This document shows positions 1 through 41,942 of a stretch of DNA of 41,942 nt, in pieces. The notes beneath the pieces are model-generated. The model saw only the letters and a program-made list of their open reading frames with translations. It ran no database searches and was not told the origin of the DNA. Where the stretch lies: positions 1 through 41,942 of IMG/VR virus record IMGVR_UViG_3300043493_000033, one strand, 5' to 3'. Each line of letters starts with the position of its first letter. Position 1 is the stretch's first letter. Both the position numbers and the translations under genes were made by a program. The stretch comes from a virus. Its lineage: Duplodnaviria; Caudoviricetes.

Positions 1-35
1 CTTTTCTGGCTCGCCATCAGCTACGGGATATCGCT

Positions 36-335
36 GTGGTAGCTTCCGTCTATACCCCAGCGATGCTTGCTGAAGCCTGGTGCTGCAGTGAACGTCACAT
101 CCGCAACCTCGTCGCGGCAGGCCAGTTGCGCGGCTTCCGCTTGGGAGGCAAGTTGCTCCGTATCCCGCAGGATGCCGTGCAGGAGTTCATGCAGTGCCAG
201 AATACCGCATCGGACGGCTCAACGGACGGCTCTGCCTCACCTGGTGGCGAGACGGAAAGCGGCACCGTTACTCGCTTGGAACCACTAGCGCGAGCGAGGC
301 TGAACGGCTTGCGCCAGCGCTCTACGCCGAGCTGA
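36..335 (+). CDS. xis: Excisionase-like helix-turn-helix protein (copy 1)
   Basis: YTPAMLAEAWCCSERHIRNLVAAGQLRGFRLGGKLLRIP matches the excisionase/HTH_17 pattern. It lies directly upstream of and overlaps int. Confidence 0.8.
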   Translation: MVASVYTPAMLAEAWCCSERHIRNLVAAGQLRGFRLGGKLLRIPQDAVQEFMQCQNTASDGSTDGSASPGGETESGTVTRLEPLARARLNGLRQRSTPS

Positions 336-1216
336 CGCGGCCGAAGGGAACGACGGTCGAGGAACTGTGGAGCGCATATGTTCAGGATAAGGAAGGTCGC
401 GCCGTTACAGGGACGATGCGATACACTTGGAAGGCTCTACGAGATCGCTTTGGGCCGATGGAGGCTCATTCTGTTACGGTTGCCGACTGCCGTGCCCACA
501 TTGACGCACGTCTCCGTGACGGTATTAAGCCCGGCACAATCCATACCGAACTCGGACACCTCCGGATGGTGCTCGTCTGGGCCGAGAAGCAAGGGCTGAT
601 CGACCGTGCCCCGCACATCAAAAGACCGCCCAAGCCAAGGCCCCGAGAGCGACACCTCACCCGAGAGCAGGTCCGTGCGCTATTCGATAACGCACACTTA
701 CCGCATATCCGGCTCTACGGAATCCTCGCCTATACGACTGCCGCCCGAAATGCTGCATTGCTTGGACTTACATGGGACCGCTGTGATTTCGAGACAGGGC
801 GAATTGATCTTCGCGACCCTACGCTATCCGCCCCCCACAAAGGCCGCGCCATAGTCCCCATGCTGCGGACCGCTCGCGCTGCCCTTCAGGAGGCCCGCCA
901 GGGCGCTCTGACGGACTGGGTGATAGAATGGGCCGGGAGGCCGGTGAAGAGCGTCAAGCGCGGCCTGAGAGTCGCCGCGCAGCGTGCTGGGCTGGAGCAC
1001 GTATCGCCGCATGATCTCCGAAGATCTGCTGCGATCCATATGGCGGAAGATGGCGTGTCCATAAGCGAGATCAGCCAATACCTCGGACACTCGAATGAGC
1101 GGGTCACGTTCCAGGCATATGCCCGTTTCCAACCTGATCACCTGAGACGCGCTGCGAGTGCGCTGGAGTTCGATGATCTGGCCCCGCAGGTTCGCCGCGA
1201 CCGCAGTAAAATATGA
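194..1216 (+). CDS. int: Tyrosine recombinase / phage integrase
   Basis: Catalytic motifs AARNAALL (R), HDLRRS (HxxR), LGH and a C-terminal Tyr (FQAY). GTG start after AGGAG; adjacent to att. Confidence 0.95.
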   Translation: MPEYRIGRLNGRLCLTWWRDGKRHRYSLGTTSASEAERLAPALYAELTRPKGTTVEELWSAYVQDKEGRAVTGTMRYTWKALRDRFGPMEAHSVTVADCRAHIDARLRDGIKPGTIHTELGHLRMVLVWAEKQGLIDRAPHIKRPPKPRPRERHLTREQVRALFDNAHLPHIRLYGILAYTTAARNAALLGLTWDRCDFETGRIDLRDPTLSAPHKGRAIVPMLRTARAALQEARQGALTDWVIEWAGRPVKSVKRGLRVAAQRAGLEHVSPHDLRRSAAIHMAEDGVSISEISQYLGHSNERVTFQAYARFQPDHLRRAASALEFDDLAPQVRRDRSKI

Positions 1217-1243
1217 AGATGGTCTCCTAACTCCTTGAAAAGA

Positions 1244-1294
1244 TGGTGGGCGCGACAGGATTCGAACCTGTGAACCCCTACGATGTCAACGTAG
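1244..1294 (-). other. att core: 3' half of tRNA-Val(GAC)
   Basis: The minus strand reads CTACG-TTGACAT-CGTAG (anticodon GAC), GGGTTC, ACAGG-TTCGAAT-CCTGT, CGCGCCC-ACCA. The D-arm and 5' acceptor strand are absent. It lies 27 nt past the int stop. Confidence 0.9.
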
Positions 1295-1430
1295 GATGCT
1301 AGCTGGAACAGGCGGAATTGCGGGCTTTCTCCGGGACACATTATGCCGTTTTCGGATGTTTGTTCACGGTTCAGGCACGGTTGGTGGAATGGGTACTCCA
1401 CAGGGCTCTACGTAAACAGAGGTTTTTCGT

Positions 1431-1721
1431 ATGAGTGACCCCGCTCTGATACGCAACCCCGACATCATCGAAGCTGCGACGCGGGCAATGGAGGAGTTCC
1501 GGCAAGCCTTTGTGGTCGCAGTGGGAGATCAGTCTCCGTTCGCTAAGCAAGCTCTTCTGCGGGCCGACGCTGCCCTTGCTGCCCTCCCGCTGATCGAAGC
1601 CGCCGCGCTGGAGCGGGCTGCTCAGATGGTGGAGGGTTTAGGAGGCGTCGATGACGAAGAGTGGGCGGTTATCGCACAAGATATTCGCGCGCTTATTATT
1701 CCCCCGAAGGAGCAGCCATGA
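1431..1721 (+). CDS. Hypothetical protein, cassette paralogue 1
   Basis: MSDP..IIEAA ... AAALERAA ... IRAL..KEQP, shared with the next two ORFs. ATGA coupling to the next gene. Confidence 0.7.
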   Translation: MSDPALIRNPDIIEAATRAMEEFRQAFVVAVGDQSPFAKQALLRADAALAALPLIEAAALERAAQMVEGLGGVDDEEWAVIAQDIRALIIPPKEQP

Positions 1722-1995
1722 GCGATCCCATCATCGAAGCTGCGGCGCGGGCGCTGAAAATCCGGATGACCTACGCTGACGACGCGCGAGTGCTTGCTAT
1801 TGCCGTCCTCACTGCCGTCGCGCCGCTGATCCGCGCCGCCGCGCTGGAGGAGGCGGCGAGAGCATTTGAACCGGACGAAGATGGCCACGATAGCCACAGC
1901 TACCGCTGGACAGTAGAAGAGATCGCCGCCGCCATTCGCGCCCTCAAGGAGCAGCCATGAGCGATCCCATCATCGAAGCTGCGGCGCGGGCGCTG
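1707..1995 (+). repeat. 50-bp exact direct repeat (1707-1756 and 1946-1995)
   Basis: AAGGAGCAGCCATGAGCGATCCCATCATCGAAGCTGCGGCGCGGGCGCTG occurs twice and spans the RBS, stop and start. Confidence 0.95.
1718..1960 (+). CDS. Hypothetical protein, cassette paralogue 2
   Basis: Start moved to ATG 1718 (AAGGAG RBS, ATGA overlap). MSDPIIEAAARAL...AAALEEAA...AIRALKEQP. Confidence 0.75.
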   Translation: MSDPIIEAAARALKIRMTYADDARVLAIAVLTAVAPLIRAAALEEAARAFEPDEDGHDSHSYRWTVEEIAAAIRALKEQP

Positions 1996-2253
1996 CGCGA
2001 CGAGTCATACATGTTCTTTGAAATGGATGAAGCGGGGCGACTCGCAACCGCCATGCTCGCTGCCGTCACGCCGATGATCGAAGACGCTTACGTCAGGAGC
2101 CGAGCCACAATCCACGTCGCCGCCATCCGTAACGCCACACTGGAGGAGGCTGAGCAAGCTGTTAGGCAGTGCTCTTGCTTAGACGAGCACGGCAACATTC
2201 TTGCGACCAGAAGCGTGATCGCCGCAATTCGCGCTTTAAGGGATAAATCCTGA
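1957..2253 (+). CDS. Hypothetical protein, cassette paralogue 3
   Basis: MSDPIIEAAARAL...ATLEEAE...AIRALRDKS, with the same RBS/start block as paralogue 2. Confidence 0.75.
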   Translation: MSDPIIEAAARALRDESYMFFEMDEAGRLATAMLAAVTPMIEDAYVRSRATIHVAAIRNATLEEAEQAVRQCSCLDEHGNILATRSVIAAIRALRDKS

Positions 2254-2669
2254 TGCCATCTCGCGAGAAAAACCAAGCATACCGGAAAGTTAGGACGGCT
2301 ATTGAACGGGGCGACCTAGCTAAGCCAGACCTTTGCGATGAATGCGGACAGCTTCCACGCAGGGGGAAAGATGGCCGCAGTTTGATCCAAGGACATCATT
2401 ACCTTGGCTACAACCACCCCTTAGCGGTCAGATGGCTTTGCGTCCTATGCCATTCACGCAAGACACCGCAGCCTATTGGGCTACGTAATGGCAACGCAAA
2501 ACTCACTGACGATCAGGTCATCGCAATTCGCAATGGCCGATTGGATGCGTCGAAAACAGGACGCCTCTATGGCGTGAGCGCCCAATATGTCTTGGACATT
2601 CGCAACATGAGGTGGAGGAAGCGCGCCTTGAAGCCCGCCAGCCCGTCGCCATCTGCCGACAGCGCCTGA
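2253..2669 (+). CDS. HNH-like endonuclease with C-terminal DNA-binding helix
   Basis: CxxC (CDEC), GHH..Y, WLCxxCH, then NGNAKLTDDQVIAIR, typical of phage HNH tails. Confidence 0.7.
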   Translation: MPSREKNQAYRKVRTAIERGDLAKPDLCDECGQLPRRGKDGRSLIQGHHYLGYNHPLAVRWLCVLCHSRKTPQPIGLRNGNAKLTDDQVIAIRNGRLDASKTGRLYGVSAQYVLDIRNMRWRKRALKPASPSPSADSA

Positions 2670-2713
2670 CGCTCCGACCTACCCCCGCCCCTCTCTACGG
2701 GGCGCCGGGCGCA

Positions 2714-2995
2714 CTATTGCGGCGTGGCAGTCGGCCCCAGCGCAGCCTCCCGCGCCTTGTCCGCGATCGCCACCCACATGGCGATCATCCGCTCGGCAAA
2801 CACCACCGCCCGCTCCTCGGGCGACATGTGCTCGTCGCCCTCCACGGAGCCGGCATTCGATGCGACGGTGCAGATGTCCCCGTCAGGAAGCTGCAGCGAG
2901 TTCTCCTGCTGCGGATCAAGGCTCTGCGAGCTGCCGTCTTCGAACCACACTGTGCCCGTCGCCTCGGTCGGGAAAAACGTCATGTTGATAGCCAC
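2714..2995 (-). CDS. Hypothetical protein
   Basis: Strong RBS (AGGAGG) before GTG; acidic natural-looking 93-aa product. Confidence 0.6.
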   Translation of the reverse strand: MAINMTFFPTEATGTVWFEDGSSQSLDPQQENSLQLPDGDICTVASNAGSVEGDEHMSPEERAVVFAERMIAMWVAIADKAREAALGPTATPQ

Positions 2996-3219
2996 AGACT
3001 TCCTCCTATTTGACTTCCCAATCCCACGATTGGCCGCAGGGATTGCCTGAGAGTTGATGATGACGGGCGCAGCCGCGAGACAGGCAGCAGGGGATGACCT
3101 GCTCCTGCGGATGGTGGACGGCTGGCGGGTAATGCTCCTGAAGCCAAAGCATCATGGCCAGCGCAATGAGGCCGCCCATCGCATGTATTTATCCCCCACT
3201 ATGTGTTAGGATGTGCGGC

Positions 3220-3432
3220 ATGGACAGAAGACCCACTAGGCGAGAGCAGCGCGATCAGGACTTCGCGGACGTGATGTTCTACGAGATGGACAACACCGCT
3301 GCTGCGCTCGGTATCCCGCCGCGCTGGGAGCGCGAATGGACGGAGGATGAGGTGGAGCGCATCTGGGCCGCCGGTATCATCCCTCGGCCGCCCCGTCAGT
3401 GCCAAACATCTCCATCGCCTCGTCGGCGGTGA
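3220..3432 (+). CDS. Small hypothetical protein, counter-oriented, probably leaderless
   Basis: TGnTAGGAT ends 7 nt before ATG 3220. Its 3' end overlaps the convergent 484-aa gene. Confidence 0.55.
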   Translation: MDRRPTRREQRDQDFADVMFYEMDNTAAALGIPPRWEREWTEDEVERIWAAGIIPRPPRQCQTSPSPRRR

Positions 3433-4831
3433 GCAGTCCGGCTCCGATGGCGCCGGCTATACCGAGCTTCTGACCCTTCTCGCTCTCCACGAACTTCATC
3501 AAATTATCCAGCCATTCCTGCGTCTTCCGCTGCGTCACTCCCTGCGTCTGGAAGGAGCGCTGTAGCTTGGCCGCATCGAGCCCCGGCTTCTGACGTTTTG
3601 CCCAGTCCGCCCAGAAATTGACGCCCGGGATCGGCTTGACGCCACCATCGAACGTGGTCCCCTTGGCCGCGAGCTGCGAGGCATAGTCGAAGTGCGGCAC
3701 CTTCGGGTCTGTGATGTGCCGCACGGCCTCGTCGCCCACCTTGACGATGCGATGCCCTGTCCCCAGCAAAGGCGCGTCGAGCAGTTCCGGGTGCGTGACC
3801 GCCTTGCGCGCTGAGCCGACATCCGGCCCGCCCAGCTTGGCCATCCTGTCGCTGTCCAGCAACTGCGCGAACTTGGTGCGCGCGCTGCCGGCACCCTGCA
3901 GATATTCGTCGGTGACATTGTCCACGCCCGGCCAATCGGGATAGCCGGGGATCTTCTTCCCCCAAGGGGCGCGCATGGCATCGTCGAGGGTCTTTTTCGC
4001 CTTCCTCGACAGCGGCTGCTGCTTGATCATCTCAAGCAGCGTCTTGGTGGTCTGCGCCGAGTAGTCCCCGCTGCGCGATGCCATTGCCGCGGTGACCCCA
4101 TAGACCGGATCGCCAGTCTCCTGCAGCCCGCGGATGAGGTTCTGGTAGCCTGTGGTCGGCCCCTTGTCCGAGGCCCAGAAAGCATCGTCTGGATTGCGCT
4201 GCCGGCGCAGGAAATCGGAGCCCGCCTGCAGATCCACCGGGTTCTCAAACGGCGTGTCGTTGACGCCGGTCAGGCGCTTGCCGCCCATCGTCCTGTCGCC
4301 GAGCAGAGCCACGAAATGACTGCCCTCGGGCACCTCCTCGAAATTGAACTCCTTTTCCGGCAGCAGCTTCGACCCCGGCTTGTAGGTCGCCGTCATCTCC
4401 TCAAGCGGTCGGCGCAGTTTGTTGACGCTGACCGGATGCTTCCATGTCAGACCTGCTCGCAGCGCATCAGCTTCTGCCGGAACCGCTCCCGCTCCCAGCG
4501 TCAGCATGCCCGCCGCATTCATTGCCCTGTCAGCAAGCCTTGGATCGGTATGAAACTCGCCCGTCTGCGGATCGGCCGCCATGGTCGGCTGTGCGCCTGA
4601 CATAACGTCACCGAACATCGTCGCGCCGCCGACAAGCTCGTCATAGGCCGGCTTGAAGAAGGTAGACTTATTCCACCAGTCCTGCGCCCGCGAGCCTATT
4701 GTGCTTTGTTCTGCAGCTTGCCTCTGCCGCTCCGCCTCCGCCCGCTGCTCCAGCGCCATCTGCAGCAGTCGCGGGTCTACCTTCGCGCCGAATATCCCGC
4801 CGCGCTGGCCGTCGCCGAAGATCCCCGCCAT
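3377..4831 (-). CDS. Putative virion-delivered (ejection-type) protein, 484 aa
   Basis: Last large gene of the virion operon. MAGIFG..GGIFG N-terminus, Gly/Ala-rich termini and a globular middle of unknown function. Confidence 0.6.
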   Translation of the reverse strand: MAGIFGDGQRGGIFGAKVDPRLLQMALEQRAEAERQRQAAEQSTIGSRAQDWWNKSTFFKPAYDELVGGATMFGDVMSGAQPTMAADPQTGEFHTDPRLADRAMNAAGMLTLGAGAVPAEADALRAGLTWKHPVSVNKLRRPLEEMTATYKPGSKLLPEKEFNFEEVPEGSHFVALLGDRTMGGKRLTGVNDTPFENPVDLQAGSDFLRRQRNPDDAFWASDKGPTTGYQNLIRGLQETGDPVYGVTAAMASRSGDYSAQTTKTLLEMIKQQPLSRKAKKTLDDAMRAPWGKKIPGYPDWPGVDNVTDEYLQGAGSARTKFAQLLDSDRMAKLGGPDVGSARKAVTHPELLDAPLLGTGHRIVKVGDEAVRHITDPKVPHFDYASQLAAKGTTFDGGVKPIPGVNFWADWAKRQKPGLDAAKLQRSFQTQGVTQRKTQEWLDNLMKFVESEKGQKLGIAGAIGAGLLTADEAMEMFGTDGAAEG

Positions 4832-4835
4832 TGGG

Positions 4836-5444
4836 TCACGGCGCCGGCATCGAGGCGTGCTGACGCAGCGCGCCGCCCCGCGAGTATGTCTCAGACTGGA
4901 TCAGGCTCTCCAGCGCCGCGCTGAACAGCCCCGCATACTTGTCCTGTTGCTCTCCCTCCAGTGCCACCAGCATCTCCAGAATGGTGCCGTAGAGGTAAAT
5001 GTCCGGGGCTTTGGACAGCAGCCAATTGGTATTGTCTGTCCCGGTCAGCGCCGGCACCCTGGCGTAATAGAGAATGGTGAGGGTGGAACTCGTCCTCGCC
5101 CGTATTTTCAGCCCGACGATAGTGTAAAACTGCCCCTCCCACGGAGCAGAGGCGGTAGGGCCATAAGTGCCGGGCTCGGCATAGTCCAGCACGTAAGGCG
5201 TGCTGGTGGCAGCCACGACCCGCTTCATCGCCAGGAAGTCGCTAGGGAGATAGGCCGAGCCGTCCTCAAGGGTTATCGTTGCGCTCGTCTCCATGTGCGA
5301 TATGCGGAAATCCGGTGTCTTGTTGATGCGGCTTTCGCACAGCGTCACGCAGTCATCGACGATGGTCTCGGCGGCCGGGTCGCCAGTCCGCTCGATCCAC
5401 GCCAGTGCAGCCGCGCGAAGGCCCGCTAGATTGGTGAGCGCCAT
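4836..5444 (-). CDS. Head-tail adaptor / tail tubular protein A-like
   Basis: MALT...AWIER...ESRIN, LPSDFL, YYARVPAL..TNWLLSKAPDIYLYG, a pattern typical of podovirus adaptor proteins. Confidence 0.75.
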   Translation of the reverse strand: MALTNLAGLRAAALAWIERTGDPAAETIVDDCVTLCESRINKTPDFRISHMETSATITLEDGSAYLPSDFLAMKRVVAATSTPYVLDYAEPGTYGPTASAPWEGQFYTIVGLKIRARTSSTLTILYYARVPALTGTDNTNWLLSKAPDIYLYGTILEMLVALEGEQQDKYAGLFSAALESLIQSETYSRGGALRQHASMPAP

Positions 5445-5809
5445 TCAGAACCTCCAGCAAAGCGGCCAGTGGCCACATCGCGTATGGTAATCTTTCTCTG
5501 CCGCCCGCCCGCCCACGCATCTTTCATATTCTGAGATCGTGTTCCGGCATAAAGATGCTGCGGATTTACACAGCGAGTATTATCGCACCTATGAAGGACA
5601 TGAAGGCCATCAGGTACTGGACCATTGGCCATTTCGTACGCGAGCCGCGAAGCTTTAGCAGTTACACGCGATCCGTCAGAGCGACTACCGACACCCAATC
5701 TGCCATAGCCGCCTGAAAGCGTTCCTTGCCAATTGTGGCACCCCGTCTTTTCATCGACGATTACCTTGCCACGAAACCTGTCCTCGACAGGGCGAATGCG
5801 ATGCGGCAT
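5426..5809 (-). CDS. HNH homing endonuclease
   Basis: GCHNWQG...GYG...HVLHRCDNTRCVNPQHL..GT...N. Confidence 0.9.
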   Translation of the reverse strand: MPHRIRPVEDRFRGKVIVDEKTGCHNWQGTLSGGYGRLGVGSRSDGSRVTAKASRLAYEMANGPVPDGLHVLHRCDNTRCVNPQHLYAGTRSQNMKDAWAGGRQRKITIRDVATGRFAGGSEWRSPI

Positions 5810-5810
5810 T

Positions 5811-6107
5811 TCAAATTCTCTTGTCCGTGGTTTTCAGAAACTGCCATTGAGGATCGCGCAGCTTCTTTCGGATGAACGCACTGAATTCATGCGCGGGCAT
5901 AGAAAGAAGGGGCGCACCGCTTTCCTGCATCCACTTCTCAATGACGATCGGCGGGACGCTGGCGATGTGGTGGAAGCTCTCGGACTTCTGCGGCTCGTTC
6001 TGCAGCTTCTTGTTCCACTCAAGCGTCGGCGACACATCAGGATCGTGGCGCTGGATCGTGAACGTCTTCCCGTCGTCGCTGGGGTGAAAACGAGTTAGGA
6101 TGCTCAT
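5811..6107 (-). CDS. Conserved phage hypothetical protein in the virion operon
   Basis: ATGA-coupled to the tailspike. DVSPTLEWNK...HHIASVPPIVIEKW pattern, seen beside adaptor genes in similar phages. Confidence 0.7.
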   Translation of the reverse strand: MSILTRFHPSDDGKTFTIQRHDPDVSPTLEWNKKLQNEPQKSESFHHIASVPPIVIEKWMQESGAPLLSMPAHEFSAFIRKKLRDPQWQFLKTTDKRI

Positions 6108-9100
6108 GACGATACCGCCGCCGCCCAGCCGATCTGTATCGACCCCCCCGCCAATGCCGAGGCGAAATTCAATCGCAGCACTGGGGCTCGGCGGTCCTCA
6201 TTGGCGGCTACCGGGCCTTGATAATAAGCTCCGCCGCCGCCGAGCGCGACAGACGTGCCGCCCGCACCAGTGCCCACTGTAATTGCCGCACCTACGGGGC
6301 GCGCGCTCTTCCGCCATTCCACAGACGGCATGTTTGTATTCCAGATTACCGCTGCCGCTGCATCGACAGGATAGAGCCGGATACCCCCCGGCTTGGGCAC
6401 CCAGAAAAGATTGGTCTGGATGTCGATCCAGGTGTTGCCGGCCGTTGTCGGGACCGTAACGACATCGCCCTGCTCACTCACCAATTGCTCATACCCCGGA
6501 CCCATATTCGTGATGCCGGTACTGACTCTTGGCGTCCTGATCCTGCAGCCACGGAATTTTCCGCAATACAGGGTCAGATCCATGTTGGACCAGGAATTAT
6601 TCCCCGTATCCCGCATGTCGAATACGGTGTCGGTGAACATGAAATGCAACTGGTCCTTGGCTAGATCCACCGGGGCAACGCCGCCGGCAGTGAATGCTCC
6701 CGCAGTGTTCAATGTTATATTGCTGAATTGCCATGCGCCCAGCACACACTCCTTGAACGAAAATGTAATGTCCTTATTCGGACCGACTTCAACGATGGTC
6801 ATCAAAAATATCGAAATCGGATCGGGGGCTATGTAGCGCTCGAAGCTGATATATGCCGGATTGAAATTACGCCGGTAGCTGCGCAGCACCGTAGTGACAC
6901 CCGTGGCGTTGGTGATGTTCGTCGCGATAAACCCGTTCTTTGTCCCGCCACGATAGCTTGACCAGGAACCGACAACCGATTGCGTGTTGAATGTCGCCGC
7001 CGTTACATACGCCGCCATGACGCCTGGGACCGGATTAGTGCCTGCGATGGCGGCAGAGAACTTGGCCGCCGTCGTTGCAGGAGTGTCGGCCGTTACGAGT
7101 GCGACAGGCACCAGGTTCGATCCGGCAACTGTTGCCGGCGACCCATTATAGCTAAACCAAACACGATATGTCGGAGCCCCATCGTCCGGCGGCGTGATGT
7201 CAATCCAGTCGCCGCTTAAGGTGGCGGCCGTCGTGGCGCTGAACTCGAAAATCCTTCCGTCATAGATGCTATAAGCCGGCGGCGTTGGCTCGGGCGGGAC
7301 GTACTCTGCAAAACGCCAGGAGCCGAGCGGGATAACAATCCCGCTCGGAGAGGGATCGTTTGTCATATGCGTCGCCGCCATCGGCTCCACAGTGATATTC
7401 CGATATGTCAGTTGGCTGACGCCGTTATCGCCAGATACCCCGGCCGACTGTAGCGAAAAACCCGCCCTGTTCCCGTACTGGATGAGGATGTTTTCGTAGA
7501 CCTGGTTTCTGAAAGGGCCAAAACTCTGTGATCCGGTATTCGTGTTCATAAATGTCTGCTGCGTCGGCTGCTTCGATCCGGTGCGGATTTTCCCCGCCTT
7601 TATGTGAACGTTGTCGGCGCCGATCCAGCAGAGGATCGACCCCTCATAGGCGTAGGCTGTAGGCCAGTCATCCAGCCCGGTGAGGTCAATGAACAAATCC
7701 CCTATATCCAGCCTCGTCTTCGTTAGAGACGGATACACCGCACCATGGGATTCATCGTCGGTCTGTGCCCCCTCGTTCAGATTAATATATTGTTGCGCAC
7801 GAACGACGTATGTCTGCTCACCAACTGGTAACGAGCTGAGAGCGAAGATTGCCTCGGGGTGCGGTGCAGCGCGGATTTCTATGGTTTTCGCCACCATCAG
7901 ACGGCAGCGTAGCGCGTCCCCCATGACATAGCCAAAGCACCTGATCGTCTCGAAGACCCCGTCCACCAGATACATCCAGTGATTAACGGTGCAATTTCCA
8001 AGCTCAAGCGTTCCGGTGCCGATGGCGGTGCTGTTATGATTGCCGAGGATCAGGTGCCCATAGCCGTGCATCTTGACATTATGGATTTCCCAGATATGCC
8101 CCGGCGGGATGATCCTGTTCCCCGCATTTGACATGGTCATGGGCGAAGAGGAAACCGTGTTAAACAATTGACTACTGCTGTTTGCCCACTTCCAGGCGTA
8201 TTTGTTCTCCCGCTGTGTGAAAATCTCCATGTTGTTTTCGACATTCCCATCCCACTCGATGCCGCTGACTCTTGTTCGCACCGAGCCGGTTGCCGGGAGG
8301 AATGCGGTGGCCTGGGAATAGAAGAATGAGTCGTAAGTCCACTGCCGCGTGGATGGCTTCAGCAGCGGGTCCGTCGTCTGCCCGACCGTTGCCCAGTCAG
8401 AGGCTCCGCCGTCCGATGAAGTCGTCCGCAAGATCTCCTTGTATTGCCCGTTATCAACGACACGAAAACCAGAGACGCCCGGCCCATAGCCGCGCATTTC
8501 CACGCCATTCGGCCACTCGACCACGCGATTGTAATGATACATCTTGTCGATCAGAACGGCCTCGGCATTGGCCAGCGCCGCAGCATTGGCGCACCAGCAT
8601 ATCTTGCCGGAATTGTCCGTCTGTACGCCCGGTGTCTCCTCGTCCACTGAGATCACCGGCCACCAGCGAAGCTGGAACACCGAGCCGTTGATAACGCGCT
8701 TGAAGCGAAGCCCGCTGACAGCATATTTGTACCGCAGCAGTGCTCCGCCGGTGCGTAGGGGCGGATGCGCCCCGCCGTAATCGTGTGTCCATATTCCCAT
8801 GGAATCACGAAATTTTCCCCGGCCCGTGTCGATGTTGGGAAGCTGCGGAGAATAGCCGGCGCTCGTCGGGTCGGCACGTTCCACAAAGCCGGGGTTATAG
8901 ACATGCCCATGCAGGTGCCAGATGTTGATGACCTCGCCGGTCGGGAACAGCACATTCGGATCGCTCACCACCAGCTCGACGCTCTCGAAGTCGATGCCGG
9001 TATGCGCGAGATCGTATTCCATCGTGCAGTTGGAGCCGGTCGCGCCGAGGAAATAAGTGGTGGGGATAGCCTCGCTAAAAACGGCGCTCAATTCACTGTT

Positions 9101-9685
9101 GGGAATAAAGACAGTTCCGCCGTCCGTGGCGAGCGCCGGGTCATCAACGACCACGAACTGCTCGGCGTTCGGGCCGACGAAAATAACGGTCCCCGGCGAG
9201 GGCGAGGGGAGCGCCCGCATGTCGTCGATGCTATCCACGAACTGGACGCCGAACGTCACCGCGGCATTCAGCATCAGCACCGCACTGTCGGCGGAGGAAT
9301 AGATGCAGCTCGCGCGATGCCCGGCCGGGATGTCTCCGATTGCGAAGTCTACTGCGGCGCCGTTGACGAGTTTCTTGAAGGGTTTTACGCCCAGCCCGTT
9401 GATGTTGATCGTCGCCGCGCCGGTGACTGCCGTGTGTATCTTGGCAAGGAAGGCCATGTTGTCATCGTAGGCCGATGGCGTGCTCGGGAGCGACAGGACA
9501 TAGGCCGTGCCGGTGCCGGTAGTCGCAATGCTCCCACCCTGGTCGAGGAGGAGGTTGGCGATGTCCTTTAACTGCTCGCGCATAGAATTGTTGACGCTAG
9601 CTCTCGCCATTCCTTCGGCGATACTTATGCCCCCAACAGATAGATTGGACGCAGCCGTGGTCGAATAGTCCCTTACACCGCTCAA
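6104..9685 (-). CDS. Tail fibre / tailspike, 1193 aa
   Basis: N-terminal virion anchor (DYSTTAASN..INGLGVKP). Beta-rich body with a pectate-lyase-like entry (EWPNGVEMRGYGPG). TTG start with AAGGAG RBS. Confidence 0.75.
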   Translation of the reverse strand: MSGVRDYSTTAASNLSVGGISIAEGMARASVNNSMREQLKDIANLLLDQGGSIATTGTGTAYVLSLPSTPSAYDDNMAFLAKIHTAVTGAATININGLGVKPFKKLVNGAAVDFAIGDIPAGHRASCIYSSADSAVLMLNAAVTFGVQFVDSIDDMRALPSPSPGTVIFVGPNAEQFVVVDDPALATDGGTVFIPNSELSAVFSEAIPTTYFLGATGSNCTMEYDLAHTGIDFESVELVVSDPNVLFPTGEVINIWHLHGHVYNPGFVERADPTSAGYSPQLPNIDTGRGKFRDSMGIWTHDYGGAHPPLRTGGALLRYKYAVSGLRFKRVINGSVFQLRWWPVISVDEETPGVQTDNSGKICWCANAAALANAEAVLIDKMYHYNRVVEWPNGVEMRGYGPGVSGFRVVDNGQYKEILRTTSSDGGASDWATVGQTTDPLLKPSTRQWTYDSFFYSQATAFLPATGSVRTRVSGIEWDGNVENNMEIFTQRENKYAWKWANSSSQLFNTVSSSPMTMSNAGNRIIPPGHIWEIHNVKMHGYGHLILGNHNSTAIGTGTLELGNCTVNHWMYLVDGVFETIRCFGYVMGDALRCRLMVAKTIEIRAAPHPEAIFALSSLPVGEQTYVVRAQQYINLNEGAQTDDESHGAVYPSLTKTRLDIGDLFIDLTGLDDWPTAYAYEGSILCWIGADNVHIKAGKIRTGSKQPTQQTFMNTNTGSQSFGPFRNQVYENILIQYGNRAGFSLQSAGVSGDNGVSQLTYRNITVEPMAATHMTNDPSPSGIVIPLGSWRFAEYVPPEPTPPAYSIYDGRIFEFSATTAATLSGDWIDITPPDDGAPTYRVWFSYNGSPATVAGSNLVPVALVTADTPATTAAKFSAAIAGTNPVPGVMAAYVTAATFNTQSVVGSWSSYRGGTKNGFIATNITNATGVTTVLRSYRRNFNPAYISFERYIAPDPISIFLMTIVEVGPNKDITFSFKECVLGAWQFSNITLNTAGAFTAGGVAPVDLAKDQLHFMFTDTVFDMRDTGNNSWSNMDLTLYCGKFRGCRIRTPRVSTGITNMGPGYEQLVSEQGDVVTVPTTAGNTWIDIQTNLFWVPKPGGIRLYPVDAAAAVIWNTNMPSVEWRKSARPVGAAITVGTGAGGTSVALGGGGAYYQGPVAANEDRRAPVLRLNFASALAGGSIQIGWAAAVSS

Positions 9686-9724
9686 GGGGCTTCTCCTTTA
9701 GACAAATTGTGCTAAGGTGGCGGC

Positions 9725-10183
9725 ATGGCATGGCGCACGCCGCTCTTTAATGAACGCTATATCCCCGAGCCGAATTCAGGCTGTTGGCTTTGGGAAGGTC
9801 CTGTGGATGCTCATGGCTATGGGTTTCACCATAGCGACAGAGCGCACCGGTTTTCTTGGGGTCTGCATCGTGGCGATATCCCACCCGGCCTATGCGTGCT
9901 CCATAAATGTGATACGCCGTCCTGCGTAAATCCCGACCATCTGCTCCTTGGAACTCGCACCGACAATCACAGGGACATGGAGCAGAAACGACGCCACCGT
10001 GGGTGGGGAGATGGTCGTCCAATTCTCAACGGAAGCAACCATCCCCTAGCTAAGCTCACAGAGGTTGATGCGCTACGGATACGCGAGGACACCCGCAAAT
10101 CCAGTGTCATCGCCAGAGACTATGGCGTCAGCCGTCAGATCGTGTGGAAGATAAAGACGCGACAAGTCTGGACGCACCTCTAG
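9725..10183 (+). CDS. HNH homing endonuclease, counter-oriented
   Basis: GCWLWEG..GYG..AHRFSW..VLHKCDTPSCVNPDHL..GT..DN; C-terminal AKLTE..IR HTH. Confidence 0.9.
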   Translation: MAWRTPLFNERYIPEPNSGCWLWEGPVDAHGYGFHHSDRAHRFSWGLHRGDIPPGLCVLHKCDTPSCVNPDHLLLGTRTDNHRDMEQKRRHRGWGDGRPILNGSNHPLAKLTEVDALRIREDTRKSSVIARDYGVSRQIVWKIKTRQVWTHL

Positions 10184-12006
10184 CGCTGGCCGAACCGCTG
10201 GCCCACGCCCTGATTTATGTTCCCGCCGGCATTGCCGCCGTATCCGCCGCCCGTGTAGCTGCTGCCGCCGCCCCATCCTCCAGAGCCGCCCCAGCCGCCC
10301 ATGCCACCGCCGCCACTTAGGCTGCTGCCGCCACCACCGAAGATGCCGCCCATGCCTCTGCCTGCACTGCCGGCCAGGTCGGCAGCCCTCCCGAGGATGT
10401 TGCCGGCCTTATCGATGATGTTGCCGTTCTCGTCGACTGACGCCTTGCCGCTGCGCACCATCTGCACAATTTTTCCGATGCCTCGTCCCAGCGTCGCACC
10501 TGCAAGAGCTCCGGGTATACCGCTGACGAGTCCTCCCGCAGCCGCGCCTGCGTATGTGCCAAGGTTCGGGGCGTTCCTCCACTTCGGCGTTGTCGAAGCC
10601 TCTGGGGCAGGAGCGGCGGGCGCCTGACGAGCCGCCCCTTTGCCGCGCGGCGCTGTCGTCGGCGTTATGGCAGATGGCGGAGCAGTGCCGGAAAGAGCCA
10701 GCGCTTGGTCGAGGCCGACCGATTGCACGTTTACCGGAGGCATGGATGCAATCATGGTTGGCGTGCCAGCCGGGGGGGCCACAGGAACTTCCGGCGCTGG
10801 CGGGAGCCCTCGGGTGGTGGTGCCGAGCGGCGCCTCGACGGGCTTGGCGGAAATCCCTGTGCCCGCCCCTGGAGGCAACGGCCCCAATACATCTGCCGTG
10901 CGCTCGGCAACGGACGCCCTTGGCATCCCTGCAAATGGCATGTTCGTCGAGCCGAGCGGCAGCTTGGGTGCCCCTACGCCTGCCGCGAGATCGAGCGGCT
11001 GCCTCTGCAGCGGGTTGGGCATTGTCGAGGTGGGCGTCGTCTCGATCGGCTGAAGCGACTTTGGCGGCGGAACAGACGGCAGGGCTGCCATCTGCCGCAC
11101 TTGGTCCCGCGCGGCCTCCAATTGCTGCGGGGTAGGCCCGCCCGCCATGGGTGGCGGCGCACCACCAGTAAACGCTCCACCCGGAAGCTGCGATCTGTCG
11201 CCGAACCTTGACGCTAGCGGGGACGGTGGCCCCATCATCCCGGCGATTGGCGAAGGCGGTCTGGGCTGCCCGCCGCTGAACGCTCCAGAGGCAAGCTGCG
11301 AATTGTCGCCAAAGCGCGAGGCTAGCGGCGATGGCGGCCCCATCGTCTCGCTGCCCGGCATGGTGCTCGGTAGTGGAGTTCTCCCGACGATCGGCGACGG
11401 CGGACCCATGCCCGCCATTGGCGGCGGAGGGCCTGCCCCGGTAAGCGGTGATGGCCCTCCAGCCTGCGCAAGAGGTGACGGCGGCCCTGCCCCTGCCATA
11501 GGCGGCGGGGGGGCGCCTGGCGTCAATTGCTGTAACGGGGCGAGCGCATTGGCATCCAGCCTTCGACGAGTGAGCCCTGAAAACGATGACCCGGTAGCCC
11601 TTTCCCTCTCGGGTGCTTGGGCAAAGCCGGGATAGAGCGACGAGGCCGGCTGCATTGCGCCGGCAGCGACTGCCGGATTTGCCATGAAGGGTGCGTCTGG
11701 CGCCAGTCCTGACGCTGGTGGCGGCATATTCTGACGCGCCAGATACGGATCGTCGGTCGCAGTAAATCCGGGAGGCATGTCCGGGCGCGCACGCGGCATG
11801 TTTCGGTCGCCAAACGCGCTTGGTGTCGTGTCCGGCATGGCGGGCAGCGTCCAGCCCTTGGGCGCTCCCATGCTGATGTCCAGGCCCACAGTCTGGAACT
11901 TCGGCGCGAACTCCTTGTAGAGGCTCGGATCGCGGGTGACAGCCTCACGGAAAAGCCTCGCGGCTCGCATCCGCGCGTCTTCATAGGCCATCGAAGTGCC
12001 TTTCAA
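10180..12006 (-). CDS. Pro/Gly-rich low-complexity virion-operon protein (putative ejection protein)
   Basis: Long ORF with GPPSPL repeats and a Gly-rich C-terminus. The true start may be MAYEDAR, 15 nt downstream. Confidence 0.6.
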   Translation of the reverse strand: MKGTSMAYEDARMRAARLFREAVTRDPSLYKEFAPKFQTVGLDISMGAPKGWTLPAMPDTTPSAFGDRNMPRARPDMPPGFTATDDPYLARQNMPPPASGLAPDAPFMANPAVAAGAMQPASSLYPGFAQAPERERATGSSFSGLTRRRLDANALAPLQQLTPGAPPPPMAGAGPPSPLAQAGGPSPLTGAGPPPPMAGMGPPSPIVGRTPLPSTMPGSETMGPPSPLASRFGDNSQLASGAFSGGQPRPPSPIAGMMGPPSPLASRFGDRSQLPGGAFTGGAPPPMAGGPTPQQLEAARDQVRQMAALPSVPPPKSLQPIETTPTSTMPNPLQRQPLDLAAGVGAPKLPLGSTNMPFAGMPRASVAERTADVLGPLPPGAGTGISAKPVEAPLGTTTRGLPPAPEVPVAPPAGTPTMIASMPPVNVQSVGLDQALALSGTAPPSAITPTTAPRGKGAARQAPAAPAPEASTTPKWRNAPNLGTYAGAAAGGLVSGIPGALAGATLGRGIGKIVQMVRSGKASVDENGNIIDKAGNILGRAADLAGSAGRGMGGIFGGGGSSLSGGGGMGGWGGSGGWGGGSSYTGGGYGGNAGGNINQGVGQRFGQR

Positions 12007-12050
12007 AAAATGTCGGGAAGGGAAGAACGGCCACAGGCGCGGGCGGCCAG

Positions 12051-13661
12051 CTATCGAATAAGAGGGCCGCCCATGAAGCGTTTGCGCTCGTTGGCGTTGA
12101 GGTAGACTGTTAGGGGCGACGGCCCCCCAGCCGCCAACGCCCGTAACGCCGCCGCCCTTGCCTCGGCCGTCAGTGGCGCAGAGGGTGACAGTGCCAGCCG
12201 CTGGTCAAAGAGCGGGGAGCGTTTACGGACTGTCTCGTCCAGCTTGCGCATTGCGCTGCGAGCAAGAGCGTTTTCCGCCACCTTGGTACCAACTCCCACC
12301 ACTGGCAGCGCAAGAGCCCCCGGCATTCCGTAATAAGCTCCTGCAACACCGCCGGTAAGCAGTGCTCCCAAGCCGCCACCACCGCCGAGAAGGTTGGCTA
12401 CCTTGCGGGAAAAGTTGCGGGTTTTCGAGCCCTTGACGAAGCCTATAAGCTCGTCTTGCTCCGCTTTAGAAAAACCCTTGATCCGTCCTTTGTCGATGTC
12501 GATGAGGAGATCGGTAACGCGATTTCGTAGGTTGTTGTCGATATTTGCGCCGGAGTTTGATGCCCAGGCTCGCCATTGGGCATACTTCTGCTTTCCGGCA
12601 ACTTCCTTTGATCGTTCCATTGCGGCCCAGTTGGCTCGGGCTTCTTTCTGGATGGCTCCAGCCTGTCGGGCTCGATCTTCCGCGATTTGCTGCGCCTGCT
12701 GTGCAAAGCCTCCTCGGCCACCGCCTGGCGTGTTGCCCAATACTCCGCTTCCAGCGCTTTGCTCTGCTCTTTGGAAATCAGCGGATCCAGCCACAACCCC
12801 CGCCGCAGGAGGCTCTTCAGCGAACTGATCAATTGCGGCAATGACGCGCCGCGCTGCCTCTCTGTCCTGGTTGTAGTAGGGGCCTTTGGGTATCCTGCGG
12901 AGTGCCTTTCGCGCTGTCTCAAGGTCGTCAAGCTGGACGATGGATCTTTCGCCCGGACCTGTCTTTGGGATGCGTTGGAGATCGCGGAGGACGTTGAGCG
13001 TATTGGGGGCGTTTTTGATCCTGAAGCCATCGCGATCCAAGGCAGCTTGAGTTTGTGCGGCTAGGTTGGCAACGAAGCTGGGATTGTAGTCTACCCCCAT
13101 ACCTCGGGCGCGATCATAGCCGGCATCCCCGACCTGATACAATTCCTCCCTTGTCGGTATTTTAGGCGCTGCCTTGCGCAGCGGGGCTCGCATCATTCCC
13201 GGTATCGCCAAATCGCCCGCCCGGAAAGCCGGGTTGACCGGCAAGGCCGCCGCACCGATCGTCTTTGCTGCGCTTTCCACTTGCGGGTTGGTGACGCCCT
13301 GTCCGGTGTCGGGCACCATTGCTGGAACGTCGCCCCGCAAGACACCGCCAACTGTCTCGGTCGCTCCGTAGAGGTCTTGCAGCGCGGGCGGGATGAAGCT
13401 CACGTCGCCAAGGCGGTTACGGCTCGTGAACAGGCCGCGCCTTGGCTCCACGATCTTGTCCACCTGGCGGACCGGTTGAGCGGCCTCGAAGGCTCCCGAG
13501 ATGCGATCAGGTGCAGGCGCATGGAGAGGCGCACCACGGATTGCTTCAGGCGTTGTCCCTTCCTCTGCGAGGTATCGGTCTATGTCAGCCTTGGGCGCGC
13601 CGAGGTCGATCATCTTGGAAATATTGCGCTTGATGCGCGGAAGATCGAGCGGGTCAGCCAT
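12051..13661 (-). CDS. Putative internal virion/ejection protein, 536 aa
   Basis: Helical Ala/Arg-rich ORF in the ejection-protein cluster, with a hydrophobic Gly-rich segment near the C-terminus. Confidence 0.6.
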   Translation of the reverse strand: MADPLDLPRIKRNISKMIDLGAPKADIDRYLAEEGTTPEAIRGAPLHAPAPDRISGAFEAAQPVRQVDKIVEPRRGLFTSRNRLGDVSFIPPALQDLYGATETVGGVLRGDVPAMVPDTGQGVTNPQVESAAKTIGAAALPVNPAFRAGDLAIPGMMRAPLRKAAPKIPTREELYQVGDAGYDRARGMGVDYNPSFVANLAAQTQAALDRDGFRIKNAPNTLNVLRDLQRIPKTGPGERSIVQLDDLETARKALRRIPKGPYYNQDREAARRVIAAIDQFAEEPPAAGVVAGSADFQRAEQSAGSGVLGNTPGGGRGGFAQQAQQIAEDRARQAGAIQKEARANWAAMERSKEVAGKQKYAQWRAWASNSGANIDNNLRNRVTDLLIDIDKGRIKGFSKAEQDELIGFVKGSKTRNFSRKVANLLGGGGGLGALLTGGVAGAYYGMPGALALPVVGVGTKVAENALARSAMRKLDETVRKRSPLFDQRLALSPSAPLTAEARAAALRALAAGGPSPLTVYLNANERKRFMGGPLIR

Positions 13662-13663
13662 GG

Positions 13664-14584
13664 CTATTCGAGCCCATATTGCTTTTTGAGATCGGCACCG
13701 CTCGATTGCGGTTCATCCGCGCCGCCCCGCCCGCGCAAAACCATTTCCTTGGTTTTCTTCAACTCCATCGTCAATTGATCGAGCTTTGAAGCGGCAGAGG
13801 CTGCATCGTCAGTGTAGGACGGGAGATAGCGCATCTCATATTCAGCCTGCTCAGCAATTGGCAGTCCGGCTCCACTCAACATGCGTTTTAACGCATCGAC
13901 GCCGGACAATATCTTGCGGCGCACTTCAGCCTGTGTCGAAGAACTGTTCCATCCCGCCTGCGTGCGATCCACTAGGCCGGTAGCCTCTCCGCCAACGATC
14001 TTCGTCCGTATGGCTGGAGCCTCGCCCAGAAAACTATCTGCCAAGCCGATGCGCCCTGCCAAATCTCCCGACAATTGCTCCGCCGGACCGCCGGGAATGG
14101 GCTCAACACCCGCATCTGGGTTGTTCGGATCGGCTGGCCTATAGCCAGTCGGGACTTTATAGTCGCCGGCAAAGACCTGAACGCCCGCGCTCGGTGGCGA
14201 CATCTGGTCCGCAATTACCTTGCTCAGCGTCGGCGGAGACGCCAGCAGGTAAGCTCTCTCTGCTGGAGATGCCTTGGCAAGAAGGCCAGTGCCGCTTGTG
14301 TCGTCCATCAGCCCCTGGATAGCTTCATTGAGCTTCCGCCGATCGGCATCCTCCGTATCCAGCGCCGAGCCCGCCACCAGTCCCTTCATCGCATCCCGCG
14401 GCCCGCCGCCGAGCATGCCGAGCCCGGCCAGCATCAGCCGGTTGGAGTAGGGATGCAGCGCCTGGCCGCCCGCCCGGAAGCCGCGTCGCAGGCCGCCGAA
14501 CATGCCCTGCGCAGTGCCGAGCAGATTGTTGCCAGCGAACAGCGGCTGCGGCTGGGCGCGAGGGTCGAAGTCCGTGTTTGCCAT
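13664..14584 (-). CDS. Putative internal virion/ejection protein, 306 aa
   Basis: Position in the cluster, LMLAGLGMLGG segment, P.GYR...VEPIPGGPA motif. Confidence 0.6.
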   Translation of the reverse strand: MANTDFDPRAQPQPLFAGNNLLGTAQGMFGGLRRGFRAGGQALHPYSNRLMLAGLGMLGGGPRDAMKGLVAGSALDTEDADRRKLNEAIQGLMDDTSGTGLLAKASPAERAYLLASPPTLSKVIADQMSPPSAGVQVFAGDYKVPTGYRPADPNNPDAGVEPIPGGPAEQLSGDLAGRIGLADSFLGEAPAIRTKIVGGEATGLVDRTQAGWNSSSTQAEVRRKILSGVDALKRMLSGAGLPIAEQAEYEMRYLPSYTDDAASAASKLDQLTMELKKTKEMVLRGRGGADEPQSSGADLKKQYGLE

Positions 14585-14601
14585 CGTTGACTTGCCTCAG
14601 A

Positions 14602-17079
14602 CTAAGCGGTGGGACCAGGAATAGCGCCCCATATTCCGGCGGCGGTTGATGCGGCGCCGAGAGCATCCTGCCACCAGGGACGTTGCTCTGTTGTCTTTGA
14701 TGTGCCGCTTGCGCCTGGGACACCGCCGATCAGGCCCTGGTATCGGGCAAGCTGATCCCAGCCGAATTGCCGCTGCTGCTGCAGCATCGCCTCACGCGCC
14801 GCGCCCACCTGCGCCTGCCGCTGCGCATCGTCGTAGCGCAGCCCCTGCATGGCGGGAGCCATGCCGGCCGCCGTCATGCGGTTCTGCAGATCCTGCGCGC
14901 TGACGCCGGTCAGGCCCTGCGCTGCCCCGAGCTGATTCTGCCAGTTTTGCCCTTGCGCTCCGGTCAACCCCTGCGCCGCAGCCATACGCTGCTGATTGGC
15001 CATCTGCTGGGCGGCGTTCATTTGCCCGAGCGCCCCAAGCTGCGACTGGTAATTGGTACCCTGAATGCCCGATAGCCCTTGGATCTGCGCCAGTCGCTGC
15101 TGTGCATTCTGGCTCTGCAGGCCGGTAATGCCCTGCGCGGCCGCGAGTTGGTTTTGACGGTTTTGCGCAGCGGCCCCGTATGCCCCCTGCGCGGCGCCGA
15201 GCTGCAATTGCCCGCCCTGCGCCTGCGCCCCGGTAAGACCCTGCAGGGCCGCCAGGCGGTTCTGGTAGTCAGTGCTGCCGACATTCATCAGCGACTGTGC
15301 CGCGCCCATCCGGTTGGCGATGTTTGTCCCCTGCGCTCCGGCGAGCGCATTCGTTGCGGCTAGTTGGTTCTGCAGGTTCCCCTGCTGCACTCCGGCATAA
15401 CCGCCCGCGGCGCCGAGCAGGCCCTGGTATCGCTGCCCGAGCGCCCCGGCTATTCCGCCGGCCGCCGACAGGCCAACGCCCTGTCGCGCCAAGTCCTCGC
15501 CGCTACGGGCCTGTGCCGCCTGCATCATATTTGCGGTATCGGTGTCGTAGCCCTGCATGCGGGCCTGCGTGGCGACCTGCCCGAGCGCCTTGCCCATCGC
15601 ATCGCCATAGGCGTCCGAGCCGTAGCGTCCGCGTGAAGACATCGTCGCCTTCACCTGGTCGCTGGTCTGATCCATGGCGTCCTGGATGGCCTGCTCGCGG
15701 TAGGGATTGGCATTAACGAGGTCGCCACCGGCCATCTGTCCGAACATGCCGCCGGCAAGACTTCCCGGTCCCTGCGAGCCCTGCAGGAGCGGCTGGTAGT
15801 TCTCGGCTCCAAAAGCGTTGTTATTGTTGTTGTAGAGGTTGGCGTACATGTCGGTGGACGCCTGAAATTTAGGGCTGCGCAGGCCCTCATACATCGCCGT
15901 ATCGACGCCCGGCCCGCCGTAGATGCTCGCCATGCGACTGGCGTCCGTGCCCGGCGCTCCGATAAGCTGGTTATAGCCGCCCTGGCTGATGCCATTGTTG
16001 GCGTAAAGCTGATTGAACTGGCTTGGATCGAGTTGGTTGGCGGCAAAGCTCCGGTAGTCACCTTCGTTGCCGATCGCGTTCTGCCCGATCATCTGGCTGT
16101 ATTGGTCAGCGTTCCCGATGGCATTCTGCCCGGCCATCCTGCCATACTGATCAATGCCGCCGATGCCCGGCGTGTTGTACATGTCCTGGTATTGCTGCAG
16201 GTTCTGGATGCCGGGCTGGTCATAGAGGCCCTGGAACATGCCGCCGGTGCCGATGCCGGCCTGCCCGGAGGCGATGTCCTGCGTGGCCCCGGTGGCGGCG
16301 TCCACCATCGGGTTGGCGCCCGTGGCGAGCGCCTGCATGCGCTGCAGGGCGGCCTCGCTCTGCGGATCAAAGCCGGTCGGCCCGAGCTGCTGCTGCTTGT
16401 AGAGCTCGCCCATTGCCCCGGTCGTGGCGAGCCCTGCGTTCGAGACTTCCTCGGGTTTGCCATCGACTATCCTGCCGGTATATCCCGACATGAGCCGCCT
16501 TAGTTGCTCGCCCTGCGGCCCCCACGGAGAGAATGTCTGTGATTGGCTGCCACTGAAATTAAATGCGCCGCCAGCAGCGGCGGCGGGAGAGACAACATCG
16601 CCACTTGCCGTGGCGTCTCCTGCGCCCTCCTGTGTTGCCGCCATTGTCTGCGGCGCGGCCATCGTCTGCTGCTGCGGCATGCCGTAGGACGCCTGCGGCC
16701 CATACTGCGACGGCATTCCATAGGGACTATAGCCGCCACCATACCCGCCATAGCCCTGCGGCATGCCATAGGGGCTGTAGCCGCCTCCGTATCCGCCATA
16801 GGGAGACTGCATTCCATAGCCGCCGCCATAGCCTCCAGGAGGCCCGTAGGGCGATTGCATGCCGTAGCCGCCCCCGTATGGCATCCCACCGCCAAAACCG
16901 CCGTAGCCGCCTCCATAGGGCGAGGACATGCCCCCGTAGCCGCCACCATACCCGCCATAGCCCTGCTGCGGGGGCATGCCGTAGGACATCCCACCTCCCC
17001 CACCCCACATGCCGCCGCCGAACATGCCTCCGGCACCTCCGGAAGATGCTCCTCCGAAGGGATTGTCGCTTGTTGCCAT
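14602..17079 (-). CDS. Putative ejection/pilot protein with GYG low-complexity N-terminus and 15- and 18-residue repeats, 825 aa
   Basis: Start moved to ATG 17079 (GGAG RBS). SQSQTFSPW motif, NPY...GRYGS motif, Q/G/A-rich repeats. Confidence 0.7.
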   Translation of the reverse strand: MATSDNPFGGASSGGAGGMFGGGMWGGGGGMSYGMPPQQGYGGYGGGYGGMSSPYGGGYGGFGGGMPYGGGYGMQSPYGPPGGYGGGYGMQSPYGGYGGGYSPYGMPQGYGGYGGGYSPYGMPSQYGPQASYGMPQQQTMAAPQTMAATQEGAGDATASGDVVSPAAAAGGAFNFSGSQSQTFSPWGPQGEQLRRLMSGYTGRIVDGKPEEVSNAGLATTGAMGELYKQQQLGPTGFDPQSEAALQRMQALATGANPMVDAATGATQDIASGQAGIGTGGMFQGLYDQPGIQNLQQYQDMYNTPGIGGIDQYGRMAGQNAIGNADQYSQMIGQNAIGNEGDYRSFAANQLDPSQFNQLYANNGISQGGYNQLIGAPGTDASRMASIYGGPGVDTAMYEGLRSPKFQASTDMYANLYNNNNNAFGAENYQPLLQGSQGPGSLAGGMFGQMAGGDLVNANPYREQAIQDAMDQTSDQVKATMSSRGRYGSDAYGDAMGKALGQVATQARMQGYDTDTANMMQAAQARSGEDLARQGVGLSAAGGIAGALGQRYQGLLGAAGGYAGVQQGNLQNQLAATNALAGAQGTNIANRMGAAQSLMNVGSTDYQNRLAALQGLTGAQAQGGQLQLGAAQGAYGAAAQNRQNQLAAAQGITGLQSQNAQQRLAQIQGLSGIQGTNYQSQLGALGQMNAAQQMANQQRMAAAQGLTGAQGQNWQNQLGAAQGLTGVSAQDLQNRMTAAGMAPAMQGLRYDDAQRQAQVGAAREAMLQQQRQFGWDQLARYQGLIGGVPGASGTSKTTEQRPWWQDALGAASTAAGIWGAIPGPTA

Positions 17080-17083
17080 GGTG

Positions 17084-17392
17084 TCAGTCTCCAGCCGCCA
17101 GCCAGCGGAAGATTCTGTCCGTCGTTCCGGCGTTGGCGTGGGTAATGGTGAAAGAGCCCAGCAGCCGATCGGCAGCGAGCACATACATCGTGCCGGCAGC
17201 GAGCTCCGCCGCCGCACTGGCGGTCAGCGGATCGAAGATAAATACCGTATCCGGTGTCACGGTCGGATCTGTCACGACAGTTGTCGTCGCTCCCGCCGTC
17301 AGCGTCACGATATCGTCCCTATCCCGCGTCAGCAGAAACAGCGCCTCGGCGTGTTCCCTGATATCGCGAGAGCGCGCGTCGACTTGCTTCAC
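17084..17392 (-). CDS. Small tail-associated protein
   Basis: GTG start overlaps the upstream stop (GTGA). VTLTAGATTTVV...GSFTITHAN beta-rich pattern. Confidence 0.65.
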   Translation of the reverse strand: MKQVDARSRDIREHAEALFLLTRDRDDIVTLTAGATTTVVTDPTVTPDTVFIFDPLTASAAAELAAGTMYVLAADRLLGSFTITHANAGTTDRIFRWLAAGD

Positions 17393-18867
17393 CGGCCAGT
17401 CGTCGGCACGAAGTCCGCCTCCCAGCCCGCCGCATGCTGCCAATCCGTCCCGGCCGGAATGTCGATCTGAAAACGGTGAAAGTGCCCGTCTGCATTCATG
17501 CGGTAGTAACCGCTACGCTGCTGCGGTATGGCGGACGACGTCAGCCAGTCGTCGCCATAGCGTTGCCGCTTCGACACTTTTACGGTGATGGTGCTCGGCT
17601 CGTAGGTAAGCCCGTCCCCTGCGCGCCGGCTTTCCTCGATGTAGGTCAGCACACTGCGCATTCTCACCCGTCGCCCAGCCTGGAACTCATGGGAGCCAGT
17701 CAGCAACGTCGCCGCCAGGTTAGGCCCCTCCATGGTCGAGAGCTGCAAGTCCGTGCCGACTGCCGCGAGGACGGGCGCTCCGGAGCGGTAGATGAAGCTG
17801 TCCAGCGACGGCAGGCCCGGAAGATCCATGTCCATCGGGTCCGGCCCGGCGCTATCGAGGCTCACCGAAGCTGTCGCCAGGCGCGACAGGATGTAGGTGT
17901 TGACTTCCAACTCGGACCAGCGGTCGATGCCCCAATCATAGACCAGCACGCGGTCGTTCCATTGCTCGTCACCCACCGCGTAGGTCCAATAAATGCGTGA
18001 GGCGTGCGGGTCGAAGGTCGAGAATACCCGAGTGACGGCTCCCTGGTTCAGCGCATCATAGAAATAGCCACTGATGCGCTTTTCCGAGATGCTCTTCTGC
18101 TGGTCCGCATTGCCCACATAGAACCCATTGTCACTGAGCCAATAGGCAATGCCGCCAAACTCGATGACGCCGAAGGGCGAAACGGTGCCCTTCTCGCTGC
18201 TCATCGTCGGGAAGCTGAAAGCGTATTTATCACCTGTGCTGATGATACCTCTCAGGCCGCGCTGCAGAAACAGAATATGCGCGTTGGCGCAAAAGCCCGT
18301 CACCTCGCCCGCGTCACTGAACTCCTGAAAGCCCGCCGTGCCGGACGTGTAGTCCTCGCTGTCGTTGATCGCCGACCAGCGGATCGCACGCGGGTTGGTG
18401 AACAGCCGCGAAAAGACCACGTGGTCATCCATGACGGTGACGAAGCTTGCGATCGGCGCATTCGGTAAGTCTGCAAAGTTGGCGCCACTGTCCACGTCGA
18501 TGAATTGCGGCTCGTTGCCACCATTACAGACGATCAGCCGGTTGCCGTATTGCGTGCCGCTCCAATAGTCGTCAGTCGGCAGGGCATAGTTGCCACCTAC
18601 CAGCCTCGACACATCGGCAAATGTGCCGGTGTCCGGCTCGTATTTGTAGAGTTTTTCGGCGGTCGCCGCGTAGGTGTCGTAGTCCCCCGCCGCCGTCTGC
18701 ACATACCAGAGGCCGCGACAGGGCAGCGGCAGCGGCGTGACGGAATGTGCGATCAGGCCGGGAGCCGGTAAATATGAGTTTATGCCGGGCAGGACATTGC
18801 GGGCGATATCGAGCGTGTCAGTGTTTAAGTCACTCACATCCGGTGAGAACTCGCCGAACTGTCTCAT
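17389..18867 (-). CDS. Tail nozzle / tail tubular protein B-like
   Basis: FGEFSPD..ARNVLP N-terminus, IRWSAIND, YWLSDNGFY, LVYDWGIDRWS beta-propeller-like motifs. Confidence 0.75.
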   Translation of the reverse strand: MRQFGEFSPDVSDLNTDTLDIARNVLPGINSYLPAPGLIAHSVTPLPLPCRGLWYVQTAAGDYDTYAATAEKLYKYEPDTGTFADVSRLVGGNYALPTDDYWSGTQYGNRLIVCNGGNEPQFIDVDSGANFADLPNAPIASFVTVMDDHVVFSRLFTNPRAIRWSAINDSEDYTSGTAGFQEFSDAGEVTGFCANAHILFLQRGLRGIISTGDKYAFSFPTMSSEKGTVSPFGVIEFGGIAYWLSDNGFYVGNADQQKSISEKRISGYFYDALNQGAVTRVFSTFDPHASRIYWTYAVGDEQWNDRVLVYDWGIDRWSELEVNTYILSRLATASVSLDSAGPDPMDMDLPGLPSLDSFIYRSGAPVLAAVGTDLQLSTMEGPNLAATLLTGSHEFQAGRRVRMRSVLTYIEESRRAGDGLTYEPSTITVKVSKRQRYGDDWLTSSAIPQQRSGYYRMNADGHFHRFQIDIPAGTDWQHAAGWEADFVPTTGR

Positions 18868-20492
18868 AAGGCAGACTTTGCTGCCAACTCGGCATCGCTT
18901 AAGCCGCGCGGCAGGATCATCAGCTTCTCGATGTAGAAGCTCGCAGTGGACGCCACGTTGTTGCCGGTGCCGCCAAACCGCACCTCAGTGACGGTCGGCA
19001 GCGTAACGGTGGTGTCGAAAGCAGCAGCTCCTCCGCCCACCGACATGGCGCAGTCGTTGAGCTTGATACGCGCTGCCGCCGAGGCTGCGGTATTGGCCAC
19101 CAGCGTCGGCCCGATGATGGCTCCGACCGCCACGCCCCCGTCCACGACCGCCAGCCGCGCCGTTGTGTTGGCCACAAAGCCCGCGATCTCATTCGCCGTG
19201 CCATCGGTCAGCGCCACAGCGTATTTACCGTTGGCGATATTCGGCGTCGAAAACCGCGCGTAGATGGAATACTCGCTGCCGAGCGCCGGGATGGTGGACA
19301 GCAGGAACGTGTAATTGTCCGCCACTCGCGTGACCGTCGCCCCGAACGTCAGGATCGGCGACGTGGGCACAGTGCCAAGCTCGAGCTGCGCGTTGCTGAC
19401 AGTTCCAGTCACCGTCAGTGTCAGCGACGTCGATGTCGTCGAGAATGTCAGGGAAACCCGTGTTGTGGCACTGCTCCCCGTCAGCGGCCCGGCCGTCGAG
19501 GCCCCCGTCAGCGTGACCGTCCCGGTGCCCCAGAACGACAGGGTATAGGTTGTCAGATTGGCGACCGCAACAGTCTGCGTCGAGAGCGCCGCGCTGTTTA
19601 GCAGCATGTTGGTGGCTGCCAACTCATACAGCAAGCCCGTCGCCACATGCGTCACCACATCGTAGTCAACGGCCAGACCGGCACGCGCCAATGTCGTAGT
19701 AGGAAGGTAAATCAGTGGCGTAGAGCCGCGGTTGAGCTGCGCCCCCCACAGATATAACCCGGAACTTGCATTGCCGGCATAGGTGCCAACCTGGCCATTG
19801 GCGGTGCGGACAAGGAACGTCGGGCCACCAACAGTTGCATCCTTAACGAAGGTTATCGAGCAACGATACCAGCCACTGCCGACTGACGTGATGACCCCAC
19901 CATTCGCCGACGTGCCGACAACGCCATTGGTAAGATCGAACCAGTCGGCCAGCGTGAAGCCATTCAAGGGCACCATCGACAGCCAATTGCGCTCGGCGGC
20001 CTTGGCATAGACACTTAGGGTATATGTCATGCCCGTTATCCAGCCAGCGTTGGCGTGGATGAGCTGGTGGCTGCTGGTGTTCGCCACCTCGACGATCTTG
20101 TCTGCCGTCAGCGTCCCGTCCGGCGCGGTTGTCACGTTCGCCGTGACAGTTACCGTCGTGGTCGGATTCCACGGCGTCGTCTGATCAAACGCCTGCGACT
20201 GTATGCACATATTGTGTGGCGACCAGCCGAGGGCGCCGGCCACGTCGAAAACTTGCTTTGGGCTGGTTCCAGTATTCAGGTAAAACGTATTCAGTGCTGA
20301 CGCTACCGTCACGCCGGCCGTCTTCACCGCCACGCGCTGCGCGTCCGTCGTGTAGGTGAAGTCCGTCGCAAAGCCGTCCGTCTCATTGGCCAGCAGGGCC
20401 GCTCCGCCGACAGGGCCGGAAACACCACCGTGCGGTTTTGCCCCGAGCCGGCCGAAGCCTGTCCCGAGGCTGCCAACCCGCCCAAACGCCAT
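18864..20492 (-). CDS. Fibre/spike protein with carbohydrate-binding-like domains, 542 aa
   Basis: Start moved to ATG 20492. APDGTLTADK, YTLSVYAK, GWYRCSIT, LWGAQL, TNMLLNS, AQLE.G..PTSPI.T motifs. Confidence 0.7.
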   Translation of the reverse strand: MAFGRVGSLGTGFGRLGAKPHGGVSGPVGGAALLANETDGFATDFTYTTDAQRVAVKTAGVTVASALNTFYLNTGTSPKQVFDVAGALGWSPHNMCIQSQAFDQTTPWNPTTTVTVTANVTTAPDGTLTADKIVEVANTSSHQLIHANAGWITGMTYTLSVYAKAAERNWLSMVPLNGFTLADWFDLTNGVVGTSANGGVITSVGSGWYRCSITFVKDATVGGPTFLVRTANGQVGTYAGNASSGLYLWGAQLNRGSTPLIYLPTTTLARAGLAVDYDVVTHVATGLLYELAATNMLLNSAALSTQTVAVANLTTYTLSFWGTGTVTLTGASTAGPLTGSSATTRVSLTFSTTSTSLTLTVTGTVSNAQLELGTVPTSPILTFGATVTRVADNYTFLLSTIPALGSEYSIYARFSTPNIANGKYAVALTDGTANEIAGFVANTTARLAVVDGGVAVGAIIGPTLVANTAASAAARIKLNDCAMSVGGGAAAFDTTVTLPTVTEVRFGGTGNNVASTASFYIEKLMILPRGLSDAELAAKSAL

Positions 20493-20496
20493 TGGC

Positions 20497-20784
20497 CTAG
20501 CTGACCTCGGTGACGTGCAGGGTGCCGCCGGCCGAACTCTGGATGGCCGACACCTTCTCGCCCGCCGCGACCGTGAAATACTCCACCGTGTCGGCCGGCA
20601 TGTAGATGCCGGCTGTCGTGGCCGTGGGCGAGACGCCAATTGCGATGTAGCAGGCGCTCGTCGCACAGACGCGCACCTTCTGCACCCCGGCCGTGATGGT
20701 ATTGGCTACCGTCCCTGCTGTTCCCGTATAGGCGACCGACTGGTGCGTGCCGATGCGACCCGCACCCCAATATTGTGTTGCCAT
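20497..20784 (-). CDS. Small beta-rich virion protein (possible spike base)
   Basis: Start at ATG 20784 (GAGAGGG RBS), directly upstream of the fibre/spike gene. Confidence 0.65.
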   Translation of the reverse strand: MATQYWGAGRIGTHQSVAYTGTAGTVANTITAGVQKVRVCATSACYIAIGVSPTATTAGIYMPADTVEYFTVAAGEKVSAIQSSAGGTLHVTEVS

Positions 20785-20785
20785 A

Positions 20786-21043
20786 TCAGCCCTCTCTGAT
20801 GACGTGCCAGCGCTTTTCGGCAAACAGCGCGAGAACGGCATCGGCAATCCCGTATTGCCGCCTGCCGCCGCCGAGCCCTTCGGAAATGAGCGCGCGGACC
20901 TTCGCCGGGTCGACTACGTCGACTACGCTGCGCTCGGTCGGAATGATGCCCGTGACGATCTCATCGTCGCCCACATCGCCGCCCTCAAAGGCGGCGTTGG
21001 GCATGGCCGGACGCCGGTCCAAGGAGGCAGGCAATTCCGGCAT
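20786..21043 (-). CDS. Hypothetical protein
   Basis: Fills the gap between neighbours with 1-nt spacing. The start is uncertain. Confidence 0.5.
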   Translation of the reverse strand: MPELPASLDRRPAMPNAAFEGGDVGDDEIVTGIIPTERSVVDVVDPAKVRALISEGLGGGRRQYGIADAVLALFAEKRWHVIREG

Positions 21044-21044
21044 C

Positions 21045-21803
21045 TCAAGCCTTGCGCTTGGCATCCGCCTCTTCCTTGTCTGCCTTGGCCTTGGCGTCCT
21101 TGTCTGCCTTGGCCTTCCTGGCCTTGGCTGTGTCGCCGCTCCCGGCATCGAGCGCCTTGGTGACGACCCACTCGGCCTGGTGCATGCGCTCCACGATACG
21201 CTTTGCGCTGGCGTGATTGTCCCCAGAGCCGCCGAGCGTGCCGGCAATCAGCATCTGAATGTTCTCGTCGGGGATGTCCCCGCCCGACTGCACCTCGTCG
21301 AATTGAGGTGCTTCCTCCGGCACTTCCGGCAGCACATTGTCGGGACGCACGCCACCGCCAGGAAGCGGGGCGGGCTTGCCAGGCTTGATCGGGTTACCCG
21401 GCAGGGACTGGTCGGGCTTGCCGCCAGCGCCGGGCAGAGTGTTGTCGGGCGCACCGGGAAGCTGATTGCCGGGCTTCAGGCTCGTATCCGGCGGCTTGAT
21501 CGGGCTCTCCCAGCCGGGTGCATCGCCCTTCGCGTCGCCAGCCCGCAGGTCTGGATCGTCCATCGGGTCGTAGTGCGGCTTGTTCGCCATGGGTTTCTTT
21601 CCTCTCTTGGCTTTCGCCAGTGTTTGAGCTTTTTCCTTCACTCTCGTGGGCCTCGGCCCACGTTTTTGCGGTGTCTTGGTCGGCGCCATTGCCTTGCGCA
21701 GCCAATCGGGCGGCTCAGCCTTGGCCTGTGGCCTGGGCTTCGCCTTGGCTTTCGCCGGAGGGCGGGCCTTCGGCTTGTTCTTCGAGCCCTTCGGCCTGGC
21801 CAT
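21045..21803 (-). CDS. Basic, Pro-rich protein with PDxxLPG repeats
   Basis: GGGAGGAG RBS before MARPKGSKNK. Lys/Ala/Pro-rich N-terminus; a second in-frame start is possible at 21590. Confidence 0.7.
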   Translation of the reverse strand: MARPKGSKNKPKARPPAKAKAKPRPQAKAEPPDWLRKAMAPTKTPQKRGPRPTRVKEKAQTLAKAKRGKKPMANKPHYDPMDDPDLRAGDAKGDAPGWESPIKPPDTSLKPGNQLPGAPDNTLPGAGGKPDQSLPGNPIKPGKPAPLPGGGVRPDNVLPEVPEEAPQFDEVQSGGDIPDENIQMLIAGTLGGSGDNHASAKRIVERMHQAEWVVTKALDAGSGDTAKARKAKADKDAKAKADKEEADAKRKA

Positions 21804-21900
21804 GTGTTCTCCTCCCTGCTTTAAGGTCGCCGCCACGCCACAGGAGGTGCTCGCTCTCGGTCCAGTGTGAACGGGACTGAAGGCGTGGCGGCGATGGGTG

Positions 21901-22709
21901 TTACGGTGTCAGGTCGAAAACGCCACCCGAAGCTTTTTCGTTGCGGCTTTCCAAACTATACTCACACAAGATCTGTGTTTTCTCGGAGTCACCAGTCTTG
22001 GCCAAGTCCCACCGCCGCATGTTGCGGAGGTATGCTACGGCCCACTTGTCCATCTCAAGAACAAGACAGTCCCTCGTCCGCATGAAGCGGTTGGCGACCA
22101 CCTTCAGCGTGCCGAAGTCTCCCTCGTAAATCTCGACATTGTTGACGATTTTCTTCGTCGATGTCTGCTCATTCGGCCCGGCCGTTCCCGTGCGACCAGT
22201 AAACGTGCTGAACGCCTGTTTGTTTGCGCCCCCGACCATGATCACGTCAGGATCGCCGCCCTCGTTCCAGATGAGCTGCAGGACCGGCTTCAGAAGCGCC
22301 TCGGTGAAAGCCCGCTGCACGCCGTCAGTCCTTGTAGCGAGCCCGTCGAGAGTGACCGGAGACGCACCCGGCGATGCGCCGAATGCGTCGTTGGTGCCGA
22401 TCCATGCCAGCACCGACGCGGTCTTTCTTGCCGTGCCGATTGCGCCCGCGTTTTTCGCTTGATTGGAGAGCAGGATGCTCTCCATGTCGCGCTTTAGCTC
22501 CTGCCCTTTCAGCGCAAGCTGATAGGACAGCTCGTTGTCACGCCCGGCCCGGTCGATGGCGTTCTCCGTGCCGGTGACTGCCGCCACCTTGTCGGAGATT
22601 TGCGCGATGTTGCCGAGCCGCACGGTTGGAGTGGCGGCATCGATCGTCGCGTCGTCGCCTTCGAGCACCGCATTAGCCGTGCTCGCGGCGGCGAGGTTTT
22701 GAACTTGCC
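21901..22709 (-). CDS. Major capsid protein, exon 2
   Basis: (W)QVQNLAAAS..NAVLEGDDA...RLGNIAQI...ELKRDME...DFGTLKVVANRF...LAKTGD, a DUF5309/SU10-type capsid pattern. Confidence 0.9.
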
Positions 22710-23693
22710 CAATGTGTTACCAGCCCTTGCGGGCCGGGGCGGTCATTTCTGCCGCCCTCTCCGTCTTTCGAGCGGAGATCAGAACTATATCTTCACTTAC
22801 GATCCAGCTATCATTTCCAGATGGAAATTCTGCCCCAACTCCGCGCGCGTCGTTCGAGTGCCTATCCTCTTGACTGCGATTTCTTTGCCTCCGTCAACTC
22901 CGAGCCAAAAGCCTATTTTCTGGGGTTCTTGGCTGCTGACGGTTACGTGGCAAAGAGCGGCAAGTGGGTTGCGTGTTGCGTCTCGGAAACCGACGTTCAC
23001 ATCCTCGAAGAAATGCGCTTGGCAATGGGTAGCGGTGCTCCTATTGCCGCCAAAATCAGCCGAGGAGGTTATCCCAACACCAAACCCCAGCGCGTCATCA
23101 CCTTTTGCAGCCGAAAGCTGATTGGTGACTTGGCTTCGCTAGGCATCGTGCCGGGCAAATCCAAGACCCTCACCTATCCCCTAATCCCTGCCGATGTAGA
23201 ACGACATTTTCTCAGGGGGCTGCTTGATGGTGACGGATGGATCGGGCCGCGCCAGTTTGCATTTACAGGAACAGCAGACGTACTCGATGGCATATGCAAG
23301 GCGGTCTTACGCCACACAGGCCAAGCGCTGGCTCATTCCAAGTTTACTTCTGGCCACGGCAGGCTGATCGGTTCCTGGCGTGATCGAGACGTTCTCCGGT
23401 GGCTCTACACCGAAGCCGGTTGGTTCCTCCGTAGAAAACATCAGAAAGTTCTGGATAGCTGGACATAAGGCCGGGCACTCGCGGCTCCATTACTGCTTTC
23501 GCGCGGGAGCTAGTCGTTGAACCGTCACCGCCCCTAGGCCGTCTCCGGCTTACATGCGGCGCTTGGCTGCTGATTACCCAATCCATTGACTTTTCGAACA
23601 TTCGCGCTTGCCGTTGCCAGCTACGCTGTAGTGTCGATGGCTCTAAGGGCTTCCCAGACAATTCACCCGGTTTTACACGAGCAGATCAAGTTT
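22710..23693 (-). mobile_element. Group I self-splicing intron, 984 nt
   Basis: 5' exon ends in U and the intron ends in G. P1 CACGAGU/GCUCGUG with U.G wobble; P10 AACUUG/CAAGUU; P3 CCGGGU/GCCCGG. Core elements: P AAUUGUCUGGGAA, Q AAUCAGCAG, R GUUCAACGACUA, S AAGAUAUAGUUC. Confidence 0.93.
22821..23468 (+). CDS. Double-motif LAGLIDADG homing endonuclease, antisense within the intron
   Basis: AYFLGFLAADGYV and HFLRGLLDGDGWI motifs, plus LGIVPGKS. Confidence 0.9.
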   Translation: MEILPQLRARRSSAYPLDCDFFASVNSEPKAYFLGFLAADGYVAKSGKWVACCVSETDVHILEEMRLAMGSGAPIAAKISRGGYPNTKPQRVITFCSRKLIGDLASLGIVPGKSKTLTYPLIPADVERHFLRGLLDGDGWIGPRQFAFTGTADVLDGICKAVLRHTGQALAHSKFTSGHGRLIGSWRDRDVLRWLYTEAGWFLRRKHQKVLDSWT

Positions 23694-23841
23694 ACTCGTG
23701 GTTCACTGCCTTGGCTTTTACTTTCTCTACACCACTGAGGAAGGGAGTTTCCGTAGGGCTGATACGATAAATGGTGTCACTGAGGTCTTCTCTGTTACCG
23801 ATCGACTGATAGGTAGCAAAGACATCTGTTGGAACTGTCAT
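23694..23841 (-). CDS. Major capsid protein, exon 1 (not in ORF track)
   Basis: AAAGGA RBS; MTVPTDVFATYQSIGNREDLSDTIYRISPTETPFLSGVEKVKAKAVNHE. Joining to exon 2 gives HEWQ and a 318-aa ORF. Confidence 0.9.
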
Positions 23842-23851
23842 TGTCCGTCCT

Positions 23852-24940
23852 TTACGGGGACCGACTGCCGTTCATTGCCGCAATAAGCCTTGCGGCATCC
23901 TTGAGACTGCCAGTGCGGTCCAATTGGCGGTTGAGGTCTTTGAACCGAGCCTCTTGAGCCTCTCCCTTGGCGGGAGCGCTGCCCGGACGCTGGACAGGTG
24001 GAACAGGTGCGCGTGACGGTGACTTGGTGGCCTTAAGGGCCTGTCGATACTGGTAGCCATCCCATGCGAGCATCTGGAAGCGGTGGTCGTGGATCTGGAT
24101 TGGCAGGAACTCGGTTGCGGCCCGTTGCAGAAAGTCCTGCTCGAACCCAACCTCTCCCAGATAATCCATCATCCCTGCGACCAAGCCGGGATAGGCTTTT
24201 GGATCTTTCCACTCCGGAGCCTTGTCGGCGAACTTCTGCGCCTCCTCAGCCCTCCACGCCTCCGCGTTCTGCATGAACTGCTGATGCTGCAGTTGCTGCT
24301 GCTGGGCTTGCTGGGCCTGTTGCGCCTGCAGTTCGGCTGACGCATGCGTCAGCCGCTTGTAGGCCAAGTCCCATGCCTGGTATCGAAGCGGATCGTTACG
24401 TTGCCAGTCCTGCAGATCGTCCCAGGAGGGCGTTCCGAACTCTTTTCGATACTCGGCATCCAGCAACAGCGCCTGCTGCGGCAGCGACTGCTCGTATTGC
24501 CATCGTGCTTGCGCTTGTGCCTGCTCCGCCTGCTGCGCCAAGGCCTCGGCGGCCTTTCGCTGCTCGGCGGCTTCGTTCTGGCCGCGCCGCAATTCCAGCT
24601 CGCGTGTCCTGTCGAGCGCCAGGATGCGTTCCTGGGTGTCTCGGGGGAGGCTCGCAAAAGCTTCCTTGTCGGCTTTCGTCCATGACCTCGGGGCGTCGAT
24701 GGGCTTCTGAGAAGGGTCGTCGCTACCGTCAGTCTCGCCGCTGGGCCTTTCGGGGGCGGCGTCAGCACCATCTGGTGCCGAAGGTTTGTCCGTCTTACCG
24801 GAAATGAGATCCGCGGCCTCGCGCGCGGTAATTGGCGCGTCGGAGGGCGGCGGAGATGGAGGAGGAGTAGAAGGCTCGGGAACGGGCGCAATAGGCTCGG
24901 GTGCCGGCGCTCCCGCGTCGGGTTGGGTTGGCTCAGACAT
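23852..24940 (-). CDS. Capsid scaffolding protein
   Basis: Between portal and capsid. Pro-rich acidic N-terminus, APRSW..FASLP, Q-rich coiled coil, TGSLKDAA C-terminus. Confidence 0.8.
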   Translation of the reverse strand: MSEPTQPDAGAPAPEPIAPVPEPSTPPPSPPPSDAPITAREAADLISGKTDKPSAPDGADAAPERPSGETDGSDDPSQKPIDAPRSWTKADKEAFASLPRDTQERILALDRTRELELRRGQNEAAEQRKAAEALAQQAEQAQAQARWQYEQSLPQQALLLDAEYRKEFGTPSWDDLQDWQRNDPLRYQAWDLAYKRLTHASAELQAQQAQQAQQQQLQHQQFMQNAEAWRAEEAQKFADKAPEWKDPKAYPGLVAGMMDYLGEVGFEQDFLQRAATEFLPIQIHDHRFQMLAWDGYQYRQALKATKSPSRAPVPPVQRPGSAPAKGEAQEARFKDLNRQLDRTGSLKDAARLIAAMNGSRSP

Positions 24941-24953
24941 GAAGGGATTTCCT

Positions 24954-24985
24954 AGTTACGCCCAGTTACGCCCAGTTGCGCCCAG
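24954..24985. repeat. Three tandem 10-bp repeats AGTT(A/G)CGCCC
   Basis: AGTTACGCCC AGTTACGCCC AGTTGCGCCC AG in the scaffold leader. Confidence 0.85.
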
Positions 24986-24999
24986 GGCGAGATTTCAGA

Positions 25000-25299
25000 C
25001 TATTCCGAAGCGCTTCGGCGGGCCGTGATCTCGGCGATCTGCCGCTCCGCCAGTCGCCCATTGGCGACAATTGCCTCAAGGTGCGATCGCACTTTCCCGA
25101 CGATCGTCACCGCTATGTGAAGGTTCTTCCGGCCCTCGTCGTCACGCGGGCCCGACATCTCCCACGCCTCGTGATAGGCCGCCTTCAGGGCGTCGAACGC
25201 AGCAGCAATCGGCCCATCGAGCGCCGCCTGCACCTGTGCAGCCGTCGCCATGTCGCGGCGCAGGGCAAATTCATCGTCTGCCATGACAGCTTTTGTCAC
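25000..25299 (-). CDS. Conserved small protein downstream of portal
   Basis: Helical 99-aa ORF (AFDAL...W....D.EGR..L....G) in the usual post-portal position. Confidence 0.7.
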   Translation of the reverse strand: MTKAVMADDEFALRRDMATAAQVQAALDGPIAAAFDALKAAYHEAWEMSGPRDDEGRKNLHIAVTIVGKVRSHLEAIVANGRLAERQIAEITARRSASE

Positions 25300-25301
25300 C
25301 C

Positions 25302-27218
25302 CTACCCTGGCTCGCCGCCTATGTGCACGCCGCTCGTCCCGCCGCCATTCGAGCCCGGAGGCGGCATTGAGGCTTTGAGCTGCAGCCCAGCCATCGCAAG
25401 TTCGCGCTTCAATGCCAGTTCCGCCGCGAGCGTCTCCCGCTTCAGCATCAATTCGGCATCAATCTGCGCCCGCTTCAATTCCGCGTCGGCCTGCATCTGC
25501 TCACGCTGAAGCTGCGCGTCGAGCATGAACTTCTCACGCTGCAGCGCGGCATCCTGCTGCGCCTTGGCCTGCTGCATGGCCATGTCCTGCTGCGCCTGCT
25601 GTTGGCGCATCTGAGCGTCGGCCATAGCGCCCTGCTGACGCATCTGCATGTCAGCCTGCTTCAACTGCATCTCCGCCATGCCCTTCTTCTCCTCGGGAGA
25701 AGGCTCGGGAGGCTGCGGAGGCGTCTTGCTCGGATCGGTGAAGTAGGGATCAGGTGAGTTCAGCCCCGCCTTGCGCGTGAGTTGCTTGACCGTGTTGTAA
25801 ACCTGCTGCGGCCCAGCGAGCCCGGTCATCTTCGGGCTCGTCATGGCGTTGCCCTGGATCTGCATGATCTCGCGCAGCACCATGATTTCCTGGCTCTTGT
25901 CGCCGGAGCCAAGCCCGACGTTGATGGTGAGATCGTTGCGCTCGCGCCATTCCTGCGCGTCTACCTTCACCCACTGGCCGCGCAGCTTCACTGTCTCGGC
26001 CTCACTGGCGTTCTGGCGGATCGTCGCGTGCAGCAGCCAGAACATCTCCCGAATGCCCGTCTCGGCGAAGATGCGAGCGATGAGCTTCATCTTGGCGCGG
26101 GCGGCGTTCTGCGCGTCGAGCACGGCCCGCTCGCCGATGTTCTGCAAGGCGTTCGGGTCGAGGCCCTGGCCCTGCCGCGTCACACCCGTGCGCCACTCCC
26201 GCAGCGTGTCCATGTATTCCAGCATGGGAAACCCGAAGCTTCCGATCGGCTGGTTCGGGACAGGTGCGACCGAGCCGATGCGACGGGTGCGGATGATGCC
26301 GCCGACCCTATTCGACAGCACGTCGTCGATCGTGTCCTTTGTCGCCCCATCCTCAGCGACTTCCAAGCGCTGGTTGTTGGAAAAATAGACGTTGTCGAGC
26401 AATTGCCGGAGTAACGCAGTCTTAATCCTCTGAATGTCCATGACGAGGTCGGCAATGGACGTGCCATAGAAGCGGTGCGGATTGATGAACGGCGTCATGG
26501 CGGCAAAGCGCACCATGTCCGGCACGATCTCCGGGCGGCCCTTGCGCTTCAGGATCTCGCTACCGCTGCCAGCCGTCGTCACCCGATAGCGGCGCGGCTT
26601 GCCGTCGCCCTCATAGTCCATCATCACGTAGTGCTCGGTGACGCGGATCTGCCGGTTGGCCTTGTTCAGCCCCTCGGACCCCGACAATGCATTGTCGTCC
26701 ACCGTGTCGCGGGCGATCTCCTCCGTCGTGCCATCGCCGGCATAGTCGGGCAGCGCCTTGACCTGCTCCTTGTCGTAGCCGGCAGCGATAAGCTCGGCCT
26801 CCGTCTTCCTGACTTCGTGGTAGCAGTAGTCGCAGTCGCGCAGCATGACGGAGCGTTGCCGCCGCGAGACGCCAAACTCCTCCGGCGGCACGTTCTCGAC
26901 CCTGGCGCAGCCGTATTTGCGGATGCGGCTGATCTTCACGTCATGCACCGTCTCCGGCATGGGCGGAGGAGGTGGAGGCATTGGAGGTGGGCCAGGAGGC
27001 CCCTGCATGCCCGCTGGAGGCGGTGGAGCGCCAGGAGGCGGCGGAGGGCCGGGAGGACGCATCGGCCCGCCTGGCGGCATCCCTGGTGGCCCTGGCGGGC
27101 CTCCCGGCGGTGGCGGTCCCATGCCGCCAGGAGGCCCCATAGGCATGGCCCGCGGGTCAAGCCCGGGGGTTGCGCCGGGAGGCCCGGGAGGCTGCATGGG
27201 ATAGGGAGGCAGGGCCAT
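25302..27218 (-). CDS. Portal protein, C-terminal part (638 aa, poly-Pro N-terminus)
   Basis: VENVPPEEF, PHRFYGTSIADLVMDIQRIKT.LLRQLLDN.Y..N, RTGVTR..QGLD..AL, LIARIFAETG, NVGLG. Start at TGATG junction 27218. Confidence 0.88.
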   Translation of the reverse strand: MALPPYPMQPPGPPGATPGLDPRAMPMGPPGGMGPPPPGGPPGPPGMPPGGPMRPPGPPPPPGAPPPPAGMQGPPGPPPMPPPPPPMPETVHDVKISRIRKYGCARVENVPPEEFGVSRRQRSVMLRDCDYCYHEVRKTEAELIAAGYDKEQVKALPDYAGDGTTEEIARDTVDDNALSGSEGLNKANRQIRVTEHYVMMDYEGDGKPRRYRVTTAGSGSEILKRKGRPEIVPDMVRFAAMTPFINPHRFYGTSIADLVMDIQRIKTALLRQLLDNVYFSNNQRLEVAEDGATKDTIDDVLSNRVGGIIRTRRIGSVAPVPNQPIGSFGFPMLEYMDTLREWRTGVTRQGQGLDPNALQNIGERAVLDAQNAARAKMKLIARIFAETGIREMFWLLHATIRQNASEAETVKLRGQWVKVDAQEWRERNDLTINVGLGSGDKSQEIMVLREIMQIQGNAMTSPKMTGLAGPQQVYNTVKQLTRKAGLNSPDPYFTDPSKTPPQPPEPSPEEKKGMAEMQLKQADMQMRQQGAMADAQMRQQQAQQDMAMQQAKAQQDAALQREKFMLDAQLQREQMQADAELKRAQIDAELMLKRETLAAELALKRELAMAGLQLKASMPPPGSNGGGTSGVHIGGEPG

Positions 27219-27598
27219 CAGTAGCGCGCCTTGCGCATCTTCATCACGGCCACGTTCTCCCAATTGGGATTGCCGGCCTGCTTGTCGGCGAGTGCCTCCT
27301 CAAGGATCTTCAGGTCTGCCTTGGCACCGCGCAGTTCAGCTTGGGCGACCTCCAGACGCACCGACATGCCGAGGTAGTCGCCATTCACGCCATGCACATG
27401 CAGGTCGTGCTTTGCGCGGTCCAGTTCACGCTTCATCTGCTTCAGCGCATCCTTGTGGTGCTTATTCTCCTCAAACCAAAAGTGGGTCCTCTTCTCCTCG
27501 GCAAATACCATCTCAATCAGCGTCGCTTTATTCAGCCGACGTATCCTGTCTTTACGCCTCTCTCTAGATGGCGGAAGATCGCCCTTGCGCTTGCCCAT
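27218..27598 (-). CDS. Hypothetical coiled-coil protein inserted between the portal halves
   Basis: 126-aa ORF coupled by TGATG at both ends; no portal similarity recognised. Confidence 0.7.
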   Translation of the reverse strand: MGKRKGDLPPSRERRKDRIRRLNKATLIEMVFAEEKRTHFWFEENKHHKDALKQMKRELDRAKHDLHVHGVNGDYLGMSVRLEVAQAELRGAKADLKILEEALADKQAGNPNWENVAVMKMRKARY

Positions 27599-28167
27599 CA
27601 GTAAGCGGCCTGCTGCTCGTCACGCGGCTGCTGGCCGGGAATGCCCTGCCGCTCAGTGTGCTCGATGATGTCGATGTCCTTTGCCTGCTTCAGCATTCCG
27701 TAGGCCGCCTCCGGCAGGCCCCAGAAGCTCTCCTCAATGCTCTCTTCCTTGTCTTCCCAATATACTTTCACGATCGCGACCTTCGACAGCAGCGCATCCT
27801 TCACAAAGGTATAGTCGATAAGAAACCCATTGTTTTTCTGCGTGAATACATAATTGACGTAGTCGGTTTCCTGCTGCGCCGCCTCTTCGTCCTCCGCACC
27901 TGTCGGGACGAACTCCACCACGTCGTCGCCGCCGTGCAGCACCTCCATCATCGACGGCATCAGGCCCTCGACGGCATCCGCCACGTCGGACGAGACGGCC
28001 TTGGAGCGATCGGCAGGAGCGGGCATGTCGCGTGCCATGTCGCCCTGGTAGTAGTCGAGCGCCCGCGCCCGCTCCTCGGAGAGCTTGCTGCTCTCGGCTG
28101 CGCTAAGCGCGTCGCTCTTCTCGCCCTTGAGGATGGCCTGCACCTCGGAGACGGACAGCTTGGCCAC
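27598..28167 (-). CDS. Portal protein, N-terminal part (189 aa)
   Basis: ERARALDYYQG, RSKAVSSDVADAVE..MPS, VEFVP...EDEEAAQQETDYVNYVF..KNNGF, KDALLSK.AIVKVYW. Confidence 0.88.
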   Translation of the reverse strand: MAKLSVSEVQAILKGEKSDALSAAESSKLSEERARALDYYQGDMARDMPAPADRSKAVSSDVADAVEGLMPSMMEVLHGGDDVVEFVPTGAEDEEAAQQETDYVNYVFTQKNNGFLIDYTFVKDALLSKVAIVKVYWEDKEESIEESFWGLPEAAYGMLKQAKDIDIIEHTERQGIPGQQPRDEQQAAY

Positions 28168-28170
28168 GCG

Positions 28171-28341
28171 CTACTCTTTCGGCAGGTCTTGGTTGGGTGC
28201 AGGAGGCTCGTCGTGCAGCCCGCTATCCTTGCGCGGGTCTTCCGAGGGCTTTGGCTGCGTGCCGCCGGGAGATACAATCCCGCCACGGCCGGCCTTGCTC
28301 TCGCCCGGCTCGGTGTATTCGTCTTCCTTCGGATCAGACAT
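28171..28341 (-). CDS. Small disordered protein, 56 aa
   Basis: AAGGAA RBS before MSDPKEDEY; ends 3 nt before the portal start. Confidence 0.55.
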   Translation of the reverse strand: MSDPKEDEYTEPGESKAGRGGIVSPGGTQPKPSEDPRKDSGLHDEPPAPNQDLPKE

Positions 28342-28554
28342 TGTTTGGTTCCTTGTGCTGGTGGCCCTCCCGGCCGACCGTGTCGGAGTGCGCTCAGGCT
28401 GGGTGCATTCGGCCCGGTTTTGCGCGGCCGGGAGGGCCGTGAACTCTACCAGGACACCCGCCGCCATAGCCCCCAGCGCGCCGGCCAGGTGCGGCTCATG
28501 CGCTGGCAGACGCAGCGGCTAGCGCCCCGGCGTCTTCGTGGCATAATGGCCCCC

Positions 28555-28839
28555 GTGAGCGACTGGATCACATCGGCCAAAGCAGAGGCTGCTTGGCGAG
28601 AGCGCAATATCGCACTCTGCCGCCTGTTTCTGACCACCGACATGACGGTTAAGGATGTCGCCAAGCATTTTGGTATTTCCGGCACGACTGTGCGCGTTGT
28701 CCTCTTTCACTTCGGCATCCCCAGCAAGCGCCGGCATGCTCCGAGGCATGCATGGGAACGCCAGCAGGGATTTGGCAGGCGCAGGGATCAACTCCCTCCC
28801 GACCTGCAGGCCCTGATCGAGAACATGCCGTCTCAATAG
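28555..28839 (+). CDS. Small HTH DNA-binding protein, counter-oriented
   Basis: MTVKDVAKHFGISGTTVRVVL HTH. TGnCATAAT ends 7 nt before GTG 28555; ATG 28546 is an alternative start. Confidence 0.65.
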   Translation: MSDWITSAKAEAAWRERNIALCRLFLTTDMTVKDVAKHFGISGTTVRVVLFHFGIPSKRRHAPRHAWERQQGFGRRRDQLPPDLQALIENMPSQ

Positions 28840-28953
28840 GGTCTCGCGCGCGCAGTTAGTTATAATACTTATAAACCAGTTCCTACACCGCGCGGGCACA
28901 CGCGCAGCCTTTAGCACTTTCACGTAGGTATCAGCAGGCGCGCGCATATGGGA

Positions 28954-30264
28954 TCAGACGATGCCAAGCCTCTGATACACCAACTTGCGTCCGAAGCCCG
29001 CCGACCGAGACGGCTCCTCGTAGCAGATAGCCATCAAGCCGAATGCGTCCGCGGCATGACTGCTCCAATCATGCTCCGGCCCGAGGCCCAACTGCCGATC
29101 GTCGTCCCTGCGCTCGTGGTAATAGCCCAGGGCGTCCCTTCCCGCCTCTGTCGTCGCCTCGTTGAACCACATGCGCGGGAATAGCCGCCGCACCGCTTCC
29201 ACTCGCATCATGGCGGCGCCCCTGCCCTGGTTTTTCACTGGCGGTTCGACGGAGAAGCCTGCCTCCCGCAGATGGTCTTCATACCGCTTGCCGGTGATGG
29301 CGTTAGCGTTCACGCCGTCGTGCGGGAGGTAGCAGATGGCCTTGTCGTATTTGCGCTGGCGCAGCTCGTCGACGTAGTAGGCGAGCACCTGGCCCATGCC
29401 CTCGATGTAGTCGAGGACGCGGATTTCCTGTCCGACCCACTGAACAATCCAGATCGCCATGGCATCGGCGGAAGCCCCTGAGCCTCCCAGGTCAAAAAAG
29501 GCTCTGAGCGGTAGTAGCGGGTCAGCGGACACTCGCCCAATTCGTCCCTGCGCCTTGGCCTCGTTGAGGCCGGCCGCGAAATAAGCGCCCTCGAACGCCT
29601 TCGCATAGCCACCTTCCCAGATGTGATCATACCGCTCTGGATAGCGTTCTTGGTCAATTTCACGCTCTGAGACCAAAACTTCGGGGAACCAGGGGTTGTC
29701 CCGCCAATTCGCCTCGACGACGACTGCGCCGGGCGGCTTCTGCTGGCGCAGGAACTCGTCGATTGCGTCTGACTTGCGGCGCGGGTTCCAGGATGCCCAT
29801 ATTTCGGAGTTCTCGGCACGAATTGTCGGACGAAGCAGCGCGAGGGAGCGATGCGAGAGCGTCTGTGCCTCCTCTATCCAGGCGATACGGAAGCCTTCCA
29901 GGCTCTTGATGGACTCCGCCGTGTGATCCTGCATGCCCTGAAAGATGATCAGCCCTTTGCCCGGCGCCTCTATGCGGTCGTCGAGGATGCGAAACAGCGG
30001 GCCGACGCCGAGCTGCGCGATCTTCTGCTCGATAAGGCGCTTGGCGGATTGCGTGAGAGTACGCTGCACCTCGCGGATGCAGACGACTGCGGTGCCTGGG
30101 TGGACGATGCACTCCTCGACGAGGGCCTCCGCGAAGAAGTGTGACTTGCCAGAGCCGCGGCCTCCGTAGGCGCCTTTGTATCGGGCTGGCTCGAGGAGCG
30201 GCTCGAAGACGGGCGCCGTCTTGATGTCGAGGTTGCCGTCAAGCGGCTCTGGAATTGCCAGCAT
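28954..30264 (-). CDS. terL: Terminase large subunit (PBSX/XtmB-like)
   Basis: Walker A GGRGSGKS, CIRE, Walker B WIEEAQ, SWNP, nuclease FDLG, LPHD, SHAADAF. Confidence 0.95.
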   Translation of the reverse strand: MLAIPEPLDGNLDIKTAPVFEPLLEPARYKGAYGGRGSGKSHFFAEALVEECIVHPGTAVVCIREVQRTLTQSAKRLIEQKIAQLGVGPLFRILDDRIEAPGKGLIIFQGMQDHTAESIKSLEGFRIAWIEEAQTLSHRSLALLRPTIRAENSEIWASWNPRRKSDAIDEFLRQQKPPGAVVVEANWRDNPWFPEVLVSEREIDQERYPERYDHIWEGGYAKAFEGAYFAAGLNEAKAQGRIGRVSADPLLPLRAFFDLGGSGASADAMAIWIVQWVGQEIRVLDYIEGMGQVLAYYVDELRQRKYDKAICYLPHDGVNANAITGKRYEDHLREAGFSVEPPVKNQGRGAAMMRVEAVRRLFPRMWFNEATTEAGRDALGYYHERRDDDRQLGLGPEHDWSSHAADAFGLMAICYEEPSRSAGFGRKLVYQRLGIV

Positions 30265-30586
30265 CGACTATGGCGATAGGGTTGCTGCGCTGGTTTGGAT
30301 CTGCGTGGACGATGGTTCTGGTGACGTGCTGGATGACGAGGGGATTGTCTGGATCGCCGCTCATGGGCTGCGGGACTTTGCCCTCGACGCGATCCATAAC
30401 TTCCTTGATGGCTGCCACATCACCTTCAAGCGCCTTGTCGAGCAAAGCGTTTGCGAGGCGATGGAGTTTTGGGATGTTGGTTTCGTCTGTCGCATTGAGT
30501 TCAGCGATAAGCCTTTGCGTGACGATGCGCGGCTTTTTCAGAACGCCATTGGCTTTCGCCAATTGATTACCGGGTTGGAATGTCAT
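30239..30586 (-). CDS. terS: Terminase small subunit
   Basis: Directly upstream of terL. FQPGNQ N-terminus, ALEGDVAAIKEVMDRVEGK, SGDPDNPL. Confidence 0.7.
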   Translation of the reverse strand: MTFQPGNQLAKANGVLKKPRIVTQRLIAELNATDETNIPKLHRLANALLDKALEGDVAAIKEVMDRVEGKVPQPMSGDPDNPLVIQHVTRTIVHADPNQRSNPIAIVDAGNSRAA

Positions 30587-30598
30587 TGTTAAAACACC

Positions 30599-30814
30599 CT
30601 AAACCATTGATACGCTGGGCATTGCAGCGACAGCGACGCCGAAGAATGCTGCGACGCGGATGAGGATAGCGACGAGGGCGACGACACCGACGACGATTCT
30701 AGCGGGCGGATAGACTTCGGGGAGGAAATACTGCACCACCCAGAGGACGAGGGCCGCGATTGCCACGACGATGATGATGAAAATCAAGAGGCCGAGAAGG
30801 CCACCTGTGTTCAT
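30599..30814 (-). CDS. Small two-TM membrane protein
   Basis: AAGGAGG RBS; two long hydrophobic segments. Confidence 0.75.
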   Translation of the reverse strand: MNTGGLLGLLIFIIIVVAIAALVLWVVQYFLPEVYPPARIVVGVVALVAILIRVAAFFGVAVAAMPSVSMV

Positions 30815-30906
30815 GTGATTGCCTCCTTACCGGAGAGAATGGGCAACACAACGCCACCCGTGCGCGTTTAGCTGACTCCCGCCATCCCGGCGGGAGGAGA
30901 TCCCCC

Positions 30907-31056
30907 ATGCCCGTCTATCAAGGCAAGCAGGTTACCGTTGTGCGCCCAGCCAAGCAGGGCGACCAGGGCTTCGATGCCGCCAAGCCGAAGTCAGTGATCC
31001 AGCTTCCCGACGGCTCGCAGAAGACCGTGCCGGACGCGGAAGTCACCGAGTCCTAG
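30907..31056 (+). CDS. Small protein, 49 aa (below ORF-track cutoff)
   Basis: GGAGGAG RBS; MPVYQGKQVTVVRPAKQGDQGFDAAKPKSVIQLPDGSQKTVPDAEVTES; GC3-rich codons. Confidence 0.7.
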   Translation: MPVYQGKQVTVVRPAKQGDQGFDAAKPKSVIQLPDGSQKTVPDAEVTES

Positions 31057-31255
31057 TAAAACCGTTCCATTTTGCGTTTGGGCTCTTGCCCGCTACCATG
31101 AAGCCTCCAGCGCCGAAAGACGCGCTGGCGGTGCCTTCCTGCGTCAGCAATCGCTATTCCAGAACGCCCGGAGGCCCCACCACGGGGTTTTGGGCTGGGT
31201 CTTGGCGAGGCCCCCGAACATTCCCGGTGCCAGGGAGGAGCATGCACCGGGCAAC

Positions 31256-31291
31256 AAAAAACCCCGCGGCCCAATTGATGGGCGGCGAGGT
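31256..31291 (-). terminator. Intrinsic terminator at the start of the late region
   Basis: Minus strand: CCTCGCCGCCCA-TCAAT-TGGGCCGCGGGG followed by TTTTTT, just past the putative late regulator. Confidence 0.65.
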
Positions 31292-31316
31292 GTGAGGCTC
31301 TATTTCGCCACGGAAT

Positions 31317-31832
31317 TCACGCCGCGTCAAGCCGGAAATGAACCACCAGTTGTGCGAGAGCCTTGCGTGCCTCCGGCAGGACGCTGGACGACGCCTCGTC
31401 ATGACACAGCCTATTGAGCGCATTGAGCGCTGGCGTCCCAGCCATTGAGATAGCTGTTTGCGCGGCCTGGAAGCGACCAAGGAAGCGTTTTATCTCTTCC
31501 GGGCTGTCGGCATGCCCCCCACCCCTCGAAACGCGCTCCAGCGTCACGCTAGGGGCTGTGCGGGCCATTCCTAGGATCAGGCGATCATATTCGGCGAGCA
31601 AAACGCTCCAGCGCTTGGCAGCCTCGATCTCAAGCACACTCAGCTTTCGGAACACAAACAGCTTGCCGGCCTGGCTGGCGAGGTAGGGATCGCCGCCATA
31701 GCCGAGGATGTTGTCGCGCGCCCTCGTCCACTTGGTGAGCAGGCTCGGGTCTTCGGCGAGCTGCCGCCAGTCCACGCGCCCGCCGTCCTTGCGCCGTGGA
31801 ACATCCTTGCGCTTGCGCCCTGCCCGCGCCAT
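31317..31832 (-). CDS. Putative late-gene regulator (Q-position protein)
   Basis: MARAGRKRK start with GGGAG RBS. Lies between replication and packaging and is followed by a terminator. Function inferred from position only. Confidence 0.55.
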   Translation of the reverse strand: MARAGRKRKDVPRRKDGGRVDWRQLAEDPSLLTKWTRARDNILGYGGDPYLASQAGKLFVFRKLSVLEIEAAKRWSVLLAEYDRLILGMARTAPSVTLERVSRGGGHADSPEEIKRFLGRFQAAQTAISMAGTPALNALNRLCHDEASSSVLPEARKALAQLVVHFRLDAA

Positions 31833-31947
31833 GCAAACTCCCATTCTGCCCCCACGCCCCACTAAGCCGGTTCGCGCGGATGGCAAACTATACCGAGGTA
31901 TCGGCCGGGGCCGGCCCCCCTACTACCCCCCTAGTAAGAGGAAGAAA

Positions 31948-32145
31948 CGTTCCGGCCAAAACGCACCCCCAAAACGCTCCGTCCGGGGACTGCGCTTTGG
32001 GGCGAGGCCGTTCCGCTGGAACGCCGCCGTTCTCTAGGAGAGTAGAGCGATTTTTGTACTGTCGTTCCGCCATTTCGTTCCGCGGAACGATAATCCGGAA
32101 CGTTTGGATTTGCCGTTCCACATTGTTTTTTGCCAATTCGGAACG
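31948..32145. repeat. Nine CGTTCC/GGAACG hexamers, candidate replication origin
   Basis: CGTTCC at 31948, 32009, 32063, 32076, 32114; GGAACG at 32018, 32084, 32097, 32140; immediately downstream of the primase-helicase. Confidence 0.65.
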
Positions 32146-32149
32146 ATTG

Positions 32150-34024
32150 CTAAGCCGGCGTAGAAGCATTTTTGGCCTCCTTGCGACCAGCCTCGGTAAG
32201 CTCCCATCGGCCACGGGATTTCTGCACAAAGCGCTCCTGCTTTAGACGCATCATCACCCGATGCACCGACTGCTTGCTCGGCCAGCGCAGTCCGACGCGC
32301 AGCCCCTCAATCGACGCATTCGAGTTGTCGCGCATTTCCAGCAGCAGCGCGTCCTCGGTAGAACGGGCGTTTCGCTCCCGCTGCGTTTCCTGCGCCGCCG
32401 ACATGGAACGGACGATCACCGTCTTCAGCACCCGACCGCCGCTGTCCCGCAGCGTCGAGCAGTCGGACGAAACGAGCTCGAAGGCGACTTGATCGAAGTC
32501 CGAGCCGCGGAATTTGCCTTGCCAGTGCAATGCGAGGCTCTGGTCGTCGCGCGCTAGCGTCAGGTTGCCATCAACCTCGGCAATGAAGGCTCCGCCGCCG
32601 CGCGGTATCAGGTTATCGCTTGCAGCGTTCTTCACCGGATGGCAGTTGGCGATGATGCATGGTCCGCCCGGAAGGTTGGTGAGCCGGCGCAGGCGTCGCG
32701 CATAGGCGCCGAGCTGGGAATTGCTGTTCTCCTCATCGCCGAGGAAATACGCCGCGGCGGTGTCGATAATGACCAGTGCCACGCCGCCGAGCTTTTCGAC
32801 CTCGGCTGCGATGCGCGTTTCCAGCCCGCTGATGTCGAATATGCCGGGCATGAAGAAAACGTTGATGTCTGTGCCGCGGCCAAACTCCGGCAGCATGGCA
32901 TCCCATCGCATTTGCACGTCGGTCGGGTTTTCTCCGGCGAGATACAGCACCCGGCCGCCGCTGACATGCTGGCCAGCGAAGGGTTGTGCAACAGCGCAGC
33001 AGCCGGCCAGAAGCAGGGATACCCCGGTCTTGCCTGATCCTGTAGCGCCAGTCATCGAATAGAAGAAACGCCGCTGGATGAGCCCCTCGACGAGCGGATC
33101 TGGGGCCTGGAAGCTGGCCAGGAACTCGACGGTTGACAGGATCGCCGGGAGCCGGCTTCCCGGCGCTTCTTTTGCGGCACCATTGCCGTAGTGGATTTTC
33201 GGCTCATCGCGTAGCAATTGATCGGCCGTGACGAGCAACCGTTCCGCCGTTCCGCCGCGTTCCAACCAATCGGAAACGTCGCCCTTGTCGGGGCATTCCG
33301 GCCAGATGCTGGTGAGGTCGAGGATGCGCACGCGCTCGGCCACGCCCTCCAGCGAGCGATATACCGAAAGCGCGTGCTCGCGCCCCGGCAAATCGTTGTC
33401 CTGGATGATGACCGCCAAGGCGCCCTGGAAGAACTCGGCCAGCGCATCGCGCCACTTGCCGGCCCCCATGGCATTCGTCGTCCCGGCAATATCGTGGCGG
33501 GCGAGAGTGTCGGCGTCCTTCTCCCCCTCGACAATAAAGACCACGCGCCCGGCTTCCATTGCCTTGAGCAGTCCGGGCAGGCGATAGGGTATCTGACGCA
33601 CGCCCTTGGTGCGCCATTCCCACCCCCCGCCATTCAGTGGCCGGCGTTGCCGGAATGCCTTTGGCTGGAGCCGCACCGTCTGGAACAGCAGCGCTCCCGT
33701 CTCGTCGACATAGTCATATGTCGCAGCTATTCCGGCTGGAATATCGGCAGGCGGCTGCTCGATGAAGCCGTTGGCATGGCCCCAGCGCCAGGCGTCAATG
33801 AAGTCCTCGATCCCCTGCTGCTCTTGGATCAGTTCGATCGTGGAGCCGCCGCGCGCCAGGCCGCGGTCATACCAGACCCGCTTGCCGCGATCGTAGGACT
33901 TGCCGCCATAATCGTTGTCGCGTTCCAGCCAGCGCAATTGCGCTTTGGTTTCGCGCGTCGGATCGCCCCAATAGTGCCGGCAAAGCCTCTCGCAATAGGA
34001 TGAAAAGTCCGGGAGCTGTTGCAT
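32150..34024 (-). CDS. TOPRIM primase - RepA/AAA_25-type helicase fusion
   Basis: YDYVDETG.LLFQ, VFIVEGEKDAD, DNDLPG, KGDVSDW (TOPRIM). Walker A GATGSGKT, YLAGEN, VIIDT, HPVK, RGGGA. Confidence 0.9.
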   Translation of the reverse strand: MQQLPDFSSYCERLCRHYWGDPTRETKAQLRWLERDNDYGGKSYDRGKRVWYDRGLARGGSTIELIQEQQGIEDFIDAWRWGHANGFIEQPPADIPAGIAATYDYVDETGALLFQTVRLQPKAFRQRRPLNGGGWEWRTKGVRQIPYRLPGLLKAMEAGRVVFIVEGEKDADTLARHDIAGTTNAMGAGKWRDALAEFFQGALAVIIQDNDLPGREHALSVYRSLEGVAERVRILDLTSIWPECPDKGDVSDWLERGGTAERLLVTADQLLRDEPKIHYGNGAAKEAPGSRLPAILSTVEFLASFQAPDPLVEGLIQRRFFYSMTGATGSGKTGVSLLLAGCCAVAQPFAGQHVSGGRVLYLAGENPTDVQMRWDAMLPEFGRGTDINVFFMPGIFDISGLETRIAAEVEKLGGVALVIIDTAAAYFLGDEENSNSQLGAYARRLRRLTNLPGGPCIIANCHPVKNAASDNLIPRGGGAFIAEVDGNLTLARDDQSLALHWQGKFRGSDFDQVAFELVSSDCSTLRDSGGRVLKTVIVRSMSAAQETQRERNARSTEDALLLEMRDNSNASIEGLRVGLRWPSKQSVHRVMMRLKQERFVQKSRGRWELTEAGRKEAKNASTPA

Positions 34025-34522
34025 CTAGCTCCCCTCATGTAATCGCTCATGGCATCCGGCGCAGAGCCCGACCAATTGAAACAGAAATTCGTTTTTCCAG
34101 TGCGTATAGGTCAGATGATGCACCTGCACGGCGCTCTGCAGGCCGCAGCCTTCACAGACATAGTGGCAGCGGTCCAACACCGCCTTGCGCTTTAGGCGCC
34201 ATTGCGGAGTCTGAAGGTAGAGGTCGTGCTCGCGCAGCCATTCCTGCCGCTTGGATTTGCGCAGGCTCTCGACGCGCGCCGCCTCCCGCTCCCATTCGCT
34301 GTCCTGGCGCTTCTGGTATTCGGCGGCGGTGATTACCGGGGCGTCGGCCGGCAGGCGATTGTGCGGTAGCGAGCCGGCGAGGAATTTGCCGCACTCGATA
34401 CACTGGCGGCGATGCTGCCAGAGTCCGTTTGCGGTTATGTATTTTACCGACTGCAATTCCGCATGCGGACACTCAGGCGGCGCAATCGGATCATTGGCGG
34501 CGACGCTCATTATGCCGCACAT
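34025..34522 (-). CDS. HNH endonuclease-like protein
   Basis: YLQTPQWRLKR..VL.R..YVCEGC...VQVHHLTY...LVGLCAGCH. Confidence 0.8.
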   Translation of the reverse strand: MCGIMSVAANDPIAPPECPHAELQSVKYITANGLWQHRRQCIECGKFLAGSLPHNRLPADAPVITAAEYQKRQDSEWEREAARVESLRKSKRQEWLREHDLYLQTPQWRLKRKAVLDRCHYVCEGCGLQSAVQVHHLTYTHWKNEFLFQLVGLCAGCHERLHEGS

Positions 34523-34633
34523 CCCTGCGTAGTATTACGCAATAGAACGCCAATGATTATTGACAAGCGCTGTAAAACTGCTTTTGTCACAAGCATTGAG
34601 GCCTTCTGTAAGGGTTACAGGCTTCAATAATCG

Positions 34634-34664
34634 TCAGGCCGGAGGAAGGAGCCCTCCGGCCTGA
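34634..34664. terminator. 12-bp perfect hairpin, possible terminator or processing site
   Basis: TCAGGCCGGAGG-AAGGAGC-CCTCCGGCCTGA, just after the VRR-NUC stop. No clear U-tract. Confidence 0.5.
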
Positions 34665-34676
34665 GACGCTTTAACG

Positions 34677-35087
34677 CTACGCCGCTACACTCACGTCACG
34701 CTCGCGCGTCCGTAGTGCTCCCCACTTGGTGAGCACTACCTCTGCCTCGCCGAGCGAGCGCACGACCGAATAGTTCAACCGCACCACAGCGCAGCGCGCC
34801 TGGAAGGCCTTCTGCGCCTCTGACTGTCTGCCGTCCGGCGCCTTCACCTCAAGGAAGTTCGTCCGTCCGTCCGGCGTGATGATGAGCAGATCCGGTGCCC
34901 CCGCCAACAGCCCGTGCTTGACGAAGCGCGCGCCTATCCTGGGCGAGGCGGGAATACCGTTCGGGATCGCGAGATAGATCGTGCGCCGGTCGGCGGCGAG
35001 GCGCAGGAGCTGGACGATCGCCTCCTGTATGGCGTCCTCGCGCGGGCCTTTGATCACATGGCCGAATAAGTCGCGAGGGCGCTTCAT
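34677..35087 (-). CDS. VRR-NUC domain nuclease
   Basis: E..IQ..I, AIPNG, G...GAPDL, FLEVKAPDGRQSEAQK.F. Confidence 0.85.
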   Translation of the reverse strand: MKRPRDLFGHVIKGPREDAIQEAIVQLLRLAADRRTIYLAIPNGIPASPRIGARFVKHGLLAGAPDLLIITPDGRTNFLEVKAPDGRQSEAQKAFQARCAVVRLNYSVVRSLGEAEVVLTKWGALRTRERDVSVAA

Positions 35088-35812
35088 GCCGCCGCCTCGA
35101 AGAGCGACGGCTGCACTTCCTTCGGGGCAGGCTCAATGAACAGGTCCGGCTGCGCGTAGGCGGCTTCGATGCGACGGCAGGCGATGTCGAAGTACTTCGG
35201 CTCAATCTCGATGCCGATGAATTTGCGGCCTAGCTTGACGCACGCGACGCCGGTCGTGCCGCTGCCCATGAAGGGGTCGATGACGGTATCGCTGCGAATA
35301 AACGTGACGATACGCTCCATTAGTCCTGAAGGAACCTGGCAAGGATGTTTCGTCTTTTCTCGGGAGACGTTCTTGACTTGCTGAAAATCTGCAGTCCAGT
35401 CGTAGGAAGTGACTAAAGAACTCACTCTTGGATCTGTAGGATTTTTGGCTGGCACTCGAACGCGAGACAAGTCTACATCAAGCCCCCAAAACGAGAATAT
35501 TCTCGCCTGTCTCGCGATATTCGAATTGTAAACCCAAATGAAGCATTCATTTGGAGCCCCGAACAGCGGGACGAAATATTCCATCGTTTCTTCTGGATAC
35601 TGCAATAAGCAACGGGGAAAGGGCTTCAATGCTGCCAGCATATTAACGTATGCAGACCCTCTTAAGTCTCGGTATTCTCCGCCATACCGAAACTGGATTC
35701 CATACGGCGGATCACTCACCACAGCATCGACGCGCCCAAGCGTCGGGAGCACCTCCCGGCAGTCGCCGAGCACCAGCATACAGTCGCCGATCTGCTCGAC
35801 GCGCCCGCTCAT
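35084..35812 (-). CDS. N6-adenine/N4-cytosine DNA methyltransferase (beta class), 242 aa
   Basis: GDCREVL, SDPPY, HPCQ.P, DPFMGSGTTG, FIGIE. Start at ATG 35812 overlapping the upstream stop. Confidence 0.92.
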   Translation of the reverse strand: MSGRVEQIGDCMLVLGDCREVLPTLGRVDAVVSDPPYGIQFRYGGEYRDLRGSAYVNMLAALKPFPRCLLQYPEETMEYFVPLFGAPNECFIWVYNSNIARQARIFSFWGLDVDLSRVRVPAKNPTDPRVSSLVTSYDWTADFQQVKNVSREKTKHPCQVPSGLMERIVTFIRSDTVIDPFMGSGTTGVACVKLGRKFIGIEIEPKYFDIACRRIEAAYAQPDLFIEPAPKEVQPSLFEAAA

Positions 35813-36015
35813 GCCGCCGCCTCGAACAGCCACACCAGCACCACCGACCGCACCATGATGTGCGAGCCGAACTCCACGCCTATCTCGGAGAGCAGCCGGC
35901 CCTGCCGCTGGCGCACCATGATCTTCGCCAGCAATGCCGCGCGGCGGTCCTTCTCGCGCAGTGGGCGAGGGCGAGGCCGCTCCGTTCCGGCGTAGGGGAC
36001 GAGGCGCATGGTCAT
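35809..36015 (-). CDS. Hypothetical protein
   Basis: ATGA-coupled on both sides. Confidence 0.55.
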   Translation of the reverse strand: MTMRLVPYAGTERPRPRPLREKDRRAALLAKIMVRQRQGRLLSEIGVEFGSHIMVRSVVLVWLFEAAA

Positions 36016-36539
36016 TGCTCAATGCCTGCGCGGCTGGTGAAGAGCTTGCCCGCTAGCGCCTGCTCGGCCTGGCGGTCGAAGTCGCGCTGGCTGCCGTGCG
36101 ACAGAGAGAGCCGCGCATGCTCGGAGCAGTAGCTCGACTGCGACGCCTGGGGCGCACCACAGAAGCGGTAGGGAGCCCGATGCCCCTCAGGCCAGCGGCA
36201 GTGCCCATGTCGCAGCTCCAGCAAGTCGAAGCTGCCGATCGGCGGCACGGGCGGAGGAGGGGGAGCCTGGTATGGCTCCGGCGGCGGCAGTGGCTGCTTG
36301 TTCGGGCGCTTGCTCACCTGCTCAGTGGTTTTGAGCAGGTTTCGAGCAACCCGCCGCACAATCGGCATCCGCGGCCGGTCCTGGCGCAGCAGGCCGAGCC
36401 TGCGAAGCTTGCCCATGCAGGCACTACGCGAGACACCCATCTGGCGGCCGATCTCGCCGCCCGTCACGCCGCCGAGCCACAGCTCTGTGAGCAGCGCAAT
36501 CCGCGCGTCCGTCCAGTCGTGAATGCGGCAGTTTCCCAC
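36012..36539 (-). CDS. gcrA: GcrA-family cell-cycle regulator homologue
   Basis: WTDARIALL..LW..G....IG..MGVSRSA..GKL.RLGL; LLEL....CRWP.G..FCG.P....YC.EH. Confidence 0.9.
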   Translation of the reverse strand: MGNCRIHDWTDARIALLTELWLGGVTGGEIGRQMGVSRSACMGKLRRLGLLRQDRPRMPIVRRVARNLLKTTEQVSKRPNKQPLPPPEPYQAPPPPPVPPIGSFDLLELRHGHCRWPEGHRAPYRFCGAPQASQSSYCSEHARLSLSHGSQRDFDRQAEQALAGKLFTSRAGIEQ

Positions 36540-36540
36540 T

Positions 36541-36789
36541 TCACCGCTCTCCCCTCACTGGCCCGCCATGCAGGATTGCCGGCATGCGGGTCACATCCAT
36601 CGGCGCCTCATAGGACTGCGCTTGGACGAGGGTGGCGCGCACCGCTGGAGCTGCTTCTAGCCGGTCCGCCAGCTCACGCGCACGCGACGTGAAGTCCTGC
36701 AGCTCGCTGGCCAATTCCTGCAGCGACAGGATCGTGTCGCGGTGCGCCTGCAGGGCGTTGGCGATGCGGTCGATGAGGGCTTCACTCAT
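36541..36789 (-). CDS. Hypothetical coiled-coil protein
   Basis: Start moved to MSEALIDR (ATGA overlap). Confidence 0.6.
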   Translation of the reverse strand: MSEALIDRIANALQAHRDTILSLQELASELQDFTSRARELADRLEAAPAVRATLVQAQSYEAPMDVTRMPAILHGGPVRGER

Positions 36790-36995
36790 CCGGGCTTCCT
36801 GGCGCGCGTGTTTTCGTCCTGCGCCGGCAGGCGCGGCCCGCCATCGGCACGCCGGTAAGGGATCTTCACGCGCCGCCCTGGCGTGACTTCCACCCTGTCG
36901 TTCTCGGCGGCCAGCCATGCGTTGATGTTCAGCGGATCGTGGCAGCCGCGTCTTGCCGCCAGTTCCACCAGTTGCTCCTTGATGGACTTGCTCAT
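36786..36995 (-). CDS. Hypothetical protein
   Basis: ATGA-coupled in the rightward early operon. Confidence 0.55.
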   Translation of the reverse strand: MSKSIKEQLVELAARRGCHDPLNINAWLAAENDRVEVTPGRRVKIPYRRADGGPRLPAQDENTRARKPG

Positions 36996-37243
36996 GCCCG
37001 CTCCACGTCATAGCGCCGCATGAGATCCTCGATCCGCGCCTGCCGCGCCTCGTAGCGGCGCCGCACCGCCTCGCTCTCCGCCTTCAGGCGCCACGCCTCG
37101 GCGATGTTCCAATGTGCCTGATGGAGCGTCTCCTCCTGCTGCTGGAGAGCGGCCGGGTGAAGCTCGCACTCCACCCGGCCTGAAGCCCAGGAGCGAGGAC
37201 CGCGACCCAGGCTTTTACGGAAGGGGTGGATGGTGGCGGTCAC
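36992..37243 (-). CDS. Hypothetical protein
   Basis: GTGA-coupled to the cro-like gene; GGAGGG RBS. Confidence 0.55.
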   Translation of the reverse strand: MTATIHPFRKSLGRGPRSWASGRVECELHPAALQQQEETLHQAHWNIAEAWRLKAESEAVRRRYEARQARIEDLMRRYDVERA

Positions 37244-37467
37244 TCGGCCGCTCCCTCCGCCATGCTGCGCCGAAACGATCGGCGGAGTGCGCGCCGCGAG
37301 GCTATGAACTTCCGCGCCTTCTCGGCCGTGCGCAGCGTGACCGTATTGCCCGCCTCAAGCCGGCCGACCATTTCGGAATTCCCGACCGCCGCCTTGCCGA
37401 AATAGGTTGGCGACATGCGGCTTTCGGCCAGGAATGTGCGGATCTCGCGAAGCAGGGCGTCTTCCAT
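37240..37467 (-). CDS. Cro-like regulator
   Basis: LLREIRTFL....MSPTYFGKAAVGNS..V.RL..G..VTLRTAEK; divergent from the repressor. Confidence 0.75.
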   Translation of the reverse strand: MEDALLREIRTFLAESRMSPTYFGKAAVGNSEMVGRLEAGNTVTLRTAEKARKFIASRRALRRSFRRSMAEGAAE

Positions 37468-37556
37468 AGCATACACTATCTACGCGCTTGAGGACACGTC
37501 AAGTGTAAGCTATCGTGGCCGAGACATTTTTGGCGAAAGGGTGCTAAGCGCCTGCC
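37468..37556. promoter_or_regulatory. Divergent PR/PRM-like switch
   Basis: Minus strand TTGACG-18-TAGTGT before cro; plus strand TGcTAAGCG 6 nt before the repressor ATG. GCTTACAC and GTGTCCTC motifs are shared with the 38085-38131 promoter. Confidence 0.65.
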
Positions 37557-37871
37557 ATGTCAGAGGAAGAGTGGCGTAAGCGGCTGCAGGAGGCCGTGGA
37601 TAAAAGCGGCAAAAGCATGCGCGCCATATCTCTGACCGCCGGCTGCAGCGCGTCCTACCTTCACGGCATTCTGAAAGAGGATAAGGAGCCGACGCTCCCC
37701 AGGCTGGTGAGAATCTGCTCCGAGATCGGCGTCAGCGTGACTTACATTATTCTCGGGATCGAGATGTCCCCGACGCACGAAGCCCTGCTCCTGCTGATGT
37801 CTGATCTGCCTGACGTACAGCAGCAGCTTCTTCTAGAGATTGCGCGATCCCTCGCACGCGATAAGGGCTGA
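37557..37871 (+). CDS. CI-like XRE-family repressor (no peptidase domain)
   Basis: SMRAISLTAGCSASYLHGIL..KEPT..RL..I...GVSV.YI HTH. Confidence 0.85.
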   Translation: MSEEEWRKRLQEAVDKSGKSMRAISLTAGCSASYLHGILKEDKEPTLPRLVRICSEIGVSVTYIILGIEMSPTHEALLLLMSDLPDVQQQLLLEIARSLARDKG

Positions 37872-38084
37872 AGCGAGCCAGGCCCTCGGCCAGCAGATCG
37901 TCTTCCTGAGTAGCGGATAGCCCAGCGGTCGCGGCTTTCAGTGCAGCCGCATCTCGCGTGAACGCTGCTATGGCGTTCGTGCGTGGAAGTTTGACCAACT
38001 TCTCTCTCCCCAGACTTCAAAGAAAACACAGTCCGAACCCTGAAACAAGGGTTCCCGTTCCGTTTTCATATGCTATCTTTTTTC

Positions 38085-38131
38085 GCTTACACCGCTTGAC
38101 AGATGTCCTCTATGGAGGATAACGTGTCCTC
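38085..38131 (+). promoter_or_regulatory. PL-like promoter/operator
   Basis: TTGACA (38096)-18-TAACGT (38120); GCTTACAC, TGTCCTC twice and an imperfect palindrome TGTCCTC-TATG-GAGGATA. Confidence 0.65.
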
Positions 38132-38156
38132 CATCAAATACGCGATGGAGCGAGCC

Positions 38157-38468
38157 GTGCTGCACAGAACGAACGATAGCTACCGGGCAACCAACCCGGC
38201 CGATGAGTTCCTCGGCCCGGAGCCGGAGGACGAGGACGAGCTGCCGCCGGAGCCCACCGTCGAGGAAGTGTGGATCGGCTGGCCCGTCAATTACTGCCAC
38301 CGCGTCCGCTTCGCCTCCGGCAGCGTCTACTCCGTGGTGCGGTCCACGTCCGGCGCGTTCATTGGCGATTACGAGATCCACGGCCCCGGCGGGTATTTCA
38401 ATGACGGATTTGAGAGCGACGACAAAGCCATCGATTGGCTTTTCGATATCGAACGCCGGGACTGGTGA
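38157..38468 (+). CDS. Hypothetical acidic early protein
   Basis: First ORF after PL. Start uncertain; GTG after GGAG chosen. Confidence 0.55.
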   Translation: MLHRTNDSYRATNPADEFLGPEPEDEDELPPEPTVEEVWIGWPVNYCHRVRFASGSVYSVVRSTSGAFIGDYEIHGPGGYFNDGFESDDKAIDWLFDIERRDW

Positions 38469-38755
38469 TGCCGCGCGGGAACGCTCATTCCGGTTCGAGC
38501 TTTCAAGGCCGCATTACCGATGCGGAAGCTTTTGAGCTTTGTCATCCCGATGTACGGCACGCCCTCCGCACCTGCGCCTTCGATTGGTCTGCAGGCTGGG
38601 CGCTCTCTTATCAGCGCAAGCATGGCTCCGCCGCCACCGTCAAACGCCTGCGCGAGGCCGACATGAACACTATCCGCAAGGGATGGTCGAAGGGCGTCAA
38701 GTCGCCCTGCATCTCCTATCGCCTCAAGCCGCTCTATCCGGAGTGCGCACCATGA
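38468..38755 (+). CDS. Hypothetical early protein
   Basis: TGATG coupling; MPRGNAHS start. Confidence 0.6.
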   Translation: MPRGNAHSGSSFQGRITDAEAFELCHPDVRHALRTCAFDWSAGWALSYQRKHGSAATVKRLREADMNTIRKGWSKGVKSPCISYRLKPLYPECAP

Positions 38756-38868
38756 ATCCCCTCATCGACGACATCCTGTCGCTCCTCGCGCTCGCGGCTT
38801 TCAACGCCGCGGTCGCCCTCCTCCTCTACGGCCTCGCGCCGGACATCGCGGCACTGGTGAGCCAATGA
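38752..38868 (+). CDS. Small single-TM protein, 38 aa
   Basis: GGAG RBS, ATGA coupling, hydrophobic stretch. Confidence 0.55.
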   Translation: MNPLIDDILSLLALAAFNAAVALLLYGLAPDIAALVSQ

Positions 38869-39098
38869 TGAGCGATATCTCATTCGCTTACAGCGTCGGC
38901 GACATCATCGAATGCCGCACCGACAACGGCACATGGCGGGAAGCGTGCGTAATGCGCCTCCAGCCCTACCGGGGAAAGCCTGGTTACGACATCGCTTGGC
39001 ATCCGACACCGAAGCCTGCTCACGAATGGTCCGCCCGCCCCTCTGCCGGTGGCTGGATGTACGAAGCCTGCATGCGGCCCATGAAGAGAGAGCCATGA
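38865..39098 (+). CDS. Hypothetical SH3/Tudor-like small protein
   Basis: FAYSVGDIIEC....W..A.V pattern; coupled on both sides. Confidence 0.55.
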   Translation: MMSDISFAYSVGDIIECRTDNGTWREACVMRLQPYRGKPGYDIAWHPTPKPAHEWSARPSAGGWMYEACMRPMKREP

Positions 39099-39505
39099 GC
39101 ACCCGCGACGAAGTGCTCGCCCTTCACCGCGCCGCCCGCGCTGAACTGCGCGAAGGCGCAGCAGCCATCAACAGAGTGAACCAACAGACAATGAGCTACC
39201 TTCGCACCCGCGACGACGACGACCCCTACTACATGAGCCCGGAAGAGGAAAAGCAGATGGAGGCAGACGCCGAGGTCGAGCGACTGCATACGGAAGTCGC
39301 CCGGCAGGAGAGCGTCATCGCCGACCTGGACGAGGCGCTGACGAAGATCGCAGAAATCGCCGGCGACTACGGCGACGGCGCTCCGGACAGCCACTACCTC
39401 GCAGTTCTCATGCTGCAGTTGGAAAGCATCGCCACAAGCGCCCTCGATGAGGCGCGCGGCACCCACAGGAAGGCTCTGGAAGCCATGCAGAAGAGGCAGC
39501 CATGA
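39095..39505 (+). CDS. Hypothetical coiled-coil protein
   Basis: Start moved to MSTRDEV (ATGA overlap). Confidence 0.6.
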   Translation: MSTRDEVLALHRAARAELREGAAAINRVNQQTMSYLRTRDDDDPYYMSPEEEKQMEADAEVERLHTEVARQESVIADLDEALTKIAEIAGDYGDGAPDSHYLAVLMLQLESIATSALDEARGTHRKALEAMQKRQP

Positions 39506-40383
39506 GTGAGACACTGGGACGCGAGCCGGTCAACGAGTTGATGGCGGCGCTTGCCAAGGCGCAGGGCGAAATGTCCAACGCTCCGTTTGATGCCACCAAC
39601 CCTCATTTCAAGAGCAAATACGCGACACTCGCGAGCATCCGTGACGCCACTGTCCCGCACCTCGCCAAATACGGACTTTCGATCCATCAGGTGACGAAGC
39701 TCAATGGCGACGGCATGGTGCTGGCTACTCGTCTCGCGCATTCGAGCGGCCAATGGATCGAGAGCGTCTATCCGCTCCCGAACTCCAGCAAGCCGCATGA
39801 GATGGGATCAGCGATCACGTATGCGCGCCGCTACTCATGGGCAGCGATAACTGGCATCGCCGCCGAAGAGGACGAGGACGGCAACGCTGCCCAAGAAGGC
39901 GCTCGTAATGGCGCGAAGTCTCTGCCCGCCCTACCGGCGCGCAAGTCCTCCGCCGCCGCCAAGCGGGATGGGGATTGGGAAAAGTTCAAGGCAGCGCTCG
40001 CGGACTGCCAAAGCGCGCGGGAGGTCGAGCGCCTCCGCACTGAATACCAGGCGCAGCAATATCACGCTTGGAACGCCGATTGGCGCGACGTTGCCGAGGA
40101 GACGTTTGAGAAGCGCCTCGCCGAGTTCTCAGGCGCGGACCTGAAGCAGACGCTGCAGGACAGCCTCGAAGAACCAGATGAATTGGATAACGCCGACCGC
40201 GCCCTGCTGCGTGATCAGATGATCGAGCACATCCAGCAGACGGGCACCGAGAGCGAGCTGCTGGTATGGCGGGAGTCGCCCGCCTTCCGCCGCGATTTGG
40301 ATGCTCTCCCTCGGCCGATGCAGCTCGCAGTGCGCAAGGCCGGCGCAATGAAGCTGGAGACGCTGCAGAAGGCAGTGCAATGA
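39502..40383 (+). CDS. erf: ERF-family ssDNA annealing recombinase
   Basis: ALAKAQ, NPHFKSKYA.L, H.SGQWI, GSAITYARRY, GIAAEEDEDGN. Confidence 0.9.
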   Translation: MSETLGREPVNELMAALAKAQGEMSNAPFDATNPHFKSKYATLASIRDATVPHLAKYGLSIHQVTKLNGDGMVLATRLAHSSGQWIESVYPLPNSSKPHEMGSAITYARRYSWAAITGIAAEEDEDGNAAQEGARNGAKSLPALPARKSSAAAKRDGDWEKFKAALADCQSAREVERLRTEYQAQQYHAWNADWRDVAEETFEKRLAEFSGADLKQTLQDSLEEPDELDNADRALLRDQMIEHIQQTGTESELLVWRESPAFRRDLDALPRPMQLAVRKAGAMKLETLQKAVQ

Positions 40384-40778
40384 GCCGCGCGCTTGTCGTG
40401 CTGTGGAACGCTGCCGATCGCGAGAAGGTGGCGCGGTGGGCCTCCAAGGCACCGCCAGGCACCCGGGTGGAGTTCAAGGCTACCAAGCGGTCCCTGCCCG
40501 CTAACGATCGTCTCTGGGCAATGCTGACGGAAGTCGCTGCGCAAGTGCCGTGGCACGGCGTGAAGCTCTCAGCCGCCGACTATAAGCTAATCTTCTTGGA
40601 CGCCTTGAAGAAGGAATTGCGGATTGTGCCGAACCTGGACGGCGATGGCTTCGTCAACCTCGGCCGCAGTTCGAGCGATCTCTCGAAGGAAGAGTTTTCC
40701 GACCTGCTCGCCCTCATCGAGGCTTGGGGCGCAAAACATCATGTTCAGTTCAATGACCCAAAGGAAGCCGCCGCATGA
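40380..40778 (+). CDS. ninB: NinB/Orf-family recombination protein
   Basis: KRSL.AN.RLWAML..VA.QVPWHG.KLS..D.K, LGRSSS.LSK.EFSDL...I.A.GA...V.F. Confidence 0.88.
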   Translation: MSRALVVLWNAADREKVARWASKAPPGTRVEFKATKRSLPANDRLWAMLTEVAAQVPWHGVKLSAADYKLIFLDALKKELRIVPNLDGDGFVNLGRSSSDLSKEEFSDLLALIEAWGAKHHVQFNDPKEAAA

Positions 40779-41335
40779 CCGAGGTGAGCCCGTGGCGGCC
40801 CATCGCGACAGCGCCGAAGGACGGCACGCGCATCCTGGTGCTCTGCGAATTTGCGAACGGGCGTGAGCCGACCGTTGTGCGCTGGGTCGATAGCCCAGCT
40901 CCGGCAGGACCGTTTGGGCGCTTTGCGTGGCGCGAGATGCAAGACAGCGCCATCGCCGAAAGTGTGCCAAAATTCTGGATGCCGATCCCGGATGCGCCGG
41001 AGCCGCCGCCCGCTGCGGGGACGAGGGTTCGAGAGGAGGACATAAAAATGCCCAGTGCGACCCACGAGGAACGCCTCGGCGATGCGCCAATCGATCCGAA
41101 GTTCCGCGAGCTGATGAACGATCTCGCGGCAGATCTCGACACTCTCTTCAACCCCGGCCTGAAGGACGAGCGGATGGTCGGCTTCGTGTTGCTGGCGTTC
41201 CCGCTCAAGGGCTGCGAGGGACTCGTCAACTACATCTCGAACACCAACCGCGCCGACGTCGTGACGATGCTGAAGGAGCAGTTGGAGCGCTTTTCTAAAC
41301 AAGACGTCGACCCGAACAAGAGCGGGAGCGACTGA
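40775..41335 (+). CDS. DUF551-like N-terminus fused to a second domain
   Basis: WRPIATAPKDGTRILV...WMPIP; internal GAGGAGG RBS with in-frame ATG 41048. Confidence 0.7.
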   Translation: MTEVSPWRPIATAPKDGTRILVLCEFANGREPTVVRWVDSPAPAGPFGRFAWREMQDSAIAESVPKFWMPIPDAPEPPPAAGTRVREEDIKMPSATHEERLGDAPIDPKFRELMNDLAADLDTLFNPGLKDERMVGFVLLAFPLKGCEGLVNYISNTNRADVVTMLKEQLERFSKQDVDPNKSGSD

Positions 41336-41371
41336 GATTGCGGCGAAGTGAAAGAGAGAAGGAAAGTGAAA

Positions 41372-41533
41372 ATGCGTAGAGTGTTTTTGAGTGCAGCGAT
41401 TGCCTGCCTGTTGGCGAGCAATGCGTGGGCCGGGGTCTCCTGTCAGCAGATCGGGCAATTTACCTACTGCTCCGACAGTCAGGGCAATCGCATCACATGC
41501 CAGCAACTCGGCAATCAGACTTACTGTAACTGA
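41372..41533 (+). CDS. Small secreted Cys-repeat protein, 53 aa
   Basis: Signal-peptide-like MRRVFLSAAIACLLASNAWA, then CQQIGQFTYC / CQQLGNQTYC. Confidence 0.7.
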   Translation: MRRVFLSAAIACLLASNAWAGVSCQQIGQFTYCSDSQGNRITCQQLGNQTYCN

Positions 41534-41535
41534 CA

Positions 41536-41847
41536 ATGGCCGCCGCTCCGAGCCGCTCAGTCTACACGCCAGCCGCTTTGGCGCGCGAGTGGATGTGCTC
41601 GGAGCGGCACATCCGCAACCTCGTCGCGGCAGGCCAGTTGCGCGCCTTCCGGCTTGGCGGCAAGCTGCTCCGCATACCGTCAGACGCCGTGGAGGAGTTC
41701 ATCGCATGCCGGAATACCGCATCGGACGGCTCAACGGACGGCTCTGCCTCACCTGGTGGCGCGACGGAAAGCGGCACCGTTACTCGCTTGGAACCACTAG
41801 CGCGAGCGAGGCTGACCGCATTGCGCCAGCGCTCTACGCCGAGCTGA
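41536..41847 (+). CDS. xis: Excisionase-like protein (copy 2, diverged)
   Basis: Homologue of 36..335. Confidence 0.8.
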   Translation: MAAAPSRSVYTPAALAREWMCSERHIRNLVAAGQLRAFRLGGKLLRIPSDAVEEFIACRNTASDGSTDGSASPGGATESGTVTRLEPLARARLTALRQRSTPS

Positions 41848-41942
41848 CGCGCCCGAAGGGAACAACGGTCGAGGAACTGTGGAGTGCCTACTGTGTGGAT
41901 AAGAAGGATCGCGCCGTCATTGTCACAATGCGGCACACTTGG
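41706..41942 (+). CDS. int: Integrase 5' part (copy 2, runs off the window)
   Basis: ATG 41706 gives MPEYRIGRLNGRLCLTWWRDGKRHRYSLG..., open to the window end. Confidence 0.85.
   Translation, partial: MPEYRIGRLNGRLCLTWWRDGKRHRYSLGTTSASEADRIAPALYAELTRPKGTTVEELWSAYCVDKKDRAVIVTMRHTW

Follow-up and report, generated by a model that had tools for sequence, protein, structure and literature searches.

Does this phage make its portal from two separate polypeptides, and what is the unrelated gene between the two coding regions? A portal is a ring that serves as the passage for DNA into and out of the capsid, and few phage proteins are more constrained than portals. The DNA analyzed (the window, 41,942 nt) is a nearly complete, temperate podophage-like genome (93% complete by estimate) that carries genes for an integrase, a primase-helicase, GcrA, terminase, scaffold, an SU10-type capsid, and an adaptor. 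No tRNA genes were found in the window. Because it encodes GcrA and its nearest prophage relatives are in Bradyrhizobium genomes, its host is probably alphaproteobacterial. The sequencing runs that best hold the window DNA are soil metagenomes.

Portal genes in the window

A sequence-only reading of this stretch had described a portal gene split in two, with three open reading frames (ORFs) chained by TGATG stop/start overlaps; its ORF coordinates and overlaps all hold. The features are as follows.

28954..30264, minus strand: large terminase (Terminase_3), which lies upstream of the portal within one head operon
27598..28167, minus strand: portal N-piece (189 aa, starting at GTG), covering positions 2-168 of PF23899; this is the N-terminal part of the wing and ends past the first strand of a hairpin
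27595..27603, minus strand: junction 1, where the N-piece stop overlaps the middle-gene start (TGATG)
27218..27598, minus strand: passenger (middle) gene, 126 aa, ATG start; predicted all-helical; no Pfam or PHROG family
27215..27223, minus strand: junction 2, where the middle-gene stop overlaps the C-piece start (TGATG)
25302..27218, minus strand: portal C-piece, 638 aa, ATG start; PF23899 positions 167-593, then a Gln/Ala-rich helical barrel region
26955..27218, minus strand: residues 1-88 of the C-piece, a proline-rich head at its N terminus
25000-25299: conserved 99-aa gene between the portal C-piece and the scaffold gene
23852..24940, minus strand: scaffolding protein (phrog_3927), downstream of the portal, past the conserved 99-aa gene

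The 9-mer TACTGATGG occurs on the minus strand of the window in exactly two copies, at 27215 and 27595, as the sequence-only reading had noted for both junctions. This repeat is not a conserved feature: none of the 8 other carriers of the middle-gene family that have both junctions in view contains an identical 9-mer pair, and they keep TGATG alone. The perfect repeat is thus peculiar to the window genome, and we ruled it out as a target-site duplication because the other carriers do not keep it.

Portal family and position of the break

The SU10_portal profile (PF23899, cut-off of 30 bits) matches the N-piece over positions 2-168 (E = 1e-52, 179.7 bits) and the C-piece over positions 167-593 (E = 1e-135, 453.6 bits). 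The two pieces tile positions 2-593 without overlap or loss and are the only PF23899 matches in the window genome; PHROG 1216 concurs with the portal assignment. The pieces share this sequence family with the SU10/PaP3/Pa223-type podophage portals (PDB 7z44, 7sxk, and 9nwm), which match at E = 6e-26 for the N-piece and 5e-67 for the C-piece, and the halves align to residues 25-172 and 181-680 of the Pa223/PaP3 portals. The portal locus lies between the large terminase and the scaffold/major capsid genes, and phages of this type have the same terminase-portal-scaffold-capsid order. In contrast, the solved PF23899 members have a single polypeptide of 705 to 747 aa per subunit (the Pa223 portal is described as modelled in one chain, residues 2-639, in bioRxiv 2025.06.11.659172), whereas the window has two genes with free tails, the chain being cut between approximately residues 172 and 181 (PaP3/Pa223 numbering) with a third gene between the halves. 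Because its halves are encoded in different frames by two ORFs with 380 nt between them, we conclude that the window portal is a variant of the SU10-type portal and not an ordinary member.

The wing-stem-clip-crown-barrel fold is shown for a single-chain relative only (L083). Its AlphaFold model has a mean pLDDT of 75.6 (21 sequences), the parts equivalent to the N-piece and C-piece are 57% and 48% identical to those of the window, and by fold it most resembles the portals of Pa223, SU10, and PaP3. In this model, the break falls in a hairpin loop (residues 172-178) between strands 163-171 and 179-198: the N-piece aligns to residues 1-173 and the C-piece from residue 179 on. In single-chain relatives, the loop ranges from 5 to 85 residues and is often Pro/Gln-rich (the mis-anchored loop of L031 was left out), and because of this tolerance it is likely to be exposed and free of load. 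Alignment to single-chain homologues thus places the two halves on either side of one hairpin loop and agrees with the earlier proposal of a break in a variable surface loop, with surface exposure deduced from tolerance. The N-piece ends in a free tail of ~17 aa. The proline-rich head of the C-piece is an expanded remnant of the variable loop, and the head length in the window and in relatives with direct junctions ranges from 8 to 89 residues. The wing is described as the most variable portal domain, and the dodecameric ring as a general portal property, in PMC7617512; in the SU10 portal, N-terminal residues are reported to form part of the wing and to touch the capsid (PMC9509320).

Integrity of the locus and selection on the halves

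The window contig is derived from a metagenome, and frameshift errors in the break loop do occur in two genomes (G226 and G037), so that misassembly or sequencing error has to be weighed as the origin of the split. Those two genomes have loop frameshifts and not gene boundaries; they were rejected as splits and left uncounted. Against an artifact, two contigs match the window with 0 differences: an 831-nt contig from run X2 covers 27148-27978, and one from run X1 crosses the upstream junction (27250-27637) (one of these two runs may be the source sample). Both junctions are therefore crossed by contigs that are identical to the window. The same three-gene layout is found in independent IMG/VR contigs, and the layout recurs in many independent contigs and in complete genomes. 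The probability of an artifact is negligible.

Compared with the window, dN/dS is 0.086 to 0.242 for the N half and 0.065 to 0.171 for the C core in 10 of the 10 relatives tested, and it is 0.00 to 0.13 in 10/10 pairs from four other split groups. Purifying selection acts on both halves, and the absence of decay that the sequence-only reading had noted is borne out.

Distribution and history of the split

The split portal is a widespread and recurrent architecture and not a one-off. A search of IMG/VR with the N-piece gave 255 hits, of which the best 80 were kept; together with the window these make 81 loci, of which 59 are split, 16 are single-chain, and 6 have no C-part in the fetched DNA. 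Of 58 GTDB loci, 34 are split (several of them decayed or ambiguous), 6 are single, and 18 have no C-part within 4 kb. After removal of 12 near-duplicates and 4 broken rows, 104 nonredundant loci with both halves remained, of which 80 are split at the same hairpin loop, a share that is biased upward by the split query. Among these 80, the distance from the N stop to the C start ranges from 2 to 3,760 nt, the frame offsets are divided 43/28/9, and 27 have a bare stop/start overlap, which supplies the predicted relatives that are split at the same site without an insert. In all 17 closest IMG/VR loci (N-pieces 76 to 98% identical), the stop is at the same place wherever the sequence extends that far. 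In an unbiased family-level sample (250 genomes plus the split center genome), the strong matches comprise 8 full-length single chains, 2 true splits besides the center, 1 unbroken partial copy, 2 frameshifted copies, and 1 fragmented copy; single chains thus outnumber true splits, 8 versus 2 plus the center. The "Portal protein (x2)" annotation in Microcystis phage PP496355 represents a 56-codon upstream ORF plus a single-chain portal, and it was rejected as different from the split in the window.

In a tree built from 80 concatenated cores, 57 of them split and 23 single, the split/single label needs 5 changes, and a single split clade is rejected in a 32-row subset (AU test, p = 1.8e-6). 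One origin without reversals is thus rejected, and fission and/or re-fusion recur. The window clade is sister to a single-chain portal (L046) and apart from the Bradyrhizobium split clade, another split portal (L074) is sister to a single-chain one (L064), and single-chain L090 is nested deep within a split clade, for which a re-fusion is the simplest explanation. These data are compatible both with repeated fission and with one early fission followed by re-fusions. Decay is visible in some of the chromosomal Bradyrhizobium copies that have kilobase inserts (the C-piece of G001 is in two fragments; L108 and L140 are further examples), and because of these not every split locus is functional.

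Tests for rejoining of the halves and for supply by a helper

Could the halves nevertheless be rejoined, or be replaced by a portal from elsewhere? Recoding, by a -1 frameshift or by bypass of the T4 gene 60 type, would yield some full-length portal. The halves abut in the -1 frame in 27/80 split loci, a stop follows the last N-piece codon as it is described to do at bypass sites (10.1101/2022.08.31.505936), and a Tyr codon in the head of the window C-piece could be read by the take-off tRNA. However, 0/27 bare junctions have an X XXY YYZ heptamer in frame within their open overlap; in L074 and L078, the -1 frame closes 3 nt upstream of the start codon; only 5/28 have a landing codon that matches exactly; and several close relatives have Phe in place of the Tyr. 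Gaps of up to 3,760 nt in three frames cannot share one mechanism, and skipping 380 nt in the window leaves a stop in place. Although T4 gene 60 likewise has a stop at a break in an essential gene, neither a gap length, nor matched codons, nor an RNA structure is conserved at window-type seams; with neither a conserved heptamer nor matched codons at a conserved distance, we consider recoding improbable. Rejoining by an intron or a split intein is less probable still. A group I intron does reside in the capsid gene of the same genome, and it served as a positive control: an Rfam scan detects it (E = 3.3e-9) but finds nothing credible at the seam (the best match, to a snoRNA family, has E = 0.38), so that no catalytic RNA of a group I or II intron was seen there, and the seam RNA is no more structured than shuffled sequences (z = 0.17). 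A Cys in the last 22 N-piece residues or an [HF][NQ][CST] motif in the C-piece head is found in 0/80 loci, no Pfam intein family matches in the window, and bare junctions leave no room for either element. The gene in the seam is predicted to be all-helical and matches no homing endonuclease family. The sequence-only reading had likewise seen no intron or intein hallmarks, a view that the Rfam, structure, and intein-motif results bear out.

It might also be supposed that the split genes are defective or helper-dependent and that particles use the single-chain portal of another prophage. Decayed chromosomal copies exist, and a single-chain portal occurs beside a split one in one genome (G129), which makes helper supply possible in principle. 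In opposition to this, purifying selection on the halves is strong across deep clades, and intact terminase, scaffold, and capsid genes flank the split. The record of Bradyrhizobium prophage ppUSDA76Be-2 (OP596614) also has a split portal only: a 184-aa N-piece annotated "hypothetical" and an unannotated 553-aa C-piece with a bare TGATG between the halves, and no other PF23899 match in the phage record, which is what that search covered. PMC10127595 describes ppUSDA76Be-2 as a spontaneously produced podophage with particles, seen by TEM, that are assigned to the prophage, and with reads enriched in the phage fraction (virion DNA), i.e., as packaged; the main text of that paper does not contain the word "portal." Dependence on a helper is thus very unlikely. 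The split would explain the annotation gaps in OP596614, and ppUSDA76Be-2 of B. elkanii offers a cultured test system for a two-chain portal.

Probable assembly from two chains

Based on the conservation of the two pieces, the variability of the gap in frame and distance, selection on both halves, and the particle-forming relative, we favor the interpretation, at a probability of about 0.85, that a break in a wing hairpin of variable length divides the portal gene into two conserved genes, that the two chains join noncovalently to form every subunit of a ring that is otherwise normal and 12-fold (12 + 12 chains), and that the 126-aa gene is an exchangeable passenger. The two-polypeptide portal that had been proposed earlier is thereby supported, with assembly itself deduced from selection and the particle-forming relative. 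The two pieces, of 189 and 638 aa, would be translated separately and would co-fold through the beta-sheet and helix contacts of single-chain portals, leaving the cut loop as two free tails. Ribosomes finishing one ORF may restart on the next at the stop/start overlaps, and such coupling would keep the pieces near 1:1. At bare junctions, the median Shine-Dalgarno score is -6.8 kcal/mol, compared with -3.0 kcal/mol for background (27 loci, which are related and not independent). The window junctions score -2.9 and -2.7 kcal/mol, no better than background; such weak scores give no support to independent initiation in the window, where coupling is assumed. A promoter and terminator scan of 24900-29200 gave matches at chance level only.

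If a two-chain portal is correct, chain continuity in the wing is dispensable. The split would separate the capsid-contacting N-terminal part of the wing from the channel-forming remainder for genetic analysis, and the break loop may be a tolerant site for tags and insertions in structural work. Recurrent fission and fusion at one loop would also be a clean case of essential-gene splitting.

No natural two-gene portal of this kind was found in the literature searched, a search that most subscription papers were beyond; PMC4837284, a candidate from it, deals with nrdD. The closest parallel is with NrdA of Aeromonas phage Aeh1, which PMC3045599 describes as an essential protein split by mobE into two genes with an intervening gene, as in the window, and as reassembling noncovalently, without RNA or protein splicing, with new tails at the cut ends. 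The Aeh1 insert, however, is given there as a homing endonuclease that causes the break, whereas the window insert has no nuclease match; the Aeh1 tails are reported as essential, whereas the tails at window-type seams are hypervariable. The window-type seam, unlike that of Aeh1, also exists without any insert, and the portal is a structural ring. By analogy, the split in the window would work like this gene in pieces, minus the endonuclease. The fractured genes with split inteins and free-standing endonucleases described in PMC2677866 are also conserved phage genes in two pieces with a gene between; those loci are presented as DNA synthesis and repair enzymes, and the window differs in having no intein hallmarks or endonuclease.

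The gene in the seam

The 126-aa protein is predicted to have four helices, two of them long, and its C-terminal ~31 residues are conserved. It has no Pfam or PHROG family, and a Foldseek search of BFVD with its model returned 0 matches at E <= 0.001; ESM Atlas matches at 0.90 to 0.91 are unnamed viral clusters and are leads only. Its family comprises 10 homologues (3 clusters at 50%). A profile search over 1.84 billion representatives found the 3 family clusters and 3 long repeat proteins, which were rejected as coiled-coil matches, and two 33-residue matches (L147 and L148) were rejected as too weak.

The gene is a dispensable passenger in near-identical relatives. It is absent from L001, L003, L005, L010, L012, and L014, of which the first three have N-pieces 95 to 98% identical to that of the window (98% for L001), and a DNA contig in run X4 skips exactly 380 nt. 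The slot is filled by unrelated ORFs in L011 (a 76-aa gene), L032, L045, L062, L120, and L151 (another short coupled ORF). Together with the bare overlaps in 27/80 split loci, these other occupants corroborate the earlier suggestion that the middle gene inserted at a preexisting stop/start seam. Presence of the gene is patchy on the tree, and gain in the window lineage and loss in its closest sisters both fit.

The 126-aa protein might instead be a third portal component or a chaperone for assembly of the halves. The 10 family members that match well and have context, the window's among them, are all located in the portal seam, the gene is translationally coupled, long helices are predicted, and the last 31 codons are more constrained at the protein level (pN/pS of 0.36 versus 0.81). 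Because this C-terminal motif is constrained, the protein has some function. A role in the portal is nonetheless improbable: the gene is missing from the relatives with 95 to 98% identical N-pieces and from most split loci, it is replaced by unrelated ORFs at six loci, and its dN/dS is 0.39 to 0.73, with a divergence that does not track that of the portal (L008 has an N-piece 94% identical and a middle protein 40% identical; for L016 the values are 79% and 52%).

Inserts of 100 to 400 nt are present at 21 loci. In 13 of these, an ORF starts on the N stop, and 11 of the 13 also end on the C start, with six unrelated ORFs among them. These double stop/start overlaps suggest a translational relay. 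As a passenger, the 126-aa protein would lie outside the ring, and because the C-piece's own Shine-Dalgarno site is weak in the window, its gene would need an uninterrupted, in-register reading frame so that ribosomes are passed on to the C-piece. The seam, as a true gene boundary in a late operon, could then serve as a cargo slot, and recombination between the conserved portal sequences on either side would add, remove, or exchange passengers. On balance, we lean slightly toward a broader model in which alphaproteobacterial podophages have repeatedly and reversibly made their portal two-chain (12 + 12) through one cut in a wing hairpin; the seam would be a selfish-friendly cargo slot, where any gene lodged by stop/start overlaps must stay open because it relays ribosomes to the essential C-piece, and its product would be made late in infection in the same stoichiometry as the portal.

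Among the larger chromosomal inserts in Bradyrhizobium, for which 57 of 110 candidate ORFs were scanned, 4/57 ORFs encode M23 peptidases and 2/57 encode Ivy inhibitors.

Cassettes in the portal seam and a likely second cargo slot

The seam between the two portal genes carries variable cassettes of 1 to 3.8 kb in loci L091, L099, L101, L119, L122, and L123 and in other Bradyrhizobium chromosomal loci. In the Bradyrhizobium chromosomal loci, genes for M23 peptidases and for Ivy lysozyme inhibitors lie in these cassettes along with recurring pairs of ORFs of no named family, a make-up like that of cell-wall hydrolase/immunity cassettes. In 18 of the 58 GTDB loci, the C-piece was not found within 4 kb of the N-piece; in the one of these that we checked (G001), it lies ~5.5 kb away. 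The seam of homologous locus L120 holds a small gene whose product, judged by its sequence, is a possible candidate for an anti-defence sponge protein:

L120:4495-4677, + strand, 61-aa seam gene; its weak match to the Acb2/Tad1 hairpin falls short of the cut-off (E 1.8e-4)

The interval between terminase and portal, which differs in length among close relatives, is likely a second cargo slot. In the window it contains the following:

28171-28467 and 28519-28947, - strand, two ORFs of no named family

Portal pieces and single-chain portals

The C-terminal residues of the N-piece are biased across the 80 split loci (TS in 25, AY in 16, and AS in 7), a bias that probably reflects shared descent and an overlap with the Shine-Dalgarno site. 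The C-piece of Bradyrhizobium prophage ppUSDA76Be-2 (OP596614) has no GenBank annotation, and the single-chain portal of locus L090, nested within a split clade, is an apparent re-fusion.

L141:6555-8216 (OP596614 19585-21246), portal C-piece, 553 aa
L090:4001-6136, + strand, single-chain portal

Genome G129 has an SU10-type portal of each form, single-chain and split, and the two loci are C1:160162-162006 and C3:1292514-1294673.

Capsid gene intron

A 984-nt group I intron breaks the major capsid gene of the window; its match to RF00028 has an E-value of 3.3e-9 and falls slightly below the gathering score. With the intron taken out, the capsid frame is 318 codons, the same length as the OP596614 capsid protein.

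23693-22710, - strand, group I intron matching RF00028
22821-23468, + strand, LAGLIDADG ORF, 215 aa, antisense to the intron and the capsid gene
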